Virus record (IMG/VR): IMGVR_UViG_2061766007_000015
Location: 1 to 64,000 of that record
DNA: 64,000 nucleotides
From: a virus
Taxonomy: Duplodnaviria; Caudoviricetes
Direction: 5' to 3' (one strand)
The translations under genes and the position numbers were made by a program. Positions 1 through 64,000 of the stretch are shown here, one piece after another. The notes below the pieces were generated by a model. That model was not told where the DNA came from and searched no databases. It saw nothing but the letters and a program-made list of their open reading frames with translations. Position 1 is the stretch's first letter, and the number at the start of each line of letters is the position of its first letter.

Positions 1-768
1 CCTCCCCGGCTGGTACCCACCGTGTTTCTTCTTATATATAATATGGCGGGTACCCACCTGATTCTGCTAAGGTGCCGGCAGCATAATCAATCTTCCTCTC
101 CGGCGAGAGCGGTCAAGGTTGTATGTATATATAAGGCCCTAACCAGGAGTAGGCGAAGCCTTAGGTGAAACCTAAATAAGAGAGAGATGGGCATGTAGGA
201 AGAGGATTGGTCTTTTATCAGTATATTATATCCTATATATAGGAGAAATACACACTCACTTTATGCCCATATTTTATGCCAAAATGCTTAGGAATCGCTC
301 AACCACGCGGGTTGGCACCCTCCCATTGGCTTTTCGGCCACATGCCAATTGGTCTTTTTTGGTACATGCCAACGTGCCCATTGGTCTTTTCGGGCACATG
401 CCCATCCTGAGTAGCAAAAGGCTCTGGCACCAGCCATACTGCTGTACGATATATCGTACACCTCTTGGTTGTATGCATACAACTTTGACCCTCTGGATTG
501 CACCAACCACGCGGGTTCCCAAGGTTCCAGTTAACAAGTTGTACGCATCTTCCCTTACCGTGATACAAGTTCAGATGTTCGGATGTTTGGCTATTGGCAT
601 GTGGCTAGGTACTGGGTGCTGATATGCTATCCTACTAGATTTATAACCTATCTATATGGTATCCTATATTATATATTCCTATATATATCTGGTATTGGCA
701 CATGGGCTTTTCACTTCTCCGCCTATTCTCCGCCTTTTGCGCGGAGCCAACCCATTCCTAGCATATGC
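1..768. other. Non-coding left terminal region (possible genome end / packaging or origin region)
   Basis: No ORF with SD or protein-like composition; AT dinucleotide runs, short direct repeats, two GGTACC-centred palindromes. Confidence 0.5.
325..403 (+). repeat. Three imperfect 23-24 nt direct repeats ATTGG(T)CTTTT(C/T)GG.(C/T)ACATGCC
   Basis: Units at 325-347, 348-371, 380-403. Confidence 0.75.
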
Positions 769-800
769 AAAAAACAGGAGCGAGATTTTACTCTCGCCCC
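769..800 (-). terminator. Intrinsic terminator
   Basis: GGGGCGAGA/TCTCGCTCC stem followed by TGTTTTTT on minus strand. Confidence 0.75.
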
Positions 801-831
801 TATCTTTGAAAGGATGACATATATGATGGAA

Positions 832-1479
832 TTATGCTGTCTTGGTTTTCTTTGCAGGCTTTTTCTCTGTCTTAGGCTTTTCTGCTACAGGCTTCTTTTC
901 TGCTTTAGCCTTTTCTTTCTCTGCCTGCTTCTGTGCCTTAGCCTGTGCTTTGGCTTCTTTTGCTTCTGCCGCCGCTTTCTCAGCCTGGGCTTTTGCTTCT
1001 GCCTTAGTCGCATTGAACTGGCTGTATGTATTTACCAGTATCTGCAATACCTTGATGGCATCTGCATGTGCCACACGGTAGTTGTAGTAACTTACCTTAC
1101 CACTACCCTTGGGCTTCTCTACCGCCTCACGGTTAATCATGGGGTTCGCGGGAATTAATGCATCGATATTCTTACCTACCACATAGATGATACCTGTACT
1201 GCTGATGTATGCCTGGAAGCAGTTCTTAGTTGTACCCTTACGGAAGATGTGGATGTAACGGTAGTCGTTCTCACCGGTGGCTCTAGGGCCTTCCTGCAAC
1301 TCTGTGTCAAATACCAAGTCCACTACGGGGCTGTCTTTGAACGCATCGATTACGGTAGTACCGAAATCCTTATTGCTGAACTTAGGGGTAGCAGGCTTCT
1401 TCTCTACGGGCTTCTTAGCCTCTGCCTTCTTCTCTGCTACGGGGTTAACGGGTGTCTGGTTGTTAGTTTTCTTACTCAT
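832..1479 (-). CDS. Lys/Ala-rich basic protein with central globular domain (histone H1-like tails)
   Basis: AAGGAGG SD before MSKKTNN; KPVAEK/KPAKK-type repeats at both ends. Confidence 0.8.
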   Translation of the reverse strand: MSKKTNNQTPVNPVAEKKAEAKKPVEKKPATPKFSNKDFGTTVIDAFKDSPVVDLVFDTELQEGPRATGENDYRYIHIFRKGTTKNCFQAYISSTGIIYVVGKNIDALIPANPMINREAVEKPKGSGKVSYYNYRVAHADAIKVLQILVNTYSQFNATKAEAKAQAEKAAAEAKEAKAQAKAQKQAEKEKAKAEKKPVAEKPKTEKKPAKKTKTA

Positions 1480-1548
1480 TATAGTTTCCTCCTTGAGTGT
1501 GGGGAGCACGGCGATAGAGTCGCTTGCTCGTTGTTTTATTGTAATTAC

Positions 1549-1583
1549 ATTATAGCATCCTGTTGAACATTATACAACAGGCA
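1549..1583 (-). promoter_or_regulatory. Class I sigmaA-like promoter
   Basis: TGCCTG-TTGTAT-17-TATAAT with TGn. Confidence 0.85.
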
Positions 1584-1653
1584 TCTCTCAATGCCCACAT
1601 CCTATCCCCGCTGGTCTCACCGGTGCGACACACGGGTGCCCGCCTACACAGAC

Positions 1654-1682
1654 AAAAAAGAAAAGGGATACCTTAGTATCCC
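1654..1682 (-). terminator. Intrinsic terminator
   Basis: GGGATAC/GTATCCC stem + T tract. Confidence 0.75.
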
Positions 1683-2170
1683 AAAGCCTTGAAGTCTACA
1701 AGGTCGCCAAGATATATCTTGGACTCTCTGCGCTCTTTGGCCTTCTTCATCTGGCGCTCTCTCTGCTCCTGCTTACGCATTTCCCTTCCAGCGAGTGTTA
1801 CCTGATGGCTCTCTGCATAACGCTCACGGAGAATACGATTTACTCCCGCAAGTGTGCTGGCTATAGGGTCACCATCATAGTCGTTCATGTAGTAACCGGG
1901 AACAGCACATGCCATCCACTCTTCCTGACCCTTTGGAGCGTTGAGTCTCACAACACAACCTATCCACAGAACGTTGCCATTTTCATTGTAGCAGTCTGGC
2001 TGACTGTCCATGAACTTCATTACGGCTTCGTCAAGCGTGGTAGCCTGGACAGTAACATCTTCATGCTCTGCCACTCTGTCATAGTTGGGATAGTTATGCT
2101 TTTCATCCCAGTCAAAGAAAGAGATGGCATTGTCATTGTAGTAAGCGGAACGGATGTTGTAAGTTTTCAT
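1673..2170 (-). CDS. Hypothetical protein
   Basis: 165 aa ORF, AAGGAG SD, own promoter and terminator. Confidence 0.8.
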   Translation of the reverse strand: MKTYNIRSAYYNDNAISFFDWDEKHNYPNYDRVAEHEDVTVQATTLDEAVMKFMDSQPDCYNENGNVLWIGCVVRLNAPKGQEEWMACAVPGYYMNDYDGDPIASTLAGVNRILRERYAESHQVTLAGREMRKQEQRERQMKKAKERRESKIYLGDLVDFKALGY

Positions 2171-2218
2171 GGTTTTAGTCTCCTTTCAAGACGGTGCGTG
2201 TTTTCTTTATCTAAGAAC

Positions 2219-2253
2219 ATCTTAACATCCATACAAACATTATACAACAGGCA
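2219..2253 (-). promoter_or_regulatory. Class I promoter
   Basis: TTGTAT-17-TAAGAT. Confidence 0.8.
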
Positions 2254-2281
2254 TTTCATCATCCCGTTTTCTGTTGTCATC

Positions 2282-2295
2282 GGTAGGTACCAGCC
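2282..2295. promoter_or_regulatory. Imperfect palindrome GGTAGGTACCAGCC (candidate operator)
   Basis: Recurs at 8-21, 3332-3345, 5927-5940, 7083-7096. Confidence 0.6.
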
Positions 2296-2306
2296 GTATT
2301 CTATCT

Positions 2307-2339
2307 AAAAAGGAAAGGCAGATTACTCTGCCTCTTCCT
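2307..2339 (-). terminator. Intrinsic terminator
   Basis: GGCAGA-GTAA-TCTGCC core stem + TTTCCTTTTT. Confidence 0.75.
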
Positions 2340-2448
2340 CTGTTTCTGCATAGTACCTATCTTCTAAGTCCATATAGTCCTCATCCGATAAGCCACTAGG
2401 GTCAAACCCCATATAGTATGTTTTATCTAACCATTCACGGAATGTCAT
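2323..2448 (-). CDS. Small highly acidic protein (41 aa)
   Basis: Hand-translated MTFREWLDKTYYMGFDPSGLSDEDYMDLEDRYYAETEEEAE; start overlaps upstream stop. Confidence 0.65.
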   Translation of the reverse strand: MTFREWLDKTYYMGFDPSGLSDEDYMDLEDRYYAETEEEAE

Positions 2449-2657
2449 TACTTCACCCCCACGATATATCCGTTCTGGACTTTGCACTCAGCATACCATC
2501 TGTGAGGCTCAGGATAATGCGGGCCTTCTACGCAGATAGTGCCATCTGTGGGTTCATTTCCACCGAATGGACCGGGCTGATAATAGGTAATCTTCTGTCC
2601 AGCGGCTACGGCTTCTTTAAGTGCCTTCTTAGTTTTAAAATTGATTGTGGTATACAT
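2448..2657 (-). CDS. Small phage hypothetical protein
   Basis: SD AAGGAG before MYTTINFK; GPHYPEPHRWY segment. Confidence 0.8.
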   Translation of the reverse strand: MYTTINFKTKKALKEAVAAGQKITYYQPGPFGGNEPTDGTICVEGPHYPEPHRWYAECKVQNGYIVGVK

Positions 2658-2675
2658 TAGTAATCTCCTTTCCAT

Positions 2676-2900
2676 TTAACCAAAATTATGCATCATATGT
2701 TCTTTAATATCCAACAATTGTTTGCTCCACTCTTCACATTCAGCCTGCACTTCTTTTAATGTGCCTAAGCCCTTTTCCCAACAACAACCGTCGGCTGAAT
2801 AGATTTTATAGGCTTTTATATATCGATGCTTAAGTGGATTGTAGTAGCCATCATCGGCTATCTTTATACCATACTTTAACTCTAATGCCTGCTTAGTCAT
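2676..2900 (-). CDS. Hypothetical protein
   Basis: 74 aa ORF coupled to upstream gene. Confidence 0.75.
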   Translation of the reverse strand: MTKQALELKYGIKIADDGYYNPLKHRYIKAYKIYSADGCCWEKGLGTLKEVQAECEEWSKQLLDIKEHMMHNFG

Positions 2901-3130
2901 CAGAACTCCTCCTCTTCCAAGAAATCATCGTAGTCATCAAAGCCGTTCCATGCATCATCGAACAGTACATCCAAGTCACTGTTAATTACCATAGCGGGTA
3001 CTGAGTCTCCATCGTTCTCTGACTCTACCAGATACAGTGTTTCGCCATCGTAATCTCTCTCATCGATTACATACCATCTACCATATCTTCCCTCAATTCT
3101 GATTCCCTCTCTTCTGGCTATTGTGCTCAT
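2900..3130 (-). CDS. Acidic hypothetical protein
   Basis: GGAGG SD before MSTIARR; acidic C-terminus FDDYDDFLEEEEF. Confidence 0.8.
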   Translation of the reverse strand: MSTIARREGIRIEGRYGRWYVIDERDYDGETLYLVESENDGDSVPAMVINSDLDVLFDDAWNGFDDYDDFLEEEEF

Positions 3131-3259
3131 TTTGTCATCCTCCAATTAGTTTTTATAGGGTTTATAGTTTCCATAGAGTCTTGCTACTTTTCAATGCCCC
3201 TCAGATTGTATCAACCGTCGGAACATTTACTTGCTTCGCTTAGTTCTCTATCTGTATAC

Positions 3260-3294
3260 AGCATAGCATCCTTGATAACATTATACAACAGGCA
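3260..3294 (-). promoter_or_regulatory. Class I promoter
   Basis: TTGTAT-17-TATGCT. Confidence 0.8.
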
Positions 3295-3331
3295 GTTTAT
3301 GATATTTCTCAGGCCTTGCTATATCTACCTC

Positions 3332-3345
3332 GGCTGGTACCTACC
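3332..3345. promoter_or_regulatory. GGTACC-centred palindrome (opposite orientation)
   Basis: GGCTGGTACCTACC. Confidence 0.6.
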
Positions 3346-3362
3346 TAGCACAGCAGTAAATG

Positions 3363-3385
3363 AAAAAGCAGGCGCAAGGCCTGCT
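3363..3385 (-). terminator. Intrinsic terminator
   Basis: AGCAGGC/GCCTGCT + TTTT. Confidence 0.75.
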
Positions 3386-3569
3386 AATTCACTCTTTTAA
3401 GATTAGCCCGTGTTTCATTATACCATTCCGTGAAACTATTATACCCGCCTAAACAAGGGTCTGAGGCATAATTCTCATTCCAATATTCAATTAGGTCTCT
3501 GTCTGATATTAAATCTCCTGGTACTCCAAATAGTCCTCGCTCATCAATATAATACCAAATCTCCGACAA
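3384..3569 (-). CDS. Hypothetical protein (TTG start)
   Basis: GAGGT SD before TTG of SEIWYYIDE. Confidence 0.65.
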   Translation of the reverse strand: MSEIWYYIDERGLFGVPGDLISDRDLIEYWNENYASDPCLGGYNSFTEWYNETRANLKRVN

Positions 3570-3573
3570 TCGC

Positions 3574-3870
3574 TTATACCTCCGTGTCCACTTTGTAAGT
3601 ATTGCGACTTGTTTCCACTCTGATAATTTTGTGGCCAGTCTCAGGGTCAATGTATGCCCAGCCTACTGTGAAGTTCTGGTCATTGAACGAACAGATGTGG
3701 AAGTTGCTTGCCTCGTTATCTTCATCATACCAACGCTGACAGTCATTCCATGCTCCACGCTTTGAGGAACTATATCTACCATAAACATCATCGAGATAAT
3801 AGCCAGCGTACCTGTTGTACATGTCAATAACTCTCTGTCCTTTTGCTGTGCTAGCTTTAATATATGCCAT
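3574..3870 (-). CDS. Hypothetical protein
   Basis: 98 aa, GAGGAGG SD. Confidence 0.8.
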   Translation of the reverse strand: MAYIKASTAKGQRVIDMYNRYAGYYLDDVYGRYSSSKRGAWNDCQRWYDEDNEASNFHICSFNDQNFTVGWAYIDPETGHKIIRVETSRNTYKVDTEV

Positions 3871-3892
3871 ATTAGCCTCCTCGTATCACGTT

Positions 3893-4051
3893 TTAGTCGG
3901 CGTAAAATGCCTGCTTGCAGTGCTTCTTGTATCCTTCTTCTATAGTACCAAGTAACCTTCTATCTCCCTTATGCTGGCGATAGTATGCCTTTGCCTCAGT
4001 TGTATTCATACCGAATGTCCATTGAATGGCATCTAATAGTCTCTGGCTCAT
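3893..4051 (-). CDS. Small hypothetical protein (52 aa)
   Basis: Hand-translated MSQRLLDAIQWTFG...; AGGAGG SD. Confidence 0.7.
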   Translation of the reverse strand: MSQRLLDAIQWTFGMNTTEAKAYYRQHKGDRRLLGTIEEGYKKHCKQAFYAD

Positions 4052-4062
4052 TTATGCACCTC

Positions 4063-4695
4063 CTACAGTTCCTTGTACTCGTTGAAGAGTTCAGCCACAT
4101 CCGGGAACAGTTCTGCATATTTCTGGTAGGTCTGCATCTCGCTCTTGGATGCGATGATAGCGTCCATCTTCTTACGAAGTTCAGCCTTCTTCTCTCGATT
4201 AGCCACCCTTGCATCATATGCTGTAGTATCCACAACTGATACTACCTCACCGGCAACGATAGCGGTATAATCAGCGTTATCATAAACACCTTTTACCTCG
4301 AGTAAAACCAAGCCTCGGGTCTTAATCTGGCCCACTATAAGTTTGTTCTGCAGGTCCTCTGTTGCGGCGTTATCATAGTCGTACAATGCTAACCTAAACA
4401 ATCTAGAACCTCCTACTTCCTGTGCCATTACTGTCTTCTTGAATAATTCCATTTCTTTGTCCTCCTGATTGTTGTTTATTGTAGATGTTGCTACCTGTAC
4501 TGGTGATAAATACTGATGTTTGTAGGTACTACGTTCCCATGGGTCATTGGGAAGTTCTACTTCGTAAACGTATCCATATGCGTTTTTCCTAACCTTCTTG
4601 ATTCTCATTATCTTGCCAGCATACTTATAGTCCGTATTAGGGTCAACTAACACTAAATCGCCTATTTGGTATGCATACATGCTTGTTGTAATCAT
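4063..4695 (-). CDS. Hypothetical protein (N-terminal SH3/KOW-like segment)
   Basis: 210 aa; YQIGDLVLV...GKIMRI pattern. Confidence 0.75.
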   Translation of the reverse strand: MITTSMYAYQIGDLVLVDPNTDYKYAGKIMRIKKVRKNAYGYVYEVELPNDPWERSTYKHQYLSPVQVATSTINNNQEDKEMELFKKTVMAQEVGGSRLFRLALYDYDNAATEDLQNKLIVGQIKTRGLVLLEVKGVYDNADYTAIVAGEVVSVVDTTAYDARVANREKKAELRKKMDAIIASKSEMQTYQKYAELFPDVAELFNEYKEL

Positions 4696-4949
4696 TCAAA
4701 CACCTCCTGTATAAGTTTTAATCTCTCCCACACTCCATGACCTCTGTTGCCATTAACGAAAGAATCATCTGCGTAAAACTCCTCTTCGGTATAGTAGAAC
4801 GCACAGTTAAGGGTATTCTCAGCCTTGTCGGGATGTGCGAGTCTGAAAACTGCGATGGCTGTTTTCATGTCAGGCGCTTCTACTTCTGTCCACCCACCTT
4901 TGAATGGATAACTCTCTGATGTTCCGTAAGTAAAATAAAATTTAGGCAT
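4692..4949 (-). CDS. Hypothetical protein
   Basis: 85 aa, AAGGAG SD. Confidence 0.8.
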   Translation of the reverse strand: MPKFYFTYGTSESYPFKGGWTEVEAPDMKTAIAVFRLAHPDKAENTLNCAFYYTEEEFYADDSFVNGNRGHGVWERLKLIQEVFE

Positions 4950-4994
4950 ATGTGTCTCCTTTCATAAAACACGTTAACTATTGTTTATACTCTA

Positions 4995-5029
4995 AGTATA
5001 AGCGCCTATTACAATATATGCAACAGGCA
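4995..5029 (-). promoter_or_regulatory. Class I-like promoter
   Basis: TGCCTG-TTGCAT-17-TATACT. Confidence 0.8.
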
Positions 5030-5041
5030 CTATACTATACC

Positions 5042-5575
5042 CTAGTAGTTATCGAGTCTTATTAGTGTGGAATAGTCACCGGTAAATAAACTACTGCCCA
5101 TCTGTAACCAATCCATGTCCTTTGTACGCTTATTCGCGCCACGGTCCCACGAATCAAATCGTCTTAATCCCCGTGGTGTAAGTTTTTTCACCTCACAAAA
5201 GTTGTTACCGTCATGGTGACTACAGCGCACATACAGATGTCCCTTATCTGAATATACCTTAAAGTAATCACAATCTTTACCAAAATCTGCTATGAATCTA
5301 CGCCAATCGGGATAAGTCTCGTATCCGTAATTTGTACCATTCCAGCTACCTACACTGCCTTTGACAATGATATTATCGCCATCAAGGATACTATCAATAC
5401 GGGTTTCTAAATCATCCCAATCTTCCTGTGCGTACTCATAGGCTACGTCTCTTACATCCAGTTCGTCCGGGGTAACTGAGCCATCTTCTGAAAGTGATTC
5501 TCTGGCTATCTCTTCATAGCCGTCCATATCATAGTTATCGAAGTATACTATCTCCTTCTGCTTGGGCTTAGGCAT
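5042..5575 (-). CDS. Hypothetical protein (acidic N-half)
   Basis: 177 aa ORF with SD. Confidence 0.8.
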   Translation of the reverse strand: MPKPKQKEIVYFDNYDMDGYEEIARESLSEDGSVTPDELDVRDVAYEYAQEDWDDLETRIDSILDGDNIIVKGSVGSWNGTNYGYETYPDWRRFIADFGKDCDYFKVYSDKGHLYVRCSHHDGNNFCEVKKLTPRGLRRFDSWDRGANKRTKDMDWLQMGSSLFTGDYSTLIRLDNY

Positions 5576-5577
5576 AA

Positions 5578-5817
5578 TTAGTCCCCCTTCTTCAACAACT
5601 CATTGTAAAACTTCTCCAACTTAGCAAAATCGCTGGCGCTGAGACCAAACACCTCGAAATACCCATAGTGGTAACAAATATCAATGGACAATCCATCTTC
5701 ATCGTAGATATTGTCCATCGGGTCGCCCACGACATTTCTGGAATCAAATATGCCGTATCTAGCATCGTCCAAATTTTCCTCGATTACCTGTTTCGCTCTT
5801 TCTAACTTGTTTTCCAT
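5578..5817 (-). CDS. Hypothetical protein
   Basis: AAGGAG SD before MENKLE. Confidence 0.8.
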   Translation of the reverse strand: MENKLERAKQVIEENLDDARYGIFDSRNVVGDPMDNIYDEDGLSIDICYHYGYFEVFGLSASDFAKLEKFYNELLKKGD

Positions 5818-5863
5818 TTTTGTATCTCCTTTCAAGAAACTTTTGTTTTATCGTTACAAGTAC

Positions 5864-5898
5864 ATTGTAGCAACCAAATAAACATTATACAACAGGCA
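5864..5898 (-). promoter_or_regulatory. Class I promoter
   Basis: TTGTAT-17-TACAAT. Confidence 0.85.
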
Positions 5899-5926
5899 GT
5901 TAGTGTGACCCGCTTGGCATCACATT

Positions 5927-5940
5927 GGTAGGTACCAGCC
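5927..5940. promoter_or_regulatory. GGTACC-centred palindrome
   Basis: GGTAGGTACCAGCC. Confidence 0.6.
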
Positions 5941-5952
5941 TGTACTCAGAGC

Positions 5953-5979
5953 AAAAAAGATAGGCAGATTTCTCTGCCC
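5953..5979 (-). terminator. Intrinsic terminator
   Basis: GGCAGA/TCTGCC + ATCTTTTTT. Confidence 0.7.
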
Positions 5980-5991
5980 ATCTTCTCTGCC

Positions 5992-6207
5992 TTATTCTGC
6001 CGACTTATCGAACAGTTCGCGCATTATGGCTGGTACAATCATCATACTGGTCAGCATAAACATCATTCCCGCATCAGCAGGAGCATTGGGGTCCGACTTT
6101 AAATCGGATACGATGTTCTGAACTGCCTCTGAGCTTGCCTGCGCAAACTGCTCCTTTGTAATTGTGATTGTGTCGCTTGCCTGGGTTGTTGTAGTTTTTC
6201 TAGGCAT
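5992..6207 (-). CDS. Small hypothetical protein
   Basis: AAGGAGG SD before MPRKTTTTQ. Confidence 0.75.
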   Translation of the reverse strand: MPRKTTTTQASDTITITKEQFAQASSEAVQNIVSDLKSDPNAPADAGMMFMLTSMMIVPAIMRELFDKSAE

Positions 6208-6208
6208 A

Positions 6209-6502
6209 TTAATTTTCCTCCTTATTATCATCCCACTTCCACTCAAAGTGTCCTTTGTCATAGAAGTAAGGCTGTTTATCGATTTCAAACTTACTGGATA
6301 CTGGAAATGCCACACAGCCGTTGACTGTCAAGCCAAACGCTACCTCTCTGGCATAGTCTAAATCCATCAAATAGGGCGCTTCTTTTTCATCCCAAAACGC
6401 GGTCTTGCGTTCACCGAATCCAGTAACGAATTTGGGGCCCTCAGAGGTTAACACTAAGATGTAATTGTAACTTTTAGGTTGTTTAGATTTTTTAGTTGCC
6501 AT
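6209..6502 (-). CDS. Hypothetical protein
   Basis: 97 aa, AAGGAG SD. Confidence 0.8.
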   Translation of the reverse strand: MATKKSKQPKSYNYILVLTSEGPKFVTGFGERKTAFWDEKEAPYLMDLDYAREVAFGLTVNGCVAFPVSSKFEIDKQPYFYDKGHFEWKWDDNKEEN

Positions 6503-6541
6503 AATATTGCTCCTTTCAAGTGCGCTTCTTATTGTACTTAC

Positions 6542-6576
6542 AGTATATCAAGCCAATAAACATTATACAACTGGCA
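6542..6576 (-). promoter_or_regulatory. Class I promoter
   Basis: TTGTAT-17-TATACT. Confidence 0.8.
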
Positions 6577-6577
6577 T

Positions 6578-6697
6578 CTATTCGTTTTCTTCATCCTCCT
6601 TGCTGTTCTTAATATCCTGAATAATCTCGTCTACCACTCTGAAAGAGAATAGGGTAAAAAATATCAGCAATGCTACTCCAAATACCACGAATTTCAT
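6578..6697 (-). CDS. Small membrane peptide (39 aa)
   Basis: Hand-translated MKFVVFGVALLIFFTLFSFRVVDEII...; ATGA overlap. Confidence 0.6.
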   Translation of the reverse strand: MKFVVFGVALLIFFTLFSFRVVDEIIQDIKNSKEDEENE

Positions 6698-6987
6698 TCT
6701 TCTTTCTCCTCCAATTCATACCAGCCTTCTTCAACTCTCGCAGTGCAACCTGTAAGGGTATCGTCTGTCTTAGGTCCGTAGCAACACCAATCCATAGCGA
6801 AACTTAAATCAGTACCATTGGCTTTATAATGCTCCAGCACAATGTCATAGACTGCCTTAGACACGTATACCTTATTAGGCTCATACATTCTTACGTCCTC
6901 ATCGGACACACCAGTCAGTCGGGCAATCTCTTTATATATTGAGATGACGCCGCTGATGTTTTCGGGATTAAGTTTTACAATTTCCAT
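6694..6987 (-). CDS. Hypothetical protein
   Basis: 97 aa, AAGGAG SD. Confidence 0.8.
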   Translation of the reverse strand: MEIVKLNPENISGVISIYKEIARLTGVSDEDVRMYEPNKVYVSKAVYDIVLEHYKANGTDLSFAMDWCCYGPKTDDTLTGCTARVEEGWYELEEKEE

Positions 6988-7019
6988 ATTGAATACTCCT
7001 TTCGTGTTCTTGTGATTTT

Positions 7020-7054
7020 ATCGTAGCACACATCTAAACATTATACAACAGGCG
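7020..7054 (-). promoter_or_regulatory. Class I promoter
   Basis: TTGTAT-17-TACGAT. Confidence 0.8.
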
Positions 7055-7082
7055 CTATTCGACCGCTCAAATTTGAGCACTC

Positions 7083-7096
7083 GGCTGGTACCTGCC
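7083..7096. promoter_or_regulatory. GGTACC-centred palindrome
   Basis: GGCTGGTACCTGCC. Confidence 0.55.
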
Positions 7097-7111
7097 AGTA
7101 TCTGAGCACAG

Positions 7112-7147
7112 AAAAACAGCAGAGCCAAGGGGAACTGAACTCTGCTG
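7112..7147 (-). terminator. Intrinsic terminator
   Basis: CAGCAGAG/CTCTGCTG + TTTTT. Confidence 0.7.
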
Positions 7148-7212
7148 TCTTCCATAGAGGGGGTTGGGGGTGTTTGGAATATTGTTACCTGTATATTATA
7201 TCACAGGATAAC

Positions 7213-7755
7213 TTACTTTTCAACATAGTCTGAGTGGCACAGGTCTAATATCTTCTGCCAATCGGCTTTATCAATAGGTGTGTACAACCAAGCATGACCA
7301 TACTTATACATGCCATTGTACTCAAGCCCATGATATTCTACTTCATATAGGCCTATGGATTCAAGATATCTGCAGGCACTACTATAATCATACTTATTGC
7401 CTGCTTCTTTCCACTCTTTTATTGCGGCCTCTTGCTCAGGTGTACCGGCGGTTAAGTCGTTAAGATGGTATTTCTTCCACATATCATATATGGTATCAAA
7501 GACGTATCGGTCTCGTGCATCATAGTTAAATCTATCCCTATACTCATTTATGATTTCAAGACATTGACCACAGCATACACAACCGCTTGACCAGTTATTC
7601 AGAATCTTTCCACTAGCACTAAAAGTGGGTCTGTCAAATGTATCTACACCAAGTGTAACTTCAAGTTCTACTCCGTTACTCCTTCTACCCGGTGTGCGGT
7701 AATCTATCTTATTGCTTAACCTGAACTTGTATTTCTCTTCCTTAACTCTAGCCAT
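7213..7755 (-). CDS. Phage hypothetical protein
   Basis: 180 aa; CVCCGQC and HLNDL..G motifs. Confidence 0.8.
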   Translation of the reverse strand: MARVKEEKYKFRLSNKIDYRTPGRRSNGVELEVTLGVDTFDRPTFSASGKILNNWSSGCVCCGQCLEIINEYRDRFNYDARDRYVFDTIYDMWKKYHLNDLTAGTPEQEAAIKEWKEAGNKYDYSSACRYLESIGLYEVEYHGLEYNGMYKYGHAWLYTPIDKADWQKILDLCHSDYVEK

Positions 7756-7787
7756 ATGTTGCTCCTTTCTGTCTCATTGACAAGTCA

Positions 7788-7822
7788 ATCTTAACATACC
7801 AAGAAACATTATACAACAGGCA
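7788..7822 (-). promoter_or_regulatory. Class I promoter
   Basis: TTGTAT-17-TAAGAT. Confidence 0.8.
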
Positions 7823-7854
7823 TATACACGCGCGTATTATATTAATGAAGCAAC

Positions 7855-8790
7855 TCATTCGCCATCATATCCACCGAAATGTTCTGAGATTTTAGTAGTA
7901 TCGCCCTTATAGAATACGAGGATATTCTGATGATGCTTGCCTATCTTTCGACTCTGGTCAAAGTACTTAGGTGCTCGGATAGGAAGACTACCAATATTAT
8001 TCTCTAGTATAATCTCATTATAATAGTATAATCCTGCCCTCTGCAAGATATTTATAGTATCAGACACAAATCCATAATATGAGCCTGTCTTCGGATTACG
8101 TATCTCTGAAACCACTATTACAAAGAATCTATTATCCTTTAAGTTATTTGCCGCAGTATTCAGACAGTGGAAATACCTATCTAAAAACTCAATGTACGTA
8201 GGCTGATTACTTAAGTCACGAGAATCCTCTGAATACTTTTCAAGATTATAATAGGGTGGACATGTAAAGACCATATCAGATGTACATTCAGGTAATACTA
8301 TACTGGAACTATCGTCACATATCCAACACACTCTATTCTTTAGTGGCTCACCCATCTCTTCCACCACTCTCGCTAACTGGTCTTCATTTGCTACAACTTG
8401 TGAATGGGATAAGTCTATGCCTACATAATCATGACCAAGTATTCCTGCTACGATTCCTCTTACACTGCCACCAGCAAAAGGGTCTAGTATCACACCGCCG
8501 GACGGGCAGAACCATCGGTACATGAGTTCGCTTAATACTGGGTCAAATGTACTTGTCCTCTCTGGTGTCTTTGCTTGCTCACCTCTAGCACTGAATGTAT
8601 TTACAGGCATGGCGTTATTTCTTTTAACGTCTCTGCCTAATGTGCTCTCTATGCCTAAACTTTCCCACATATCTTTTCTTCTCTGCCATGCCGCTGAGAT
8701 TGTATTCAGAATAGAGAACGGAGGCACTATATACTTATCCGCGAGTAGTCTTTTTGTTGTATCTGATTTTTCCATTTTGAATAAAGGCAT
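7855..8790 (-). CDS. SAM-dependent amino-(N6A/N4C) DNA methyltransferase-like protein
   Basis: ILDPFAGGSVRG SAM-binding motif and FTCPPY catalytic-like motif. Confidence 0.8.
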   Translation of the reverse strand: MPLFKMEKSDTTKRLLADKYIVPPFSILNTISAAWQRRKDMWESLGIESTLGRDVKRNNAMPVNTFSARGEQAKTPERTSTFDPVLSELMYRWFCPSGGVILDPFAGGSVRGIVAGILGHDYVGIDLSHSQVVANEDQLARVVEEMGEPLKNRVCWICDDSSSIVLPECTSDMVFTCPPYYNLEKYSEDSRDLSNQPTYIEFLDRYFHCLNTAANNLKDNRFFVIVVSEIRNPKTGSYYGFVSDTINILQRAGLYYYNEIILENNIGSLPIRAPKYFDQSRKIGKHHQNILVFYKGDTTKISEHFGGYDGE

Positions 8791-9817
8791 TTTCTATCTG
8801 TCCTTTCAATATCGAGTCTGCTATAGGATAACTGATATACTCATCCCACACATCTTGCACTGATACTTGGTATTCATCCTGCTCCCGTCGTAGTGTTTTA
8901 CCTAACACTTCAAGACAATGGATATAGTATGCATCATCGGAACTTATGAGATGTTTGTCCATGAGTGTTATACTTTCTTGGCAACACTTCCAACAGCATC
9001 CACACCGGTGCGGTAGTAGTGTTATACCGTACTTATTCTCCGTACGCTTCTTCCAATGCTCTCTGAAACGATAGGGACTTATGCACGACATTGAGGCCTG
9101 TATCAGATTCATATTTCGACCAAGCATCAAATATGTGTCGGCTTGTGTACGTAATGGTAACTGTATATGAAAATCTGGTAACATTCGCCGTACTATCTTG
9201 TCGAAAGCATGCCACATTTCAGGACTATCTCCACCGCAAACATCAAATGGCATATTTTCTAACTTGCTGTCACTAAAATTACCAAATGCAATGTTCGGTG
9301 CCACGCAACTGTGAACTGCCCAAGAAATTGCTCCCCATGCGATTATATAGTTCTTAAGAGGATGTTCTACAAAGTCGTGAGTACCTGATAACGTACACTC
9401 GTCAATCACGTAGGGCAAATTAAGTATCCTTGCAATCTCTTCAACTGCTTTATACTCATCATAATATACCTTATTTATACCATGCAAGTGGTAGAGATAT
9501 ACGTTGTAGCCCAACTCCTTGTAGTACAATGCTGTAGCAATACTATCTTTGCCGCCTGATATGCATACTACAACCTCATCCTGTCTAGGTGTATAACCTA
9601 AAGGAAATACTAACTGCTGTATGTTGCTGTCGACCATCTCTCTACGCTCATACCACGGCACTTTACAATCTAGGATATCCTGTATGTCTGCAAAACTCTT
9701 ATCATAAGGCATCTGAATTAACTTCTTTGTGTCCGCACTTGATACATAAGCATACAAGTCCAAAAGTTGTACGTACAACTTGTTGGGTATAGGATTACTT
9801 AGTGTTACTGTCTGCAT
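8735..9817 (-). CDS. QueC-like PP-loop ATPase
   Basis: SGGKDS PP-loop; C-terminal SC...CGCCWKC Zn motif; extra N-terminal region. Confidence 0.75.
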   Translation of the reverse strand: MQTVTLSNPIPNKLYVQLLDLYAYVSSADTKKLIQMPYDKSFADIQDILDCKVPWYERREMVDSNIQQLVFPLGYTPRQDEVVVCISGGKDSIATALYYKELGYNVYLYHLHGINKVYYDEYKAVEEIARILNLPYVIDECTLSGTHDFVEHPLKNYIIAWGAISWAVHSCVAPNIAFGNFSDSKLENMPFDVCGGDSPEMWHAFDKIVRRMLPDFHIQLPLRTQADTYLMLGRNMNLIQASMSCISPYRFREHWKKRTENKYGITLLPHRCGCCWKCCQESITLMDKHLISSDDAYYIHCLEVLGKTLRREQDEYQVSVQDVWDEYISYPIADSILKGQIENAFIQNGKIRYNKKTTRG

Positions 9818-9953
9818 ACTTTCTCCTAAATAAAAGGTTCTTATTGTCACGCTTAGACTTTTCTAGGCAAGTCTTTCCCATGCCTACTTTTCGATACTCG
9901 GGATTCTTTAATCTGCGACCACACCGCAGACAGTAAATATATTCTTTTTCCAT
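9795..9953 (-). CDS. Small Zn-finger protein (DUF6011-like, 52 aa)
   Basis: Hand-translated CLRCGRRLKNP...GMGKTC. Confidence 0.65.
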   Translation of the reverse strand: MEKEYIYCLRCGRRLKNPEYRKVGMGKTCLEKSKRDNKNLLFRRKYADSNTK

Positions 9954-9960
9954 AGTCACC

Positions 9961-10911
9961 TCACAGAATGTTGGTTAACACATAATCAACTGCTACGTCC
10001 TCATCTATCTTACCAGACTTGATACCGCTCTCAACTGACTGAATCGTTCTTATGAGCCACACCAAGTCTCCGTTACGATATATTCCTGCTTTGCTCTTGG
10101 CTACTTTAATCTGCCAAGGTGTAAGTCCAGTGCTATGAGCAACATCACCATCACCGCACGACTGTACTTGAAGCAATTGCTTGGCATTGGTATACAATAC
10201 TGACAGCAACGCTAGTGGATGCTCCCCAATAGCATTACAATTCTCCAATAATGTATATGCTCGCCTAACCTGATGGCGGAGCACTGCATCTACAAAATCA
10301 AAAATAGCATCATAAGGCTTCTGTCGAATAGTGCCGTCACTTAACAAATCTCTAAACGCCTCATCATACGTCATATCGTATCCATGTTCTTCGCCAAAGC
10401 ATGCATACTGCTTTACCTTGTCAGCCTCTAAAAACATTCTTGAATAGTCGTTATCGCACACCTCAATTAACTTCTCAATGTTGCTGTCTGACAATGCTAT
10501 TTCACGCTTCAAATACACGCTTAGAATTGACGAATTTAAGCGTGTAAACTCTACAATAGTGTTAGAGTACGTCTTATAGAATTTAGAGCGTTTATCGAGC
10601 GTGTAGAACGCTAAAATCAGTATGTTATTTTTCAGTGCTTCGCCGTTTATAAATCTATCCCAAACTTTCTCTTCCTTTAAGAAATCAGTATCGTCATGTA
10701 TCACGTATACTTTACGCTTATTGAGTATGGAAGAGCCAGCACTAGTCTGTACTATACTTGACACGGTATCAGCGTATACCAACTGAGCGTTTGCCACTTC
10801 CGCTATCTTCTTTATATAGATGGACATTATACCAATCTCTTCACCAGTAAAGATATAGCAAGGTGATAATTCTCGACTCTTTATTTGGTGTTTAACATCA
10901 AGTAATGTCAT
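9961..10911 (-). CDS. holA: DNA polymerase III delta-like clamp loader subunit
   Basis: YIFTGEE N-terminal motif, C-terminal IKSGKID helix, adjacency to holB/dnaX-like genes. Confidence 0.75.
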   Translation of the reverse strand: MTLLDVKHQIKSRELSPCYIFTGEEIGIMSIYIKKIAEVANAQLVYADTVSSIVQTSAGSSILNKRKVYVIHDDTDFLKEEKVWDRFINGEALKNNILILAFYTLDKRSKFYKTYSNTIVEFTRLNSSILSVYLKREIALSDSNIEKLIEVCDNDYSRMFLEADKVKQYACFGEEHGYDMTYDEAFRDLLSDGTIRQKPYDAIFDFVDAVLRHQVRRAYTLLENCNAIGEHPLALLSVLYTNAKQLLQVQSCGDGDVAHSTGLTPWQIKVAKSKAGIYRNGDLVWLIRTIQSVESGIKSGKIDEDVAVDYVLTNIL

Positions 10912-11743
10912 AGAACTGCATCCATTCCTTTCGTATGTCTAATATCCACATATCTATCAAACTCTGCTTTGAAATGCCTGTTACCTTTAACGACTGCAAA
11001 GTTTTGGAAGTAATCTTTATCGCCGTCGCATATTTACTTACATCTTCCCGCAATCTGTTACTGCACTCAGTAATGAAGGCTTTTAAGAATATTCTTATAT
11101 CGTATCCTTCGCCGTCATCTTTCATCTTAAGTTTATCCGCAATCTTAAAGCAGTTTGCACCACTTACTGTTGCTATGTTGTCTACCACAGTATTCACAAA
11201 CTGATAGAACGTGGGCACTCCGTATTCTTTAAGAAGGTCTACTTCTCCTGGTGTCTCGCACACGTTTGCAATTACTGGCATTTCGTCAGTGCTGAATTTA
11301 TACCTCTCAGCGTACTGACCAATCTCAGTAGGAGTGTACGGTTGCATGTTTATTACAGTTGCTCGGCTCTGTATCGTTTCAAGTGTATTGTTTATATCCT
11401 CAAGGGACATCATAAAATATACGTTCTGCGGAGGTTCTTCTACAATCTTCAACAGTGCATTTTTAGCCGCAGGTGACATTTTATCCGCATCAGGAAACAT
11501 ACAGAATAACGAGTCAACCTTAACTGTATTGGCCAATTCGATTGACTTACGTACATCATTTACAGATGTGCCGAACCAAACATCACTTGCAGTGTTACCT
11601 CTGCGCTTGTACAAATTAAGTGTCTCATGCATTAATGTATGCCTACCACTACCACGACCACCCACAAGTACAATGAAGTTCGGTAATCTATCATCCATAA
11701 TTAATGTTTCAAGATAATCTAATATTGCGTTCTGACCTATCAT
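10898..11743 (-). CDS. holB: DNA polymerase III delta-prime-like subunit
   Basis: Degenerate P-loop GGRGSGR; NALLKIVEEPP; TIQSR. Confidence 0.75.
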   Translation of the reverse strand: MIGQNAILDYLETLIMDDRLPNFIVLVGGRGSGRHTLMHETLNLYKRRGNTASDVWFGTSVNDVRKSIELANTVKVDSLFCMFPDADKMSPAAKNALLKIVEEPPQNVYFMMSLEDINNTLETIQSRATVINMQPYTPTEIGQYAERYKFSTDEMPVIANVCETPGEVDLLKEYGVPTFYQFVNTVVDNIATVSGANCFKIADKLKMKDDGEGYDIRIFLKAFITECSNRLREDVSKYATAIKITSKTLQSLKVTGISKQSLIDMWILDIRKEWMQFYDIT

Positions 11744-11753
11744 AAGTTCTCCT

Positions 11754-11936
11754 CTACCATCTAAATGTCACACCGCAGTGGGGACACGTATCAGGTAATT
11801 TTTCATCAATCACCTCAAATATCCCACCGCAGTTGTTACATGTGTATTCTTCTACCTTTCCTTTCGCAAGCATCTTATTTCTGTATAGTTCGTCCTTACG
11901 TTTCTTAAACTGCTCAAACTCTACGATTGTGCCCAA
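11754..11936 (-). CDS. Small Zn-ribbon protein
   Basis: CxxC...CPHC. Confidence 0.65.
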   Translation of the reverse strand: MGTIVEFEQFKKRKDELYRNKMLAKGKVEEYTCNNCGGIFEVIDEKLPDTCPHCGVTFRW

Positions 11937-12967
11937 AGTTTTCTGCTCCTCTCAATGAATGATATCAAAGTAGCCTCTATCAAAGCCTTCGCATTGGTCT
12001 CCCACTTTAAATCTGCATTGAGTTGAACAATCACATCCAACAAGTCCGCTGTCGGTACTGTTACATGAGCAAATGATGTTACCTGCGTCTTATACGTACT
12101 AGGTATTCCTGTATATTCAAGTGTGCCAGTAATCTGATACTTTCTCATATCCAAAACGAATACCATAAATGACTTCATAAACTGCTTCAAATCTTTACCG
12201 TCAAAGTACAATCCCTCAGTTATCTTAATTACCTCGTCATCGTTTGTGTCGAGAATGGACTTGTACAGATTGAACATTGTGTTGTAGTCAACCGTACCAA
12301 GGGCTTTAATAACCGCTTCTATGTCTATGTTACTATCATATGATAACACTTTATCTGTGAGCGTTAAAGCGGCTCTCATTCCACCATCAGCCAAGGATGC
12401 GATATAATTAAGAGCCTCATCAGTATACTGAATATTTGCTCCTGCTTCGTTTTCCCATCTGATTACGTCTTTCAGTCTGTCAATAATGACATCAATGGGT
12501 ATTCTCGCAAAGTCAAATCTCTGGCAACGAGACAAGATAGTGTTAGGCACTTTCTGAATGTCTGTTGTTGCTAAAATGAACACTGTCTTTGCCGGGGGTT
12601 CTTCAATAAGTTTCAGCATTGCCGCCCATGCTCCTGCGGACAGCATATGTACCTCGTCAAGGATATATACTTTATATTCGCTGTCAAGACTCTTTGTTTT
12701 AGCCTGCGCTGTAATCTCTCGTATATTATCTACGCTGTTGTTACTTGCGGCATCAAGTTCGATGGGATTTCCGTGCCCATTATTTATCTCATTCGCAAGT
12801 ATTCTGGCACAAGTCGTTTTACCACAACCAGCAGGCCCAGTGAAAATGTAGGCCTGCTTGAATGTGCGAGTGAGTATCTGGTTTTCAAGAATTGCTGTAA
12901 TGCTACCCTGGCTACATACATCACTGAATGTTGTCGGGCGATATTTGATTGCTAATGACTGCATCAA
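11921..12967 (-). CDS. dnaX: DNA polymerase III gamma/tau-like clamp loader ATPase
   Basis: LAIKYRP, GPAGCGKTT, DEVHML, SRCQ motifs. Confidence 0.9.
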   Translation of the reverse strand: MMQSLAIKYRPTTFSDVCSQGSITAILENQILTRTFKQAYIFTGPAGCGKTTCARILANEINNGHGNPIELDAASNNSVDNIREITAQAKTKSLDSEYKVYILDEVHMLSAGAWAAMLKLIEEPPAKTVFILATTDIQKVPNTILSRCQRFDFARIPIDVIIDRLKDVIRWENEAGANIQYTDEALNYIASLADGGMRAALTLTDKVLSYDSNIDIEAVIKALGTVDYNTMFNLYKSILDTNDDEVIKITEGLYFDGKDLKQFMKSFMVFVLDMRKYQITGTLEYTGIPSTYKTQVTSFAHVTVPTADLLDVIVQLNADLKWETNAKALIEATLISFIERSRKLWAQS

Positions 12968-13176
12968 TCATTCTCCTTATATATGTATTTGGCATACTGA
13001 CAAGTGTTGCCGTATCTATCGGTTGCTTCAATCATCATAGTGTCGATGTCCATCGTCTTTCTCAGATTGAAAATGATGGCTGATAATCTTGTAGCGCCAT
13101 ACAAATCAATGGCTTCCCAAGATGTAATGCTACCAAACTCCTGCAAGTGTTTTTTAACTAACTGGTGCTTGTTCAT
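12964..13176 (-). CDS. Winged HTH protein
   Basis: HL...GSITSWEA...YGATRLSAIIFNLR pattern. Confidence 0.7.
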   Translation of the reverse strand: MNKHQLVKKHLQEFGSITSWEAIDLYGATRLSAIIFNLRKTMDIDTMMIEATDRYGNTCQYAKYIYKEND

Positions 13177-13369
13177 TCTCTTCTCCCTCCTCTAACAACT
13201 TCTGTAACATCTTTACACGGTCACGCACATAAATAAGTTCTTCAAGTATTGAACGTGTTTCTATCGTTGCCCAGGAGAACGGCAATTCGCTATATTCAAT
13301 ATCAGGTAACTTACCAACTTCTGCAAGTACCTCTGCGATGTATCCACAAATGCGGGTCTGTAACGTCAT
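13154..13369 (-). CDS. Hypothetical protein
   Basis: 71 aa coupled ORF. Confidence 0.65.
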   Translation of the reverse strand: MTLQTRICGYIAEVLAEVGKLPDIEYSELPFSWATIETRSILEELIYVRDRVKMLQKLLEEGEENEQAPVS

Positions 13370-13710
13370 ACGTCCTCCTTTAAGTAGTTTACAAGTTTGC
13401 GGAAAAGTTTCTCATTAATCACATAGTAGTTTGGCTTATCAGGTCCAAAGTTAAATGCTAATGCTGAGTAATCTTTTCCAACAGCGAAGGCTTCTTCTGT
13501 ATTCTTATCGAGCCATTCTTCTTTTATGCTGAAAGACTTTTTATCTTCCATACAGGTCTTACATTCGATAAGAAACATTTCGGTATTTACATCGCCCTTC
13601 CTAAAAGCAGTAGCGCCGCTGTTGGCGACTACTTTGCCACCAACAGACTTTGCTACTTTATTCTCTTGCCTTCTGCTGAAATACCGAGTTGACTCTTTAT
13701 TACTTGTCAT
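13366..13710 (-). CDS. PD-(D/E)xK nuclease, Holliday junction resolvase-like
   Basis: QE...SGAT..KGDV...LIECKT. Confidence 0.75.
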   Translation of the reverse strand: MTSNKESTRYFSRRQENKVAKSVGGKVVANSGATAFRKGDVNTEMFLIECKTCMEDKKSFSIKEEWLDKNTEEAFAVGKDYSALAFNFGPDKPNYYVINEKLFRKLVNYLKEDV

Positions 13711-13718
13711 ACTGCTCC

Positions 13719-14135
13719 TTATTTCTCAACATACCAAAACTCGTAGGTCTCATCGTATCTCAGGCTGTAGTCACCAATGAAGTTGTTGAGCACTTTGGTC
13801 TTTTCATTCTCAATCACGATTACATTCTTGTTCGTGTGAGTACTGCCATAGAACTTACGACCATGACCAGCAACACCGGGTCTGAAAAGAACACGATTCT
13901 TCATTACTGTCATCTCGATATACTCGCCAAACTTCTCATCAGTCTTATTGCGGAAAGTAATGCTGTAACGATACTTACCTAAATCTTCTTTCTTCGCATG
14001 TGTCGCGGGCTTTACTCTGCTGATAGTCACATCTGCATTTGACCTGCCGTTACGGGATGAGTCGAAATCCCACCAATCAAATAACTCATTCTGAATTGCT
14101 CTGGTTGCTTCGTCAATCTTCTTATTAGGTTGCAT
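13719..14135 (-). CDS. Hypothetical protein
   Basis: 138 aa ORF with SD. Confidence 0.75.
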   Translation of the reverse strand: MQPNKKIDEATRAIQNELFDWWDFDSSRNGRSNADVTISRVKPATHAKKEDLGKYRYSITFRNKTDEKFGEYIEMTVMKNRVLFRPGVAGHGRKFYGSTHTNKNVIVIENEKTKVLNNFIGDYSLRYDETYEFWYVEK

Positions 14136-14138
14136 AGT

Positions 14139-14465
14139 TTAATCTTCCTCCGTAGATTCTGTTTCCTCAGTTTCATAATCACTCCAGTCAAGCGGTGCAT
14201 AAACTGCAAGTACTTTTCTTAACGGCCACTGCTCTGTGCAGGATACCTTCATGGCCATTCTTATCGTATCATCCTCGGGGTCATTATTAACTCCTGACTC
14301 ATAATCGATTACTACAGCCAACTTACCCTCGTCTGAATTTTCAGTATCTTCGACTAGAATATTCTGACCTACAGTAATGCTTGACCAACGGGGTGCTCTG
14401 AACAACTGAGGCATTTCACCTTCAGGCTTAGCAACTACTAAGCCGATGTAATTTGAATAACTCAT
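14139..14465 (-). CDS. Hypothetical protein
   Basis: AAGGAG SD before MSYSNY. Confidence 0.75.
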   Translation of the reverse strand: MSYSNYIGLVVAKPEGEMPQLFRAPRWSSITVGQNILVEDTENSDEGKLAVVIDYESGVNNDPEDDTIRMAMKVSCTEQWPLRKVLAVYAPLDWSDYETEETESTEED

Positions 14466-14513
14466 AAATATTCTCCTTTCATGAAGTTCTTGAGTTCTCT
14501 TGTTTATAGTAAC

Positions 14514-14546
14514 ATTATACAACACGTTTTAAGTAAAAGCAACAGG
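14514..14546 (-). promoter_or_regulatory. Class II sigmaA-like promoter
   Basis: CCTG-TTGCTT-17-TATAAT. Confidence 0.85.
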
Positions 14547-14550
14547 CAGT

Positions 14551-14736
14551 TTACTTTTTATTTTCGTTTAAATCTCGTCCGCATTTAGGGCAATGCGTAA
14601 TTGTTGTACGATAGACATTTGTCCCGTACTTCACCACCAACTCATGCTTATCAATATCTATCCAAGCATGATGGTTTATTAGATGTGTAAAGCATTTACA
14701 GCCATCTTCATAATCGTACTGACAATAATAGCACAT
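14551..14736 (-). CDS. Small Cys-rich protein
   Basis: CYYC...CPKCG. Confidence 0.65.
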   Translation of the reverse strand: MCYYCQYDYEDGCKCFTHLINHHAWIDIDKHELVVKYGTNVYRTTITHCPKCGRDLNENKK

Positions 14737-14738
14737 TA

Positions 14739-15020
14739 TTACACCTCCTTACCACTAAGTACAGCAACCACGCGTCTAAATCTCTGCTCATATAACTGCT
14801 GTGCCGCATCTACTTTCTTAGTAGTTTCAGCAGTCCACTTCTCGGTGTAGTACTCAATAAGTGCGTTCTCCTTTTCCATGCGACATGGACTTTTCTTGGG
14901 TCTGCCATTCTTACCGAGTACCACGAGATTATACTCGTTAAAATAATAATCAATATCTCCAGCACACATATAAACCCATACTCTTGTCTGTGCTCTATCT
15001 AAGGCTTCTTCTCTTGTCAT
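14739..15020 (-). CDS. Hypothetical protein
   Basis: 93 aa, GGAGG SD. Confidence 0.75.
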   Translation of the reverse strand: MTREEALDRAQTRVWVYMCAGDIDYYFNEYNLVVLGKNGRPKKSPCRMEKENALIEYYTEKWTAETTKKVDAAQQLYEQRFRRVVAVLSGKEV

Positions 15021-15153
15021 TTTTCTTCCTCCGTTTTCTTATCCATTTTTCAATTTTTCTGAGTGCCCAGTCAAGGAACATAGCAAGTCCTACAAAAAAC
15101 AGACCGAGGGGAATACCTACAGCAAAGCATAAAATCGCCTCTATTAGGGACAT
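14995..15153 (-). CDS. Small membrane protein (52 aa)
   Basis: Hand-translated hydrophobic N-half, basic tail; GAGGTG SD. Confidence 0.55.
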   Translation of the reverse strand: MSLIEAILCFAVGIPLGLFFVGLAMFLDWALRKIEKWIRKRRKKNDKRRSLR

Positions 15154-15332
15154 TCTGTCACCTCCTCAAGAAATTTTTGTAATTTGATTTCATTCATGCA
15201 ATCGCTACAATAAACGCCTTCTTTGCCTTCAATCTTGTACAAGAAACACATCCAGTGTCTATTCCACTTTCCGCGCTGTTCACACAATCTGCATTGTCCT
15301 TGTCCTTCACCCTTTGCTCTAGTTATTTTCAT
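15144..15332 (-). CDS. Small Zn-binding protein
   Basis: CRLC...CSDC. Confidence 0.65.
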   Translation of the reverse strand: MKITRAKGEGQGQCRLCEQRGKWNRHWMCFLYKIEGKEGVYCSDCMNEIKLQKFLEEVTECP

Positions 15333-15586
15333 TCTTCACTCCCGTATTCAAAATGTTCGTCAAAATCAAAACCACAGTCATCGTACCAGGTAATCCAGTC
15401 CTCTACATCTTCGTCCCACTCTTCAAGACCTGCCGCACTGCAATGGTCGGGAAATACTCCCTCATCAACTTTTGTGTTAACAAAATCTGCAATGGCATCA
15501 ATCATGGTCTTTGCTTCTTCCGGAGAAGATACCTCTTTGTAGTAGGGTTTTGTTCCAAGTATAAAATAGTACATTCTTAATTTCAT
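15329..15586 (-). CDS. Acidic hypothetical protein
   Basis: 85 aa coupled ORF. Confidence 0.75.
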   Translation of the reverse strand: MKLRMYYFILGTKPYYKEVSSPEEAKTMIDAIADFVNTKVDEGVFPDHCSAAGLEEWDEDVEDWITWYDDCGFDFDEHFEYGSEE

Positions 15587-15798
15587 TCACTCACCTCCTT
15601 TATATACTGCTCAGAATCAGACCAAGGACCACAATATTCCCTGGCTACACAGTAAGAGTGCAACTCTTCAATGGAATGTATCTCCACGTTTTCAGGAAAA
15701 TCATAATATTCCATCCAATCCATAAAGAAATGACGTTCAAGTGGTCTTGGATAGTTAGCAATAAATATAGCAAACTCGTCCCGATTAACCTTTTTCAT
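15583..15798 (-). CDS. Hypothetical protein
   Basis: 71 aa, AAGGAGG SD. Confidence 0.75.
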   Translation of the reverse strand: MKKVNRDEFAIFIANYPRPLERHFFMDWMEYYDFPENVEIHSIEELHSYCVAREYCGPWSDSEQYIKEVSE

Positions 15799-15968
15799 AT
15801 TTCCTCCTTATAATCTAAAAGTAATTGAGCATCCTTAAGCATACTTTCAAATTTCTCCTTGCTATCGTTATCTGAATCTTTCGGATTAGAACATGAAAAT
15901 CTGCCAGTGGAAGTAAACAAATTAAACTCGTTAGCGATTACTGATATAGGCTTAATCTTCTCCGTCAT
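15795..15968 (-). CDS. Small protein (57 aa) with TSTGRFSCSNP motif
   Basis: Hand-translated; ATGA overlaps at both ends; GAGGAGG SD. Confidence 0.7.
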   Translation of the reverse strand: MTEKIKPISVIANEFNLFTSTGRFSCSNPKDSDNDSKEKFESMLKDAQLLLDYKEEI

Positions 15969-16408
15969 ACTTCCTCCTCATCCTCGGGTTTATCATGGAT
16001 TAAATCACATAACTCGTCATCGGTAAGACCGATAAACTCTTTGCTTATTCTGATTACCTCCCTTAATAAATCCTTTACCTGTTTCTCTCCCCATCTTCTT
16101 CCTAACTTCCTGCCATCAGCGAAGCCTTTATAATACTGCTCTCTGTCTCCCTCAAGAGCCTTGAGCAGTCTGTCTTTATCAACATCCACACCCACCTTCA
16201 TGCAGGTCTGAACAATCATGTTCCCCAAATCGTCATCATATTGCTCCGTCATTGGTTCTACCAAATGGCTGATTGATATGGGACTCTCATACATGGGTTT
16301 TTCCTCCTTCTCTACCGTTACCTTGGGTACTTCCATCAGGATGTTTCTAAACTCATTATCCTGTGGAAATCTGCCTTCATAGAATGCTCTTAACAACTCG
16401 GTTTTCAC
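15965..16408 (-). CDS. Hypothetical protein
   Basis: 147 aa (GTG start). Confidence 0.7.
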   Translation of the reverse strand: MKTELLRAFYEGRFPQDNEFRNILMEVPKVTVEKEEKPMYESPISISHLVEPMTEQYDDDLGNMIVQTCMKVGVDVDKDRLLKALEGDREQYYKGFADGRKLGRRWGEKQVKDLLREVIRISKEFIGLTDDELCDLIHDKPEDEEEV

Positions 16409-16959
16409 TCTACTTCCTCCTTATCAACTATCGCACTCTTTATTATCCAGCCTGACCATTCTATCTTGGCTAAATCTTCTTTGATGCCATCAACATCTTC
16501 AATGTCTCTGCTTATTCCCATTTTGCTGAGACAAATGGGACCTATGCCATAGTGTCTTGATACTGGATTGGTTAACTCTTTACCACACACTGCACAAGTT
16601 ACTGTAGGATAACCAAAGCCGTGAAGATTCATATACACCATGCCTCGAGTTTCTTTCTCGGTCTTGCCAATCATAGTTCTCATGGGCATTGGTACATTGT
16701 TATTCCACTTAAGCATAAAATCAAACTCAGGCGATGCAGGCTTAGTCATGTACTGCTTAACTGTTATCTTTACTTCGTCAGAATGTGCTTCTTGCACTGT
16801 CTGAGACTCATTAACAGCGTTTTGTTGCTTGCATAGTAACTTTATACATGTAGACTCGTTAAAGTCGCCTGGAGAGCGTTGGAGAGCGTCCTGTATGCTG
16901 TTGTAATGCTGACCGTCTATCTCTACTTCACCGGGCCAGTTCTTCAACTGATTAATCAT
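16405..16959 (-). CDS. Protein with DUF6011-like Zn finger
   Basis: CAVCGKELTNPVSRHYGIGPIC. Confidence 0.75.
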   Translation of the reverse strand: MINQLKNWPGEVEIDGQHYNSIQDALQRSPGDFNESTCIKLLCKQQNAVNESQTVQEAHSDEVKITVKQYMTKPASPEFDFMLKWNNNVPMPMRTMIGKTEKETRGMVYMNLHGFGYPTVTCAVCGKELTNPVSRHYGIGPICLSKMGISRDIEDVDGIKEDLAKIEWSGWIIKSAIVDKEEVE

Positions 16960-16992
16960 CTTTTGTTCTCCTTAAACATTATACAACGCGGG

Positions 16993-17208
16993 TTATTTGG
17001 AAATTTCTGAATTTTTTACCGGCGAGTTTTCAGCATCTTCCTCATCTTGCTCTTCTTCTTCGACTATCCAATCTTCATCGAAATCTTCACCGCCACAACA
17101 AGGACATGTGTAACTGTACATTGGCACATTACTTCCCCAAAACTCTACCCAATCTGTATACTTTCTGGGTTCATCGAAATATTCTTTGCAATCCCTGCAC
17201 TTGTACAT
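16993..17208 (-). CDS. Zn-ribbon protein with acidic tail
   Basis: CRDC...CPCCG. Confidence 0.7.
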   Translation of the reverse strand: MYKCRDCKEYFDEPRKYTDWVEFWGSNVPMYSYTCPCCGGEDFDEDWIVEEEEQDEEDAENSPVKNSEISK

Positions 17209-17242
17209 CTTTAGTTCCTCGCTTTCTTTATCTTACAAGAAC

Positions 17243-17271
17243 ATTATACAACGTATTTATCTTAAAATCAA
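17243..17271 (-). promoter_or_regulatory. Class II promoter
   Basis: TTGATT-17-TATAAT. Confidence 0.8.
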
Positions 17272-17300
17272 GAGGACGCTTTATGCGCCCTCTTTTTTTT
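17270..17300. terminator. Terminator hairpin (possibly bidirectional)
   Basis: AAGAGGACGC/GCGCCCTCTT; T8 on plus side. Confidence 0.65.
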
Positions 17301-17769
17301 ATTCTGCAGGCTCTATGCCGTCCTCGCCAATCAAATAACAAGTTTCGTTATCACTAACAGCTGACTGAATATAGTAGAGCATCCTCGCACTCTCATACGA
17401 ACCATGCGGCGCTTTTGCTAAAACTCGATACTTGGCACCTTTATAAAGTTCATCCTGCAATCGATACGATACGGCGAGTTTCTTATCCTCAACGTGCTCA
17501 ACTACCCAATCAGTGTAATATTCATACTGACTTCCGGGGTTAGTAATTACAACGATATCACCGACTTCTATTTCAGCAGTCTTGTCAAACCAACGATTAC
17601 GACATTCCTCACAAGTTGCACTATCATCCTCGAACTGACAATTATTACAAGCCATCTCATAACAGTTTTTTAAATTGCCACTCCTATCAACTGCAACCTT
17701 ATACTCACGATATACTATCTGCTTAATAAGTTCATCATTTCCTTTGATGTACTTTTCGTAATTTGTCAT
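17299..17769 (-). CDS. Hypothetical protein (Cys cluster + SH3-like domain)
   Basis: 156 aa. Confidence 0.75.
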   Translation of the reverse strand: MTNYEKYIKGNDELIKQIVYREYKVAVDRSGNLKNCYEMACNNCQFEDDSATCEECRNRWFDKTAEIEVGDIVVITNPGSQYEYYTDWVVEHVEDKKLAVSYRLQDELYKGAKYRVLAKAPHGSYESARMLYYIQSAVSDNETCYLIGEDGIEPAE

Positions 17770-17781
17770 TTAAAGTTCCTC

Positions 17782-17991
17782 CTACTCTACTTTAAGTTCA
17801 ACCTTCCCATCTCTTTCCCATTTAAACAGTAAAACTGAGAAATCACTTAAATCATCAGCAAAATAACTCTCTACGGATTCATCATCCAGCATTGTATCTG
17901 CAATATTGCCAACAATATTGGCAACTCTTGCTAATGCCTGTCTATCATAGTCATCAAATGTAATAGTGCAAACCCTATCGCCTATAATCAT
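17782..17991 (-). CDS. Hypothetical protein
   Basis: 69 aa. Confidence 0.7.
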   Translation of the reverse strand: MIIGDRVCTITFDDYDRQALARVANIVGNIADTMLDDESVESYFADDLSDFSVLLFKWERDGKVELKVE

Positions 17992-18401
17992 TCTAAGTCC
18001 TCCTTCAATTCGTTGGCTGTAATCTTAACCGGCACAAGTGTCTGAGGCATAAACTCGATTTCATAAGCATAGGGTGAAACATTAACACCTGATACATCTT
18101 CGACGGTGTACATTGTCCACTCATTCAGGTAAATGTAATGCTTCTGATAAATCTGCTTAGCCTTATCAATTTCCACAAGTACTGCGATGCCGTCAGTAAC
18201 ATCCTCAATGGAAATCTTGCCCGTCATCTGCAGGATGCACTTATCAGTTCTTGTGTTGATTACCGTAACTCTTCTTGTGACATTAAAGTTATCGGCTTCT
18301 TTACTTACATTGTATGATACTCTGTGAGCCTCTCTTTCCAGAAAGCATCCGCTCATAATCAATGTTGCTAAGATTAATAGGGTTAAAACTGTTTTCTTCA
18401 T
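17988..18401 (-). CDS. Putative lipoprotein
   Basis: Signal peptide with lipobox-like MSGC. Confidence 0.75.
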   Translation of the reverse strand: MKKTVLTLLILATLIMSGCFLEREAHRVSYNVSKEADNFNVTRRVTVINTRTDKCILQMTGKISIEDVTDGIAVLVEIDKAKQIYQKHYIYLNEWTMYTVEDVSGVNVSPYAYEIEFMPQTLVPVKITANELKEDLE

Positions 18402-18436
18402 TTGTGTTCTCCTTTGTTTGTTTATCTTATGAAAAC

Positions 18437-18469
18437 ATTATATAACATATTCAAGTAAAAATCAACAGG
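18437..18469 (-). promoter_or_regulatory. Class II promoter
   Basis: CCTG-TTGATT-17-TATAAT. Confidence 0.8.
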
Positions 18470-18752
18470 ACGAATCGTCCTCGTCATCGGGAATAATCGG
18501 TGCTATCAGCATATTAACCTTTCGGTCAACTTCTTCCAATTCTTCTTCAATCTCGGCAAGATTCTCATGCACCTGCGCTGTGCTGTCTGCGAGGTCTTTA
18601 AGCATCTTCAAATAATCCATGCCCATCTTCAAATAATTGGTATTCATTATGTTGAAAGCCCGAGTTATACTAGAACGCCAATAACCAGTTGCAATTACTG
18701 CTGTAAAACCTAGTGTCACTAATACGATTAACATTAACTTTTCGTCTGTCAT
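18462..18752 (-). CDS. Membrane-anchored coiled-coil protein
   Basis: N-terminal TM helix. Confidence 0.7.
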   Translation of the reverse strand: MTDEKLMLIVLVTLGFTAVIATGYWRSSITRAFNIMNTNYLKMGMDYLKMLKDLADSTAQVHENLAEIEEELEEVDRKVNMLIAPIIPDDEDDSSC

Positions 18753-19192
18753 ATTTTTTCTCCTTTTATCGTTTCTGCGTTTACTGCTATTACTTTCTGT
18801 AATGCTTTTTCGATTGGTTCATCGGGTACAGCAACCCTTATCTTTGCACTTAAGTAGGTATCAAAAGTACGATAATCCTTCTCAGCATAAATTTCCATAC
18901 ACGGGATTATGCGCTCAGCCATACGTTCTGCCATCTCGTGCAGACTAAATTCAAATGCCTTTTCGGGGTCTGTTCTCATAACCATGAATGGTATTTTTAC
19001 TCTCTCAGCAAATGTTGCAGTTCTAAACTGCATCATCTCAATTCGTAATGGTGCGGCCCAATCATCATCTACCTGATACTCAGTACCACAATATTTACAC
19101 TTGCTTATACCAGTATGTGAGATTGGTAACATCTGACCGCAGTTCGCACATCTAAATGCTTTAGGTTCGTTCATTTTCTTCTCCTGTCTCAT
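18749..19192 (-). CDS. Zn-ribbon protein
   Basis: CANCG...CKYCG. Confidence 0.75.
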   Translation of the reverse strand: MRQEKKMNEPKAFRCANCGQMLPISHTGISKCKYCGTEYQVDDDWAAPLRIEMMQFRTATFAERVKIPFMVMRTDPEKAFEFSLHEMAERMAERIIPCMEIYAEKDYRTFDTYLSAKIRVAVPDEPIEKALQKVIAVNAETIKGEKI

Positions 19193-19361
19193 ATAAGATT
19201 ATAAACGCTTGGTCTGTATGTCCGGGTATTTTATTAACTTTTGTTTCTGTGACACTTAACACTTTATATCCTCTATTTTGAATTGCGCTTAATGCTTTTT
19301 CAAGTTCATATGCTACTGGTTCGTAGGATACTATCTGGTTAATTATTCTTGTCTCAATCAT
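19161..19361 (-). CDS. Hypothetical protein
   Basis: 66 aa. Confidence 0.7.
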   Translation of the reverse strand: MIETRIINQIVSYEPVAYELEKALSAIQNRGYKVLSVTETKVNKIPGHTDQAFIILYETGEENERT

Positions 19362-19516
19362 TCTTCCCCCTTATCTGCCATGATTTTCAACTTCCGTCTT
19401 GTGGCTTTTGAATTGAGTCTCTTTTCCTTTTTCCAACTATGCGGATGGTTTTTTGCTCCGCAACAATACTTCTTGTAGAATCGGTCAAGAAAGGCTAACT
19501 TTTTCGTGCTTCTCAT
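19358..19516 (-). CDS. Small basic protein (52 aa)
   Basis: Hand-translated; flanked by 21-nt direct repeats. Confidence 0.6.
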   Translation of the reverse strand: MRSTKKLAFLDRFYKKYCCGAKNHPHSWKKEKRLNSKATRRKLKIMADKGEE

Positions 19517-19533
19517 TCTTCCCCCTTATCTGC
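19358..19533 (+). repeat. 21-nt exact direct repeat TCATTCTTCCCCCTTATCTGC
   Basis: Copies at 19358-19378 and 19513-19533. Confidence 0.9.
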
Positions 19534-19785
19534 TTCAATCACACTCGGAGCGACACAATTTATTATTTTTACGTTCATAAGTGGGTGAGTTGTTATGCTG
19601 AAATACTTTCTAAACGTTTCTTCGTTTTCCACCACTTTATCAATGTCAATCAATCTTCCGTGTCCTTTTGGAAGTTCTATGCCGTTCCAGACAATCTCGT
19701 CCATCTCGGTAGCCATGCCAAACTTAATGCGTTTCTCAAGATATTTGTACACTTCATCGGGTATCTTAATAACAATCTCTTTCAT
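19513..19785 (-). CDS. Phage hypothetical protein
   Basis: NGIELPKGHGRLID motif. Confidence 0.75.
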   Translation of the reverse strand: MKEIVIKIPDEVYKYLEKRIKFGMATEMDEIVWNGIELPKGHGRLIDIDKVVENEETFRKYFSITTHPLMNVKIINCVAPSVIEADKGEE

Positions 19786-19788
19786 CGG

Positions 19789-20043
19789 TTACTCTCCTTT
19801 CTGCCAAGGCGAAACATACGGCGGTTTTGTTGGAACTTCGTTTTCGTATTCATCACCTTTACGCAATCCCTCGGAATGTTTCTTTAATTGGTCGAAGTGA
19901 CCTCTCATAAAACGTCCGTACTGATTGTGATTGTGCGTTGTTCTGCTTTCAAAATCCAAGTACAAACAAATTGTGGCAAGCGTTTCAAGAATCTCTATAA
20001 CCGCTTTTTTGTAGGTCATAAGTAATTTAAACTTTTTTATCAT
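19789..20043 (-). CDS. Hypothetical protein
   Basis: 84 aa with SD. Confidence 0.7.
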   Translation of the reverse strand: MIKKFKLLMTYKKAVIEILETLATICLYLDFESRTTHNHNQYGRFMRGHFDQLKKHSEGLRKGDEYENEVPTKPPYVSPWQKGE

Positions 20044-20046
20044 CGG

Positions 20047-20163
20047 TTACTCTCCTTTCAATCTGCGTACCTTTTTGCCGAGTCTTATTGCTTTACGCAA
20101 CTTCCACTCAAACTTTATCTTTCGCCATAATGACTTATGGGGATATATGAATTTATTTATCAT
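20047..20163 (-). CDS. Small basic protein (38 aa)
   Basis: Hand-translated MINKFIYPHKSLWRK...KGE. Confidence 0.55.
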   Translation of the reverse strand: MINKFIYPHKSLWRKIKFEWKLRKAIRLGKKVRRLKGE

Positions 20164-20174
20164 CGGTTACTCTC

Positions 20175-20564
20175 CTATTCAAATTCTGTGTAATCACTAA
20201 ATCCGTTCACGTCAAGATTAAGGTTTATTGGTGGCTCTGTTCTCCTATTCCATGCTTCGATTGCTTCTTCTTCTGTAGAAAAAAGTCTGCTTTCTACTTT
20301 AACCATCGGTTCATCGAACCCCTCACATATATGCATGAATCCATGTACAGAGTTATCTCTCTCAGAATACATCTGTACTTTTTTACTTCCACAAAAAGGG
20401 CATGGTTTTAATTCTGTCATCCTTCCTTCGCTTTCTGTCCTTTGCTTTTCAAAACATTCGTCGGTACAAAGCACATAAGGCTTCTTGTCGATACGAACAG
20501 TAACAGGCTTGTCAATGAACAACGTTGCTACATCATCTTGGTTTAAAACAATAAATTCAGTCAT
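20175..20564 (-). CDS. Lar-family restriction alleviation-like protein (C-terminal part)
   Basis: ELKPCPFCG...EAIEAWNRR signature. Confidence 0.75.
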   Translation of the reverse strand: MTEFIVLNQDDVATLFIDKPVTVRIDKKPYVLCTDECFEKQRTESEGRMTELKPCPFCGSKKVQMYSERDNSVHGFMHICEGFDEPMVKVESRLFSTEEEAIEAWNRRTEPPINLNLDVNGFSDYTEFE

Positions 20565-20770
20565 TCCTTGTCTCCTCTCAAAATATCCTGGATTACATCT
20601 AATCTGCCTATATCGGCAAACTTCTTTATGAGTTTCAAGTTGGTGTTTGCTTCGCTCAAATCTGCTGTTAAGTTATTCAACTTGGCCAGAATAATAAAGT
20701 GTAGAATCTCGTATACATCTTCTACCAAATCATTCTTAACGGCTAACGTTGCGATTTCTTCTTTGGTCAT
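20561..20770 (-). CDS. Hypothetical protein
   Basis: 69 aa. Confidence 0.7.
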   Translation of the reverse strand: MTKEEIATLAVKNDLVEDVYEILHFIILAKLNNLTADLSEANTNLKLIKKFADIGRLDVIQDILRGDKE

Positions 20771-20889
20771 TCTTCATCCTCGCTATCTGCTTCATCATCA
20801 GGTATCATGATGTATCTTTCGGGCGGTGCAATTACTTCCATTTCGTCCTCTTCGATAAATTCCTCTGCAAATGTATCGTATATTTTCAT
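20767..20889 (-). CDS. Small highly acidic protein (40 aa)
   Basis: Hand-translated MKIYDTFAEEFIEEDEMEVIAPPERYIMIPDDEADSEDEE; ATGA overlaps. Confidence 0.6.
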   Translation of the reverse strand: MKIYDTFAEEFIEEDEMEVIAPPERYIMIPDDEADSEDEE

Positions 20890-21092
20890 TTTTTCTCACC
20901 TCCTACTTCAATCCAATTTCGTTTAAACTCGTCCTTGGATATGTCGATTGATACACTCTTGTTTGTTAAGTGAACAATACTTCCTGTTTCGTGTAAAAGT
21001 GTCCATCTGCTTTGTGGGTGACACCAAATATGTGCCGTATAAAATGTTCCATAAGCGTACATTATCTGTGTTTTTGGTCTATACTTCTTCAT
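20886..21092 (-). CDS. Hypothetical protein
   Basis: Coupled ORF. Confidence 0.65.
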   Translation of the reverse strand: MKKYRPKTQIMYAYGTFYTAHIWCHPQSRWTLLHETGSIVHLTNKSVSIDISKDEFKRNWIEVGGEKK

Positions 21093-21381
21093 TCTTCGCC
21101 ACATCTCCTTCAAACAGTTTGTCAAAATCTTTTTTCCACATAACTTCTACGATTAATTCACCATCACCGCAGAGCATTGTCTGTAAGATAACGATTGGTT
21201 CAAGAACTTTCCAACCATTGTCTTTGTGATGTAAATACTGCGGGTCTTTAGAAAAAATATCATCTGCCAAGTTGCTTCGTATATGGAGACGAATAAAGAA
21301 AGAATCTCTATAACTCTTTATAAGTGTTCCACTAACTGCGTTTATATTTACTTTGTTATTGGCTTCATAAGTATTAAACAT
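21079..21381 (-). CDS. Hypothetical protein
   Basis: GGAG SD before MFNTY. Confidence 0.7.
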   Translation of the reverse strand: MFNTYEANNKVNINAVSGTLIKSYRDSFFIRLHIRSNLADDIFSKDPQYLHHKDNGWKVLEPIVILQTMLCGDGELIVEVMWKKDFDKLFEGDVAKNEEV

Positions 21382-21386
21382 TTTCG

Positions 21387-21665
21387 TTACCACTCCAATC
21401 TGCACTTGCCTTCAACTAATTTCCTAGCAACATCAATTGCTGTATGTTTATTTATCTGGTATTTATTCTCGACTTCAATTGTTTTGTCAGGTACAAGGTC
21501 ATCCCCAAGCCATCCAAGATGGTCATACCCTCTATCCACTCTCTGCCAAGTCACTACAGAAGTTTCTTTAACAATGTAGGTTCTACCTTGTAGATTCTTT
21601 CTGTAAAAATCGAGCCATTCTTCTATGGCGGCTTTATCAACTGGTTGACTAATATTTACTCTCAT
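21387..21665 (-). CDS. Hypothetical protein
   Basis: 92 aa, AAGGAG SD. Confidence 0.75.
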   Translation of the reverse strand: MRVNISQPVDKAAIEEWLDFYRKNLQGRTYIVKETSVVTWQRVDRGYDHLGWLGDDLVPDKTIEVENKYQINKHTAIDVARKLVEGKCRLEW

Positions 21666-21702
21666 AATAGTTCACTCCTTCTTGCTTTCATCTTACAATA
21701 AC

Positions 21703-21735
21703 ATTATACAACGTGTTTAAGATAAAAGCAACAGG
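21703..21735 (-). promoter_or_regulatory. Class II promoter
   Basis: CCTG-TTGCTT-17-TATAAT. Confidence 0.85.
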
Positions 21736-21763
21736 CAAGACAAATCTTAGTATCTTGCCTGTT
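21730..21763 (-). terminator. Terminator of the RNA array
   Basis: 11-bp AACAGGCAAGA/TCTTGCCTGTT stem + GCTTTT. Confidence 0.75.
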
Positions 21764-21770
21764 AGTTAAA

Positions 21771-21905
21771 TCGGTGAGATGGGATTTGAACCCACAAATA
21801 TCTGATAAGTACTTCTATATCCGGACTCTATTTTCCTCGTCATCGATACATTACTGAGTTTAACCGGTTCTCAGTAAACGACTCTACCTCTTCGTCCACT
21901 CACCT
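21771..21905 (-). ncRNA. Oversized tRNA-like RNA (135 nt)
   Basis: Acceptor GGTGAG/CTCACC, Leu/Ser-type D arm, T arm GTGGG-TTCAAAT-CCCAT; anticodon/variable region replaced by two long hairpins. Confidence 0.7.
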
Positions 21906-21907
21906 AG

Positions 21908-21979
21908 CGGGAACAGAAGGATTCGAACCTTCAACCAGACGATTAACAGCCGCCTGCTCTACCATTGGGCTATGTTCCC
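21908..21979 (-). tRNA. tRNA-Asn (GTT)
   Basis: Canonical cloverleaf GGGAACA...GGCGG-CTGTTAA-TCGTC...GAAGG-TTCGAAT-CCTTC-TGTTCCC. Confidence 0.92.
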
Positions 21980-21980
21980 T

Positions 21981-22125
21981 GGTCGGTTTAAGTAACCGAA
22001 ACTGCACATCTTCCGAATTTGGCCTGCTCGTATATTAAGACAATCCTTTGAACTTACCGTTTGCACGGCTGTTCGTCTTAATATCTTACACTGGGTCACG
22101 GTAACATTTGCTCTCTAACCCTCGC
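21981..22125 (-). ncRNA. Structured RNA between tRNAs
   Basis: Perfect 10-bp stem 22032-22041/22075-22084 enclosing GAAC..CCGT-GCAA-ACGG..GTTC (GNRA loop). Confidence 0.5.
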
Positions 22126-22214
22126 TGAGAACAAAAGGACTCGAACCTTTGTCTGGACTATCCATCGATATCTTCGGATTTCAAGTCGTATTTTACCAAT
22201 TAAACTATGTTCTC
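22126..22214 (-). tRNA. Degenerate tRNA-Ser(TGA)-like, 89 nt
   Basis: Perfect acceptor and T arms, CT-TGA-AA loop, long variable arm; anticodon stem with 2 mismatches; A73. Confidence 0.55.
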
Positions 22215-22217
22215 GGG

Positions 22218-22306
22218 CACCCCGTAGTGGACTTGAACCACGATATGGCCATACTGAGTTTGTCTGTTACTAAGACCAGCGTACTCGACTCTTGCGCTCA
22301 CGGAAT
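22218..22306 (-). tRNA. Degenerate tRNA-Leu(TAG)-like, 89 nt
   Basis: Acceptor ATTCCGT/ACGGGGT, GCG/CGC D stem, CT-TAG-TA loop, GTGG-TTCAAGT-CCAC; weak anticodon stem. Confidence 0.45.
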
Positions 22307-22405
22307 CTATGGTTTCTTTTCACATTACACTATACGGGGTATATTAATTTTTAAATTTGTCGGTCTCTCACAAACAGTTTATCAACTGCGGCACATCTCG
22401 ACTAC

Positions 22406-22606
22406 TACCTTGGGTGAGGATTCGCACCTCACATGGACTTCATTGACGGACGTGGCACTCATTAACTGAGGACTTGCTCTATTCTCTACGTCAATGATTG
22501 ATTGGTGGAGGCGTACTATCTGCTTTACCCACGTTTTTTATGAGCCTACAACACGCACCATTTCCTATTAGCGATATTTAGCGTCTACCTATTCCGCCAC
22601 CAAGGT
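22406..22606 (-). ncRNA. Giant tRNA-scaffolded RNA (201 nt)
   Basis: Perfect acceptor ACCTTGG/CCAAGGT, Leu-type D arm GGCGGAATAGGTAGACGC, T arm GTGAGG-TGCGAAT-CCTCAC; about 125-nt multi-hairpin insert. Confidence 0.75.
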
Positions 22607-22673
22607 ACTGTCTTTCATAAAAGGAGTCAATATATGTCGTGAAGCGTATCATTCTCGTTCACTTCACAATAAC

Positions 22674-22706
22674 ATTATACTAAATATTTACTGATATTGC
22701 AACAGG
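22674..22706 (-). promoter_or_regulatory. Class II promoter driving RNA array
   Basis: CCTG-TTGCAA-17-TATAAT. Confidence 0.85.
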
Positions 22707-22708
22707 TA

Positions 22709-23749
22709 CTACATGTTCATCTGCTCGTTAAGATAATCCTCAATCATGGTAAGAACTTCGCTATTGGTATCATCATCGAAGAACTCTCTTACACTTGCCT
22801 GTCCCTGCAACTTTGCAATCTGTTCTCCTGTTGTGGGATTTATGATTGCGAACCATGCACCGCTCTTATCTACAGCGCCATATTTAATTGCAAGGTCTAC
22901 TAAGTCGGCTATGTAGTCTACGCCGTAATCATAAGTAAGTGTATAGTATCCTGTTCTTCTTGTAGGCGGACAAGTCTTATTCTTCTCCATCGATACTGAA
23001 ACTAAATTGCCTGCAGGTGATTCTGAACTTCTCTTTATCTCGTTGCCCTTATCATCAATGAATGAACCACGGGAGAATCTGAGTCGTACAGAGCAAGCAT
23101 GTTTCCATGCTCTACCACCGGGAGTCTTTACTGCACCTGCCCACTGTGCGCTTAAGTCATCTCGTATCTGATTAATACCGATTAATGTGCATCTGTACTT
23201 ATGACAAGCCATCTCTGCTTTGCCGCTAAATGCTGTAAGTGCCTGAGATATACCTGCGTAGGTCTTATCTTCTACAGTCTTTTCCATAGCCTGCTGAGAT
23301 ACTAACATACCAATGCTATCGAGCACTACTAATCCAATCTCGCCTGTTTCAATCATATCCAAGATGAACTGGAATATTTCTTCGGCTGAATGTGATGTGG
23401 GCTTAAATACAATCATGTTGTCTACATCGACACCAAGTTTTCTTGCCCACTCAACATCTAATGTATTCTCTGCATCAACGTACAATACCTTCTTAGCATC
23501 GGGTAATGCCTGATAGTTGGCTATGATATCGAGTGCTGTCGTAGTCTTACCACCATGCTCTTCACCATAAAACTCAATGAGTTTGCCTATAGGAAGTCCA
23601 CCGAATGTCATGTAGTTAAGTCTTGGACTAGTAAACGGTATACGGTCAAAGTTATAGTCAGTAATACCTATCTGCACTACTTCTTCCATAGACTTTTTGT
23701 TCATGGCTTTCATTACTTCGTCTAAAGTCAGTTTCTTATCTGCCATCAT
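22709..23749 (-). CDS. recA: RecA/UvsX-like recombinase
   Basis: GEEHGGKTT Walker A, VVLDSIG, INQIR, TPGGRAWK. Confidence 0.92.
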   Translation of the reverse strand: MMADKKLTLDEVMKAMNKKSMEEVVQIGITDYNFDRIPFTSPRLNYMTFGGLPIGKLIEFYGEEHGGKTTTALDIIANYQALPDAKKVLYVDAENTLDVEWARKLGVDVDNMIVFKPTSHSAEEIFQFILDMIETGEIGLVVLDSIGMLVSQQAMEKTVEDKTYAGISQALTAFSGKAEMACHKYRCTLIGINQIRDDLSAQWAGAVKTPGGRAWKHACSVRLRFSRGSFIDDKGNEIKRSSESPAGNLVSVSMEKNKTCPPTRRTGYYTLTYDYGVDYIADLVDLAIKYGAVDKSGAWFAIINPTTGEQIAKLQGQASVREFFDDDTNSEVLTMIEDYLNEQMNM

Positions 23750-24312
23750 TTCTCTCCTTTATAGCAAAAATACATTCCTTCAAATGCTTCATATAAACCA
23801 TCGCCCTGCTCAAAATTAGCCTGATATACTACATTCTCGGGTATTTGTGAACCGTGTGTCAGTAAGTACTTTGCACAATTATAGGCTCTCTCGTTGTACT
23901 CATAGTCAATCATACCATTCCATGTACAACTGTATTGACCTTTCTGATACACGACTGCGGGTAATGTGTCGGGATAATCTTTGTGTTTCACACGATTCAA
24001 TACTACACTGCCTACATACAATTGAAGTTTATCTGAGCACCAGTCACTTCCTGCTTCTGCGTATATCAGATGTGCCAGCAACTCACACTCGTACTCATCT
24101 ATAATAATCTTTGGCGGTACTACTATGTGTACTACACAGGTTACATTTATAACAGGCTCTTCAGGTTCTACTTCAACTAATGGTTGCTCTTCTAAGACAA
24201 TAGGCTCAGAAACAATCTCATCACCTCTATGTGATTCTAAAATTGCCACAACCGAGAGAAGTATAAGTGAACCTATGGTTATAATGCCTTCAATTAATTT
24301 TCGGACACTCAT
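23746..24312 (-). CDS. SleB-like cell wall hydrolase (Hydrolase_2) with N-terminal anchor
   Basis: LAHLIYAEAG...VGSVVLNRV...VVYQKGQYS. Confidence 0.85.
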   Translation of the reverse strand: MSVRKLIEGIITIGSLILLSVVAILESHRGDEIVSEPIVLEEQPLVEVEPEEPVINVTCVVHIVVPPKIIIDEYECELLAHLIYAEAGSDWCSDKLQLYVGSVVLNRVKHKDYPDTLPAVVYQKGQYSCTWNGMIDYEYNERAYNCAKYLLTHGSQIPENVVYQANFEQGDGLYEAFEGMYFCYKGEK

Positions 24313-24839
24313 CGTCCACTACCGCCCATGCGTGTAAGTTCCATGTTAGCAAGTCTACGTGAAAGTACTTTCTTACAACTGCTTAACAATTCCTGTGCCG
24401 CTTCTACTTTAGCCTTTACTGTTTTGTAGGCTCTTGCATAGCATATAGCCACCACGTTCTCTTTCTGAGCCTCAAGTTCCGCAAGTGAGTTTTTATCTGC
24501 TACTGTACCTTCATCAATATTGGAACGAACTGTATGGTACATCTCTTTGTAGACTGCCTCAGCAATATCATCTCTTATGCCGAGTCTCTCACACATACCG
24601 CTTGCGAAGTAAATGTACGTAGACAGATTCATTACAAAATCATCCAACTCTACATCAGTAGGTGGATTCTGACCGTCAGCAAGTAGGCCACGGATAAAAT
24701 CAACATAGTTATCCAAATCCTTAGTGTAATCTGATATGATGCTGTCTACGATTTCATCCATCTGTTTTGAATTGGCTTCTACTCTTGCCTTTATACCGTC
24801 AATCTCTTTTAGGTCTTCCGTATCGAACTGAAATTTCAT
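24309..24839 (-). CDS. Helical hypothetical protein (possible recombination mediator)
   Basis: 176 aa helical ORF between recU and recA. Confidence 0.7.
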   Translation of the reverse strand: MKFQFDTEDLKEIDGIKARVEANSKQMDEIVDSIISDYTKDLDNYVDFIRGLLADGQNPPTDVELDDFVMNLSTYIYFASGMCERLGIRDDIAEAVYKEMYHTVRSNIDEGTVADKNSLAELEAQKENVVAICYARAYKTVKAKVEAAQELLSSCKKVLSRRLANMELTRMGGSGR

Positions 24840-25401
24840 CTAAAAATGCCTCCATATCATAGTCAAAGAACACACGCTTCTTAGTGCCAGGTATTTCAAT
24901 AAGTGGATTGTATTCGTCATATTCCAAAATCCTTATAACACCCTTATCAAATTTGGGATACTTACGCATAGAATACTCGGTATCATAACGAATACTTTTA
25001 ATATCTGTCCATTCCCGTAAATGGTCTAAGAACTGAATTGGTATGAACTTTGTAACATCTTTATCTACCCACCAACACAGTACGCCAGCAATTACACCAG
25101 GCACTTTAGACTTCTCTAAAAGTCCTGTCCACTGCGTATCTGTAATGTTGCCATAAAAACCATGAAGTACGCCACGCTTATCAGGCTTAGGATTACTGTG
25201 AATACTTAGAGTGTTACCGTGTACAGATTTACACTCGATATGATATTCTAATGGCTCTCTGTATACAATGAAGTCGCAGTGGTTGGTACTTCCTATATAG
25301 CCAGTAGTCTGGTCGTGCAGTCTGACGATACTTGTGTTCGGTACTTTTTCAAATGCCGCTTCTACAACATCCTCAAATTGTTTACCTCTATTTACTGCCA
25401 T
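24799..25401 (-). CDS. recU: RecU-family Holliday junction resolvase
   Basis: NRGKQFE...CDF...IECKS. Confidence 0.8.
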   Translation of the reverse strand: MAVNRGKQFEDVVEAAFEKVPNTSIVRLHDQTTGYIGSTNHCDFIVYREPLEYHIECKSVHGNTLSIHSNPKPDKRGVLHGFYGNITDTQWTGLLEKSKVPGVIAGVLCWWVDKDVTKFIPIQFLDHLREWTDIKSIRYDTEYSMRKYPKFDKGVIRILEYDEYNPLIEIPGTKKRVFFDYDMEAFLDEISVRYGRPKRD

Positions 25402-25580
25402 TAGTTTACTCCATATTCTTCCATCAACTCATCGTAATGGTCCATAACGTAAAAGCAATTCTCCTTAGTAAGACCTGTGCGAGATAAAGCACACACCATG
25501 GTTAAGTCAAACATGTTGGTTCTCCCGCTCTTCTGGATTCTTACATAATCTTTAAACTGCTCACTTGTAGGTTTATTCAT
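25401..25580 (-). CDS. Small protein, DUF5049-like (59 aa)
   Basis: Hand-translated IQKSGRTNMFD motif; AAGGAG SD. Confidence 0.6.
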   Translation of the reverse strand: MNKPTSEQFKDYVRIQKSGRTNMFDLTMVCALSRTGLTKENCFYVMDHYDELMEEYGVN

Positions 25581-25636
25581 TTCCGGTTCTCCTTTAGTCT
25601 CCTAGTAATGCACAAAGTAAAATTCTCAGGATAAGT

Positions 25637-26434
25637 CTAATCATTATCGCACCTCCATTTGTAGCCACAGTACGTGCAGGCCCTTGCAGGTAAATTAGGC
25701 TTAGGCGGTACTTCATCTTTCTGCACATAACTGTCTACCGCTTTGATATTGTTTACGAGTTCCTCTCTCATAGCATCCGTCACATGAAACATGTAGGGCT
25801 TCATATCAAGTATATCTCGGTTGATGTAAATAAAGATTACATCATCTATGCCAAACTCATGTGAGTACGCTGTGCCTTGATTATGATGCTTAGGGTCTAC
25901 ATCACTTCGGCTATTAAACTTAAAACTTGCCTCAGTCTTTAACTCTAAGATATAATATTTATCCTTGTACCTGATTATACCGTCGCATAAGAAACTCATG
26001 TTAAGGTTTTTATCGTACAACTTGGTTTCGTAATCTGTATGCTCAAAGTCAGGCTCTTTTACTACATCCAGATAATCGAGATTTCGGCTTCTGACATAAT
26101 CAGATACCTTAATATACTCACAGTCGAATCCGTTCTCTTTCATATCAAGAACTGCCTGCTGTATACGCTGGTGAATATCTGAACCGCTGTTACAAATACC
26201 TACACTTGTATAAGTCTGACTCTCTTGAGGCTCTACACCTTTAACCTGATAGTACATGTTTCTTGGACAATTCATACTACTAGGCTTGTATGTCTGAGAA
26301 GGTAATCTCTTATTCTTCTCCGCTGTCAATTCGATACTGCGCTTCAAATCGGCTAAGAACGACTGCTCTACAGGTAATTGACTGTTGGCTTCATCAACCA
26401 TTCTCAGTACTGATTTTAAACTCTGTCTACCCAT
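25637..26434 (-). CDS. Solo Cas4-like PD-(D/E)xK exonuclease
   Basis: PSS..CPR..YY, DGII..ELKT, QxxxY, C-terminal CxxCxxxxxC. Confidence 0.75.
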   Translation of the reverse strand: MGRQSLKSVLRMVDEANSQLPVEQSFLADLKRSIELTAEKNKRLPSQTYKPSSMNCPRNMYYQVKGVEPQESQTYTSVGICNSGSDIHQRIQQAVLDMKENGFDCEYIKVSDYVRSRNLDYLDVVKEPDFEHTDYETKLYDKNLNMSFLCDGIIRYKDKYYILELKTEASFKFNSRSDVDPKHHNQGTAYSHEFGIDDVIFIYINRDILDMKPYMFHVTDAMREELVNNIKAVDSYVQKDEVPPKPNLPARACTYCGYKWRCDND

Positions 26435-26457
26435 ATGTTATCTCACTTTCTATAAAC

Positions 26458-26485
26458 ATTATAGCACATATTTTAAAGAAATCAA
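26458..26485 (-). promoter_or_regulatory. Class II promoter
   Basis: TTGATT-16-TATAAT with TGn. Confidence 0.7.
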
Positions 26486-26486
26486 C

Positions 26487-26513
26487 GGGAGCAACACACT
26501 ACATGTTGCTCCC
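26487..26513 (-). terminator. Terminator-like hairpin
   Basis: GGGAGCAACA/TGTTGCTCCC 10 bp. Confidence 0.6.
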
Positions 26514-26520
26514 ACATTGA

Positions 26521-27600
26521 TTATTCGTTAAACAGACCAAGCACCTGAACTGTAATGCCGTCTACAAGTTTAAGTGTATTTTCTGTACCGTACTGAATGG
26601 TTACTTCGTCTACAGAGTTAACTTTGACCTGAGTCTTGAACATCTCAACATCAATCATGCACTCAAAATTTGTTTCGCCGCCACTCATACAGTCAAGAAC
26701 CTCAGAACCAACTGATTTCTTATTTTCCATAGTAAGCGAGCCACCACCGAATGTCAACTTAATGACATTACGGTCATAATCACCGACGAATACTGAAAGT
26801 CTGTCAAGTGCCTGCAGTAACTCATTCTTCTTGACCGTACAAGTATTTGTAAACTCAGTATTCACAAGACTGGACACGAGGTCAACATCATACTCATCAG
26901 CGTTACCATCGGCTTTCGTAATAAGTCTGCAATCAGCAGTAGTAAATACCAGCTTATCATCTTCTCTTACATAGTCAATTAGGCCTTCCTGACCGTTTGG
27001 CATAAGTTCAAGTAAATCAACAGTTGCCGCACTTAACAATACTGGCTCTTCTGCGAACTTCTTGTTAATGGAACAAATCTTTTCTCCGTCTGTACTGAAA
27101 ATGCACTCGCCTGCGTAATATGATGTAAGAGCAATTACGTTAGGGTCTGTACACAGAGCCGTCTTTGCTGTAGAAATCATGGTATTAATAAGACCTACTG
27201 ATACCTTCTCAGGTGTAATGCCTTCCGGAACAGGAGGTGCAGTAAGTTTAACAAATGTGCCATCAACATCAAGCGGTAATTCAATCTTGTACTTACTCTT
27301 GCCGCCGAGTACTGTAAGACTGTCTGCTTCGATATCCAATGTGATGTTCTCGCAGGTCATCTTAGAAATCAATTTTGCAAAACTGTCGGCTAATACTACT
27401 ATGCTGAACGTGTCAGCAGTATCTACCGCTGTCGATACCTGAAAGTAGTTTGTTGTGTCTGTGGTGGTCAAAACAAGTCTTTTACCTGCTAAGTCAATTG
27501 CCATAAGACTTGTGATGGGTAAAAGTTTGTTGTTTGATGAACCCTTTACTGCTTTTGCTACGAGTTCCTGAAATTTGGTAGTGTTAATTGTGAATTGCAT
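26521..27600 (-). CDS. dnaN: DNA sliding clamp (beta subunit-like)
   Basis: About 360 aa three-domain pattern; LVLTTTDT, TDGEK, ELLQALDRL motifs; AAGGAGG SD before MQFTIN. Confidence 0.8.
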   Translation of the reverse strand: MQFTINTTKFQELVAKAVKGSSNNKLLPITSLMAIDLAGKRLVLTTTDTTNYFQVSTAVDTADTFSIVVLADSFAKLISKMTCENITLDIEADSLTVLGGKSKYKIELPLDVDGTFVKLTAPPVPEGITPEKVSVGLINTMISTAKTALCTDPNVIALTSYYAGECIFSTDGEKICSINKKFAEEPVLLSAATVDLLELMPNGQEGLIDYVREDDKLVFTTADCRLITKADGNADEYDVDLVSSLVNTEFTNTCTVKKNELLQALDRLSVFVGDYDRNVIKLTFGGGSLTMENKKSVGSEVLDCMSGGETNFECMIDVEMFKTQVKVNSVDEVTIQYGTENTLKLVDGITVQVLGLFNE

Positions 27601-28456
27601 TGTGTCCTCCTTTTGCATAGTTGCCACTTATTATTTTAGGTACTGCGTGTTCCCAATCTATTATGTGATGGTAACGCTTATTTGAAACGCCCATGGTTGC
27701 TACTTTAACACATGATGGGCAATTCATAACTGTGTAGAATGATTTAACATACGTACCGTTATCTAGATACGATTCAGTTAAACCGCCAGAAAATGCTTGT
27801 GTCGTACACTGGTCTAATGAGACATTTGCTGTAGTAAGAAATAGCTTTCCTCTACTGCCGTGCAACACATATGCGGTTGTATCTTCATTGATTCTGCCAA
27901 TGAAATCAAATGGTCTATCCGTCTTACAAAAGAACGAGTTCATGGCCTTTCGTGCAAGTTTCTTCTTCCACACATTGGAACCTTTGCCACCAATGAAATC
28001 ACCTGTTTGGGCAAATGCTACAGTATGTGCTCCTGATTTCTCAAGAAAGTTTATGTACACATCAATAATGGAATCTAAGTCTCGCACATAGATTGTACCA
28101 AACTTACCAGTCTCATCTTCATACCTGCAACGAAACTCTTGGTAATCATCATCAAGTTCCAAGAAGTAAGTTAAGCCAAGTTCTTTTGCTATTCGATGAC
28201 ACTGATTACGTGCAAACAGTACTATGTTTCTTGCGGGGTTTAAGTCGCAAGTGTCACTGGTTTTTGAGGCTTCAAGTTTATCGAACTGTATGACTTTATC
28301 GCCATACAATCTTCTGTACTCATCTTCCTGTTTGTCCTCATTGTCAATGATGATATAGTACTTTCCTGTATAACCACATTTCTTTAACGAGTCTACGGTT
28401 ACAACTCTATCTGCTCTGCCATGAGACAGAATGAATACCGCAAAATCATTTCTCAT
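27584..28456 (-). CDS. GT-A fold glycosyltransferase (TAGT/GREB1-like)
   Basis: FILSHGRAD, FLELDDDY, GRINED, HH.I.W..AVPKI. Confidence 0.75.
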   Translation of the reverse strand: MRNDFAVFILSHGRADRVVTVDSLKKCGYTGKYYIIIDNEDKQEDEYRRLYGDKVIQFDKLEASKTSDTCDLNPARNIVLFARNQCHRIAKELGLTYFLELDDDYQEFRCRYEDETGKFGTIYVRDLDSIIDVYINFLEKSGAHTVAFAQTGDFIGGKGSNVWKKKLARKAMNSFFCKTDRPFDFIGRINEDTTAYVLHGSRGKLFLTTANVSLDQCTTQAFSGGLTESYLDNGTYVKSFYTVMNCPSCVKVATMGVSNKRYHHIIDWEHAVPKIISGNYAKGGHNAIHN

Positions 28457-28842
28457 TTTGTCTTTTCCCCGCTAGTCCGCATAATCTCGTCAATGTCTTT
28501 GGACAACTGTATGTAGCCGTTTGCTATTGCATCGTCAATGTCGATAAGCACCAACGCACTCTTCTCCATTAAATTCTGCATTTCTTCCCCGGCATGCGCA
28601 TAGTAATCGGCAATCTTGGCATAATTAAATACGATATGTCTTGTTGCCGCAAGTCGTAAAAACTGCTTCTCTTTCTCCGACACATTTGAGTCATTGATTT
28701 CCTTTAACAACTGTGAATACTTACCATACTGATAAAGAGACTCAATAGGTGGTGCTACTGCACTTGGCTCATACTGCGGTATTGCTGACTTCTTGGTGTA
28801 AATGTTCTCTTTTGCAGTTTGCTTGACGTTAAATAATGCCAT
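28453..28842 (-). CDS. Small helical protein associated with phage glycosyltransferases
   Basis: YTKK..IPQYEP...FLRLAATRHIVFNY..IADYYAH; AAGGAGG SD before MALF. Confidence 0.75.
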   Translation of the reverse strand: MALFNVKQTAKENIYTKKSAIPQYEPSAVAPPIESLYQYGKYSQLLKEINDSNVSEKEKQFLRLAATRHIVFNYAKIADYYAHAGEEMQNLMEKSALVLIDIDDAIANGYIQLSKDIDEIMRTSGEKTK

Positions 28843-29662
28843 TTGTACCTCCTTTCTTATAGTGACCACTGATTATTTTGGGTGTAAAGTTCTTATATGG
28901 TATTCTTAGTTTGTCGTAATTTTGTGGTGTACCATTAGTAAGAATTACATGGTGTTCCACATACTCTAGTCTAGTTATGCCTTTGTAACAATCGCCAGTT
29001 GCCATGGGTGCTCTACAGTTCACTTGCATGCCGAATGGATATAATCCAATATTGCCACGCTTATTGTTGTCGAGAACAATAGTCATATCCTCAAGCACAC
29101 TTGCTTTATACGGGCCTATCGGCTTCTTCACATCATACACAAACATATTGCCGTAATGTGAAGCAAATTTATAGGTATCTTTATTTATGCCGATATAGTA
29201 TGATGCACTTGGTGGACCAACTATACCTACATGCTCACTGCAATTTAAGAAACGGATATAAGCATCGATTACACGCTCAAAATCAAACTTCTTTGTACTA
29301 CATATTTTATCATCTTTACTCTGCCATCTCAATTGGACGCTCTCAATATCATCAAACATAAAGCAGATGTATCTTATTCCATTTGCTTCGGCATACTCAT
29401 CGATAAATTGTCTGGCGTATGTACACACCTTATGTGTATAATTGTACGTACCAACGCTATCGACTTTATCGTAGTAATCTTCCTTCTTAAATCTGAGAAC
29501 CTTATAATCAACACCGTCCACATAATCGTACAGTTGTGGGTCATCCTCACCAACAACAACGTATATTGGATGACTCACATGATACGACCTGAGTAATTCA
29601 AGTGTTGGTATGTACTTTGCTTTACCGTAACTCGGTATAAAATATGCTACATTATCTATCAT
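28829..29662 (-). CDS. Second GT-A glycosyltransferase paralog
   Basis: FIPSYGK, MFDDI, LED, TPKII; ATGA-coupled to polA. Confidence 0.65.
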   Translation of the reverse strand: MIDNVAYFIPSYGKAKYIPTLELLRSYHVSHPIYVVVGEDDPQLYDYVDGVDYKVLRFKKEDYYDKVDSVGTYNYTHKVCTYARQFIDEYAEANGIRYICFMFDDIESVQLRWQSKDDKICSTKKFDFERVIDAYIRFLNCSEHVGIVGPPSASYYIGINKDTYKFASHYGNMFVYDVKKPIGPYKASVLEDMTIVLDNNKRGNIGLYPFGMQVNCRAPMATGDCYKGITRLEYVEHHVILTNGTPQNYDKLRIPYKNFTPKIISGHYKKGGTNGII

Positions 29663-31974
29663 ACTTTTATTGATTCTCCGTACCAAGACTTAGATACTTC
29701 TACATCACAACTGAATGGCATATGAAGTATCTTCTGTGCCGCATCACTCATTACCTGAGCAAGCAACTCTGAACATTCCTTAGCGTTTTCTTCAGGACAT
29801 TCTGCGATTACTTCATCGTGTACTGGTATAAGCAATCTAAAGCCTAACTCTTTCAGCCTTGCATTGTTATGCAAATCAATCATGGCTAACTTTGTTAAGT
29901 CTGCGGCACTACCTTGGATTCTTGCATTTACTACCTGTCTTGTTGCTTCTGCTATCTTCTTTCCGTTGTCAATTATCCAAATACCTTCTTCGTTGGCTTC
30001 TTCAAATATCCTACGTTTCTGATTGAATCGACAATTAGCAAGTTTAGCCAAATAGTATTTTTGCTTGTTCTCGGGTACAGGTGCAACTGAATCATCTGAA
30101 TCAAAGTCAAGCACATCCCAATTCACTAATGCGCTAGAGTCTGACCATTTAAACTCGTACTCGGGTAACTGCATATCTGGCAATCTTCTCTTACGTCCGC
30201 ATACAGTGGTTACATAGCCTAATGTTCTAGCCATCTCTAATGAGGTATCTTCAAATATCTTTATCTCAAGATACTTCTTATATAGGTTGGCTTTCAACTG
30301 CTTCGCTCTATCCAAAGTTATATGCATGCCATCAGCAACACTTTCATCACCACGTCCATACAAAATACCTAACAACACTGGCTTTGCATCACTTCGTCTT
30401 TGCTTGTACTCTTTAGGGTTCTTATTACCGTTCTCGTCAAACTCTCGGCACATCTCGTATGCCACTTCAAAACATGCGCTGGCTACGTGGCTGTAAATAT
30501 CATCGCCTCGTACTCTTGCTTCGTACAATGCTGTATATCCCAACTCATTACAGAATGAAGCCAAGCATGACGGCTCTTGCTGACTATAGTCCGATGACAA
30601 TAACACACATCCGTCACTTGCGGTAAACATCTGTCGAATGTCTGTAATGTGAGATGGTATGTTCTGTAAGTTAGGTTCGCTACTAGACATTCTACCTGTG
30701 TCTGCACCATACTGATTAAACTTACAATGTATTCTTCCATCATTCGGATTTACACACTCAGGTAGTTTATCAATAAACGTGCTGACTATGGTTGAGAACT
30801 CTCGATAGTCTAGTATGGCTTTCGCAACGTCGTTATCTATCGCCTTAAGACTTTCTTCGTTGGTACTTCTTGACGGCTTCTTCGTCTTTTTATCGACAGG
30901 CTGTTCACACCCTAATATATCGTAGAGTATGATTGCTAACTGTTGAGGACTCTCGATATTAATCGGGTCACTTAGTTTGCAGTCGTGCTTGTGTATGCTT
31001 TTATAACGCTCAATATCGTTGCTGTAACGCTCTAGAACACTGTAGAAAGCGTTTACACGCTCTTCTAATAGTGCATGATACTTTTCTTTTAATTTAGCGT
31101 TATATTCGAAATCAAACTTAACACCAGCGTCTTCCATATCAGCCACAACTTCAACTAGTGGCATCTCAATGTTAAAGAATACCCAAGCAAGTTTACGCAT
31201 ATCTTCTCGGTCGGAGTCTGACCTTAGATACTGACTCTGGTACAAATAGAACTCATAGGTAATTCTCGGGTCATGAGCCGCATATAAAACTGCTGTCTGT
31301 AATGGTATGAGTGTAAATGGTATGCCTTTAAACAATTCATCGAAAGTAAACGCATCTTCTTTTCCATCCAATACATACTTCTGATGTAATGGCTTCAATC
31401 TGTTCACAGGCTCGTTCTCATTCAACAACCGCTGTGCTAAATAACAATCCCACGAACAGTATATACCTTTAACACCTACCATGTTTCGCATTACTCGTAT
31501 ATCGAAATCCGCATTGAACATTACGATAAACGGCTTTGCTTCCAACATGCGCTCAAACTCTTGGCGTATCAGTTCGATTGGCAATTGTCCATCAATCTTA
31601 CTGTTAGTCATGTAACTAACATGATTGATTGGTATATACGCTTCATTCAGTCCAGGTGTGTAAATACATATACCAGCAACTGTATCAAGCAGTGGATTAA
31701 GTCCCGTTGTCTCAGTATCGATACTTACTACACCGTTCGCAATAATCTTATCAATATATTGTTTTAGGGTCTCTTCGTCCTGGATTAAAGTGCAGTTATC
31801 TCGATATTTGCCTAAGTACTTCTCAACCGTGGCTATTGCAGTCTGTACTCTGGCCATTAAACCCCCACTACCCTTGATGGTAATGGGGGCTTTGTAAGAT
31901 GCACTATTTGCTTTTTTCGCTACCGAAACATCCTGCGCCCTGCTGGGTCTACTCGGTATAGTGAAAAGTGCCAT
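29659..31974 (-). CDS. polA: Family A DNA polymerase with 3-prime-5-prime exonuclease
   Basis: IDTETTG exo I; TGRMSSSEPNLQNIP; DYSQQE; AKPVLLGILYG; PVHDE. Confidence 0.92.
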   Translation of the reverse strand: MALFTIPSRPSRAQDVSVAKKANSASYKAPITIKGSGGLMARVQTAIATVEKYLGKYRDNCTLIQDEETLKQYIDKIIANGVVSIDTETTGLNPLLDTVAGICIYTPGLNEAYIPINHVSYMTNSKIDGQLPIELIRQEFERMLEAKPFIVMFNADFDIRVMRNMVGVKGIYCSWDCYLAQRLLNENEPVNRLKPLHQKYVLDGKEDAFTFDELFKGIPFTLIPLQTAVLYAAHDPRITYEFYLYQSQYLRSDSDREDMRKLAWVFFNIEMPLVEVVADMEDAGVKFDFEYNAKLKEKYHALLEERVNAFYSVLERYSNDIERYKSIHKHDCKLSDPINIESPQQLAIILYDILGCEQPVDKKTKKPSRSTNEESLKAIDNDVAKAILDYREFSTIVSTFIDKLPECVNPNDGRIHCKFNQYGADTGRMSSSEPNLQNIPSHITDIRQMFTASDGCVLLSSDYSQQEPSCLASFCNELGYTALYEARVRGDDIYSHVASACFEVAYEMCREFDENGNKNPKEYKQRRSDAKPVLLGILYGRGDESVADGMHITLDRAKQLKANLYKKYLEIKIFEDTSLEMARTLGYVTTVCGRKRRLPDMQLPEYEFKWSDSSALVNWDVLDFDSDDSVAPVPENKQKYYLAKLANCRFNQKRRIFEEANEEGIWIIDNGKKIAEATRQVVNARIQGSAADLTKLAMIDLHNNARLKELGFRLLIPVHDEVIAECPEENAKECSELLAQVMSDAAQKILHMPFSCDVEVSKSWYGESIKV

Positions 31975-31976
31975 TG

Positions 31977-32645
31977 TTAGAATCTATCTCCTCTTGCAGG
32001 AGTTCTTCTAGGATAACTCTCTGCTGTGCCGGCGCTTCTTGAAGGTGCGCTGTTTGTGAATGAGGTCTCGGTTTCTTCAGGAAATTCGCCTGTATGTAAG
32101 TAGTAATTCATATCATCTTCGGTCTTGCTAAGAACTAAACCACCAATAATATCACCGCTCTCGGGTAAATCTTCAAGCGTAGTGTTATCCGGAACACCGA
32201 TAGGATAAATGCCGTATGTAGTCTGAGTATCTTTGGGTTTACCATTACGTTCAATCTCGTATACCTGAGCACACATGGGTGCACCTTCAGGAAGTCTACG
32301 ACATAATCCCTCTAACTGAGTGAAGAACTTTTTACCGCGTTCCCAAATCTGAACTTCCTGAGTATCAACTCTATACACAGGAATGAACATCTTTGCTAAC
32401 TGTGCCTTGCCTGCCTTGCAGAAAGGACAGTCATCAACCGGCGAATTGTAACTCTCTCTCTTACAGTCAACGTATCTCTTCTTGCCGTTTACCTGCACTT
32501 CATGTACTGCATAGCCTGAAATGTCATCCAAACTGTTATAAAGGAAACGCACCTTTGCGACTTCCTTATCTTCCTTTAATGAAAAGAAGCCATGGCCGCC
32601 TTTGCCGCCATAATTGTCTGCTTCATTGTAACTGAATCTTCCCAT
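31977..32645 (-). CDS. Single-stranded DNA-binding protein (gp32-like)
   Basis: FFSLK...VRFL, H..C...CPFC Zn site, flexible tail ending DRF; adjacent to polA. Confidence 0.7.
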   Translation of the reverse strand: MGRFSYNEADNYGGKGGHGFFSLKEDKEVAKVRFLYNSLDDISGYAVHEVQVNGKKRYVDCKRESYNSPVDDCPFCKAGKAQLAKMFIPVYRVDTQEVQIWERGKKFFTQLEGLCRRLPEGAPMCAQVYEIERNGKPKDTQTTYGIYPIGVPDNTTLEDLPESGDIIGGLVLSKTEDDMNYYLHTGEFPEETETSFTNSAPSRSAGTAESYPRRTPARGDRF

Positions 32646-32647
32646 TC

Positions 32648-33385
32648 TTAGTTTTCCTCGCTTTCTTTTACAAATGATAATACTTCGATAAATGCCTCTC
32701 TATACTCTTCCAAATACTGAGTTAAGTCAGTGAAATGGATTGAATGAGACTCGGTAAAATGACCGGTGGTCTTAGCATTATGATGCTTACACTTGAACAA
32801 CTCAACGTTGTGCTGGACTGAACTTGCTAACTGCGGTAAAGTTACACAATAGACTTCCTGCTTCTTCGCTCTTGAGTACATCATAAGCATTAGTCTACCG
32901 TTAATCTTAACACCGCAAGCACACTTGTACGGGTTCTCTGCAACCTGTACTCCGAGATTACCGAATGACTCGACATACTTCATTACCTCTAAAAGTAACG
33001 AATTGTAACCATCGAGTTTTCTCTGAGAAATTGCTTTAGCCTCTTTCTCTGCGGCTTCGGCTGCCTTACGTGCTCTCTTAGCCTTACGCTCGGCTTTCTT
33101 CTCAATCTTCTCGGCCTCATCAGCAGTCAATTCCTGCTCTGTGAGTTCTACCTCTGCGTATGCTTCTTCTGCTGTCTCTTCTGGTCCATCTGTATTAACT
33201 TTTCTTAAATTGGAACGAAATGTACTGTACGTACATGTAGCCTGTAGAAAAGGCTTACCTTCGACGGGTTCAAATGCAAGAGTCTTGTATTTGGTATCCC
33301 TTGAGACTAATCTTCCAGATTTACCGTTTCGTCTATCTTCATAGACCTGGCCGATAATGCCAACTTCATCGTTTGTGCTTTTCAT
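32648..33385 (-). CDS. Hypothetical protein with charged K/E/A linker
   Basis: 245 aa, AAGGAGG SD. Confidence 0.75.
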   Translation of the reverse strand: MKSTNDEVGIIGQVYEDRRNGKSGRLVSRDTKYKTLAFEPVEGKPFLQATCTYSTFRSNLRKVNTDGPEETAEEAYAEVELTEQELTADEAEKIEKKAERKAKRARKAAEAAEKEAKAISQRKLDGYNSLLLEVMKYVESFGNLGVQVAENPYKCACGVKINGRLMLMMYSRAKKQEVYCVTLPQLASSVQHNVELFKCKHHNAKTTGHFTESHSIHFTDLTQYLEEYREAFIEVLSFVKESEEN

Positions 33386-33445
33386 CTTTTCCTCCTTCTT
33401 AGGGTTTATAGTACAGCGTGTTCATAGTCTCTTGACTATAAATAC

Positions 33446-33478
33446 ATTATACATCTTACTTAGATTCGATACAACAGG
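33446..33478 (-). promoter_or_regulatory. Class II promoter
   Basis: CCTG-TTGTAT-17-TATAAT. Confidence 0.8.
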
Positions 33479-33627
33479 TAATGCAAGTATTCTTTAACTA
33501 TCTGCAATTCTAATACTTGCTCTATTGGCATGCCTTTTGACTTGCTGTATCTTTGTACGTACTCGGCAAACTCTTCATTAACTACATATGCCTCGTACAT
33601 ATCTGCGCTATCGTAATTCATCGCCAT
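33460..33627 (-). CDS. Small hypothetical protein (55 aa)
   Basis: Hand-translated NEEFAEYVQRY...; GGAG SD. Confidence 0.6.
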   Translation of the reverse strand: MAMNYDSADMYEAYVVNEEFAEYVQRYSKSKGMPIEQVLELQIVKEYLHYLLYRI

Positions 33628-34694
33628 CTCTCCCAATCTTTTATATTTTTGATTTCCTCAGATGAGCACTCACCTACATCTTTACGATTTGAAGGAAATC
33701 TTATCTCTGTTATTATCTTACTTTTGAGAGCGGTGCGCAATACTTTTCTTGCATCTTCACCTGCTTTATCGTTGTCCGTACAAAGTATATATTTTCTCAC
33801 AGGCAACTCGCGCAGTACTTCTAACTGAGATGCTGAGCCTAAACCATTAAGCGCAAAAGCATAGAATCCTGCTTGCCACAACAATAGTGCATCAATCATG
33901 GACTCACAGATAAACACTTCACTCAATTTTTGCATGGTGTAGGTTTTTCCATTACTACGACCACCGCGGGATTCAACTGCTTGTTTCCAAGCCATTTTAT
34001 ACTCGTATAATCCATAGATAGGTTTTTCTGCTCCGGCTGGATAATTAAAGTACTTTGTGTGCACTGACCGTCTTGCAACAAACAAAGTATTTCCATCAGC
34101 ATCTCGTACGGGAAAGGTGATGGTTTCACTCTCAGCATCATATCCCAAATCGAATATTTCCAAGATTCGCTCACTTGTTACTCCTCGTTTTGCCCAATAT
34201 GGGTGGACGTATCTGTATCTGTCAAGTTCTTCTTCCGAAACAAACTTTTTATCTTGTCCATCAGCCTTATCATCAGATACAGAATTGACGGCAGTATTAT
34301 GAATATTACTATTAGTGCTAGCCACAGCACGTCTTCCAAAGTCAATATCAACATTTTTTCTCTCCTCTACTGAAATACTTGCAAAATTCTTTAATAACCA
34401 ATTCCACCCAAATCTGTCGAACATCTCATAATGCCCAAAACAATGTGAAATCATCTCGTCCAATGAATGTGTCTCGCCACAGGCTAAACAATGAAAAGTG
34501 CCGTCACTTTTCTTTATACCAGCACTTGGTCTACGCTCTTGTCCACCTTTATGGTAAGGACAGCAAACTTGCACGTTCTTAGGCGTATCGATTATTTTGT
34601 TTAACAAAGGAATACCATTTGCGTGTAACTGATTCTGTAACTCACTTACTATTGTATAGCAGTCATCCGCAAATGTCACATCTTTTATTGTCAT
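33618..34694 (-). CDS. dnaG: DNA primase (CHC2 Zn finger + TOPRIM)
   Basis: CPYH...FHCLAC; ICES..DAL; DNDKAG. Confidence 0.9.
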   Translation of the reverse strand: MTIKDVTFADDCYTIVSELQNQLHANGIPLLNKIIDTPKNVQVCCPYHKGGQERRPSAGIKKSDGTFHCLACGETHSLDEMISHCFGHYEMFDRFGWNWLLKNFASISVEERKNVDIDFGRRAVASTNSNIHNTAVNSVSDDKADGQDKKFVSEEELDRYRYVHPYWAKRGVTSERILEIFDLGYDAESETITFPVRDADGNTLFVARRSVHTKYFNYPAGAEKPIYGLYEYKMAWKQAVESRGGRSNGKTYTMQKLSEVFICESMIDALLLWQAGFYAFALNGLGSASQLEVLRELPVRKYILCTDNDKAGEDARKVLRTALKSKIITEIRFPSNRKDVGECSSEEIKNIKDWERWR

Positions 34695-34888
34695 TGGTTG
34701 TCCTCATCAATAACACGAAAGTATATGAGCAGAAACAGAGTGAATACTTCTAAACCTGTTCCAGTTACAAGAAGAATTTTAATAAGCACATCGTATTGTA
34801 ATGCAAAACTTATACCAGTTACAATAGGTATTGCAAAGAGTACAAATACAAATATAATTTCTCCTATAACCATTAATAGTTTTTTCAT
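34691..34888 (-). CDS. Small membrane protein (2 TM)
   Basis: Hydrophobic 65 aa. Confidence 0.7.
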   Translation of the reverse strand: MKKLLMVIGEIIFVFVLFAIPIVTGISFALQYDVLIKILLVTGTGLEVFTLFLLIYFRVIDEDNQ

Positions 34889-34902
34889 ATTGTATCTCCT
34901 CT

Positions 34903-35085
34903 TTATATTCGGTGCTGAGCATCAAAACGCTGTCTCAGTATCCTGGTCGCATTAATACTGATTCTGGCTCTCATTATCATCGCCTTAAAGATTTTGCTTG
35001 GCTCGCCTTTAATCTTAATTGTTTCATTAACTAACTTATCGTTGTTTAAAGTCTTACCTAATGTTTTTAAATTCTCAGTAGTCAT
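34903..35085 (-). CDS. Hypothetical protein
   Basis: 60 aa, GGAGGAG SD. Confidence 0.65.
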   Translation of the reverse strand: MTTENLKTLGKTLNNDKLVNETIKIKGEPSKIFKAMIMRARISINATRILRQRFDAQHRI

Positions 35086-35095
35086 TTACTCCTCC

Positions 35096-35212
35096 TTACC
35101 ATGTGATGTTTATCCCAAAACACAATACCTGAATTGACAGAATATCTTCCTGATAGATGATACTTACCCCAAACACAAATTGGTCAAGGGTTATAAACGG
35201 AAATATTTTCAT
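35096..35212 (-). CDS. Possible small hydrophobic peptide (38 aa)
   Basis: Hand-translated; AAGGAG SD; overlaps upstream gene end. Confidence 0.4.
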   Translation of the reverse strand: MKIFPFITLDQFVFGVSIIYQEDILSIQVLCFGINITW

Positions 35213-35381
35213 GCATTATCTCCTTTATCCTCGCTATCAAGTCATCCTCATACAAATCTCCGACTCTCGGAAAAATCTTTTCTTGAACATAATCAATTTC
35301 TTTTTCTGTGCCATGAATTGTAACGATAATATCAAGTCGATATGGACTTACTCGCTTGTAATTAATCTGTTCTCTCGTCAC
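35184..35381 (-). CDS. Hypothetical protein
   Basis: 65 aa. Confidence 0.65.
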   Translation of the reverse strand: MTREQINYKRVSPYRLDIIVTIHGTEKEIDYVQEKIFPRVGDLYEDDLIARIKEIMHENISVYNP

Positions 35382-35384
35382 CGC

Positions 35385-35615
35385 CTACTCTCCTTTCACC
35401 TCGTTAACCTTTCTGTCGCACTCCTTTAACACTTCAAAAACCTTTGCTTTGCTTGGCAAAATCGCTTCGACCTCAATCAACGGGCAAAGAGGATGCCTTC
35501 CACAATTTGCACACCCGTTAAATATCAACTGGCATCCATTTAAATTCCTTATGCCCATTGATTGACACTCAACACAATCTTTAGGCATTGATGGAATTTC
35601 AATAACTACGTTCAC
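35385..35615 (-). CDS. Cys-rich hypothetical protein
   Basis: MPKDCVEC...CPL. Confidence 0.7.
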   Translation of the reverse strand: MNVVIEIPSMPKDCVECQSMGIRNLNGCQLIFNGCANCGRHPLCPLIEVEAILPSKAKVFEVLKECDRKVNEVKGE

Positions 35616-35617
35616 GC

Positions 35618-35920
35618 TTATTCTCCTTTCACCTCTGCTATCTTCCGGTCAATTATCGCCAAGCAATCTTCATACTCACTTATATTGCGGTCATCGTATC
35701 GGTCAATCTGTTCTTCTATCTCTGCCCTAACATCTTCAAGGGCTTGAATTATCTCGGCATTTCTGAAAAACGTCCTTTGCGCTTTATAATTGGCAATAAA
35801 TTGTTTAACTCTTTCTTCTTCAATTTTGAAGATAAAACACTCTTTGCAAGGGAGGTCACGTTCTTTTGGTTCGAGCATCTTGTTTACCATCTGTTCGTGG
35901 AAATAATCACTCATGTTCAT
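35618..35920 (-). CDS. Hypothetical protein
   Basis: 100 aa. Confidence 0.7.
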   Translation of the reverse strand: MNMSDYFHEQMVNKMLEPKERDLPCKECFIFKIEEERVKQFIANYKAQRTFFRNAEIIQALEDVRAEIEEQIDRYDDRNISEYEDCLAIIDRKIAEVKGE

Positions 35921-36425
35921 ACTCCTTTACCGCTTTGTCGATTATCTCAAGCACCGCTTTAAAATGCTTAGTTTCTTCTGAACAATCATCTTTTTTCGCC
36001 CAAATATTATCCACGAAGTATTTTTCTACGTCGTACTTAATATCCTCTATCACCGATAAGGGAACGGCTTCAACTGGTAGTGCATTCTTAATCCAATCTT
36101 CGAACAACCCCCACATATTTAGCATATCCGTTGTATAAGTATTGCCATATTCAGACAAACTTTGCTGAATCCATTCAAGTACTGATTGCCTGCTTATAAC
36201 ATCTTCGCAAGGTTCTTTATGTGTTAATTCATGCAACTTAAACTCCGCATCTTTTCTTCGATAATATTCTGAATCATAGACTTCTTTAGATACAGTTTCT
36301 GCGGATAGTGCTTTGATTGCTTCGTCAAGAGCGCTGTCCATAGGTATCAACCATTCTTTCGGCATATAGACATATATTTCACTTTTTAATCTGTATAACC
36401 AATCAAGGTTCTCTGCGTTTGTCAT
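35907..36425 (-). CDS. Hypothetical protein
   Basis: 172 aa; EPCEDVISRQ motif typical of small Firmicutes phage genes. Confidence 0.75.
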   Translation of the reverse strand: MTNAENLDWLYRLKSEIYVYMPKEWLIPMDSALDEAIKALSAETVSKEVYDSEYYRRKDAEFKLHELTHKEPCEDVISRQSVLEWIQQSLSEYGNTYTTDMLNMWGLFEDWIKNALPVEAVPLSVIEDIKYDVEKYFVDNIWAKKDDCSEETKHFKAVLEIIDKAVKEYEHE

Positions 36426-36437
36426 GCTTCACCTCCC

Positions 36438-36734
36438 CTACAACCAATAATCAAACCAAAAGTAATTTCCTTTTTCTGTGGGATAATAATACTGTCCGTA
36501 GTAACTATCTTCTCCGTATGTGCCTTGATTGCAATACTCACCACATTCTTGTTCCTCTCCTTTTGGCTCGTCCGTAAACTCGTACTGGTCGTCATGCTCA
36601 TAGTTGCCTATGTATTTTTCGTAACAATGCTTTGAACCATCAACATCAATGTTTTTATAAAGCCATTCATCAATCTCTGCCATTAATGAATTCACTTGCT
36701 CCATCTTTTCGACTATTTCTTTAGGTATCATCAT
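36438..36734 (-). CDS. Acidic hypothetical protein
   Basis: 98 aa. Confidence 0.75.
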   Translation of the reverse strand: MMIPKEIVEKMEQVNSLMAEIDEWLYKNIDVDGSKHCYEKYIGNYEHDDQYEFTDEPKGEEQECGEYCNQGTYGEDSYYGQYYYPTEKGNYFWFDYWL

Positions 36735-36736
36735 AC

Positions 36737-36985
36737 TTATTCACCCCACTTTCTGTTCCACCAAGCCTTATCAAATGGATGATTGCATTCTTCTATGTTT
36801 ACAAAAACCACATAAGATTCTTCTGTAATCTTTGCATAGGGAAACATCTTCTGTATAATCTCTCCGTTGGTAAGTCCGTCAAAAACAATGCCACTGTCTA
36901 TCGCCTTTGCCATAGCAGACCTGCATTGTTTAAAGTATTTAAAAGTCTCAGGTACATCAATCAATACTTTTGACATCTTATTCAA
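36737..36985 (-). CDS. Hypothetical protein
   Basis: TNGEIIQKMFP motif. Confidence 0.7.
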   Translation of the reverse strand: MNKMSKVLIDVPETFKYFKQCRSAMAKAIDSGIVFDGLTNGEIIQKMFPYAKITEESYVVFVNIEECNHPFDKAWWNRKWGE

Positions 36986-37190
36986 TCACCACCTTTGCAT
37001 TAACAGGTACTACTTTCTGGTCCGCATCAAAAGAAGTTGGATAATCTGCAACCAAATTAAAAGCATTTCGACGTATACCTGAACATTCTGTCTTGATATA
37101 GACTTCGCGATTATATACGAAAGCATCTCCTATGTTGATGTCGCAAAAGTGTACGGCGTCTTTAACTAGTCTGTTATCTTCGATTTTCAT
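36978..37190 (-). CDS. Small beta-rich protein
   Basis: 70 aa, GGAGG SD. Confidence 0.7.
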   Translation of the reverse strand: MKIEDNRLVKDAVHFCDINIGDAFVYNREVYIKTECSGIRRNAFNLVADYPTSFDADQKVVPVNAKVVIE

Positions 37191-37194
37191 TCAT

Positions 37195-37440
37195 CTACCT
37201 CCTCATCAATGTGTCATTATGTATTCTTAAATATGGACAATCCATACATGTAGAAGCCATATAATCTTGTGTTTTGTCGCAATCTAACATGCCGTAACAA
37301 TTACCATCTTTACTTTTATGTTCATCCCAACACTTATATCTGGCATTGTTTTCGCATGTTAACTGCCTGCAAGTTTGTTGAATTACTTTACTTACTAAAG
37401 TATCCTTTTTACATGCTTCACAAATCTTTATATCTCTCAT
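37195..37440 (-). CDS. Cys-rich hypothetical protein
   Basis: 81 aa. Confidence 0.65.
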   Translation of the reverse strand: MRDIKICEACKKDTLVSKVIQQTCRQLTCENNARYKCWDEHKSKDGNCYGMLDCDKTQDYMASTCMDCPYLRIHNDTLMRR

Positions 37441-37460
37441 CGGCTCACCACTGCTTTCTA

Positions 37461-37970
37461 TTACTCCACTCCGAGATAATACTTCTTGATTCTATCTTCA
37501 CCTACTGCTTTTATAGCCTCCTGTGCTGTATACGCATCTGCAAAATACAATACACCTGCAGTTCTAGCACCACAATCAGATGTAGTATCCAATAAATCAT
37601 CTGTAGTTAAGTAGATATAACAAATCGAGTTGTAAAAGCGAGCGGTATCAACTTCCTTCTGGCTCATAGCAAACTTCTTGAGTTCTGCAATAACCTTACG
37701 GCGCTCTACTTCAAGGCTGGCTTCTTCGAGGGTTTTAAAAATGTTACCAACACATGCGTGGTTACGGTCGATAGAATCGTTGTGCCAAGACATACTAATC
37801 ACAGAATTGTCACCACTAATATACCAGTATATATCTCCGCACTTTGGCCATTCAGCCTGCTTTGCTTCTTCGATTTTCTTCTGCACTTCCTCAATCTTAG
37901 CCTGCAGTTCATCAAGTTCCTTGTTAAGTTCTTCAATCTTGTTAGTCATTCTTTTTCTCCTCTCTGTCAA
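37461..37970 (-). CDS. Hypothetical protein with N-terminal coiled coil
   Basis: WPKCGD.YWYI...GNIFKT.EEA motif. Confidence 0.75.
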   Translation of the reverse strand: MTERRKRMTNKIEELNKELDELQAKIEEVQKKIEEAKQAEWPKCGDIYWYISGDNSVISMSWHNDSIDRNHACVGNIFKTLEEASLEVERRKVIAELKKFAMSQKEVDTARFYNSICYIYLTTDDLLDTTSDCGARTAGVLYFADAYTAQEAIKAVGEDRIKKYYLGVE

Positions 37971-38139
37971 TGATAGCAGTTATTCCAATAATGAAATCGT
38001 ACATTTCCATTTCAGTTGCTTCCTGTACGTCCTGCTTGTCTGACCAAAAGTCTTCGACTACTTCTGTAATGTCGTTAAGTTTGTTGTCCGTATTTGGGAG
38101 TACCTTAACTTCTACTCCATTAATGATTTTAGTTTTCAT
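37942..38139 (-). CDS. Hypothetical protein
   Basis: 65 aa. Confidence 0.65.
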   Translation of the reverse strand: MKTKIINGVEVKVLPNTDNKLNDITEVVEDFWSDKQDVQEATEMEMYDFIIGITAIIDREEKKND

Positions 38140-38359
38140 TCTTTTTCTCCTTTAATAAATTTATTTTCTGTTCAATTGACGTAGCAAATATTGCATCTCC
38201 ACCTGCACAGCGTTTCTTTAAATCAAGTTCTTCACTTAAATCGGATAAAGCGGCATTATAGCCCTCACTGAAAGCCCGGTTAATTGCAGTCAGCACATCA
38301 CCTGTCCTTGGTTTTGGTATCTTTTTTACTTTCAATCTTTTGCTCCTTTCGTAGTTCAT
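38129..38359 (-). CDS. Hypothetical protein
   Basis: 76 aa. Confidence 0.65.
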   Translation of the reverse strand: MNYERSKRLKVKKIPKPRTGDVLTAINRAFSEGYNAALSDLSEELDLKKRCAGGDAIFATSIEQKINLLKEKKNEN

Positions 38360-38370
38360 CTTACATGAAT

Positions 38371-38403
38371 ATTATACAACGTATTTTAATGAAAAGCAAC
38401 AGG
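38371..38403 (-). promoter_or_regulatory. Class II promoter
   Basis: CCTG-TTGCTT-17-TATAAT. Confidence 0.85.
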
Positions 38404-38425
38404 AGAGAGCAAAAACTCTCTCCTG
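38400..38425 (-). terminator. Terminator-like hairpin
   Basis: CAGGAGAGAG/CTCTCTCCTG 10 bp. Confidence 0.65.
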
Positions 38426-38431
38426 CCCGTT

Positions 38432-38551
38432 CTATTCTTTCTTATATTCGTAACTTCCCTGGTATCGCCAGTTCTTAAATACGTGGCGTTTGTTCTTGAA
38501 TGTAATGTACATCTCAAGTTGACCAAAGGCATCTCTTGTGAAACTAATCAT
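38432..38551 (-). CDS. Small protein (39 aa)
   Basis: Hand-translated MISFTRDAFGQ...; AGGAGGTG SD. Confidence 0.5.
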   Translation of the reverse strand: MISFTRDAFGQLEMYITFKNKRHVFKNWRYQGSYEYKKE

Positions 38552-38596
38552 ATCCTCACCTCCTTGTTGTTGACTTTATTTTGATGATTATGGTTT

Positions 38597-39886
38597 TTAA
38601 AAAACGTCAGCACGGTCCTTAAACTTGCTCTTAATGTCCACTATCTTATCGTCTCGTACTTGTGCAGGTGCGGCATCATCATATGAAGGTATCCAAGTAA
38701 ACTGTCCTAAGTCTATATCCCATACATACTTCAACTTACCACCTACTTTTCCGAAACGCTGTTTCTTTATGCCAAGTTCAAGCACATTATCTTTTTGTCG
38801 GATTGCTATAACTTTACTTGCGTTATGTGAGATACCGTCACTATCTCTTATGCTTTCAAGTTCTGGTGTATCGTCACTCTCTTTATCAACAACACCACTT
38901 CTATTCGCCTGCACTACGACTAAAATAGGTACATGCATTTCCATTGAAAGTGACATTAAATCCTCACTTATATTTGTAAGTGCTGTAGTCTTATTATCAC
39001 CGCGCTTCGCTCTTTCGTCCGTCAGATATGTTATACCATCAACAGCAAGTACATCAAGTTTATACTGTTGGATATACTTCTTTAACTTGGATACTGTTAT
39101 GTGCTTATTAAAGTCATTGGGTGTTGATACAATAAACTTATGTCCTGCTAATGAGTCGATGTAGTTTTTGTACTCGCCATTGTCTACTTCGCCATTTCCC
39201 CACATAAGAGCCTTATTACTGAAATGTTTATGCAAAGTATCAAATCTATATCCTACGCTACTCGCACTCATTTCGGGTGAAATGTATCCTACGTTAAAGC
39301 CTAATTCCCATATGTGCTGACAGATAAACTCTAGTATCCAAGATTTACCTTGGTTAGTTCTTGCAAACAGTACAAACAGTTCCTCTGTTCTCTGTATACC
39401 GTGAACGATATCGTCAAGTTCTTGAAAGCCTGTAGTAAAGTACCAATCACTCTGATGTTCCTGTCTGTCAATGAATTGGTCATATCTCTCTTTAGCATCA
39501 GATATAATATCTGTACCGCTTATACGATACTCAGGCTGTAAGTCCTTCATTGCATTTCGCATATACTCTACTGCCGCGTTTGAGTCTGATTGCATTAACT
39601 CGGCAATCTTCTTCACAACAGGCACAGTGCGCTGAAAGAGATTTTCTTCCCTTATTGTGTCTACTAAGTACCTATCGGACTCAGTAACTTCTACCAACTC
39701 ATCGCCAGGAAACTTCGCTAAGAATGTTGCTTTATCAGGTACGTTACCATATTCTTTGTGATGATTAATAATGAAGTTGTACTCATCTTCATATCCAACG
39801 AAATATTCTTCTGTAAGTAGATTGTCCTCGATAAGGCTGAGACTGCCAGTTGCTATTGTCTTGCTTATAACCTGTAACTGAATCAT
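38597..39886 (-). CDS. dnaB: Replicative DnaB-like helicase
   Basis: ARTNQGKS, ISPEMS, VDGITYL, KQRFG. Confidence 0.9.
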   Translation of the reverse strand: MIQLQVISKTIATGSLSLIEDNLLTEEYFVGYEDEYNFIINHHKEYGNVPDKATFLAKFPGDELVEVTESDRYLVDTIREENLFQRTVPVVKKIAELMQSDSNAAVEYMRNAMKDLQPEYRISGTDIISDAKERYDQFIDRQEHQSDWYFTTGFQELDDIVHGIQRTEELFVLFARTNQGKSWILEFICQHIWELGFNVGYISPEMSASSVGYRFDTLHKHFSNKALMWGNGEVDNGEYKNYIDSLAGHKFIVSTPNDFNKHITVSKLKKYIQQYKLDVLAVDGITYLTDERAKRGDNKTTALTNISEDLMSLSMEMHVPILVVVQANRSGVVDKESDDTPELESIRDSDGISHNASKVIAIRQKDNVLELGIKKQRFGKVGGKLKYVWDIDLGQFTWIPSYDDAAPAQVRDDKIVDIKSKFKDRADVF

Positions 39887-40533
39887 CTTTTATCCTTCCC
39901 GTAAAACTGTATTACTTCGCTAGTATGCCAAATTCTACTTGATAATCTACTGCCCAAGGCTCGCTCTAAATCTGTCTCGCCTAAATTGCCAGTAAATATG
40001 TTTGATTTCCTTGCCAGCACTCTCTGGTCTATGTACATAAGCAACTGAGATAGGTCATAGTTACTGAGACCATTACTTCCTATATCATCCCAAACTACTA
40101 AGTCTATGTCAAGCAATTTGGATTTTAACTCTTCAAACTCAGCATCTTTATTGTTAAAGTCCTTGCACTTAAGTAGAAATGTCGGCACATGTATAAATAC
40201 TGCTCTCGCATTAAGACCGTTGCCAGCCCATATCTCGTCAAAGTACTTAAGCATCAACTTTATAGACCATGTAGTCTTACCATTACCCGTATTCGTACTG
40301 AATAGATACAAATTGTTACCATCTTCAACAAATGCTTTAATGTCCGACTTAATCTGTGCGAGTCTGCAAAAGGCTTGATAGTCGCAATCTTCGGGCACTA
40401 AAGAAATAATTCTCTGCATGCTCTTTGGTATATTACTCTGGTCGAGTAGAGATTTCATTTCAATGTATCTGACACAAGCCTCATTACAAGGTTCATTTGT
40501 GCATACATCTTTATATAAACAGTCCATATTCAC
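39883..40533 (-). CDS. dnaC: DnaC/IstB-like helicase loader ATPase
   Basis: TGNGKTT, VWDDIG, R..SRI. Confidence 0.85.
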   Translation of the reverse strand: MNMDCLYKDVCTNEPCNEACVRYIEMKSLLDQSNIPKSMQRIISLVPEDCDYQAFCRLAQIKSDIKAFVEDGNNLYLFSTNTGNGKTTWSIKLMLKYFDEIWAGNGLNARAVFIHVPTFLLKCKDFNNKDAEFEELKSKLLDIDLVVWDDIGSNGLSNYDLSQLLMYIDQRVLARKSNIFTGNLGETDLERALGSRLSSRIWHTSEVIQFYGKDKR

Positions 40534-40536
40534 CTC

Positions 40537-41295
40537 TTAAAATTCAACTTGCTTGCCTGCTTCTCGCATCTGCTCTATAAACCTGCTTTGTGCTTCTTGC
40601 TCTTCTTCTGACATAGTAGCACAAGATACATTCGCTTCACAAGCGGCTGACTTAACGTTGCTATAGGTAGAACGTGCAATAGGATAAAAACTGAGATATC
40701 CCTTATCAATACTTTGCTGTATAATCTGTAGTGCTTCGGTTTTACTCTCTGTTAGTTCTCTGAGTTTATTAAGTATGCCTCTAAACTGATTGGCATACAA
40801 TGGCTTATCTTTTATTTCAAGCCTGAAACGTAAATAGTTATCTAAGCAATCTCTTACCTCGATATCATCTGTAAACTCTTCTATAGCAGAAAAGCATTTC
40901 TGATAAAGATTAGGTTTAGATGATTTAGGCTTTTTCTCTACTAATACGATAGTATTAGTTTTATTTTCTTCTTTAATATCTTCTTTATTATTGATTAAAC
41001 TCAGTTGAATAGGGGTATTAAACTGAGTTGAATAGTATTCAACTACTTTAACATTGTTAACTAACTTTTCTTCTTTGCCAATAAGTCCTCTGTCTAAGAG
41101 ATTTTTGAGATTCTTGAGTATACCTTGTTTAGTAGCACCACACCAATCTGCGAGATACTGTAAACTGCCAGTAAATCTCTGATTTTCAGTCTGACTGTAG
41201 CCATATATTACAGCATACACTATCAAGTCATTTCCTTTAAGGTCTAATTCAGTTCTCATCCAGCCTTGTACTGTGACATAGTTTTCAGATTTCAT
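40537..41295 (-). CDS. Phage replication initiator (N-terminal wHTH)
   Basis: NYVTVQGWM..L.LKG..LIVYAVIYGYSQ; upstream of dnaC/dnaB. Confidence 0.8.
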   Translation of the reverse strand: MKSENYVTVQGWMRTELDLKGNDLIVYAVIYGYSQTENQRFTGSLQYLADWCGATKQGILKNLKNLLDRGLIGKEEKLVNNVKVVEYYSTQFNTPIQLSLINNKEDIKEENKTNTIVLVEKKPKSSKPNLYQKCFSAIEEFTDDIEVRDCLDNYLRFRLEIKDKPLYANQFRGILNKLRELTESKTEALQIIQQSIDKGYLSFYPIARSTYSNVKSAACEANVSCATMSEEEQEAQSRFIEQMREAGKQVEF

Positions 41296-41313
41296 GTAAT
41301 CTCCTTTACAATT

Positions 41314-41460
41314 AAAAACTCTTGCATCTGAAAGTTCACGGCAATCAGATACAAGAGTCTTATGTTGGTCGATATTTTATTAGCATCGATTGACACCGTG
41401 AACATCAACCAACGTTGTGTGAATAACAAAACAATCTTTAGGAGGACTGTTATCATTCAT
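41314..41460 (-). promoter_or_regulatory. Structured 5-prime leader with terminator hairpin upstream of initiator
   Basis: 13-bp stem + T5 at 41314-41357; 10-bp stem 41364-41413; complementary 8-mers in the two loops. Confidence 0.6.
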
Positions 41461-41469
41461 CATATAAAT

Positions 41470-41502
41470 ATTGTAACACATGTTTACTGAGAAGTAAACA
41501 GG
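41470..41502 (-). promoter_or_regulatory. Class II promoter
   Basis: CCTG-TTTACT-17-TACAAT with TGn. Confidence 0.7.
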
Positions 41503-41511
41503 AAACAGACA

Positions 41512-41733
41512 TTAATTGTTGCTGAAACAACGCTTAATATCGTTAGCCTGGTCATCTACTACAGCGTTCACATCGTCCCAAAGAGCCTTACGCTCTGCTT
41601 CAATGTTAACATCTTCTTCGTCCGGTATACTTCTCTTCTCAGTGTACTCTACGGTATAAAAATTGTCCTTGATTTTAAGGGCTACTCTTGATACCGCCTG
41701 AATTTCTACTACTTTTGCCTTAGATTCGTACAT
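41512..41733 (-). CDS. Hypothetical protein
   Basis: 73 aa. Confidence 0.7.
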   Translation of the reverse strand: MYESKAKVVEIQAVSRVALKIKDNFYTVEYTEKRSIPDEEDVNIEAERKALWDDVNAVVDDQANDIKRCFSNN

Positions 41734-41736
41734 AAC

Positions 41737-42138
41737 TTATTCTCCCTTCGCTTTCGTCACTTTAAGTACTGTAACCTCTTTTACCTCTTTGCAGTCACCG
41801 ATTTTAGGTAAATTCTCAGCAGGAATTACATTGTTGAAAATCAATGACTCAAGTACATCCATATCAACGTACTCTTTAGTTTTAATGGCGTCTGTTGCGC
41901 CAATGTTTTTGAGAGTTTCAAGAAGTTTACCTTCGTTGAAGGACTCTCGTTTCTGAATCGTAATCTTGGCTGTATAACCGTTTGTAGTGTAACTTGACAC
42001 ATCTGTCATCTTAGCCTTGATGTCCGCATTCATTTCATCGCACAATTTCTTGCACGAATCCATTTCTTCTTTGACCGAAAAGTACTCTGGTATCAATTCA
42101 TCCAAAGTCTTTTCGGTCTCGCCGTTCAGTTGTCTCAT
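41737..42138 (-). CDS. Phage hypothetical protein
   Basis: 133 aa, AAGGAG SD. Confidence 0.75.
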   Translation of the reverse strand: MRQLNGETEKTLDELIPEYFSVKEEMDSCKKLCDEMNADIKAKMTDVSSYTTNGYTAKITIQKRESFNEGKLLETLKNIGATDAIKTKEYVDMDVLESLIFNNVIPAENLPKIGDCKEVKEVTVLKVTKAKGE

Positions 42139-42154
42139 TTGCTATTCTCCTTTA

Positions 42155-42421
42155 TTATTTTTTAACGTATTTCTGAGTAGTTTCACCCAAGATACCATTA
42201 CGTCCGTGAGGAAGTGACTGCTTGAACTGAATTAACTGCCATGCATCAGACTGTTTCCAGTATCTAGTCTGTCTCGGGCCGCTCTGCTGAAAATCAGGCA
42301 AAAGACCTGCGAGTTCATGGTCAGTATGGGTACGTTTCCAACGATACCAAATGTTAATTGTAGGTGCTGAAACTCCAACAATTAATGCAATTTCTTCTAC
42401 CTTACATAACTTCTCTGACAT
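42155..42421 (-). CDS. MerR-like HTH protein
   Basis: EEIALIVGVSAPTINIWY...TRYW. Confidence 0.7.
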   Translation of the reverse strand: MSEKLCKVEEIALIVGVSAPTINIWYRWKRTHTDHELAGLLPDFQQSGPRQTRYWKQSDAWQLIQFKQSLPHGRNGILGETTQKYVKK

Positions 42422-42438
42422 TGTTTACCTCCTTTAAC

Positions 42439-42993
42439 TTAATTATATTTGAAAATCATATTATTATACGATTTACAATTACCTTTACAAATTGCCGAGA
42501 TTTTTCCATGAGGAACTTTCGTTGCTCGTTCAGCGGCCATTGTTGATTCAAATTCTCCAATAAATTCTCCATTAACTTTATAAGCCTTAACAATTTTACC
42601 TTGCTTTTTTAAAATTGAAGCACGTATACGTTCCTTAGTTCGGTCAGGACAACCTCGTCTTGAGTTCGCCAAACGAATTTTATCTGGTCTACTTCCATAT
42701 GTATTGTTGTACAACGCTGTACACCACTCCAAATTAGTCACATTATTGTTGTCCTTATGCTCATCTTTATGATTAACCTGTGGTAAATTATTAGGATTTG
42801 GTATAAATGCTTGGGCTACAAGACGATGTACTCTAAACTGAATATGTTTTCCAGAGGTACTTCTGAGTGCAACAACTTTATATCCATTTACATTACTTTG
42901 TTTGAGTTCCTTACTGTCTCGATATACTCTACCAAAATTAGATATATAATATTGATACATAAATCCGGTTATAGGCATAAGTGTTTCTTGCAT
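42439..42993 (-). CDS. Free-standing HNH endonuclease (NUMOD4-HNH-NUMOD1 type)
   Basis: YYISNFGRV, VHRLVAQAFIPNP...VNHKDE.K.NN...NLEW; C-terminal GEFES...A. Confidence 0.85.
   Translation of the reverse strand: MQETLMPITGFMYQYYISNFGRVYRDSKELKQSNVNGYKVVALRSTSGKHIQFRVHRLVAQAFIPNPNNLPQVNHKDEHKDNNNVTNLEWCTALYNNTYGSRPDKIRLANSRRGCPDRTKERIRASILKKQGKIVKAYKVNGEFIGEFESTMAAERATKVPHGKISAICKGNCKSYNNMIFKYN
42463..42490 (-). promoter_or_regulatory. Promoter inside HNH 3-prime end
   Basis: TTGTAA-16-TATAAT. Confidence 0.5.
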
Positions 42994-43003
42994 CAGTATC
43001 TCC

Positions 43004-44740
43004 TTATGATAATAAAAATTGTAATAATTCATCTTTATTGCCGACAATTTGTCCATCAACTACTGCATCTGAGATAGCACCTTTCTTCTGCACTAATTCC
43101 CAAACTCTTTCATCAATAGTATTTTTTGTTAACAAGTTATATATTGTAATTTTATTCGTCTGACCTATTCTGTGACAGCGGTCTACAGCCTGGTCATATA
43201 GTGCTCTGTTCCACGGGTGGTCAAGAAAAATCATAATAGTGCCTGCTGTAAGTGTGAGACCAGTACCCATAGCACCGATAGTACCTATAAGTACATCTAT
43301 TCCATTGTATTTTCTGCTATGTAACGCCGCATTACTTTCAGTATCTTGGAATTGAAATACTACTTCCTGTCTTTCTGAGTCTTTTGTATTTCCTGTAATT
43401 TGGCCTACTTTGTACTTCTTATGTAGTCTCTCAAACACCACATCTGTTATCTGTGTCCAGTTAGAGAAGATAACTACTTTTTTACCATTACTAACTGCTT
43501 CTTCTACAAGTTCTTCCATGCGGTCAAGTTTTGCTGACTCTTTAATCATGCTTGAGAGAATACCTGTATAGCCTGTAGCCTGTCTCATTCGGATTAACTC
43601 TGCTAAGGGATTACTTGCATTTTTAACCTGGTCAATATTGGCCTTAATGTCTGTCGTAATCTCTTTGTATATCTGAGCCTGCTTGGCTGTCATCTCAACA
43701 TATTCATCTACGTACAACTTCTCAGGTAAATCTAATACTTCTGATTTAAGTCTACGTAACATAATCTCATTTAGTCTTTCCTGTAACTCATCAAGATATC
43801 TATAACCGACAACTTCATAGCCACCAAAACCACCCATGACACAATAATGATTTCGGAAAGAATAGAAAGCATGTTTCTCATAGCCTAACCATTTAAGTAT
43901 CATGTATAAGTCTAAAGGCTGATTCATAATAGGTGTACCAGTCATAGCAATCATTGTCTCTGCCTGCACCTTCAATATGCCTTTACCTTGCTGACTTGTG
44001 TGGTCTTTCGCTTTATGACACTCATCAAACGCTATCATGTTGATATCGCCTGACTGCGTTAATTTGACGATTTCAGCGACTATTTTTTCGTCTCTGAAAG
44101 TTTCTACGTTAGTTATGATAAAGTACTCTTGGTGAGCGTCCAGGAGCGTCCTATCGCTATGTCTGAGTTGCAGTACATCTTCTAATTTATCTTTATTGCC
44201 GCCTACAACTAATCGACCGTCTCTTCTGACTCTCTGACCAAGTATTCGGCACTGCTCATCTGAGTGAGTTTCAATCTCATTCTTCCAGTTCCACTTAAGA
44301 CCATTAACACCGCAAATGATAAGACAATGCTTATATCCTAAAGTACGTTTCTTATCCACTGCAATATCAATAATCTGCTTGGTCTTACCTAAGCCCTGCT
44401 CATCTGCAAGTAACCACTTATCGTGATTAAGTCCATATAAGACACCTGCAATCTGATGTTTGAATGGCTTAGTCTTGAACTTAAAGCCGTCAGGAAGTTC
44501 AGTAAGTTCTTCCTTTTCTGCAACATAACCATTGATAGTGAAATCGAAATCAGTCAATCTCTCAGTAATATAACCTAACTTCTTAACAGGTATTTCCCAT
44601 TCTTTTGTATTTACATTATAAGAACGCTCTGACAGTTCTTTAATAGTATCCACTATCTTGCTGTTATAATCGAATGATACAAATAATGAGTATTCATAGT
44701 TAGTTAATTTCTGAGACTTTTGAATATTTATAGTTATCAT
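43004..44740 (-). CDS. SNF2-family helicase
   Basis: LADEQGLGKT, FDECHK, MTGTP, QAVDRCHRIGQ; AAGGAG SD before MITINI. Confidence 0.9.
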   Translation of the reverse strand: MITINIQKSQKLTNYEYSLFVSFDYNSKIVDTIKELSERSYNVNTKEWEIPVKKLGYITERLTDFDFTINGYVAEKEELTELPDGFKFKTKPFKHQIAGVLYGLNHDKWLLADEQGLGKTKQIIDIAVDKKRTLGYKHCLIICGVNGLKWNWKNEIETHSDEQCRILGQRVRRDGRLVVGGNKDKLEDVLQLRHSDRTLLDAHQEYFIITNVETFRDEKIVAEIVKLTQSGDINMIAFDECHKAKDHTSQQGKGILKVQAETMIAMTGTPIMNQPLDLYMILKWLGYEKHAFYSFRNHYCVMGGFGGYEVVGYRYLDELQERLNEIMLRRLKSEVLDLPEKLYVDEYVEMTAKQAQIYKEITTDIKANIDQVKNASNPLAELIRMRQATGYTGILSSMIKESAKLDRMEELVEEAVSNGKKVVIFSNWTQITDVVFERLHKKYKVGQITGNTKDSERQEVVFQFQDTESNAALHSRKYNGIDVLIGTIGAMGTGLTLTAGTIMIFLDHPWNRALYDQAVDRCHRIGQTNKITIYNLLTKNTIDERVWELVQKKGAISDAVVDGQIVGNKDELLQFLLS

Positions 44741-44771
44741 TGTTACTCCTTTCGTCTCTACTTCTATAAAC

Positions 44772-44800
44772 ATTATACAACATAATTCTTGCGTTGTCAA
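44772..44800 (-). promoter_or_regulatory. Class II promoter (consensus)
   Basis: TTGACA-17-TATAAT. Confidence 0.9.
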
Positions 44801-44812
44801 CGTTTATTTTAA

Positions 44813-44847
44813 TAAAAAAGTGCCTCGACTGAAAAATCGAAGCACTT
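44813..44847 (-). terminator. Intrinsic terminator ending the post-lysis cassette
   Basis: AAGTGCTTCGA/TCGAGGCACTT + TTTT. Confidence 0.75.
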
Positions 44848-44864
44848 CTTATTATTAACACTAT

Positions 44865-45281
44865 TTAGTTCTGCTCTAACTGCTTAATCCAAGATTTAAT
44901 CATCTGACGAGATTCATCGTCTTTGGCATCCATCTGTAAGTCTTTGAGACCATCAAGCAATTCATCTTTCGCTTCGGCTCTGCTGTAGCCACGGCGTCTT
45001 GAATAGTCATAAGAACCATCATAAGAATCGTCATATGAGCCGTCATCTCTAGAATATCTGCCGCGAGAATCTCTTCTTGCATTTCTGCCACGACCTCTTG
45101 CTCTACTATAAGAATCATAGGAGTAGTCAGCCTCTTCCATTGCTATGATTGTGTCAATGGATTTAATCGAGTGAGTAAGTTTGTCGATAATGTCAAGGCT
45201 TGTTGTTGACATTTCATCCTTCTTAGTACACTCGTTAAGTTCGTCCATGAGCATTTCTCTTAACTCTTCCAACTTATGCAT
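44865..45281 (-). CDS. Protein with helical ends and central R/G/S/Y/D low-complexity region
   Basis: YSYDSYSRARGRGRNARRDSRGRYSRDDGSYDD. Confidence 0.8.
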   Translation of the reverse strand: MHKLEELREMLMDELNECTKKDEMSTTSLDIIDKLTHSIKSIDTIIAMEEADYSYDSYSRARGRGRNARRDSRGRYSRDDGSYDDSYDGSYDYSRRRGYSRAEAKDELLDGLKDLQMDAKDDESRQMIKSWIKQLEQN

Positions 45282-45294
45282 ACTTTTCTCCTTC

Positions 45295-45747
45295 CTATGC
45301 GATTCTGGTAATTACAAGGTTTGAGTTCTGTACATCGATAGTAGGTGTAGGCGTAACTGCAGGGTCGTCAACTGTTGCATCAACATATCTTACTGCTACT
45401 GAGAAACAGCATCCCTTAGGTACAGTTACGATTGCAGTAGAGGTCACATTACCGAAGGTATCAACTACTGTAGGCGTGTAGATTGCCTCGCTTGTAGGTC
45501 TTGCCTCACCATTAACGCTGATTGCTACTGCTATGGGAGTTATGGCGCCACCCGTAGGTATTGCTATATTGCCATTATAAGTTACCTGATATCGTGCAAA
45601 ACAATTGTTAGTGATTCCACGGAGAATAAAAATTCCTGTTTCGTCCTCATGATATACACATCCTTTGGTACAAGGGATAGAAGCAGTAAACAGTACTGGA
45701 CTATTAAGTGCTACTGCCTGTACTGCATTTGCTAAATATTCTGCCAT
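45295..45747 (-). CDS. All-beta protein (BclA C-terminal/jelly-roll-like)
   Basis: Beta-strand pattern; VTVPKGCC; NSNLVITRIA terminus. Confidence 0.7.
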   Translation of the reverse strand: MAEYLANAVQAVALNSPVLFTASIPCTKGCVYHEDETGIFILRGITNNCFARYQVTYNGNIAIPTGGAITPIAVAISVNGEARPTSEAIYTPTVVDTFGNVTSTAIVTVPKGCCFSVAVRYVDATVDDPAVTPTPTIDVQNSNLVITRIA

Positions 45748-45759
45748 AGTTTCACCTCC

Positions 45760-46554
45760 TTACATTCCACAACCGCATCCACCATTGTTGCAAGTGAAGA
45801 TGGGAGTTCTGCCATAAACCGGAGTAGTGGGAACAGGACAGTTGTTAAGTCTGTTATACAACTGGTCAACCTCGTTAGCAAAGCCCTGCTGAATAAATGC
45901 GTTCTGAGCAACCTGAGATTCACGAAGAGAAGCCATAGATAACTGTCTTTCGAGGTCTGCGATTTTCTCGTTCTTAGCATCAATCTTGTCCTGGCACATC
46001 TGGTCAAGGATTCTCTGAGTGTTTGCTGTCTGGTTTGCGAGTAAGTCACGAACACCCTCATTGATTACCTGTCTGTCTGCACAGTTCTCGGTAGCAACTG
46101 TGTACTTAAGGTCTGCAATGCCCGCACGATTTTCGCAACAACAGTTCTGAAGTGCGCTCTGTACGCCAAAAATGCTCTGCATATTAGCCATCTGACGAGC
46201 GTTTGCACCCTGCTCAACTCCTGCGAAGCCGTTGCAAAGAGCCATCTGTACATCACCGAAGCCGTTACATAACTGAGTAGAAATGCCAGTAATACCGTCA
46301 CGAATGGAAGTGATGTTGTCGTTAAGCATCTGATTCTGGAAGCCGTTGCTGGTAAGGTTAGCCTGATTCATCCAAGGATAAATGTCGTTGCCTACACCTC
46401 CACCGAAGCCGCCGCCCCATCCGTTGTTGCCCCAACCGAGTAAGAGCAAAAGAATAATCCATGCCCAATCTCCGCCAAAGCCATTACCGAATGCGTTGTT
46501 GCCGCCTGCGGGACCTACAAGCATTGTGGTGTTCATTCCACTTTCGTCTGTCAT
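45760..46554 (-). CDS. Gly-rich TM + coiled-coil + Cys-rich protein
   Basis: GGDWAWIILLLLLGWG; LCNGF repeat; QNCCCE; C-terminal CNNGGCGCG. Confidence 0.85.
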   Translation of the reverse strand: MTDESGMNTTMLVGPAGGNNAFGNGFGGDWAWIILLLLLGWGNNGWGGGFGGGVGNDIYPWMNQANLTSNGFQNQMLNDNITSIRDGITGISTQLCNGFGDVQMALCNGFAGVEQGANARQMANMQSIFGVQSALQNCCCENRAGIADLKYTVATENCADRQVINEGVRDLLANQTANTQRILDQMCQDKIDAKNEKIADLERQLSMASLRESQVAQNAFIQQGFANEVDQLYNRLNNCPVPTTPVYGRTPIFTCNNGGCGCGM

Positions 46555-46586
46555 TTTGTTTTCCTCCTTTAAACTATTAAGGTTAG

Positions 46587-46610
46587 CGACTCATCAAATT
46601 TGATGAGTCG
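46587..46610. repeat. Perfect 24-bp palindrome
   Basis: CGACTCATCAAATTTGATGAGTCG. Confidence 0.9.
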
Positions 46611-46633
46611 GATATATAAAAGTTGCGCCACTT

Positions 46634-46846
46634 TTATTTCTTGAATAACTGCTGAATTATTGGATTGTTTCGCATTTGCATAGCACGATTGACTTGTGCT
46701 TGCGATACCTGACCGGTATTAAGAAGGTGCTGAATAATCTCATTTGGATTATTTAGATTCTGTGGTATATTATATCTCTGAGATAACAACTGTATAGGAT
46801 TTGACTGAAACTGTTTAGCCAGTTCAAACATATTATTCATCGTCAT
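46634..46846 (-). CDS. Small Q/N-rich protein
   Basis: 70 aa; NPIQLL...NPNEIIQHLLNTGQVSQ. Confidence 0.8.
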   Translation of the reverse strand: MTMNNMFELAKQFQSNPIQLLSQRYNIPQNLNNPNEIIQHLLNTGQVSQAQVNRAMQMRNNPIIQQLFKK

Positions 46847-47273
46847 CTTCTATAATCACCTCACGCTTTACTTTCTTTAACTTAGCCAAATCAGTTTTAA
46901 CTGTCTTAAGTTCATTCTTGACAGCCTCAAGTTCTGCCTTTTCTGCATAATCAACTTTCTTTTCAGGCTCGGCTGTCTCTGAGTCCTCTTTTATGAGTCT
47001 ATACTTTTCAAAACGAGGAGGCTCTAATTGAGAAAAGCCCATCGTCTTTGTATATATGTAAGGTGCTGACTCATCTTTAAACGTAATGCTGTTACCCAAT
47101 GCGACAGGATAGTTTCTTGCATCAGCCTCACTAGGTATTCCTATAAGACCGTTGGTCTGAGGTGTAGGCTGTAATTGTGCCTGTGGCATCTGAATCTGCT
47201 GTTGGCTAGGGTAAAACTGCTGTTGCTGTTGGGGATAAAACTGTTGCTGTGGATAAAAATTAGGATAGGGCAT
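46833..47273 (-). CDS. Protein with Q/P-rich N-terminus
   Basis: YPQQQFYPQQQQQFYP repeats. Confidence 0.8.
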   Translation of the reverse strand: MPYPNFYPQQQFYPQQQQQFYPSQQQIQMPQAQLQPTPQTNGLIGIPSEADARNYPVALGNSITFKDESAPYIYTKTMGFSQLEPPRFEKYRLIKEDSETAEPEKKVDYAEKAELEAVKNELKTVKTDLAKLKKVKREVIIEDDDE

Positions 47274-47276
47274 TAT

Positions 47277-47657
47277 TTACTCCTCTCTGTACCAATAATA
47301 AATTGGTGTCTCATCACCTGAGTCCCACGAATCGTAGTAATCTCCGTCAATTACCGCAACTACATGGGTACCAGTACCTACAATGTATGTGCCTGTAAAA
47401 TGCTCACCACAGAAGTCTCTTATTGTGTAGCATTTCGGACAAGTGTCGGGCAACATACGACTACGAAAACCGTAAGACTTGAGAAGTTCAGCCCATACTC
47501 GATTTGAAGATGGCATATCGCACATAGCGAAACCTTGTACCACTAATTCTATATAGGTAGAATACCAATCTTGGTCAAGTGCTATAGATAATGCTCTAAC
47601 GACACAATCGCCGACATATGAACCATACGGGTTGGGATTTACTTTAATAAATGCCAT
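47277..47657 (-). CDS. Putative papain-like (Cys-His-Asp) peptidase
   Basis: GDCVVRA...THVVAV.DG.YYDSWDS; AGGAG SD before MAFIKVNPNP. Confidence 0.65.
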   Translation of the reverse strand: MAFIKVNPNPYGSYVGDCVVRALSIALDQDWYSTYIELVVQGFAMCDMPSSNRVWAELLKSYGFRSRMLPDTCPKCYTIRDFCGEHFTGTYIVGTGTHVVAVIDGDYYDSWDSGDETPIYYWYREE

Positions 47658-47747
47658 GGCTGTTCTCCTCTCTTCAATTAAATCATAACAATAATTAAAA
47701 CAGAGTGAGTGCCAGTATAGATGCATTGATGGACCATTTATGTGCAA

Positions 47748-47780
47748 TAAAAAAAAACACCAAGATTATTTCTTGGTGTT
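47748..47780 (-). terminator. Strong intrinsic terminator
   Basis: AACACCAAGA/TCTTGGTGTT + T tract. Confidence 0.85.
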
Positions 47781-48005
47781 CCATAGAATTTTATTAAATA
47801 ATTCTGTTTCTGCCTTGTACACGATTCGTTTCATTTGCGAGTAGGAATAATCAAATTCAGCCGCTAACTCGTATAATAACAAACCGTCTAATAGGTGCCG
47901 CTTTAGTATCGCTCGGTCTCTTTCTGAGAATATGTACAAATCAATTAACTCGGACAACTCAGCAGTTGTGTACAGTGTAATTTCAACTGGTTTCTTTCGT
48001 CTCAT
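47766..48005 (-). CDS. Sigma70 region 4-like HTH protein
   Basis: SERDRAILKRHLLDG..LYELAAEFDYSYSQMKRIV. Confidence 0.75.
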   Translation of the reverse strand: MRRKKPVEITLYTTAELSELIDLYIFSERDRAILKRHLLDGLLLYELAAEFDYSYSQMKRIVYKAETELFNKILWNTKK

Positions 48006-48121
48006 TTCTTAATTTTTACTCTACCAGTTCCATGACACATATTACATTTACGATAACCAGTCTTACCGCCGGTTCTTCGTCTATGTGTAGTTCTAGTTAT
48101 CCGTACCTTCTGTCTCGCCAT
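48002..48121 (-). CDS. Tiny basic protein with single CxxCxGxG motif (39 aa)
   Basis: Hand-translated MARQKVRITRTTHRRRTGGKTGYRKCNMCHGTGRVKIKK. Confidence 0.6.
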   Translation of the reverse strand: MARQKVRITRTTHRRRTGGKTGYRKCNMCHGTGRVKIKK

Positions 48122-48365
48122 TAAGTTCTCCGTTTATGATATAATTGCTACCAAATGTATCAGCATCCTGCTCTGCTTCAATCACTGTGGTGTCGGTATT
48201 ATAACTACTTAGCAAATCATTATATGCTATAGTCCAAGCCAGATTAGTTATAATAAACAAGGCGAGTATAACCATCTTCTCTATGAATGACCGTCTGTTT
48301 GTTCGCTCATGCGAAGCCACAAGAGCATCAATAAGATATGCCTTAGGCATGTCTCTCTCGTTCAT
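48093..48365 (-). CDS. Single-pass membrane protein
   Basis: TM MVILALFIITNLAW. Confidence 0.7.
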   Translation of the reverse strand: MNERDMPKAYLIDALVASHERTNRRSFIEKMVILALFIITNLAWTIAYNDLLSSYNTDTTVIEAEQDADTFGSNYIINGELNGETEGTDN

Positions 48366-48612
48366 TACTTTTTAACTCCTTAACCTCTGTTTTCAGTACT
48401 GCAATCTCATTCTGCATGGCATAGACAATGGACCTTAGGTCTTTATTATCCTGCACTATCTCTTTAATATCATTGCTGATACTTTCAAGTTTTGCCATTA
48501 AAGAAGCAATCGTGGCTACATTTTCTTTGGTATCTTTCTTACTTGCTGTCCACACTGCAAATGCAAATGAAGCAAATGATATTACCCATGGTATAATCTT
48601 ATCTATCGTCAT
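48343..48612 (-). CDS. Holin-like / XhlA-like membrane coiled-coil protein
   Basis: N-terminal TM + coiled coil, directly after endolysin. Confidence 0.6.
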   Translation of the reverse strand: MTIDKIIPWVISFASFAFAVWTASKKDTKENVATIASLMAKLESISNDIKEIVQDNKDLRSIVYAMQNEIAVLKTEVKELKSNERERHA

Positions 48613-49868
48613 AGGCTTGCCTCCAAATCTGCAAGTTCTTTCTGTAAGGTAGCAATCTGCTCTTTCAGATAAGAAATGCGGTTGAGTACATCCTCGTTGG
48701 CCGAGGGTTTGTTATTCTTTAACTTTAAGCCCCATAAATTAACGATAAATTCACAATGAGCCTTAGCGCACTGATGAGCAAATTCATCTGTAATGATAAT
48801 TGGCTCATCTACGGTTGAATCCATAAATCCATGCTCGATTAAAAGCGCATCTGCCTTAGGCATCCTTACTTCGTATAACTCAGTTGTAGGTATAATCTTA
48901 CGAGACCTATCACCTACAAGTCCTGTATACTTAATAAGCGTGTTATATAACTCTGTAGCCTGCTTTTCGTTTCTTGCCAACGGGTAGTGGAATACTACAA
49001 TACCACCACCATTGAAGATACGACCTGCCGCATTGTGATGAAATGCCAAATACATATCTGCTTTAAGTTTGTCAGACTCTTTGGCTCTTGTTGCAAGAGG
49101 TACATCAGTTCTACCTGTTGTGTCATCAAGTCTGATAACCTTAATGCCATCATATTTTTCTAATTCCACTTGGGTGTAACAAGCAATACGCTGGTTTAAA
49201 TCCCATTCACGAATGTCATTAGGATTAAGTTCAAGAGGTATTCTCTTACCTGCTGTATTATGACCATGTCCTGCTGAAATCACAAGAATCTTCTCGGGAG
49301 TAGTTTGAGTGCTCTCGGAAGCGGCAAAATACTTATCATAGAAGTGTCTAGCGTAATCCGCTCTCAACTTCTGCTTTGCAGGGTCGTCCTTTTTAGCAGG
49401 TCTCTCAAACTTCACCATGATAAGTATTGCGGCTTCCTCAGGAGTTTTACATGCCATTAATTCATTCATCAATGACTTACTGCTCGATAATTCTTCCCAA
49501 AACCAATCCATCTGAGTGCGAAAATCTGCAATAGATACGGCACGTGCTTTAGCAAGATTATACAGTCCTTCTTTTCTACCAGCAGAGGTCCACTGACACA
49601 GACCAAAACCTATAGAGTCATGTACAAAGTCTTTGCCATTATCAGGTCGTTTCCAAGTGCCAGCATCTACCTGACGAACATATTCCGCATCAGTTGTTTT
49701 CAATGTCGCCATTGGACCGTTCTGTGCGTTGCCTGGGTCAAGTGCAGATTCCGCAAGTTTGTTGGCTAAATCACCAGAGATGATGATACCGTTGAGACCT
49801 TTGCTGGTTTCATATGCAATTATGTCCTTAGCAACTTTCTCATTGTATGCAATCATCTCATATCCCAT
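48609..49868 (-). CDS. Endolysin: phage-tail-lysozyme-like domain + N-acetylmuramoyl-L-alanine amidase (Amidase_3)
   Basis: AESA...GFGLCQWT..RK; ISAGHG...E...HHNA...EHGFMD. Confidence 0.85.
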   Translation of the reverse strand: MGYEMIAYNEKVAKDIIAYETSKGLNGIIISGDLANKLAESALDPGNAQNGPMATLKTTDAEYVRQVDAGTWKRPDNGKDFVHDSIGFGLCQWTSAGRKEGLYNLAKARAVSIADFRTQMDWFWEELSSSKSLMNELMACKTPEEAAILIMVKFERPAKKDDPAKQKLRADYARHFYDKYFAASESTQTTPEKILVISAGHGHNTAGKRIPLELNPNDIREWDLNQRIACYTQVELEKYDGIKVIRLDDTTGRTDVPLATRAKESDKLKADMYLAFHHNAAGRIFNGGGIVVFHYPLARNEKQATELYNTLIKYTGLVGDRSRKIIPTTELYEVRMPKADALLIEHGFMDSTVDEPIIITDEFAHQCAKAHCEFIVNLWGLKLKNNKPSANEDVLNRISYLKEQIATLQKELADLEASL

Positions 49869-50074
49869 CCATCTTCTGCAACTTTTTCATTGGTACTGTC
49901 AGCAAGACCTTCGCCAATAATGTACGCAACTACTGCCGCGCCCTGCATGATAAGACCAGCGACTACCTGCGCTTCTTTATCATGACCAGTAGCAGTAATA
50001 ACACCTGAAACAAAAAGTGCTACTGCCATCCAAAATTTTCTTGAAGTAAGTTTTCTTTTCCAATCAATCTTCAT
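49853..50074 (-). CDS. Holin
   Basis: KIDWKRKLTSRKFWMAV...AYIIGEGLAD; two TMs. Confidence 0.85.
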   Translation of the reverse strand: MKIDWKRKLTSRKFWMAVALFVSGVITATGHDKEAQVVAGLIMQGAAVVAYIIGEGLADSTNEKVAEDGWDMR

Positions 50075-50100
50075 GTTATTTACCTCCTTACTTTAATTAA

Positions 50101-50129
50101 ATATTAACACATATTTGCCAAATTGTACA
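50101..50129 (-). promoter_or_regulatory. Possible lysis promoter
   Basis: TGTACA-17-TAATAT with TGn. Confidence 0.4.
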
Positions 50130-50164
50130 GTGTTTTTGCGAAATTAGTGGTATGATTTCTCATT

Positions 50165-50194
50165 AAGGGGGTAGGGTTCTCAACTCTACCCCTT
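50165..50194 (-). terminator. Terminator-like hairpin after tail operon
   Basis: AAGGGGTAG/CTACCCC(C)TT. Confidence 0.6.
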
Positions 50195-50213
50195 TATTTT
50201 ACCGAGTACAGAT

Positions 50214-52571
50214 TTAGGTGTTAACGTAGCCTATCTGTATTCTTGCCTTAATTGTACAAGGGAATGTAGCGGTAGAACTCGAACTTGACTTGCAAGCCAC
50301 CGAAACAAGAGGGTGTCCACTCGATGTTTCCATGTCTGCGTTGTTGTCAGTTTTAAGTGCCGTCCACGAGCCCGATGTATAACTGTAATATGGCTGTGCT
50401 TGCTTGTAGAATTTGCTAGATTCATTACCTACACCAATTCCGAAGCCGACTTTGCCCGAGTAACTTAATCCCGTATCAGAAAGAAGTCTTACAAATAATG
50501 GTTTGCCTTGTGCGGTTGCGTTTGTCTCTACCGTAGCATTTGCTCCGCTTATTGTTATTCCGCTTAACATTGTAGTAATGCTATCACCGCTCATGCTACT
50601 GCCCTTAGATGCAATTGAACCATCCCACTCAGCATCGAAGATTACTGTATAACCACCCGTATCGGATGATACTGTGATTCCTACCGTTGCCGTAGCGGTA
50701 ACTCCGTTTTCGATGTAAGTCACAACTATCGGATATGCACCCGCAGTAGTCATGTCAACTTGCGATGTATCAAATTCCAAATCGCCGTTGGCTATGTTCG
50801 CCGTGGTATTGTCCGAATAAGTAGCCACTCCCGTGATATCCGAAGTTGATAAGGACTCATTGACTGTATATGCCGTGGTCACTTTTGAAGCGGTGAGTGA
50901 AGCAAGTGTCTTAGTCTGCGGTCTTACGCTTGATGTAACTTGAACGCTTGTAGTTTCCGTGTCTTCGCCATAAGTGTACGAAATACCGATTGAGTAAGCA
51001 CCCGCCGTTGTAAGGTCAACATTGGATGTATTGAACACCACATCGTTATTGTTAACCACGCTTGTAGTGTTGTCGCTCCATGTTGCGGTTACTGTAATAT
51101 CTGCGGTACTCAATGTCTCATCAGTATAGTAACTTGTCTTGCCCTTAGTTGCGGATATGCTTACCAAAGTCTTACCGCTTGCCGGAATCGTTACGGGCGT
51201 TGTGTCGATAATGTACTCGCAACTGCCGTAGAACTTTTCATCGACAAAATTACGGCTTCTTAAACGAATGTGATTCTCGTAGACTTCGCACAATGTACCC
51301 TCGGACTCAGCATAGATTAAACCTGTGGCTGACCCATCGATAATATCTCTCGGAACTACCAAAGACGATAAGTGAACAAACCTCGCACCGCCTTTGTATT
51401 GGAAGATGTTAAGATGCTTCCATACACTCTGATACTGATACTTAATGTGTGAATGTCCACTTAACCAAATGACATTTTTGTAATGGTCAAGAAGATTCAA
51501 AAATCTCGTTCTGTCGCTCTTTGATGTACCCCAAAGGTCAAGCGTGTATGCTCCGTTGCCATTGCCAAAGCCTTGGTAATTGCCGTTTTGCTTCATGTCT
51601 GCCAAACTCCATAAAGGGGGAATGTGCATTGACAAGAACACACGCTGATTGCGGTAAAGCTCTAACTTCTCCTCAAGCCAATCAAGGGAAGCCGATGTAA
51701 GCATTGTGTTACCGCTTCCGTGAGTAGTACCCTCAAACACCGACATGTAGATGTAAATGTCTCCGCCGATTTCCTTGAGGAAGTAATTCTCAGTTTCGTT
51801 TGTCCAATCGGTATCAAGGTACTTTCTTAATCCCGTAGGATTTTTTGTCATTATTGCGTTTGCAGAACCCGCTTCATGGTTACCACCGCCCGTATGGAAC
51901 GGCACATCGCCTCTATATGTATCTCTGAGCGTTAACCATGCATCTAATTCCGATGTGTAGCCGTTAGCGGTCAAATCACCCGCTCCGACAAAAGCAACTA
52001 CCTTTTCGTTGTCTCTGCCGTATGTGAGCATTCTCTGAATATCATCAGATGCGGTTTCATACCCATAGTGCCAATCGGACACCCATAATGTGCCGTATTC
52101 ACGCTCTCCGTAATATTCATCGTCCCACAATTTATCCGCCGGAATATTGAACGATGTAACAATCGTGCCGTTCTGAACAGCACAAAGCCTTGTAGCGTAC
52201 TTGGGAATGGCATTATATTCCATTAATTCAATGCTACCCATTGTCTTATTGTTGGCTACGTCAAGAGTAAGCGTGTCAAGCTTGGAATAATTACTCATTA
52301 CTCCGTTGGCATCGCCCCACATAATATCGTAGTCACCGCTATACTCAGCTTCCTTGGCTGATAAGACTATCTCGCCATATGCGATTGACGGGGTATTATT
52401 CTTAAAGGACATCGATAGCTTTATGGGAGACGAATCTCCGCTTATGCTTTCAACCTCGCTCGGAAAGTCTGACGGGTCGATTAAGGACGATGTACCCTTT
52501 TTTGCTCTAATTGCATCGGCGGTGTCACAAAGTAAGCCGTAGGATATAGTCAACTTGTCATTTCTGTTCAT
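50214..52571 (-). CDS. Putative virion-associated calcineurin-like metallophosphoesterase with two Ig-like repeats
   Basis: SDWH, GDL, GNHE, HIPP, GHSH motifs; two ~80 aa Ig-like repeats; N-terminal TADAIRAK motif. Confidence 0.8.
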   Translation of the reverse strand: MNRNDKLTISYGLLCDTADAIRAKKGTSSLIDPSDFPSEVESISGDSSPIKLSMSFKNNTPSIAYGEIVLSAKEAEYSGDYDIMWGDANGVMSNYSKLDTLTLDVANNKTMGSIELMEYNAIPKYATRLCAVQNGTIVTSFNIPADKLWDDEYYGEREYGTLWVSDWHYGYETASDDIQRMLTYGRDNEKVVAFVGAGDLTANGYTSELDAWLTLRDTYRGDVPFHTGGGNHEAGSANAIMTKNPTGLRKYLDTDWTNETENYFLKEIGGDIYIYMSVFEGTTHGSGNTMLTSASLDWLEEKLELYRNQRVFLSMHIPPLWSLADMKQNGNYQGFGNGNGAYTLDLWGTSKSDRTRFLNLLDHYKNVIWLSGHSHIKYQYQSVWKHLNIFQYKGGARFVHLSSLVVPRDIIDGSATGLIYAESEGTLCEVYENHIRLRSRNFVDEKFYGSCEYIIDTTPVTIPASGKTLVSISATKGKTSYYTDETLSTADITVTATWSDNTTSVVNNNDVVFNTSNVDLTTAGAYSIGISYTYGEDTETTSVQVTSSVRPQTKTLASLTASKVTTAYTVNESLSTSDITGVATYSDNTTANIANGDLEFDTSQVDMTTAGAYPIVVTYIENGVTATATVGITVSSDTGGYTVIFDAEWDGSIASKGSSMSGDSITTMLSGITISGANATVETNATAQGKPLFVRLLSDTGLSYSGKVGFGIGVGNESSKFYKQAQPYYSYTSGSWTALKTDNNADMETSSGHPLVSVACKSSSSSTATFPCTIKARIQIGYVNT

Positions 52572-52574
52572 AGG

Positions 52575-52898
52575 CTACACCTCTAATCCTTCTGCGGTAG
52601 GCAACTCTGCTATAACAAGGTCCGCAATGTCGGCCTTATCCTGTGCGGTGAGCACATAGTCATCGCCGGGGTCACCCTTTGCGCCTGGGTCGCCTTTTGC
52701 GCCGTCTTTACCATCTTTAACAACATACGAAGAGGTTTGAGTTTCATCGTTATCATTCTTCCATGTATAAGTATTACGATGACCATCAGACGTTTCCGTA
52801 GCACTAAACTGACAGTTTGCTCCCTTTAATCCACCGAACTGATTGGCTGTATCGTCTGTATACTGATTACTTAATATGTAAGCATCTACTGCTTTCAT
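52575..52898 (-). CDS. Short collagen-like tail accessory protein
   Basis: GKDGAKGDPGAKGDPGDD; TAQDKADIA. Confidence 0.75.
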   Translation of the reverse strand: MKAVDAYILSNQYTDDTANQFGGLKGANCQFSATETSDGHRNTYTWKNDNDETQTSSYVVKDGKDGAKGDPGAKGDPGDDYVLTAQDKADIADLVIAELPTAEGLEV

Positions 52899-52909
52899 TA
52901 CACACCTCC

Positions 52910-53083
52910 TTATACCCACTGAGTGCCGTTAAACATTAATCCAGAGTGAGTATCAGTATTGATGCCCGTTTCGCCCTCTTTAGGCACGTATTTGTTTCCA
53001 TCAATAATGATTTCATCTGTTGGTAATGTCTCACCATTGTGGTAATACCAAGTTTTTGATTTACCGTCTACTTCTACTCTCAT
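52910..53083 (-). CDS. Small protein (57 aa)
   Basis: Hand-translated MRVEVDGK...FNGTQWV; AAGGAGG SD. Confidence 0.65.
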   Translation of the reverse strand: MRVEVDGKSKTWYYHNGETLPTDEIIIDGNKYVPKEGETGINTDTHSGLMFNGTQWV

Positions 53084-53102
53084 CTTTATCCTCCTTATTC
53101 GA

Positions 53103-53840
53103 TTACTCCCATGCTATGGGATTGCTTAATACAAGTGATGCTACGTAACATCTTAGTTCTTGTGTGTTACGCGCCGAACCCTCATTAGCCGTGTGTCCAA
53201 TCGTCCTCAATGTATGAGTGCCATTTGCTATATTTGTAAATGTCCTTGAACTGTTTTTGGCAACATCGTTACCATCAAATTGACCGTATCCATAAGGCTG
53301 GTCATTATCCTCTTGCCCTGAATATATGTTGCTTTGATGTACGGTAACTACGTTGTTTTGGTACTCTCTCATATTTAATGTAAATGATGTAGACGAGTCC
53401 AAACTCTGACCACCCACATAATATGGAGTCTCTGCGTGTGAAGTGTATGTGCTTCCACTTATATATCTCGAATTGCTTACCACGTTAAGACTATTAGGTA
53501 AATACAGCGCATACAAATTCATTTCTTCTCCAGTAGCAACCAGCGAAGTAACCTGCTTGTTTAAGTTATTGGGTTCTGTTGACCATCCTATTAATGTGTA
53601 ATTACTCTTAGTTGTAGTAATTGACGGATGTAATACATCCTCACCTTCATCAACTTCCTCTGTACCTAATAAAGTTGTATTATCATAATAGTGTACGACA
53701 CTGGCACCGCTCCACACATGAATGTATACACCATTCTTGTACACCCAGCCGTTACGCATCCTGTGGTGACTACCATTTTTGAAAAATGACATATGCTTTA
53801 TTTTATCTTTGTCAATGCTGAAATATCCATGTGCGCTCAT
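53103..53840 (-). CDS. Tail fibre / receptor-binding-like protein
   Basis: N-terminal GWVYKNGV, B-repeat-like YTLIGWS...LYALY segment. Confidence 0.65.
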   Translation of the reverse strand: MSAHGYFSIDKDKIKHMSFFKNGSHHRMRNGWVYKNGVYIHVWSGASVVHYYDNTTLLGTEEVDEGEDVLHPSITTTKSNYTLIGWSTEPNNLNKQVTSLVATGEEMNLYALYLPNSLNVVSNSRYISGSTYTSHAETPYYVGGQSLDSSTSFTLNMREYQNNVVTVHQSNIYSGQEDNDQPYGYGQFDGNDVAKNSSRTFTNIANGTHTLRTIGHTANEGSARNTQELRCYVASLVLSNPIAWE

Positions 53841-53849
53841 ACTTATCTC

Positions 53850-54140
53850 CTAGAATGTCGTTAGATACAATCTGTCCTCTACGCCAATCGTTGGTAATGG
53901 GCCTGAAGTTAGTATCTGAATTGACTTAACATCTAAGGTTAATCCATTAACCAATGCATTAGATTCATTGAGTTGTGCCGCAGATATAACATCACCCTCT
54001 TGCTCATACTCAGTAATTTCTTCAAGGTACACATCGGCTTCCACAATCTGATTGTCTGATGTACGCCTAACATTGTATCTACGTACAGTATTCACTGTTT
54101 CATCCAAAATATCATTTTTCAAATTCGTAGGTAAACTCAT
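53850..54140 (-). CDS. Tail accessory protein
   Basis: YEQEGD.ISA..LN motif, position in tail operon. Confidence 0.7.
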   Translation of the reverse strand: MSLPTNLKNDILDETVNTVRRYNVRRTSDNQIVEADVYLEEITEYEQEGDVISAAQLNESNALVNGLTLDVKSIQILTSGPLPTIGVEDRLYLTTF

Positions 54141-54544
54141 GTTTTAACTCCTTTCGTATTACCCAGTGTAACAGGTAATCTGTTAAGTATGCTTATGTTA
54201 GTATCCAATTTCTCCTTTATCTGTTTCAAAAGTGATTCAATCCCATTAAAATATGTGCCTGTAGGAGTACTGCCATTTGCAACAAACGTAGGAAATTCTG
54301 AAACTGGAAGTTTAAATGTAGCATCATTTAATGCTAACGTGTTCTGAGTAATCTTATTAAAATCACTGGCATAAATATCGTCAGTATAGCTTAAATTCAA
54401 CCTCATACTCGCATAGTTAGGAGGATTGAACATAAGACTGCTGTGGTCTTTTAAAAACAAAAGATTATCTTGGATTCTATTTACATCAGTTTTATCCCAA
54501 CGAGTATTTTCTGTCCAGTCTGTTTTGGGTGTAATCCAACTCAT
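54137..54544 (-). CDS. Tail/baseplate protein
   Basis: MSWITPKTDW...D.NRI..N pattern. Confidence 0.75.
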   Translation of the reverse strand: MSWITPKTDWTENTRWDKTDVNRIQDNLLFLKDHSSLMFNPPNYASMRLNLSYTDDIYASDFNKITQNTLALNDATFKLPVSEFPTFVANGSTPTGTYFNGIESLLKQIKEKLDTNISILNRLPVTLGNTKGVKT

Positions 54545-54546
54545 AA

Positions 54547-54774
54547 TTATCCCTCTTCTGGTTCACCAAAAATTTCAATATACTTGGCTATATCGTAAGT
54601 ACCTAATAGATTTTTGATATAACTCTCAGTAACAGTTTCTATGGCATTGTTACTAAAATATGCAAAAAATCGTTTATTAGGTGTCATATAGTATAACCGC
54701 ATTTTTGCTAAATCTTGATATATAAGTTCTGCTGTATCAGTATCATATATATAACCATCAATTATTCTCTGCAT
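54547..54774 (-). CDS. Hypothetical protein
   Basis: IIDGYIYDTDTAE motif. Confidence 0.7.
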   Translation of the reverse strand: MQRIIDGYIYDTDTAELIYQDLAKMRLYYMTPNKRFFAYFSNNAIETVTESYIKNLLGTYDIAKYIEIFGEPEEG

Positions 54775-56804
54775 TATTCCTCCTCGTTGGTATATCCAAC
54801 TCGATGTAATTCTAACTTACCTGAAAACGCACCGTTAAACGAGAATATAGTTTTTTCCACATTTACGTTTATATCTTTAAACGGATTGGTCATTCTGATA
54901 ATATCACCTGCTCGTAACGATGGCTCACCTCTAAATGAAGCTGAGTAATCCACATTGGTTTTATAATACTGGGCTAACCAATCTGCTACTGCTTGAGCCT
55001 GTGCTGAATTACTTATTAACTGATTTTCACAAGTCTTATCTATACCAGTTAGTGCTAACACCTTAGTCTCGTATGCCTCATCCTCAACCTCACGAGGTTT
55101 TTGGTCTTCGTCATTTTCAAATGTATATACTTTAACTCGGATATTTCGTACCCGTTCGTCTATATATACCTGTGTGTTATCTGTTAATAACTCATCAGAA
55201 AGTACATAACCTGATGTGTTATCAAAACTAACCTTAGTCACATAGCATCTAGCATTAGGTTCGGTTTCCAATAATTCAATAAATATATCATCGAACGGGT
55301 CGTAATTTTCCAATATAAATATATTATCTTCTTGTATATTGGTAAACTCTTGACTTCCTACTAAATGACCACCATCCGATTCATAAGCAGAAATTCTTAA
55401 TCTATGAGGCGGTACTCCTGCAAACGACATATAGACCGCATGGAAATTAAAGTGTGCAGGAAATATAAAATCGAGTAACCACTCATCTTCCATCGTTCCG
55501 TCATTATATGCTATATCACCTGTAACCATACCAGTATTCTTTACATATTGCGAAGGAGTCTCAGGTAAAAATATCTGGTGACCATCACTAATATTCATGC
55601 CTGCACTTAAGTCACTATATTCGTTATAAGCACCCGACACAATACTTTTATAATCTGACCAGTGTGTCATATAAACCGGACTTATTAGAATGTCAGTAGG
55701 CGCCACACTGTTAGCAAAATTTGCCACTATTTGCAGTATTCCATTTTCATCTTCAAAAAAGATACATCTTGTAGCATTACATACTAATTGAATGGCTTCT
55801 CTGTGTAAACACTCAGGCACTGGATTAACTAAAATTATGCTTTCCAAATAATCGTCAATCTCATATTCATCTCGCTCAAAACCGGCATCCTGTAAAATTG
55901 CCTCGAGTTCCTCATAGGCGGTCCTTGTATGAATTGTATTACCTAAACTGTAGTTATTTTTTAATTGAGACAATCGGTCGGTTGCAATCAAGGTTAATAC
56001 ATTTTTCTTTAAATTCCATGATTGTAAATATACTGAACCAAGTTTTACCCATTCGATGGAAGAATCGTCTAATTCTAAGCCTACAGACAAGTCAACTTTT
56101 TGCATAGGTTCCAGAAACTGCATAAAACTTGCTGGATTATCTATATCGAACTGATGCTGTGTATCATACACGTTTATGGTGTGTTTTTGATAACTTACAT
56201 TCTTTGCAATTGCCGAAACATAAGTCTCACTTGTTATACTCTGAACAGTAGAATCATCAAAATACAAACCAACGCCCATCTTCATTTCGCGTATCTTTAA
56301 ACGCTGATTTGTATATAGCATGGTAGTAGGTATGATTATCATGTATGTAATATTTGATAAAATAATCGAGGTGTTTACATACAAAGATTTATCGTTGGTT
56401 AAAATATAACTATTGTTATTGGTCTGTATTGTGAATTGTGTAGGATAATTGGTACCAAAGTCAATAGTCAATCCTTTGATAGTATACGCTTGGTTAAAAT
56501 TGATTCTTATTGGGTCTCCTATATTTACAGCACTAATGCCATTATCTTTATATTGCTGTGTTTCTGGCATAAACACCATTGAACCATCACACGGCACAGA
56601 TTTTTCTTCTAGTGTGGCATATTCTACCTTCTCGGTATTCTTTGGTTTGAATATACTACCAGCACTCCACTGAGCCACTGCACTTGTAACTTTGGCTCCC
56701 TCTTGTGCAAGTGAATTAACAACACCCAATGAGACAGAGACATAACCGCGGTTACGCAATTTCTGTGCCATTATTCTTTTGTATGCAGAACTTGTATGAA
56801 CCAT
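54774..56804 (-). CDS. Baseplate hub / Tal-like tail protein
   Basis: 676 aa; C-terminal FRGEPSLRAGDII. Confidence 0.75.
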   Translation of the reverse strand: MVHTSSAYKRIMAQKLRNRGYVSVSLGVVNSLAQEGAKVTSAVAQWSAGSIFKPKNTEKVEYATLEEKSVPCDGSMVFMPETQQYKDNGISAVNIGDPIRINFNQAYTIKGLTIDFGTNYPTQFTIQTNNNSYILTNDKSLYVNTSIILSNITYMIIIPTTMLYTNQRLKIREMKMGVGLYFDDSTVQSITSETYVSAIAKNVSYQKHTINVYDTQHQFDIDNPASFMQFLEPMQKVDLSVGLELDDSSIEWVKLGSVYLQSWNLKKNVLTLIATDRLSQLKNNYSLGNTIHTRTAYEELEAILQDAGFERDEYEIDDYLESIILVNPVPECLHREAIQLVCNATRCIFFEDENGILQIVANFANSVAPTDILISPVYMTHWSDYKSIVSGAYNEYSDLSAGMNISDGHQIFLPETPSQYVKNTGMVTGDIAYNDGTMEDEWLLDFIFPAHFNFHAVYMSFAGVPPHRLRISAYESDGGHLVGSQEFTNIQEDNIFILENYDPFDDIFIELLETEPNARCYVTKVSFDNTSGYVLSDELLTDNTQVYIDERVRNIRVKVYTFENDEDQKPREVEDEAYETKVLALTGIDKTCENQLISNSAQAQAVADWLAQYYKTNVDYSASFRGEPSLRAGDIIRMTNPFKDINVNVEKTIFSFNGAFSGKLELHRVGYTNEEE

Positions 56805-56825
56805 GTTATGCCTCTCTTTAAACTC

Positions 56826-56854
56826 ATTGTAACATATTTACCAACCGCAGTCAA
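56826..56854 (-). promoter_or_regulatory. Internal promoter for tail-tip genes
   Basis: TTGACT-17-TACAAT with TGn. Confidence 0.65.
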
Positions 56855-57215
56855 TTAAATTGAATTTGGTCTCTTTGAATCTAGTGTAGTTTAAACCCTC
56901 TACATGACTAGGTTGAGCGGTCTTATCGCCAGGATACATATACACTGTAACTCTCTCATTAGTGTCTGTTGTGAATGTAACTGGTACGAAGAATGGTTTA
57001 AGTGCTTGTCTCATTTCTTTCCAACTCTGAACGTCTAGGTTACTCCACTGTAAATTCTCTATTTTCCACAGAGGTCTTCCTATTACCTGACCAACAACGC
57101 CTCCGCTGGTATTTCTACCAGCGTTAACGTTTATGGAATCTCTGATTATGTAACCGACATCTGGTGAAGGAAATGCTACACCATTTACTATAATTAATTC
57201 ATCAGGATTGCGCAT
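56838..57215 (-). CDS. Distal tail protein (Dit-like)
   Basis: NGVAFPSP...NAGRN...; follows tape measure. Confidence 0.75.
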   Translation of the reverse strand: MRNPDELIIVNGVAFPSPDVGYIIRDSINVNAGRNTSGGVVGQVIGRPLWKIENLQWSNLDVQSWKEMRQALKPFFVPVTFTTDTNERVTVYMYPGDKTAQPSHVEGLNYTRFKETKFNLIDCGW

Positions 57216-57227
57216 ATTTTTCCTCCT

Positions 57228-60200
57228 TTATCGTATGAGTGGCAAGCCTAACTGACTTGAACCTCTTGCACTTGCCATTGCTATCTCTCTGTCACCTATA
57301 TAAGTACCGTAGTCCTTCTCTGTGAGTATCTGAGTATTATCTGCAATCTGTCTGAGATAAGGCTCTAAGACAGTTGCAACGGCTTCCTGTATTGTGCTTA
57401 AAGGTGCCTCGATATTAGTTCCCTGCTTCTGGTCACCTAATACTGCTAAGAACTGATTGTTAGGAGGTATTACAGCGCCTTGTGCAAGATAAGGAATCTT
57501 AGGAGCAGACCAACGAGTTAAGTTCATTGCAACTTTGCCACCACCCAATACATCAGGTACATCAAAATTAAAAGTATTGAAGGCATCTGCAACTGAATTT
57601 TGCATTGTCTGAACTGCTTCAACGAATCTATTCAGATAGGTTATCATAGTATTTATAGGCGCTTTAACTGCTACTGTTAATTTTTGCCAAATGCTTGTGA
57701 ACTGTCCTATGAAGCCTGAATTGAACGGTAACAAGAACCCATCGATAACATGTTGACCTATCTGTCTGAATACTTTTGAAGGAGAATGGATTTGAAGTCT
57801 CTTTTCTACGCTGTCAGTCATTTCTTCAAACTCTTTTGAAGCCTTATATGGCATATCTACGCTTTGTAAGCCTTCAACAAATCCTTCACCAGCATGTGTA
57901 CCACTGTCCGCAATCTCATCTACAAGGTCGTACACAATATCACCAAATGTCGTTATGATATCATCCTGAGCACCGGCAACCCAAGCACCTACAGAATCTT
58001 CAACGATTTTTTCTCCATCAGCCTGTTTAAGGCCAAATACTGTCTTAAAGTTGTCTACTATGTTATCCACAAAATCTACAACGAAATGTTTACCGCCAGT
58101 CGTGGTTTTTTCAGGATTTAGTCCAATCATCTTTTCTAAAGTAGTACTCATATTTCTATGAAAATCACTTTCAAGATAAAGTTTACCTAATTTACCAAAA
58201 ATGCTGATAGTCACTGCGGCTAAAATTCCTAAGGCAATAAGTGCTCCTCCTGTTGCTATACCATGCATAGCGGCTACACCAGCAGATGCCCCGCCTAAAG
58301 CAGTTGCGAGTTTGGTAGATAATAGTGCTGATGTAAAACCTACAATCATCTTACCTAACGTCCACACAATAGGAAGTAAGATAAGTGTAACCTTAGAAGT
58401 CGTGCTGAAATTAGTCCATGTATCTTTAAACACCTGCACTATTCTGCTCCAATTAATTCTGGTTACAGCAGTAATAAGTGCGGTTTCAATACCTTCGATT
58501 ACAGCATTAATAAAACCTGCTAAATCTTCAGGATTGATGTTTTCTACAAATCCATTTATGCCTTCCGCAACAAATGTACCAACATCTTCCCAATTTACTG
58601 TATTGAAGAAGAGTGTAATACTTCGTATACCAACACCAATAAGTTTCGCTATAGTTTCACCGATTGTGTAGCCTAAGTTAATATTTCTGTCAACTGCTCC
58701 GTTGATTCCAGTTGCTAATGATAATGCTACTTTGTTACAAAAATCTTCTATACCCGGCAGATTGTTCTGTACCGTAAGTAATGCGTTCTTAAACTTGGTT
58801 GCAAGAATCTGACCGATTTCGGTAAAGTCTGCGTTTTCCCAGGCTTCTTTGAGTTTTGCGAATATACCCTCACCGACTTCTACTAACTCATAGCCAATAT
58901 TCTCAGGACTGAACGTACCGCTACCAGAACTCTTATTGTCGTTGAGCACGTTTAATTCATCAATACCTAACAGATTATTAACTGCTTTAGCCGCACCGTT
59001 TACACTGTCTGCATAATCGACCCAAGCGGACGATGCTCTGTAAATATAGCCTTGACCTGTAATTGTTGCGAACAATTTACCTACCCATTCCATTGCAGTC
59101 TGAGCGGCATGGGCTAATCTGTCAAACGCAGGCACAACCCACTTAAGTAGAGGCTGAACCATTGTCGCAAGATTAGCCTTCACAAGATTAAAGTTGGTTA
59201 CTAATGAGGAAACCTGCTGATTAACTTCTGGTATCTCTTGCGCCATAATCTTGAAGGCTTCTTTAGTAGCGTTTCTCAATCTACGGAATAAGAAGTACAG
59301 AGAACGAACACCAATTCCATACCTCATTATATTACGTAAAGCGTTTCTAAAGCCCTTTCTTGTATCTGCAAAAAGACCCTTACTACTCTTATGCAACTTA
59401 GAGTGATGTGTGGAAGCATGTCTGATTGCATTTGCAAAACTACGCATGAGTAATGCGGCCTGTTTGGTATTTTTACCTATATTCTTGGTGTTCTTTTCAA
59501 TCTTTTCAGTCGGTGCGTTTACAGCCTGCGCTTCTCTCTCTAACGCAAACATATCCGTAGCTAGTTCTCGTACTCGATTGTCCACTTCCGGTGCAATACC
59601 TACATATGCAAATTTACCATCCGTGCGTGCCAAATCTTCTTGAGCATTTTTTAAAGCATCAATCTGTTGAATGTTGTTCTTAATAGCCTTATTCTGCTCA
59701 AAAATCGCTAAGACTTCCTTTTCAACTAAATCCGTAGTGGGCTTAAGTCCTTGACTATCTAAATCTATCAATGCTCGCTTGTATGCGTTGATGATATCGA
59801 CATAAGGTGCTTTTAACTCAGCAATTTTGTTTCTTGTATTCTCTATTGCCTTACGCCAGCCTTGAATATGGGAATCAAGTTCAACATTGACTGTTTTAAA
59901 AGGATTTACTGCATCCTTATTTCCTACATTTGCAATTTCCCACTGCCGTGCTTCGTCATTTTTTGCTTTTAACTTAGCCTTGAGAGTATCAATAGCCTTT
60001 TCGGTTCTTTCGATATATTTCTGATACTTCTCCTCCTGTGCAATTACAGCCTCTATTTCCTTGCGGTTCGCTTCATATGTCTCAACTGCCCTTACAGCGT
60101 TTACGTTTTGTTTGGACTGAGACTGAGCCTTTTCATATGCTCTCTGTAATTCCGTAACCTTTTGAAGTTCGTCTTCCAAGGCTTTATATGGTGCAGTTAA

Positions 60201-60509
60201 CTGTTCCGTAACTCTATTGCCCATAGCCTGATTACTGTTATATACCCGCATAAACTCAGCACTGGCTTTAGCCACTTTACGAGCCTGGTCATACATGGGC
60301 TTAGTAATATCCGTAGACCCTGCAAGAACTTTTTTCTGCATTTCTGCAAAATTCTTGAGGTTTGCCTGAGCATGATTGAGTGCGTCACTCAGTTCTTTTT
60401 CCAAAGTCTTACCAGTAACAGATGAGGCTTTGGTTATTTTATTAAACAGACTTTCCGCATTAGACGAAAACTCCATATCAAATGAAATTACGTTTTTTCT
60501 TCTTGCCAT
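57228..60509 (-). CDS. Tape measure protein
   Basis: 1093 aa helical, hydrophobic middle, C-terminal IPYLAQGAVIPPN. Confidence 0.9.
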   Translation of the reverse strand: MARRKNVISFDMEFSSNAESLFNKITKASSVTGKTLEKELSDALNHAQANLKNFAEMQKKVLAGSTDITKPMYDQARKVAKASAEFMRVYNSNQAMGNRVTEQLTAPYKALEDELQKVTELQRAYEKAQSQSKQNVNAVRAVETYEANRKEIEAVIAQEEKYQKYIERTEKAIDTLKAKLKAKNDEARQWEIANVGNKDAVNPFKTVNVELDSHIQGWRKAIENTRNKIAELKAPYVDIINAYKRALIDLDSQGLKPTTDLVEKEVLAIFEQNKAIKNNIQQIDALKNAQEDLARTDGKFAYVGIAPEVDNRVRELATDMFALEREAQAVNAPTEKIEKNTKNIGKNTKQAALLMRSFANAIRHASTHHSKLHKSSKGLFADTRKGFRNALRNIMRYGIGVRSLYFLFRRLRNATKEAFKIMAQEIPEVNQQVSSLVTNFNLVKANLATMVQPLLKWVVPAFDRLAHAAQTAMEWVGKLFATITGQGYIYRASSAWVDYADSVNGAAKAVNNLLGIDELNVLNDNKSSGSGTFSPENIGYELVEVGEGIFAKLKEAWENADFTEIGQILATKFKNALLTVQNNLPGIEDFCNKVALSLATGINGAVDRNINLGYTIGETIAKLIGVGIRSITLFFNTVNWEDVGTFVAEGINGFVENINPEDLAGFINAVIEGIETALITAVTRINWSRIVQVFKDTWTNFSTTSKVTLILLPIVWTLGKMIVGFTSALLSTKLATALGGASAGVAAMHGIATGGALIALGILAAVTISIFGKLGKLYLESDFHRNMSTTLEKMIGLNPEKTTTGGKHFVVDFVDNIVDNFKTVFGLKQADGEKIVEDSVGAWVAGAQDDIITTFGDIVYDLVDEIADSGTHAGEGFVEGLQSVDMPYKASKEFEEMTDSVEKRLQIHSPSKVFRQIGQHVIDGFLLPFNSGFIGQFTSIWQKLTVAVKAPINTMITYLNRFVEAVQTMQNSVADAFNTFNFDVPDVLGGGKVAMNLTRWSAPKIPYLAQGAVIPPNNQFLAVLGDQKQGTNIEAPLSTIQEAVATVLEPYLRQIADNTQILTEKDYGTYIGDREIAMASARGSSQLGLPLIR

Positions 60510-60514
60510 AGCCT

Positions 60515-61108
60515 CTACTCCTTCTTATTCCAAAGTGACCGAACATACTCATCCATAGCAAGTTCGTCGGCTGTTTTACTGTTCCAGTTAAAGTACTGAG
60601 GATTGTCTGCTTTGAATCGTTTTTCGTAATCCTCAAGTTTCTTACCATTTATCATTTTATTTCTAATACCCACTACAGTAGATAACACACTTTCTCCTAC
60701 TGACAGATAGTAACCCATAAATGTGAACCAATGAATGTATTCAACACTTCTTACTTCCATATGGGCCACATTATTTATTGCGGCAACTATAATTTGCTCA
60801 TCACCTTTCCAATCTAAGAGTTTTCGATTAGTATTGCAACCAACTCCCTCAGGTTGATTACAATTGAAAAACTTGAACATCTCTTTAGATAACTCAGTGA
60901 GTGTGTCCTCATCATACTGTGCTAGGTCATCAAAGTCGTTAAACTCGTTGTAGAATATTAACAAAGAAGCGAGGACTCTTTCGTCCTCGCTCAACTCTGC
61001 GTCCTCTATTGCCTCGAAACATCTAAGAACTACTCTGTAGTCCCCTCGGTCGGTTATCGAGAACTGCCTGCCGTCAGCAATTGTTATGGCTGTAGGTAAA
61101 CCGTACAT
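60515..61108 (-). CDS. Gp15-like tail assembly protein
   Basis: LPTAI...DYRVVL...LDW..D...I..A...HWFTF. Confidence 0.8.
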   Translation of the reverse strand: MYGLPTAITIADGRQFSITDRGDYRVVLRCFEAIEDAELSEDERVLASLLIFYNEFNDFDDLAQYDEDTLTELSKEMFKFFNCNQPEGVGCNTNRKLLDWKGDEQIIVAAINNVAHMEVRSVEYIHWFTFMGYYLSVGESVLSTVVGIRNKMINGKKLEDYEKRFKADNPQYFNWNSKTADELAMDEYVRSLWNKKE

Positions 61109-61116
61109 ACAACTCC

Positions 61117-61650
61117 TTATTTCTTAGCCTTAGCGTATTTATTAACCTTATCCCGTAACTTTTTGTATTCCGACTTAATGTTGTCAGAATACATATTCAT
61201 AAATTTTTCGATAACATAATCATATCGAAACTGGCCGTCAAGCAAGTCGTACATTGTACCGCCGTCAGTACACTTGGATGAAACATCGCCGTCAAATACA
61301 AAGTCGATGATTTCACACATTTCCTTGTTGATTTCATCCAGGTCTTTTGCAAAAGACTTAAGCGCCTTATCCGGGTCATCTTCTTTAGCCGCGTTCTGTC
61401 CTATAGCAATTGCTTTTTCCTGCAACTTGTTAAGTCGAGGTGTAGCCTCAGAGATACGAGATACAATTCCCATATCTGAGATATTAAGTTCGATTATAAG
61501 GCGATTGTCTCCGTTGAGTCGAAACTTCTTACGCTTAATCGGAGTCAGGTCGATATCGATTATATCTTCAACCGGTGCTTCGATTGGAGTTTCAACCTTT
61601 TTAGCCTTTGTTGATACCTCTTTGGTATCCTGAGCAGTTGTCTTAATCAT
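61117..61650 (-). CDS. Tail assembly chaperone
   Basis: Position between major tail and Gp15-like gene. Confidence 0.7.
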   Translation of the reverse strand: MIKTTAQDTKEVSTKAKKVETPIEAPVEDIIDIDLTPIKRKKFRLNGDNRLIIELNISDMGIVSRISEATPRLNKLQEKAIAIGQNAAKEDDPDKALKSFAKDLDEINKEMCEIIDFVFDGDVSSKCTDGGTMYDLLDGQFRYDYVIEKFMNMYSDNIKSEYKKLRDKVNKYAKAKK

Positions 61651-61668
61651 GCTATTTCTCCTTTACTC

Positions 61669-62313
61669 TTAAATGTCCTGCGTAAACTCAAAGTTATCTG
61701 CGAGTACATCAACTTTACCAGTAACAAGGTCGTTACTGAAATATGCTGTGATGGGCATATTAACGTTTACATCGCCGCCGATAGAGTTATAAAGGATAGT
61801 GCAGTTAACGTGCTTTTCTGCTTCATAACCTTCGACGCTGTTACCGATAAACGCTGTGATGATGTACAGAGTGAACTGGTTAAGTTCTGTAATGGCATTT
61901 CTTCTACGAATGTCATTAAGTTTTGCACCCAACTTACTGCCGCCAAGAACGAGGTAGGGGTCAAATTCCTGCTGAGGCTGAGTCTTAGTTAAGTCACTAA
62001 AGTTATGACCTCTGATATCAGTAGAAGTCTCGATATCACCGTTGTAGTCGATGCTGGAATCAGGAGTTCTTGTACCAAGAATCTCTCTTTCCGTAACAGC
62101 CTCATAGTAAGTGTTGGTAGCAAAAGTAGGAGCCTCAGTAAAAGCGTTCTTGATGTACACGTTATCATTCTTAGTGTAATAATCATTGTACTTAGTCGAC
62201 CAATCTGAAGGAGCAGAAGTTAACAAATTGTATTCATTCCACTCGGCTACAGTAAGGAGCGACTTACGCTCGGCTCTCTGACCTTCAGCCAGATTAAACT
62301 GTTTAACACTCAT
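61669..62313 (-). CDS. Major tail protein
   Basis: AAGGAG SD before MSVKQF; position and size. Confidence 0.75.
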   Translation of the reverse strand: MSVKQFNLAEGQRAERKSLLTVAEWNEYNLLTSAPSDWSTKYNDYYTKNDNVYIKNAFTEAPTFATNTYYEAVTEREILGTRTPDSSIDYNGDIETSTDIRGHNFSDLTKTQPQQEFDPYLVLGGSKLGAKLNDIRRRNAITELNQFTLYIITAFIGNSVEGYEAEKHVNCTILYNSIGGDVNVNMPITAYFSNDLVTGKVDVLADNFEFTQDI

Positions 62314-62330
62314 GTTGTTTCTCCTTTCAA

Positions 62331-62807
62331 CTATCCCCAAATTTTATTTGAGGTGTCAAGATATGTTATTCGTATAACAACTTGGTACTGTGCTAACGGA
62401 GGCTGTACTTCATTATTTACGCCCCGTAAAGTAGGTCGATTTGTAGTTGGTTCTACACTATCTATTATACACGATGTACCAAAATTTGGAAATACTTTAT
62501 TTTTATTTTGTGTTACAAGCCAATCAATTAATTCCTGAATGTCTGAAACATCAGCAACATTCGCATCCACTAAGTTGTCAACTTTGACTATGGGATTGTA
62601 CGTAACAGCCTTGTAGATGAGCATAGTGAAAGTAAATACCTTCATAACACTTCCGTCTATATAGGTCTCATCTAAGATAGTGTCATCTCCATGAGTAACT
62701 ATCTGTGTGCTGTTGTCCGACTCTTCTGCAAAGTTGAAAAATAAGGAGTTACCACTTACAGCAGGATAGTTCAATAGATATTCAATTACTGCTTGATTTT
62801 TATCCAT
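62331..62807 (-). CDS. Tail terminator-like protein
   Basis: Position; AQYQV.IRITY. Confidence 0.65.
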   Translation of the reverse strand: MDKNQAVIEYLLNYPAVSGNSLFFNFAEESDNSTQIVTHGDDTILDETYIDGSVMKVFTFTMLIYKAVTYNPIVKVDNLVDANVADVSDIQELIDWLVTQNKNKVFPNFGTSCIIDSVEPTTNRPTLRGVNNEVQPPLAQYQVVIRITYLDTSNKIWG

Positions 62808-62808
62808 C

Positions 62809-63243
62809 TCATTCTCCTTTGTAAATGTGGTCTAGAATTATGTTTGAGATTTCCTTAAATACTTCGTCATCATAACTAATGTCGTAAGCGTAGGTGTAAT
62901 TATACATGCTGTATTGGCCGTAATCTCGGTCGTATTCGTCTATAGGTGAGATTGTAATACCTTCTGGACCTATCGAACTATATGCGTAATGAGTTTTACC
63001 TGTACGTTGACTAGTATACGCTTTACCATTTACGCCATTACCGCCGTGTCTAACTGCTTCTAACGACGCTTTTGTAGCACCAGTATCAGGACCCTTCGGC
63101 TCTAAAAACGTTTTAGAATCAGCAACATCTCGGTAGATTGCGAGTCGTATCTCAGGGTCTTGCGTTGAAGCGTATATACCCTTTTTTGTTCTTCGTAGGG
63201 TATTTACAAAATCACGAAAGTCTAAATGAACTCTGCTTCCCAT
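62809..63243 (-). CDS. Tail completion / neck protein
   Basis: Position; P..TGA..AS motif. Confidence 0.6.
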   Translation of the reverse strand: MGSRVHLDFRDFVNTLRRTKKGIYASTQDPEIRLAIYRDVADSKTFLEPKGPDTGATKASLEAVRHGGNGVNGKAYTSQRTGKTHYAYSSIGPEGITISPIDEYDRDYGQYSMYNYTYAYDISYDDEVFKEISNIILDHIYKGE

Positions 63244-63244
63244 A

Positions 63245-63694
63245 CTACTCACCTTCTACGTAATAATGCTCATTACATCTTCCACCACCGACATTTATTA
63301 CGAATTTGGATACTACTAAGCATCCGTCTAAACCTTTGTATTTCTTTAATAAATCGTTTGACCTGTAGCCTTGTGAATACTCGTTTATCTCATCTAAGGA
63401 TTCACCTTTGACAATTATATCACCCTTGGTTAGGGTGAAGTGCTCTGCTTTGGCTTCATTAGAAAGTTCTATCCATTCGCTTCTTGTAAGAAATGCTGAG
63501 TCTTTGCGGATACGACAAATAATGTCATTTGTGCCAACAACTACGTTGTTAACCGCAATTTTATTACCAGTATCTTTCCAAAAAGCATTGTGGATAACAT
63601 GCCTAAACCATGTAACCAATTGGGTTGTAGGGTCTGTATACTTATTGTACACAGTAAGAGTTTCGTTCCACCAAGATGCATAAAAGTTAGCCAT
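63245..63694 (-). CDS. Head closure protein
   Basis: TLTVYNK, TKGDIIVKG, HYYVEG. Confidence 0.65.
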   Translation of the reverse strand: MANFYASWWNETLTVYNKYTDPTTQLVTWFRHVIHNAFWKDTGNKIAVNNVVVGTNDIICRIRKDSAFLTRSEWIELSNEAKAEHFTLTKGDIIVKGESLDEINEYSQGYRSNDLLKKYKGLDGCLVVSKFVINVGGGRCNEHYYVEGE

Positions 63695-64000
63695 TACTCA
63701 CCTGGGTATAAGCCCCGATAGGTTAGTGACTGACCAAGACTATTCTTTAAGCCATTCAGATACATTCTAACCATATCGCCTAACTTCTTGTCATTGGTAT
63801 ATTCCATGATTGAACTTGCTGACAGACTGTTAAACTCAATGGATACTCCATCGTTTGCCTGTCGTGTGATTGCTCCACCGGTTACTTCACCGATCTCATT
63901 AACAAAATTGTTACTCAAAGCATCCATACGAGCCTGAATCATATTGATAAGAACATACATCAGACGGGTTAACGCTTCGGGATATTCAATTTCATCTTTG
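63694..64000 (-). CDS. Head-tail adaptor (5-prime truncated by window edge)
   Basis: Frame open to the edge; ANDGVSIEF...LTYRG. Confidence 0.65.
   Translation of the reverse strand, partial: KDEIEYPEALTRLMYVLINMIQARMDALSNNFVNEIGEVTGGAITRQANDGVSIEFNSLSASSIMEYTNDKKLGDMVRMYLNGLKNSLGQSLTYRGLYPGE

Follow-up and report, generated by a model that had tools for sequence, protein, structure and literature searches.

The minus-strand locus described here lies in a 64,000-nucleotide stretch of phage DNA, analyzed as a whole and called the window. We hold, with moderate confidence, that it is a single unit that would yield one decoding tRNA-Asn together with non-decoding RNAs that use tRNA frames as their base. 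The reading draws on features observed directly, namely, the anatomy of the locus, the family membership of its elements, covariation in the frames and in one insert, cassette-like variation among relatives, and the lack of a usable anticodon in the abnormal elements. The original prediction had proposed that tRNA frames of this array carry non-decoding RNAs; the core idea stood, the frame of the first element (E1) recurring with unrelated inserts, and the labels Leu and Ser given to two other elements did not.

Anatomy of the array

The window is a complete phage record, and the phage is a cattle-rumen phage. The following features were located on the minus strand.

22674..22702, minus strand: sigma-70-type promoter TTGCAA-17-TATAAT (10/12 matches)
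22639..22667, minus strand: 5' leader hairpin GUGAAG...CUUCAC, directly downstream of the promoter (read from the sequence)
22406..22606, minus strand: E1, 201-nt anticodon-less tRNA-Leu-like chassis RNA with a 153-nt structured insert (sequence and family comparison)
22340..22405, minus strand: spacer RNA, stem GUCG.../...CGAC around a 30-nt insert (comparison with relatives)
22218..22339, minus strand: E2, 122-nt RNA (sequence)
22126..22214, minus strand: E3, 89-nt class I tRNA frame, anticodon arm a 4-bp stem with a 24-nt loop (Rfam and ARAGORN)
21980..22125, minus strand: E4, 146-nt structured RNA without a tRNA frame (fold z-score -2.69)
21907..21979, minus strand: canonical tRNA-Asn(GTT) (ARAGORN and Rfam, 64.9 bits)
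21771..21905, minus strand: E6, 135-nt class II tRNA-like frame (sequence and homologs)
21729..21764, minus strand: intrinsic terminator, 14-bp stem followed by a T-rich tail (sequence)

About 900 nt lie between the promoter and the terminator. In agreement with the claim of a single promoter and terminator around a stretch without a credible ORF, no minus-strand ORF of at least 50 amino acids was found between 21665 and 22709, where the sole ORF was an antisense TTG ORF. The promoter also precedes every related array examined, the leader hairpin is retained in the relatives L159, L160, and L162 to L166, and the terminator is kept in all four relatives whose contig extends to the array end (L159, L160, L162, and L163). 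The spacer stem, in the 65-nt stretch between E1 and E2, encloses an insert that varies among relatives; it is empty in L159 and holds about 150 nt in L160, L162, L163, and L165.

Elements were tested as tRNAs by ARAGORN detection and against the Rfam RF00005 gathering cut-off of 29 bits. Only the tRNA-Asn and the 89-nt E3, as 'tRNA-Ser(tga)', were called by both, and ARAGORN reported no tmRNA in the array. The tRNA-Asn is the only normal tRNA, as had been claimed, and the only element with a 5-bp anticodon stem, a 7-nt loop with U33, and an anticodon at positions 34 to 36; its acceptor and T arm are common to the tRNA-Arg(acg) of L159. The original prediction had set the assignment of all elements to described families against itself, and no family in Rfam 15 covers the abnormal elements, with E3 formally above the RF00005 cut-off. 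RNA genes of the array type escape tRNA finders and Rfam, and gene callers sometimes place spurious ORFs over them. Single-sequence folding z-scores were modest (-0.6 to -2.7), including those of E2, E3, and E6; the real support for these candidate RNAs is comparative and does not come from single-sequence folding.

E1 and the family of its frame

Sequence comparison places E1 in a large unannotated family of predicted anticodon-less tRNA-Leu-like RNAs. Its tRNA-like character, foreseen in the original prediction, lies in a 7-bp acceptor stem (ACCUUGG/CCAAGGU) with discriminator A, followed by UG and a Leu-type D arm that is exactly the family D arm GCGGAAUAGGUAGACGC, and in a T arm with a 6-bp T stem and T loop UGCGAAU (G-UGAGG / UGCGAAU / CCUCA-C). 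With bacterial class II tRNA-Leu (RF00005) it shares the D arm, U8, G18G19, C56, the 7-bp acceptor, and the frequent discriminator A. It differs in having no 5-bp anticodon stem closing a 7-nt loop, in G for U55, in a 13-bp acceptor/T stack in place of the usual 12 bp, and in not being called a tRNA by ARAGORN or by the Rfam model; no Rfam family matched it at E values up to 10.

The family pattern was matched in at least 200 IMG/VR contigs, of which at least 118 carry the E1 frame with 40- to 70-nt centers and 84 more with 125- to 155-nt centers, and in at least 80 species genomes, mostly Bacillota. Cultured phages with the E1-type chassis include Bacillus phi3T and the Lactobacillus plantarum phages Sha1, phiJL-1, and ATCC 8014-B2. 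Apart from one spurious partial overlap, ARAGORN called no tRNA in the checked copies, and none of the scanned copies matched Rfam. Statistics were drawn from 110 unique members. Acceptor pairs 1 to 7 are paired in 97 to 107 of 109; each of the four Watson-Crick types occurs, the distinct acceptors number 74, and the T-stem pairs covary. The T arm comprises a 5-bp T stem, an extra G:C pair (93 of 110 members), and the T loop UGCRAAU, to all of which E1 conforms; the D arm and T loop look invariant in part because the search pattern requires them. Discriminator A occurs in 65 of 110 members. In the center no column is conserved, sequence and length differ (37 to 65 nt and 125 to 155 nt), and no anticodon loop is present; UAAG persists at the anticodon position in a subset of members. 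When the flanking genes of E1-type RNAs were searched for a protein partner or target, only late regulators and homing endonucleases recurred.

By alignment, the 153-nt insert of E1 is a conserved, covarying module common to three other phages. It aligns over its full length with inserts of the phage contigs L313, L292, and L327, single-stranded blocks are conserved among these homologs, and double changes occur in 15 of the 54 predicted pairs of the whole element, several of them within the insert. Searches of IMG/VR and the JGI metagenomes with the insert pattern returned nothing beyond the same three distinct sequences. The only gene common to the neighborhoods of the insert homologs, an HNH homing endonuclease, was set aside as not specific. 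An alternative-elbow form of E1 (D loop AAGUAGAUA, hairpin loop GGCAGUG) is present in L159, L160, L163, and L165, and an IMG/VR search for this form gave no match.

It is conceivable, at a rather low probability, that the tRNA frame itself is the working part, a mimic titrating a host tRNA-binding factor (LeuRS, a tRNA-directed defense nuclease or nucleotidyltransferase toxin, or RNase P), with a center free to vary or selected only for the absence of a cleavable anticodon loop. The D arm of E1 is almost identical to that of bacterial tRNA-Leu, and the centers of most family members have nothing in common. Bacterial LeuRS requires A73 and the D/T-loop core (U8-A14, G18-U55, and G19-C56), and the anticodon arm is dispensable (PMC2377443); A73, U8, A14, G18G19, and C56 are all present in E1. 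Defense systems are known to cut phage-relevant class II tRNAs; Septu is reported to cut the tRNA-Tyr variable loop (PMC13096335). However, position 55 of E1 is G, and the G18-U55 contact was reported to be critical for leucylation (PMC2377443). The discriminator is other than A in about 40% of family members, a pure decoy needs neither the conserved, structured E1 insert nor the conserved motif of E6, and the window holds four different frames, not one.

The other elements and variation among related phages

E2 is closed by a 7-bp acceptor-like stem (CCCCGUA/UACGGGG) adjoining a 4-bp T-like hairpin with the loop UUCAAGU. Only this acceptor/T-like minihelix is left, without a D arm or an anticodon arm, and the label of a Leu(TAG)-like tRNA was wrong; neither the Rfam tRNA model at E values up to 10 nor ARAGORN detected it. 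The claim that the abnormal elements keep acceptor, D, and T arms holds for E1, which has all three, and fails for the D arm of E2. In L159 the E2 copy has a different compensating frame (GCCUGCU/AGCAGGC) and the same inner module of 45 nt. Given how closely these phages are related, the shared module could reflect recent common descent alone. An exact 18-mer of the module gave two chance matches in IMG/VR, both in the coding region of unrelated GC-rich phages, and these were discarded.

Judged by its homologous parts, E3 has a frame of the tRNA-Arg(ACG) type, with a 24-nt loop in place of the anticodon arm. It matches the normal tRNA-Arg(acg) of L163 (2217-2288) letter for letter in the T arm and in the 3' strand of the acceptor, and the Rfam tRNA model scores it at 50.5 bits in an alignment with the 24-nt anticodon loop. 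ARAGORN calls 'Ser(tga)' at the odd position 32; this looks like an artifact on an Arg-type class I frame, and the Ser(TGA)-like label, also given in the original prediction, was rejected. Among the Logan contigs, X5 carries a 72-nt version at the E3 site and X9 and X11 the long version. The insert had no homolog elsewhere and could therefore be a recent neutral insertion.

E4, expected to be a GNRA-capped structured RNA, indeed contains a GCAA-capped hairpin, together with a 10-bp stem and a 3' hairpin, and its 3' end ACCA directly precedes the tRNA-Asn. It had no Rfam match and is almost unaltered in contigs from three other runs; homology to L034:850-1000 is not claimed, the alignment being poor. 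E6, also anticipated as tRNA-like, is a class II frame with a Leu/Tyr-type D arm, a normal T loop, an expanded variable arm of about 50 nt, and, at the anticodon position, an 8-bp stem with the 11-nt palindromic loop AACCGGUUAAA. The tRNA model aligns it with a 72-nt insert and gives 25.6 bits, which is under the cut-off. Among five homologs, double changes occur in six of six predicted acceptor pairs and also in D- and T-stem pairs, and the conserved insert motif is found in three different compensating frames. A K-turn or C/D-box reading of this motif was rejected, the required GA pairs being out of register. The compensatory changes that the original prediction had sought in homologs are present as double changes in the frames of E1, E6, and E2, and its proposal of non-decoding RNAs on tRNA frames gains from the E1 insert and from the E6 motif and E2 module, which persist across compensating frame changes.

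Array contents differ behind the same promoter in eight contigs of phages from the same 90% RecA cluster. In one such relative, a tRNA-like RNA is nested within another tRNA-like RNA; L162 has an E2 stub fused to E6, and in X9 71 other letters replace E6. The differences fit cassette exchange and not slow decay, and differing RNA sets in near-identical phages point to a swappable RNA toolkit. E2, E3, and E4 are nearly unaltered in contigs from 2025 runs of other studies; the possible source runs of the window date from 2011 and 2015.

A blastn search of the whole array against cultured phages matched only tRNA-Asn genes. None of the relatives at 57 to 67% RecA identity had tRNAs beside recA, and a BLAST search of their full records with the array matched only the first 30 nt of E1. 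An exact 30-mer from the E4/Asn junction had no match in the JGI metagenomes, and a single metatranscriptome run gave three short contigs covering the Asn gene and recA only. A homing endonuclease gene is present in the phage genome, and a search for a phage-encoded CCA-adding enzyme, RNA ligase, or RtcB found none. A screen for antisense targets within the phage genome gave one 16-nt match inside an ORF, barely above shuffled sequences, which was taken as chance.

We consider it improbable that the abnormal elements are neutral debris, namely, tRNA genes broken by insertions or illegitimate recombination in a recombination-prone tRNA locus and heading for loss. Such decay would be in keeping with the variable content in near-identical phages, the L162 fusion, the normal-length tRNA at the E3 site of one contig and the 71 letters at the E6 site of another, the homing endonuclease gene, and the E3 insert without a homolog. 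Against it, many double changes have left the acceptor and T stems of E1 (with its 74 acceptors), E6, and E2 paired, unrelated contigs carry the E1 insert in conserved, covarying form, the E1 family is maintained in hundreds of phages and prophages, and the abnormal forms recur unaltered in samples of other studies taken years apart.

Proposed mechanism, precedents, and significance

In temperate Firmicute phages the E1-type element stands at the start of the late operon, flanked by a late activator (RinA or DUF1492) on one side and by the HNH/terS genes on the other, and sometimes 13 to 30 nt upstream of a ribosome-binding site. The position would suit frames that act in cis as punctuation, recruiting RNase P/Z to long phage transcripts, whose cleavage would fix the mRNA ends, with functionless RNAs released; this is very unlikely for the window array, where a separate promoter and terminator enclose no mRNA that could be punctuated, and punctuation does not need a conserved structured insert. 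Introns spliced out to give normal decoding tRNAs are hardly credible: the inserts do lie at or near the anticodon position, a known site of bacterial group I and archaeal tRNA introns, and the E3 frame occurs in a relative as a normal tRNA-Arg, but no group I intron or other ribozyme family was matched in Rfam at E values up to 10, no excision from E1, E2, or E6 restores a 5-bp stem and 7-nt loop, the inserts are hypervariable in sequence and length (37 to 155 nt), unlike self-splicing introns, and the phage has no RNA ligase or RtcB.

Under the preferred reading of tRNA frames that carry non-decoding RNAs, the array would be transcribed as one unit, and the precursor would be processed at each acceptor/T-arm frame by host RNase P, a 3' processing enzyme (usually RNase Z), and the CCA-adding enzyme, much as a tRNA operon is. 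Stable L-shaped RNAs and the frameless RNAs between them would be released. The frame would serve as a handle for processing and stability, and the work itself would fall to the folded insert at the anticodon or variable-arm position. By recombination at constant ends, inserts and frames would be traded as cassettes, and related phages would differ mainly in the RNAs carried because of this apparent exchange. Rapid turnover, a strong promoter, and a distribution confined to phages suggest a role in conflict between phage and host or between phages, for example, the binding or titration of a host factor. Of the roles offered in the original prediction (nuclease decoy, synthetase or T-box sponge, and anti-defense factor), a T-box sponge is unlikely, since no anticodon is present. 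As a tentative extension, phages of Bacillota and other hosts might use tRNA frames as a natural display platform for exchangeable aptamer-like cassettes, which the tRNA-processing machinery of the host would render stable and abundant. Each would be an RNA anti-defense module that neutralizes or redirects a different protein of the host or a rival phage, and phages would swap the cassettes by recombination at the constant ends of the frame; on this view the window would represent a multi-cassette operon in active turnover.

By analogy, the closest known relatives are RNA1 and RNA2 of T5 and species 1 and 2 of T4, which would give this RNA type a precedent; like them, the array elements lie among the tRNA genes of a phage and share their strand. 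T5 RNA1 and RNA2 (AY543070, misc_RNA 30501-30644 and 32959-33083) are annotated as 'tRNA-like stable RNA with unknown functions' and are flanked by real tRNAs within a phage tRNA cluster. RNA1 follows the plan of E1 and E6: acceptor stem, D arm of Leu type (GCCGGAAUUGGUAGACGG), an insert replacing the anticodon arm, and T arm. Its T loop is normal and its T stem 5 bp long, in contrast to UGCGAAU and the sixth G:C pair of E1; the T5 host is proteobacterial, and the T5 annotation holds no cassette exchange or insert families. T4 species 1 and 2 (rnaC and rnaD, NC_000866 70908-71171) are, by annotation, small stable RNAs at a tRNA-cluster end beside a homing endonuclease gene. A literature search found no paper on the E1-type family and none on T5 RNA1.

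In tmRNA, too, an acceptor stem and T arm close a large insert replacing the anticodon arm. However, pair 3:70 of E1 is C:G, not the G3:U70 alanine identity pair, and no tag reading frame is conserved; the apparent ORFs of relatives change non-synonymously and RNA stem pairing is kept. The synthetic tRNA scaffold used to express recombinant RNA, in which a foreign RNA at the anticodon-stem site is processed and protected like a tRNA, embodies the principle proposed here; it is an engineered tool and not a natural family, and the resemblance is in working, not descent.

The usual reading of phage tRNA genes is that they serve codon usage or counter nucleases. Most of the tRNA operon in the window cannot decode, yet it is retained, has structure, and is exchanged rapidly. 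Should the frames act as handles by which functional inserts are processed, the array would be the natural counterpart of the engineered tRNA scaffold, and a large unexplored pool of phage regulatory or anti-defense RNAs would exist. The E1 chassis occurs in tractable phages, where its function is directly testable, and the answer might also explain T5 RNA1 and RNA2 and T4 species 1 and 2.

The array and its genomic setting

The window is a 64-kb part of a phage record, complete at 73.6 kb, that has direct terminal repeats; the minus strand carries every gene. Bovine gut metagenomes were the best-matching public runs, and no close relative was found among cultured phages, with a top RecA identity of 42%. 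Directly downstream of recA lies an RNA array that is a real and unusual feature; its elements are listed below in transcript order, after recA.

Features of the array and its borders
22709-23749: recA, directly upstream of the array
22702-22674, minus: sigma-70-type promoter (TTGCAA-17-TATAAT), 5' border
22406-22606, minus: E1, with a 7-bp acceptor (ACCUUGG/CCAAGGU) and discriminator A
65 nt, minus: spacer between E1 and E2, a stem with variable content
22218-22339, minus: E2, without a D arm, keeping just its 7-bp closing stem and a T-like hairpin of 4 bp
22126-22214, minus: E3, with a class I D arm and, in the Rfam alignment, a 4-bp stem and 24-nt loop
21980-22125, minus: E4, without a tRNA frame
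21907-21979, minus: tRNA-Asn(GTT)
21771-21905, minus: E6, with a class II frame and a normal T loop
21764-21729, minus: terminator with a 14-bp stem, 3' border

Genes near the array encode a cell-wall hydrolase, a DNA polymerase III beta-clamp homolog, a family A DNA polymerase, and a TET-associated glycosyltransferase (27584-28456, minus), a probable DNA base modification enzyme. A gene for a Lar-like restriction-alleviation protein is located at 20175-20564 (minus) and one for a NUMOD4-HNH-NUMOD1 homing endonuclease at 42439-43059 (minus), relatives of which occur near the E1-insert homologs in phages L313 and L292. No minus-strand ORF of at least 50 aa was found between the promoter and the terminator. 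A 5' leader hairpin (22639-22667, minus) immediately 3' of the promoter is conserved in all related arrays. A TGTATAAT-type promoter-like stretch follows the terminator, and its genome copies at 14511-14548, 17240-17275, and 38368-38413 (minus) indicate a putative repeated promoter class.

ARAGORN and Rfam at gathering thresholds called two genes genome-wide, tRNA-Asn(GTT) and an 89-nt "tRNA-Ser(tga)", with Rfam scores of 64.9 and 50.5 bits. E6, which has a 72-nt insert, scored 25.6 bits with the tRNA model, below the 29-bit cut-off, and no further Rfam 15 family matched in the array at E up to 10. The original prediction gave the number, sizes, and order of the elements correctly. Its "Leu(TAG)-like" label for E2 did not hold, nor did its claim of a kept D arm there. 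The serine call for E3 looks like an ARAGORN artifact; the D arm of E3 is of class I, and its T arm and acceptor 3' strand exactly match a normal tRNA-Arg(acg) of the related contig L163. The E4 fold was better than 199 of 200 shuffles (z = -2.69). Over 16 nt, the 3' end of E2 (22220-22235, minus) exactly matches 1315-1330 (plus), within an ORF at 832-1509 (minus); this is probably chance, since its E-value was 0.011 and the best among 20 shuffles reached 0.042.

The E1 frame family and conserved inserts

In E1, U8-G9 is followed by a D arm nearly identical to that of bacterial tRNA-Leu, and the T arm, 153 nt from the D arm, has a 5-bp stem with one additional G:C pair and the loop UGCGAAU, in which G replaces the usual U55. 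A search pattern of D arm and T loop was found with 40- to 70-nt centers in at least 118 IMG/VR contigs, with 125- to 155-nt centers in 84 more, and in at least 80 species genomes, among the matches listed mostly Lactobacillaceae, Bacillaceae, Paenibacillus, Listeria, and Clostridia. The apparent invariance of both parts arises partly because the pattern demanded them, and a variant with a different D loop and hairpin loop occurs in close relatives of the window's phage. None of the checked copies was called a tRNA by ARAGORN, except for a spurious partial overlap, and none matched Rfam at the ten loci scanned. Among 110 unique members, each acceptor pair was formed in 97 to 107 of 109, with all four Watson-Crick types and 74 distinct sequences; T-stem pairs covary, the sixth being G:C in 93/110. 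These members encode no CCA, and their centers have no conserved column, typically folding as 10 to 13 loose nt and then a single long hairpin with CAU at its end.

Annotations of cultured phages omit the element or overlay it with a "hypothetical protein". In Lactobacillus phages Sha1 and H1-Guo, its neighbors are the late activator (RinA or DUF1492) on one side and HNH/terS genes on the other; it is flanked by two tRNA-Arg genes in ATCC 8014-B2 and is also carried by Bacillus phage phi3T. In contig L061, a drum RNA (RF02958, 72 bits; 230-335) lies 125 nt 3' of an E1-type RNA (10-104) and 5' of three tRNAs, so a second orphan structured RNA class adjoins the family in at least one phage.

The E1 insert aligned over its full length with those of phages L313, L292, and L327, whose acceptor stems differ; long single-stranded blocks were identical, and of 54 pairs predicted across the entire element, 15 showed double changes, several within the insert. 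On this alignment, the insert is a conserved RNA in its own right. No more copies emerged when IMG/VR and JGI metagenomes were scanned by pattern.

At the anticodon position, E6 has an 8-bp stem and an 11-nt loop holding the palindrome AACCGGUU (21858-21868), and its variable arm is enlarged to about 50 nt. Five homologs represent three different frames, with double changes in 6/6 predicted acceptor pairs and also in D- and T-stem pairs, and all retain the motif UCGAUGACGRGGAAA ... GAAGUAC. The corresponding loops are palindromic throughout (AACCGGUU, ACCGGU, and GCGC in the window and the L159, L160, and L163 homologs), which suggests possible dimerization by kissing loops.

Cassette-like variation of array contents among relatives

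The 90% cluster of the window's RecA has nine members, for which eight contigs were fetched. All eight share the array promoter, and those reaching the array end (L159, L160, L162, and L163) share the terminator, while array content varies.

Array contents in related contigs
L159: nested tRNA-like RNA, variant E1 with a compensating acceptor change, different E2, normal tRNA-Arg(acg), different E6
L160: variant E1, long spacer RNA, different E6
L162: E1 with another insert, long spacer RNA, E2 stub fused to E6
L163: additional tRNA-like RNA and tRNA-Arg
L165: 66-nt mini tRNA-like RNA with a tetraloop hairpin replacing the anticodon arm

The L159 RNA at 4139-4301 (frame ACCUUGA/UCAAGGU, normal T loop) has a 67-nt mini tRNA-like RNA nested in its center (4196-4263; tRNA model, 25.9 bits). 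In L162 and L164, the E1 frame holds an unrelated 116-nt insert; divergence from the window starts directly after the D stem, and the sequences rejoin at CAUG 5' of the T stem. L159 has the 45-nt module of E2 in a compensating frame that differs completely; the module may be common by descent alone, as the phages are close kin. The spacer stem lacks an insert in L159; in L160, L162, L163, and L165, it encloses one of about 150 nt. The E3 site is 17 nt shorter in a Logan contig of run X5, and the long form is retained in X9 and X11 (other studies, 2025) with one or two differences. ORFs of 66 aa (L160:4199-4399) and 48 aa (L163:1731-1877) from gene callers overlie E1/spacer RNAs and look spurious, since changes between relatives are compensated in RNA stems and are nonsynonymous. 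The variation fits a cassette-like exchange at constant ends rather than gradual decay, and neutral debris is a less likely explanation of the array.

Proposed function of the tRNA frames

A modular design best fits the array data. The frames are interchangeable, because E2 and E6 retain their inserts while frames change, and so are the inserts, because the E1 frame carries hundreds of different centers; at least one insert is under structural selection.

In the main rival explanation, the frame itself is the active part and mimics tRNA-Leu. Bacterial LeuRS requires A73 and the D/T-loop core, the anticodon arm being dispensable (PMC2377443), and E1 retains most of this set; however, its G55 disrupts a contact reported as critical, roughly 40% of the family has no A73, and a conserved insert would be superfluous in a decoy. 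Intron-bearing tRNAs are less likely, and the phage was not found to encode a CCA-adding enzyme, RNA ligase, or RtcB; the lack of RNA ligase and RtcB argues against phage-driven splicing. Cis punctuation is likewise less likely.

This kind of RNA is already known from phage T5, whose tRNA cluster contains RNA1 (Leu-type D arm, insert, T arm) and RNA2, annotated "tRNA-like stable RNA with unknown functions", and from T4, whose tRNA cluster ends with the species 1 and 2 RNAs. The proposed frame-and-insert RNAs share the topology of tmRNA, and frames acting as handles would work on the principle used in the engineered tRNA scaffold (PMC3753655). In the literature and databases searched, the wide spread of the E1 family, the 13-bp acceptor/T stack and G55 T loop of its members, the conserved insert classes, the several frame types within a single operon, and the in situ cassette turnover seem to be undescribed.

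The interchangeable frames and inserts, together with structural selection on at least one insert, favor the reading that tRNA frames would serve as handles by which functional inserts are processed and stabilized. The scaffold role originally predicted is supported in part, the E2 and E3 labels of that prediction aside. By analogy with established tRNA biology, RNase P and RNase Z would process the array RNAs, and CCA would be added.

Follow-up and report, generated by a model that had tools for sequence, protein, structure and literature searches.

Element A, a 201-nt element on the minus strand of a phage genome, has the frame of a class II tRNA-Leu in which a long insert takes the place of the anticodon and variable arms. 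It stands first in an operon-like array of tRNA-shaped units, contains no hidden tRNA by the searches described below, and belongs to a family of RNAs whose frame helices covary. We consider it probable (roughly 0.6) that element A is an intact gene for a tRNA-Leu-framed, stable, non-decoding RNA that is excised by tRNA enzymes and whose lineage-specific insert, called the cargo here, does the work. That element A is transcribed, processed and stable, and that the cargo is its working part, we infer.

The stretch of DNA analyzed (the window, 64,000 nt) covers the greater part of a virus record that is 73.6 kb long and has direct terminal repeats. The phage encodes a tape-measure protein, PolA, a UvsX-like recombinase, helicases, and an endolysin. 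Its PolA is closest (~40–44% identity) to those of Clostridium phage phiCTP1 and Streptococcus phage Dp-1, and DNA of the window is present in bovine gut runs; the host is therefore probably a rumen Firmicute. On the minus strand, ~1040 nt are free of genes between the stop of the recombinase (22709) and the start of the next ORF (21665), and the array lies in this gap. Twenty-nine loci found through the neighboring UvsX-like recombinase had no tRNAs and no similarity to the array, which places the array outside the conserved phage backbone.

Anatomy of element A and of the array

Read directly on the minus strand, element A has a perfect 7-bp acceptor stem followed by A73, a Leu-type D arm, and a TGCGAAT T loop (Table 1), just as the sequence-only reading had it. 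The acceptor stem, A73, and a D arm with G18 and G19 are features of class II tRNA-Leu (RF00005). The D arm is nearly identical to those of Lactobacillales—one base off that of a genuine Weissella tRNA-Leu—and the T loop keeps the T54...A58 layout. Element A differs from class II tRNA-Leu in its length of 201 nt, in having no anticodon arm, and in its T arm, which has a stem of 6 rather than 5 bp, does not keep U54-U55-C56, and has G in place of U55 (G55). The pair 3–70 is C-G. Two measurements are revised here. The six pairs of the T stem give an acceptor/T stack of 13 bp rather than 12, and the insert, put earlier at about 125 nt, measures 148 nt between the D arm and the T stem.

Table 1. 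Features of element A (element numbering in the first column) and of the array that it heads, in window coordinates
Feature	Coordinates	Strand	Basis or remark
Element A, 201-nt tRNA-Leu-framed RNA gene	22406–22606	-	direct reading; ends matched exactly by leave-one-out covariance model R1
Acceptor stem, 5' strand ACCTTGG (1–7)	22600–22606	-	pairs perfectly with 22407–22413
Leu-type D arm GCGGAATAGGTAGACGC (10–26)	22581–22597	-	G10-C26, C11-G25, G12-C24
Insert (cargo) replacing anticodon and variable arms, 148 nt (27–174)	22433–22580	-	
Cargo domain 1 (47–104)	22503–22560	-	predicted folds
Cargo domain 2 (110–167), 9-bp stem TCATTGACG/CGTCAATGA and inner CTCA/TGAG hairpin	22440–22497	-	direct reading and predicted folds
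T arm, 6-bp GTGAGG/CCTCAC and loop TGCGAAT (175–193)	22414–22432	-	direct reading
Acceptor 3' strand CCAAGGT (194–200) and discriminator A (201)	22406–22413	-	CCA not encoded
Predicted sigma-70-type promoter TTGCAA-17-TATAAT heading the array	22674–22702	-	10/12 consensus matches, best site of the region; predicted from consensus
Leader, ~60 nt, with GTGAAG...CTTCAC hairpin	22607–22667	-	start site inferred from promoter position
Rest of the array after element A	21771–22405	-	ARAGORN, Rfam, R1
Spacer, 67 nt	between element A and unit B	-	
Unit B, tRNA-like, ~122 nt	about 22217–22339	-	
89-nt tRNA with abnormal anticodon arm	22126–22214	-	tRNA score 50.5 bits
Structured unit, 146 nt	21980–22125	-	z -2.69 against shuffles (1/200)
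tRNA-Asn, normal	21907–21979	-	
Unit D, tRNA-like, 135 nt	21771–21905	-	
Predicted intrinsic terminator closing the array, 14-bp stem then T run	21729–21764	-	sequence prediction

The cargo has two domains, and both stems described for it from the sequence alone are present on direct reading. Domain 1 is predicted to form a bulged TGGTG-CGTG/TACG-(CCTC)-CACCA stem around a GU-rich hairpin with an A-rich 7-nt loop; TGGTG (47–51) pairs with CACCA (100–104), and CGTG with TACG inside it. In domain 2, the two strands at 110–118 and 159–167 form nine perfect pairs, and CTCA (137–140) and TGAG (146–149) lie within them. An anticodon loop of 7 nt had been said to be impossible to draw, and full enumeration agrees: the sole hairpin with a 5-bp stem, a 7-nt loop, U33, and R37 is a weak one inside the insert, with 4 of the 5 pairs formed.

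The folding energy of the whole molecule is only modestly unusual compared with that of shuffles (z -1.86). The pattern of D arm followed by T loop, however, is expected 0.00 times in the shuffled window, and the frame recurs with covarying stems in 29 other distinct sequences, from which we conclude that the fold of element A is beyond chance.

The array spans ~940 nt from promoter to terminator and holds five tRNA-shaped units, of which element A is the first. Unit B has ACCCCGT/ACGGGGT ends and a GTGG-TTCAAGT-CCAC T arm, with no recognizable D stem or anticodon arm; no detector called it, and its folding energy is no better than that of shuffles (z 0.15). In the 89-nt tRNA, Infernal puts 24 nt in the anticodon loop, whereas the ARAGORN call is Ser(UGA), with three of the five anticodon-stem pairs formed. 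In run X5, a relative has many substitutions and small deletions here (22151–22199), indicating that this region evolves fast. The 146-nt unit has a 10-bp stem around a GCAA-loop hairpin, ends in ...ACCGACCA, and has no Rfam match; it is probably another processed RNA of the array. The D arm of unit D is of the Leu type (GACGAAGAGGTAGAGTC) and its T loop, TTCAAAT, is an ordinary one; positions 1 and 72 are mismatched (A1-G72), and an 8-bp stem closing an 11-nt loop stands at the anticodon position. It scores 25.6 bits with the Rfam tRNA model (below the cut-off of 29) and 23.1 bits with R1, the covariance model described below. As the latter is the level of real tRNA-Leu genes, unit D shares the Leu frame without clearly belonging to the family of element A. 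The sequence GTATAATGTTATTGT occurs at the promoter of the array (22668–22684, minus strand) and again past the terminator (21710–21722, minus strand), before the next ORF; the same type of promoter seems to restart transcription downstream of the array.

A family of RNAs with the G55 tRNA-Leu frame

IMG/VR contigs, metagenome contigs, and bacterial genomes were scanned with patterns consisting of the D arm, a variable distance, and GGTGCGAATCC. The patterns fixed most of the D arm and the T loop and left the acceptor and T stems free. In phage, prophage, and metagenome DNA, the frame of element A was found in 30 distinct RNAs of 98–201 nt; the bacterial genomes with members are of Levilactobacillus, Weissella, and a Desulfatibacillaceae MAG. 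The common frame consists of a 7-bp acceptor stem, the D arm of element A, and a 6-bp T stem (13-bp stack), with G-C invariant at both stem junctions and a TGCRAAT loop containing G55. The D arm is identical in all members found, even at the positions where the patterns tolerated W, Y, or R, although the scans required most of the motif.

The helices that the scans left free covary strongly. Across the frame helices, 97.4% of cells are paired, as compared with just 31–48% in slid controls, and 70 cells are doubly changed, as compared with 18.4 in shuffles (none of 500 shuffles reached 70). Six of the seven acceptor pairs are changed on both sides across the family. The T stem is 100% paired across the family and covaries at three of its six pairs.

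A covariance model, which the sequence-only reading had proposed as a check, was built from 19 members with the window left out (R1). It recovered element A over its full length (76.9 bits, E 1e-20, model positions 1–159), with the exact ends 22606 and 22406. In the three bacterial genomes (Levilactobacillus, Weissella, and the Desulfatibacillaceae MAG), R1 gave 70–105 bits to family members and 21–31 bits to genuine tRNA-Leu genes. It also found two additional copies in Weissella that the patterns had not, and these keep G55 (loop TGCAAAT) and the 6-bp stem. The scans found no tRNA with a normal body that has the D arm of the family together with a G55 loop. G55 and the 7/6 stem geometry thus mark the family, being retained in the copies found by R1 and found on no normal tRNA body. 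Consistent with this, 59 of 61 occurrences of the G55 loop in 735 kb of collected loci come after a Leu D arm. The discriminator varies (A in 17, T in 10, and C in 2 of the 30 members), so a single protein partner shared at the 3' end is not obvious.

Members of the family occur in tRNA arrays, next to tmRNA and ROOL, or, in prophages, directly upstream of packaging genes. A single 122-kb phage has three members with different cargoes, a ROOL RNA, and a tRNA-Leu(UAA)-like gene. The ROOL RNA is at locus L072 (8833–9455), and a ROOL gene is located 1.4 kb from a family member. The tRNA-Leu(UAA)-like gene (locus L093, ~1501–1624; IMGVR_UViG_3300028591_000118, 64179–64302) is 124 nt long and has normal arms, with a hairpin-forming insert of ~40 nt in an otherwise normal anticodon loop.

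An exact search of IMG/VR for the T arm plus acceptor of element A itself found nothing. When the array and two other family members were compared by blastn with 50,697 phage records, ordinary tRNA pieces were the only matches. The cultured phages related to this one through their DNA polymerase (Clostridium phage phiCTP1, Streptococcus phage Dp-1, and Bacillus phage Flasso) contain no family member.

Cargoes and a proposed division of labor between frame and cargo

On the preferred reading, the array would be transcribed as a single precursor, from promoter to terminator, which would include element A and its neighbors. The frame consists of Firmicute-type tRNA-Leu parts, namely an acceptor/T minihelix and a D/T elbow, with the codon-reading half exchanged for a 148-nt cargo of two hairpins. 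The host RNase P, RNase Z or exonucleases, and CCA-adding enzyme would recognize this frame, and element A would be cut out as a stable L-shaped RNA. In tRNAs, it is this minihelix and this elbow that RNase P, RNase Z, CCA-adding enzyme, and bacterial LeuRS read, while the anticodon-side parts that are missing from element A are those read by the ribosome and most synthetases. The frame keeps what the tRNA-processing enzymes and LeuRS read and drops what the ribosome reads, a pattern that makes function approachable as a choice among being processed, being charged, and being bound by a host factor. The frame would give processing signals and stability, and the cargo would do its work on a bound partner from the host or the phage. 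With a 13-bp acceptor/T stack, G55, and no anticodon, element A should be kept from decoding on the ribosome.

The cargoes are unrelated between lineages. In local alignments judged against shuffles, the insert of element A was not significantly similar to that of any other member, and the longest antisense match of its cargo to the phage's own transcripts is 11 nt, which is the chance level. A candidate motif common to the cargoes of element A and one other member (L033), TGTARGCT..TAAAAAA, was rejected, as 65 of 200 shuffles were equally good.

For a 158-nt gut subfamily, there are 12 variants from different metagenomes (95% identical). Four internal helices in this subfamily are 97–100% paired, with compensatory changes at three pairs (CG/AU/GC; CG/UA; UG/CG/UA), and a 24-nt single strand is invariant. 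Helices kept paired through compensatory changes indicate that the cargo of this subfamily is under selection. Selection on the cargo of element A would be an extrapolation from it.

In several lineages, the cargo is closed by an ATAG.../...CTAT helix abutting the T stem, which is the position of the class II variable arm, and just 9–16 nt or a separate hairpin is left at the anticodon position. The closing helix is backed by compensatory change in the 158-nt subfamily. As a universal feature of the family it was rejected, being no better than shuffles in most members, element A included. Element A carries CCAT just 5' of the T stem (CCAT in 2 and CTAT in 19 of 30 members), and in a single-sequence helix search its closing helix beside the T stem was weak and no better than in shuffles. 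In the relatives with comparative support, the cargo occupies the variable-arm position, and of the anticodon arm there remains a vestige or nothing; whether this applies to element A is uncertain.

The runs listed as containing DNA of the window included no RNA run; contigs of four DNA runs were compared with the window. A stretch of 65 nt over cargo domain 1 recurs with 3 differences and then diverges in a low-depth contig of an unrelated bovine run (X10). In a contig of run X5, apparently 64 letters replace 22434–22611 (with a flank of only 29 nt), which would leave a unit of normal tRNA length; we take this as no more than a hint of cassette exchange.

That the frame is conserved while the cargoes differ could equally mean that the frame rather than the cargo is the functional part. 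Element A would then be a tRNA-Leu mimic bound, and perhaps charged, by LeuRS or another protein that reads the elbow and acceptor. It might serve as a sponge, as a non-ribosomal leucine donor, or as a decoy for a host defense that attacks or senses tRNAs, and the cargo would merely block translation or add secondary features. The invariant part of the family is exactly the acceptor/D/T half, and element A combines A73 with a D arm one base from that of a genuine host tRNA-Leu. Bacterial LeuRS ignores the anticodon, tolerates minimal substrates without anticodon and variable arms, and relies on A73 and the D/T tertiary core, which is in keeping with such a role. We nevertheless find it rather unlikely that the frame acts by itself, since the discriminator varies among members (A in 17 of 30), G55 changes the elbow that such proteins read, and the cargo helices of the 158-nt subfamily are kept by compensatory change, which a plug would not need.

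Another unlikely possibility, in our estimate, is that a dedicated, translation-proof tRNA-Leu frame acts as a natural 'tRNA scaffold', which matures, stabilizes, and displays interchangeable cargoes (including whole tRNAs), exchanged like cassettes from phage to phage, that serve host takeover or counter-defense; examples would be the protection of tRNAs against anticodon nucleases and the titration of a host factor that binds tRNAs. Biotechnologists use a 'tRNA scaffold' to stabilize recombinant RNAs, a trick that nature seems to have reached as well.

Some cargoes are tRNAs. The members from Weissella and Levilactobacillus prophages hold a genuine tRNA-Ile(GAU) as their cargo (60.2 and 41.6 bits with the Rfam tRNA model), and another family member has a tRNA-like unit inside (31.7 bits). 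The complete tRNA-Ile(GAU) nested in the Leu frame was observed in L042 (2469–2651), L049, and L046/L048/L031/L035, which come from Weissella and Levilactobacillus genomes of named strains and appear to be prophages; members of the Levilactobacillus type additionally have an 18-bp hairpin at the anticodon position. Nested tRNAs suggest that the frame may be a carrier or precursor that only delivers or times a cargo released by processing, much as RNase P and RNase Z would free an embedded tRNA, and GOLLD RNAs sometimes carry tRNAs in their linker (PMC12286853). For element A we regard this as improbable: ARAGORN and Rfam find no tRNA inside its cargo, no processing site is evident, and most cargoes of the family are not tRNAs. 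The Levilactobacillus and Weissella members may give an experimental entry, if the strains are obtainable and the apparent prophages inducible.

Search for a hidden tRNA and comparison with known RNAs

The sequence-only reading had named two results that would speak against a novel tRNA-derived noncoding RNA, a match to a known Rfam family and splicing that restores a tRNA-Leu. None of the 4227 families of Rfam 15 matched 22406–22606 even at E<=10, the tRNA family RF00005 (gathering score 29 bits) included, and ARAGORN was silent on element A with and without its intron mode. Splicing was tried in silico. About 800 single deletions inside the insert were made per sequence, giving products of 72–96 nt that were scored by ARAGORN. 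None of the 800 deletions of element A gave a tRNA, and no full-length tRNA was obtained from any of the 30 members. In a positive control, a normal anticodon and variable arm grafted onto the frame of element A was called tRNA-Leu, whether or not G55 was present and whether the T stem had 5 or 6 bp.

These results bear on the view that element A is a tRNA-Leu gene with one or more introns removed to yield a decoding tRNA, which we consider very unlikely. Its insert has no match to a group I intron or another ribozyme in Rfam, no rejoining of exons yields a tRNA, and known group I introns are larger than 148 nt, in agreement with the earlier remark that the insert is shorter than typical ones. 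A protein-spliced (bulge-helix-bulge) intron is likewise unsupported: no RtcB, Rnl2-type RNA ligase, splicing (tRNA-intron) endonuclease, or CCA-adding enzyme scored above cut-off in a search that covered the genes of the phage only, and no deletion restores a tRNA. The 6-bp T stem and G55, moreover, were never found on a normal tRNA body. A spliced tRNA would be in line with the normal tRNA length of the run X5 replacement, with the insert in the anticodon loop of the tRNA-Leu(UAA)-like gene of the three-member phage, and with the published interpretation of oversized phage tRNAs as containing introns (PMC6784885).

It is extremely improbable that element A is a decaying tRNA-Leu pseudogene or functionless recombination debris: although no relative of its cargo was found, and a Weissella copy (L088) without its 5' acceptor strand indicates that decay occurs in the family, element A has perfect 7-bp and 6-bp stems with all invariant frame bases, stands first behind a strong predicted promoter in a compact phage genome, and belongs to a family that covaries and scores far above real tRNA-Leu genes with R1.

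Among described RNAs, the nearest to element A is RNA1 of phage T5 (NC_005859, 30501–30644), annotated as a 'tRNA-like stable RNA with unknown functions', and the two are the same kind of object. RNA1 lies within a phage tRNA array. Its ends pair like an acceptor stem, its D arm (CCGGAATTGGTAGACGG) is of the Leu type, it has a T arm, and ~90 nt stand where the anticodon and variable arms would be; element A likewise combines an oversized body with ends like those of a tRNA and belongs to a phage tRNA cluster. RNA1 differs in its ordinary 5-bp T stem and TTCAACT loop (U55). It is the only match of R1 in T5, and its score of 20.2 bits is no higher than those of real tRNA-Leu genes, so that a common ancestry with the G55 family finds no support in it. 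The species 1 and 2 RNAs of phage T4 (rnaC and rnaD; NC_000866, 70908–71171) are also small stable RNAs, which end a phage tRNA cluster, and rnaC has a canonical T arm and paired ends. However, they have no Leu-type D arm and no full-length match to R1, and are analogous to element A in setting without being members of its family.

Oversized tRNA genes with conserved inserts, described as 'enigmatic introns', occur in Lak megaphages, and one of these inserts may encode a tRNA (Devoto et al. 2019, PMC6784885), which parallels the tRNA-Ile nested in G55-family members. In the Lak genes, removal of the insert gave an assignable anticodon and tRNA type, whereas no deletion restores a tRNA in element A; splicing is likewise undemonstrated for the Lak introns (PMC6784885). 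The order of acceptor, D region, long inserted body, T arm, and acceptor 3' strand is shared with tmRNA, and phage tmRNAs adjoin some G55-family members. Element A is nonetheless not a tmRNA: its D arm is a complete one of the Leu type, it lacks both G3-U70 and a tag reading frame, and neither ARAGORN nor Rfam RF00023 detected it, while the tmRNAs of related phage loci were detected. ROOL and GOLLD are, like element A, large structured phage RNAs in tRNA islands, and GOLLD can embed tRNAs, but both are far larger, have unrelated folds, and show no match to element A.

The reading of element A as a tRNA-derived, non-decoding RNA therefore stands, and the novelty claimed for it holds in part. 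Literature searches found no published description of the G55 frame and no Rfam family for it, and a 2026 preprint deals with three 'bacterial tRNA mimic' families that are other RNAs. The family is thus new to Rfam and to the searchable literature. Stable RNAs of phage tRNA arrays are, as a kind, old (T5 RNA1 and the T4 species 1 and 2 RNAs came earlier), and element A is not a singleton but one of a large family. To our knowledge, the 'stable RNAs' of phage tRNA clusters have gone unexplained since the T4/T5 era, and we know of none with a function. At least one class of them is now a defined, widespread family with a diagnostic frame. Since ARAGORN and Rfam skip this frame, annotations of phages and prophages show only empty intergenic DNA where its genes lie.

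The six short matches of the pattern scans are RNAs of 98–102 nt, which were likewise rejected by ARAGORN. In two 102-nt members (L070 and L071), a 5-bp hairpin with the loop TTCTAGA, resembling a CUA (amber-reading) anticodon, is located 6 nt past the D arm and before an 8-bp hairpin that resembles a variable arm; ARAGORN made no call on either.

Follow-up and report, generated by a model that had tools for sequence, protein, structure and literature searches.

Two TAGT-family GT-A glycosyltransferase genes (GT1 and GT2) and the gene of a 129-aa protein, here called MID, lie between polA and the sliding-clamp gene of a rumen phage, and the three genes probably constitute a cassette for post-replicative DNA glycosylation, protective against restriction, with MID as the adaptor of the glycosyltransferases. 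We give this reading a probability of about 0.6. The window analysed comprises 64,000 nucleotides (positions 1-64000 of IMGVR_UViG_2061766007_000015); the whole genome, of 73,635 bp with terminal repeats, is 100% complete according to CheckV. The features of the locus are the following:

29659..31974, minus strand: polA, family A DNA polymerase with a 3′-5′ exonuclease domain (PF00476, E 2.9e-89; PF01612, E 6.8e-13); upstream boundary of the variable slot
28829..29662, minus strand: GT2, TAGT-family GT-A glycosyltransferase paralogue, lineage-restricted, 277 aa from the ATG (PF20691, E 9.3e-14)
28453..28842, minus strand: MID, stand-alone ParB C-terminal half, 129 aa from the ATG (homology to ParB-like C-terminal halves)
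27584..28456, minus strand: GT1, core TAGT GT-A enzyme of a widespread ParB/MID-partnered clade, 290 aa (PF20691, E 3.5e-32; phrog_842, E 1e-64)
26521..27600 (or from a start at 27627), minus strand: DnaN-like sliding clamp (PF00712, E 1.8e-9; phrog_947, E 2.7e-29); downstream boundary of the slot
26485..26515, minus strand: terminator-like hairpin, a 14-bp stem followed by a T run, which closes the operon after the clamp gene

All the genes from polA through the clamp run on the minus strand, and their four junctions overlap: by ATGA at polA/GT2 (polA TGA stop, GT2 ATG) and again at MID/GT1, by 14 nt at GT2/MID, and by 17 nt at GT1/clamp when the clamp starts at the ATG at 27600. The KGG codons that end each glycosyltransferase double as the ribosome-binding site, AAAGGAGG, of the gene that follows. 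The GT2 ORF, which begins at 29662 with the ATG, extends to 29686 if read from a TTG. A preliminary description of this DNA had recognised two GT-A proteins with shared ends, flanking a protein of some 130 aa and coupled to polA; the TAGT profile matches, the size of MID and the overlapping junctions bear this out.

Concerning the glycosyltransferases, both are members of the TAGT family and GT1 has a GT-A fold. Against PF20691, with a Pfam cut-off of 27.5 bits, GT1 scores 112.5 and GT2 52.3 bits; the two are paralogues (23% identity, E 3e-18), with LDDDY in GT1, FDDIE in GT2 and a C-terminal end PKIISG.Y.KGG in both. The pattern published for phage GT-A DNA glycosyltransferases, R...DDD...ED[Y/F] (bioRxiv 10.1101/2023.12.21.572611), appears in GT1 as HGR, LDDD and NED, and in GT2 as YGK, FDD and LED, with K replacing R; K22, D112-D113 and E199-D200 are invariant across the GT2 family. 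The closest solved structure to the AF2 model of GT1 (pLDDT 92.5, pTM 0.90) is TarP (E 7e-6). AvpGT with Ara-A, a solved nucleoside glycosyltransferase, is also among the fold matches, and the top viral ones are TAGT proteins, including a T4-like beta-glucosyl-HMC alpha-glucosyltransferase (E 2e-8, TM 0.65). Characterised members of PF20691 glycosylate DNA-linked acceptors (PMC13390438; bioRxiv 10.1101/2023.12.21.572611). GT1 is 39-49% identical to homologues of Nocardia phage NTR1, Lactobacillus phage phi jlb1 and halovirus HHTV-2. Around 30 relatives of GT2 were found in a large protein set, every one annotated as TAGT; neither tblastn of GT2 against 50,697 phage records nor a peptide-pattern search using GT2 alone gave any match, and no close relative of this phage was found in the phage collection at the DNA level. 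It is proposed that GT2 is a diverged paralogue, derived from duplication of a whole MID+GT cassette, whose own MID copy was lost here.

The middle protein had been described as a helical partner. Helices are indeed predicted (AF2 pLDDT 84.9), but its identity as the C-terminal half of a ParB-like protein had been missed. MID shares 36-44% identity with the C-terminal half of the ParB-like proteins whose genes immediately precede those of GT1 homologues in phages of E. coli, Lactobacillus and Nocardia and in a halovirus; it aligns solely with that half, gives no ParB_N match, and matches phrog_620 at positions 148-215 of 217. The N-terminal halves of these GT-linked proteins match Noc/Spo0J/ParB structures (E 1.5e-11). 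The corresponding CTPase-fold N-domain, with its GxxR box, is absent from MID, and its provision in trans was discarded because none is encoded elsewhere in the genome. The ParB-like proteins upstream of TET/JBP in phage Cooper or of DpdA in phage Rosebush have the same N-domain and no MID, so that MID can be considered the GT-specific part. No Pfam family exists for MID, of which 1190 cluster representatives were found, the best 150 of them including no natural MID-GT fusion. As to its fold, and any resemblance to the canonical ParB dimerisation domain, Foldseek gave no PDB match at E ≤ 0.001, the best VIA-align Z was 4.1, and VIA-align wide and the ESM Atlas yielded nothing convincing. The conserved positions are Y15-[TS]16-x-K18...P22-x-Y24...P31, the invariant R68, Y81, Q89, E93 and D101, and H69 (97%). 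The 'xLF' N-terminus of stand-alone MIDs was considered as a clamp-binding motif and rejected, as in alignments it falls on the GF motif with which the ParB N-domain region of the fused forms closes.

The pairing of each MID with its cognate glycosyltransferase is conserved. Of 80 MID-domain proteins in viral loci, 49 contain an N-terminal ParB domain, and a TAGT gene comes directly after 65 of the 80. For most of the other 15 the TAGT gene is near: behind inserted donor-making or tailoring genes (10 cases; His-phosphatase/cytidylyltransferase fusion, CofD-like plus NTP-transferase, radical SAM), immediately upstream (2 cases) or one or two short ORFs away (2 cases). The donor-making genes beside the glycosyltransferase, including a UDP-galactopyranose mutase directly after GT1 in a close relative, indicate true nucleotide-sugar chemistry. 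The usual order in relatives is MID2-GT2-MID1-GT1, and when it is swapped (L009), each MID still precedes its own GT on the 5′ side. Among unrelated bacterial and archaeal viruses, four complete genomes have nothing but the ParB/MID protein and the GT in common, so the substrate must be universal. The pair is conserved in viruses of E. coli, Lactobacillus, Nocardia, Vibrio and Haloarcula, and many carriers are temperate phages; one of these, of 38 kb, has the pair alone, just ahead of terS. The ParB/MID-partnered TAGT module is proposed to be mobile across viruses of bacteria and archaea.

Comparison of gene neighbourhoods, one of the checks foreseen in the preliminary description, showed that MID/TAGT cassettes, DpdA and DNA methyltransferases alternate in one slot and are mutually exclusive there, which is new here. 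Among 44 relatives with a complete polA-clamp slot, the cassette occupies it in 22, DpdA in 14 and a DNA methyltransferase in 7, and no relative mixes systems; DpdA slots also carry a YhhQ-like transporter or QueC/D/E plus FolE. Each of 11 near-complete genomes contains, genome-wide, exactly one of the three systems. The presence of DpdA or DNA methyltransferase genes at this position in relatives points strongly to DNA as the target of the cassette. Of the earlier proposal of a DNA hypermodification tied to replication, the TAGT-type enzymes in a replication operon and the DNA target find support, while the QueC-like route to the acceptor does not: the QueC-like PP-loop plus N6/N4 methyltransferase pair (7855-9850) is present in just one of five (near-)complete relatives with the cassette and absent from unrelated ParB-GT phages, and was rejected as acceptor maker. 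A link between the cassette and the GG/CC-free island that lies elsewhere in this genome was also rejected, islands of at least 500 bp occurring in 2 of 6 MID/TAGT and 1 of 3 DpdA genomes, with no association; a sequence search for the island protein in 25 relatives found nothing.

It seems reasonable to interpret the locus as a cassette inserted in the replication operon that would modify DNA after its replication. GT1 would be the core of a mobile two-gene module, formed by a ParB-like or ParB-tail adaptor and a TAGT GT-A glycosyltransferase, and would place sugar from a host nucleotide-sugar on phage DNA. MID, the cognate adaptor and probably a dimer, would bind the glycosyltransferase in a physical complex and hold it on DNA or at the replisome, standing in for the full ParB clamp of other phages. 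GT2 might attach a second sugar, giving in two steps the disaccharide envisaged in the preliminary description, or it might work at other sites; with one MID per GT in most relatives, two enzymes that target DNA in parallel are roughly as good a fit as a pair working in sequence. The likely purpose would be to shield phage DNA from restriction, as with DpdA/7-deazaguanine or methyltransferases at the same slot in sister phages. Several observations count against this interpretation. MID is neither basic nor of a recognisable DNA-binding fold, and the ParB clamp domain is missing here; unmodified DNA is not a known substrate of any glycosyltransferase; TarP, of related fold, acts on teichoic acid and not on DNA; the split GT gene of Lactobacillus phage phiLdb implies that the module can be dispensable; and the complete genome is devoid of a maker of 5hmC, 5hmU or 5-hydroxy-C.

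The last point deserves detail. Six-frame family searches and Pfam hmmscan of nearly all ORFs of at least 60 aa (all save a few short ORFs and six large ones of the structural region) revealed no TET/JBP, ThyA-type hydroxymethylase, DpdA or radical SAM gene across the complete 73.6-kb genome, so that the absence of an acceptor-making enzyme, reported earlier for the window, extends to the entire genome. PF00303 (thymidylate-synthase type) had no match in it, and its Pfam scans showed no GT-B enzyme and no nucleotide-metabolism genes. A divergent TET/JBP or ThyA enzyme was dismissed on these negative searches, and an unannotated 245-aa ORF (32648-33385) is charged and, judged by its sequence, seems helical and unlike an oxygenase. 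No enzyme for 5hmC, 5hmU or 5-hydroxy-C was found in five other records carrying the pair, and 50 MID-bearing viral records contained neither TET/JBP (0/50) nor ThyA (0/50) above cut-off, in searches where the control, phage Cooper, was detected by the TET/JBP model (E 4e-8). Phage Rosebush carries DpdA instead of TET/JBP.

A tentative explanation, rather unlikely in our estimation, is that MID-partnered TAGTs glycosylate DNA without prior hydroxylation, at a canonical base (exocyclic N or O), the backbone or the DNA ends, in which case the ParB-tail adaptor may give access to the DNA or the base. If it were true, DNA modification would gain a new class, brought about by a mobile two-gene cassette across bacterial and archaeal viruses.

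Classical TAGT chemistry, with glycosylation of 5-hydroxymethyl-pyrimidines (or of a first sugar) and a precursor supplied by an unrecognised phage or host enzyme, must be judged improbable. It is true that every characterised TAGT requires a hydroxyl group as acceptor, on a modified base or its sugar (PMC13390438; bioRxiv 10.1101/2023.12.21.572611), that thousands of 5mYOX-profile matches lack a Pfam TET/JBP annotation (PNAS 2026, PMC13229309), that many small ORFs of this genome are unannotated, and that a radical SAM gene stands beside the GT in some MID/TAGT loci. However, no radical SAM gene exists here, no third gene family is common to the four complete pair-carrying genomes, and the 38-kb temperate phage has nothing besides the pair. 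Moreover, the 0/50 counts for TET/JBP and ThyA compare with a 5mYOX/ThyS neighbour in about 35% of mined phage GT contigs (GT-A and GT-B).

Of similarly low probability is a protein target, either MID/ParB itself at the conserved Y-[TS]...Y, a virion protein or a conserved host protein. In its favour, the near-invariant Tyr, Thr/Ser and Pro lie in the poorly ordered N-terminal part of MID, and ParB/MID is the only other protein common to all carriers. The TAGT-like GREB1 of animals is reported to attach O-GlcNAc to a protein, and there are mycobacteriophages that glycosylate their own virions. Nevertheless, the slot alternates with DNA-modifying systems only, most partners are fused to the ParB DNA-clamp domain, and the gene sits in a replication operon, not in a structural one.

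An envelope polymer or lipid-linked glycan as the target, with superinfection block or receptor change as the outcome, is very unlikely. The idea draws on TarP, the closest solved structure, which is a prophage wall-teichoic-acid GlcNAc transferase, on the frequency of temperate carriers, and on the cytidylyltransferase, Glf and CofD-like accessory genes of variant loci, which also occur in glycopolymer synthesis. Yet the hosts of the viruses that carry the pair have no common envelope polymer, the partner is ParB-derived, the polA-clamp location is equivalent to that of DpdA/methyltransferase genes, and TarP is also the best PDB match for proven DNA GT-A enzymes (bioRxiv 10.1101/2023.12.21.572611). 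Finally, modification of a soluble nucleotide or signalling molecule, for instance to disarm a host defence signal, is hardly credible, since, despite the AvpGT fold match and the nucleotide binding by ParB N-domains (PMC12704722), there is no defence-related context, and neither the conserved tandem adaptor/GT pairs nor their alternation with DNA-modifying genes would be explained.

Returning to glycosylation of DNA as the preferred reading, about two thirds of the phage glycosyltransferases mined with DNA-glycosyltransferase profiles have no base-hydroxylating neighbour and were put to one side as 'less likely' to modify DNA (bioRxiv 10.1101/2023.12.21.572611). The present locus and its relatives constitute a large coherent subset of such orphan enzymes (at least 567 viral contigs and 1190 protein clusters), with a dedicated adaptor domain, which in one phage lineage alternates at its site with the genes of DpdA and DNA methyltransferases. 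If the DNA were found modified, it would mean either an acceptor-making route not known so far or direct glycosylation of ordinary DNA, and both possibilities matter for the arms races of phage defence and for enzymatic tools of DNA labelling; if found unmodified, a ParB-derived adaptor would serve non-DNA glycosylation.

Among known systems, the ParB-dependent phage thymine dioxygenases (5mYOX176/ParB176; O'Toole et al., PNAS 2026, PMC13229309) have a ParB-like gene directly upstream that encodes a cognate, fairly specific partner; the ParBs of 5mYOX systems lack a classical DNA-binding domain, and GT and terminase genes are frequent neighbours. The loci of GT1 homologues share the ParB-like gene directly upstream of the enzyme gene; in contrast, the partner here is a glycosyltransferase and not a dioxygenase, no 5mYOX occurs in the genome, MID is a GT-specific C-terminal domain absent from the ParB-like protein beside the phage Cooper TET/JBP, and the N-domain of the two-domain ParBs is missing altogether in this phage. 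The GT-A enzymes associated with 5mYOX/TET, together with kinetoplastid JGT (PF20691; Burke et al. 2021, PMC8256090; bioRxiv 10.1101/2023.12.21.572611), are of the same family and fold as the enzymes described here; those associated with 5mYOX/TET share the R...DDD...ED pattern of GT1 and TarP as best solved neighbour, often occur in multi-GT clusters with donor-making genes, and use 5hmC or 5hmU from an adjacent C5-methyltransferase/5mYOX or ThyA homologue. Neither acceptor route exists here or in the 50 MID-bearing records, which have instead the dedicated MID adaptor. In the T-even phages, the beta-glucosyl-HMC alpha-glucosyltransferase of T2/T6, whose T4-like homologue matches the GT1 model, is a TAGT member that adds a second glucose to glucosyl-hmC, a precedent for a sequential pathway with two glycosyltransferases. 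That enzyme has no ParB-type partner and requires pre-replicative hmC from dCMP hydroxymethylase and a first, GT-B, enzyme, both of them absent here. As for phage 7-deazaguanine modification (DpdA with preQ0 genes or YhhQ) and the DNA methyltransferases, their enzymes and chemistry are unrelated to the glycosyltransferases, but the identical slot that they occupy, each excluding the others, implies an equivalent role for the cassette.

The genome that contains the window measures 73,635 bp, with ends overlapping by 50 bp (100% complete with direct terminal repeats, according to CheckV), and carries nearly all its genes on the minus strand. The interval between the genes of the polymerase and the clamp, hereafter the slot, is arranged as follows.

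29659-31974, minus strand: family A DNA polymerase (polA), one boundary of the slot
28829-29662, minus strand: GT2, GT-A glycosyltransferase (Pfam TAGT PF20691, E 9.3e-14, above threshold)
28453-28842, minus strand: MID, 129-aa protein, between GT2 and GT1
27584-28456, minus strand: GT1, GT-A glycosyltransferase (Pfam TAGT PF20691, E 3.5e-32, above threshold; also phrog_842)
26521-27600, minus strand: DnaN-like clamp, the other boundary of the slot

All four junctions from polA to the clamp are gene overlaps (two of the ATGA type, one of 14 nt and one of 17 nt). The '...KGG' C-termini common to both glycosyltransferases encode the ribosome-binding site AAAGGAGG of each next gene, and the clamp gene is followed by a strong terminator-like hairpin. 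The preliminary description of the locus, i.e., a glycosyltransferase pair with a middle gene, coupled to polA, was correct in every particular. Elsewhere in the window, an HNH/NUMOD homing-endonuclease-like gene (42439-43059, minus strand) lies directly 3′ of a SNF2 helicase gene (43004-44800), with a slight overlap. We interpret the polA-clamp locus, with a probability of about 0.6, as a cassette for post-replicative glycosylation of DNA, equipped with a ParB-derived adaptor. In it, GT1 would be the primary transferase, and GT2 a second one that adds another sugar or serves different sites.

Concerning the slot in relatives, 80 loci were fetched through polA, and the polA-to-clamp interval was fully visible in 44. 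Classes were assigned to most members by BLAST clustering, with one or two per class checked with profiles. On this basis, MID/TAGT cassettes occupied the slot in 22 of the 44 relatives, a DpdA homologue (phrog_887, E 1e-47 and 9e-42) in 14, a C5-cytosine DNA methyltransferase (PF00145, E 7e-63) in six (joined in one case by an N6/N4 methylase), an N6/N4 methylase alone in one, and a small unknown gene in one. The DpdA slots also contained a YhhQ-type preQ0 transporter (11 cases) or QueC, QueD, QueE and FolE (three cases). Classes were never mixed among the 44, and in 11 complete or nearly complete genomes the exclusivity was genome-wide (six with MID+TAGT only, three with DpdA+YhhQ only, two with C5 methyltransferases only); thus, the slot is a swappable DNA-modification island. 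The gene-neighbourhood analysis proposed earlier thus showed DpdA or DNA methyltransferase genes at this position in sister phages. The cassette occupies a place otherwise taken by enzymes from proven DNA-modifying families, and this position is a new argument that DNA is the target.

Other features of these relatives were also recorded (L- and G-numbers designate comparison loci and genomes). A four-gene set in the slot of sister phages (L113:8306-11446; also L123, L126, L130, L142 and L179) comprises a ~150-aa unknown protein, a GT-B-like glycosyltransferase (about 338–368 aa, weak PF00534 and phrog_2170 matches), a DpdA homologue and a YhhQ-type transporter; the glycosyltransferase adjoining DpdA hints at a glycosylated 7-deazaguanine. 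In L184, L185 and L187, polA appears as two ORFs with a ~250-aa ORF (BLAST cluster 13) between them, which points to the polymerase gene being interrupted by an intron or by a homing-endonuclease-type insertion. Islands of 500–900 bp free of GG/CC (genome positions 71163-72212, beyond the window; G062 40327-41244; G057 63065-63575) were considered as possibly tied to the cassette, and this was rejected because they do not track with it, recurring in some relatives regardless of the DNA-modification system carried.

One alternative is a hydroxymethyl-pyrimidine acceptor from a cryptic source. Against it, six-frame searches of the genome gave no TET/JBP or ThyA-superfamily match, and Pfam scans of nearly all its ORFs gave no dioxygenase, hydroxymethylase, DpdA, radical SAM or thymidine-hypermodification-type kinase, so that the absence of a hydroxymethylase or TET, previously noticed in the window, extends to the whole genome. 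The TET/JBP search did detect gp2 of phage Cooper (E 4e-8) as a positive control. TET/JBP and ThyA were likewise absent from five other complete or nearly complete records carrying the pair, and from 50 viral records with MID (at least 90% complete in 26 cases); by comparison, a mining study found 5mYOX or ThyS beside ~35% of its phage glycosyltransferase matches, GT-A and GT-B together (bioRxiv 10.1101/2023.12.21.572611). When four complete, unrelated viral genomes were compared (the phage of the window, phi jlb1, NTR1 and HHTV-2), the ParB/MID protein and the glycosyltransferase were the only families common to at least three; therefore, the module is self-contained and mobile, and its substrate must be present in any cell. 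The boldest reading allowed by the data is that unhydroxylated DNA is glycosylated directly, which we hold to be improbable. A QueC-like/methyltransferase pair had been proposed as a possible source of the acceptor. It corresponds to a PP-loop ATPase gene (weak TtuA/QueC/TilS-like N-terminal matches) overlapping an N6/N4 DNA methylase gene (7855-9850, minus strand). Both travel together, being present in one of five cassette-bearing relatives (G008) and missing from the other four, so the proposal is not supported, and the pair is independent of the cassette.

By tblastn, GT1 had matches in 36 phage records. A gene annotated as 'ParB-like' overlaps the 5′ end of the matching gene in Lactobacillus phages phi jlb1, c5 and phiLdb, in Rac-like E. 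coli phages and in halovirus HHTV-2; in Nocardia phage NTR1, the product of the overlapping upstream gene carries no annotation but aligns as ParB-like. Where the host is a bacterium, the terminase is immediately downstream of the pair. In phiLdb the GT1 homologue (L018:848-1713) is broken into two ORFs, 848-1354 and 1351-1713, probably a frameshifted pseudogene, the module being therefore probably dispensable there. MID is 36–44% identical to the C-terminal half of these ParB-like proteins and is devoid of their N-terminal half, which is a ParB/Noc/Spo0J CTPase-fold domain (E 1.5e-11 versus solved structures). Judged from these alignments, MID corresponds to one half of a ParB. A full HMMER search for the MID domain yielded 1190 cluster representatives; the majority are 240–290 aa long with MID C-terminal, and a minority are stand-alone as in our phage. 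No Pfam family matches MID. Its AF2 model is helical and confident (pLDDT 84.9; about 98 for residues 30–80), with no structural relative by Foldseek at E ≤ 0.001 and a top VIA-align Z of 4.1. R68, Y81, Q89, E93 and D101 of the core are invariant and H69 is present in 97%, while the N-terminal part, which is poorly ordered, carries the motif Y-[TS]-x-K-...-P-x-Y-...-P, with Y15, P22 and Y24 98–100% conserved. If the acceptor were a protein, this Tyr/Thr motif of MID itself would be the obvious candidate; the positional evidence, on the other hand, points to DNA.

The DNA glycosylation reading is also compatible with the pairing of MID and glycosyltransferase. At least 567 viral stretches encode MID, and the best 80 were examined. 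In 65 of these a TAGT gene directly follows MID, and in most of the other 15 one is nearby: behind inserted genes in ten (a histidine-phosphatase/cytidylyltransferase fusion, a CofD-like transferase plus MobA-like NTP-transferase, or a radical SAM enzyme), directly upstream in two, and one or two short ORFs away in two more. Two or three TAGT paralogues surround one core GT1-like enzyme in 16/76 loci. Adaptor and enzyme are thus a cognate pair. The usual order in the phage's own lineage, polA-MID2-GT2-MID1-GT1-clamp (MID1 and MID2 being the copies belonging to GT1 and GT2), amounts to a two-gene cassette in duplicate; one relative has the two cassettes in exchanged positions, with every MID still 5′ of its own glycosyltransferase, and MID2 was lost in our phage and two relatives. 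In ten loci (L114:5925-7136 and nine others) a conserved ~400-aa protein (390–417 aa), with no Pfam or PHROG match, lies between polA and MID, often accompanied by a cytidylyltransferase-like or radical SAM gene, as an extra cassette component. A UDP-galactopyranose mutase gene (E 1e-62) immediately 3′ of a diverged GT1 in one close relative indicates genuine nucleotide-sugar chemistry in which the donor changes.

GT1 and GT2 are distant paralogues (23% identity, E 3e-18). The predicted GT1 model has a GT-A fold (pLDDT 92.5, pTM 0.90), and its closest solved structure is TarP, also reported as the solved structure that best matches phage GT-A enzymes proven to act on DNA (bioRxiv 10.1101/2023.12.21.572611). 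Among viral proteins, the structural neighbours of the GT1 model belong to TAGT, one being a T4-like beta-glucosyl-HMC alpha-glucosyltransferase. An envelope polymer or a soluble nucleotide as the acceptor would fit the DNA-modification slot less well than DNA. The published R...DDD...ED pattern is present in GT1, and K...FDD...ED is its counterpart in GT2, invariant across the small GT2 family. A 463-aa GT1 homologue (L048:6345-7736), 3′ of a full ParB+MID protein, has an extra 185-aa N-terminal region with no Pfam match.

ParB N-domain proteins are also gene 1 of mycobacteriophages Rosebush (L100:1-1946) and Cooper (L101/L102:1-1753), followed directly 3′ by a DpdA-like gene in Rosebush and a TET/JBP-like gene in Cooper; thus, ParB-like partners accompany three classes of DNA-modifying enzyme. 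Since the Rosebush and Cooper proteins share the N-domain with the glycosyltransferase-linked ParBs but lack MID, the N-domain appears to be a generic module on the DNA side, and MID the part specific to the glycosyltransferase. Our literature search found no paper describing a hydroxylase-free TAGT partnered with ParB or MID. ParB, clamp or polymerase genes have been mentioned in passing as neighbours of mined glycosyltransferases (bioRxiv 10.1101/2023.12.21.572611; PMC8256090), and the closest described system is that of the ParB-dependent T-dioxygenases (PMC13229309).
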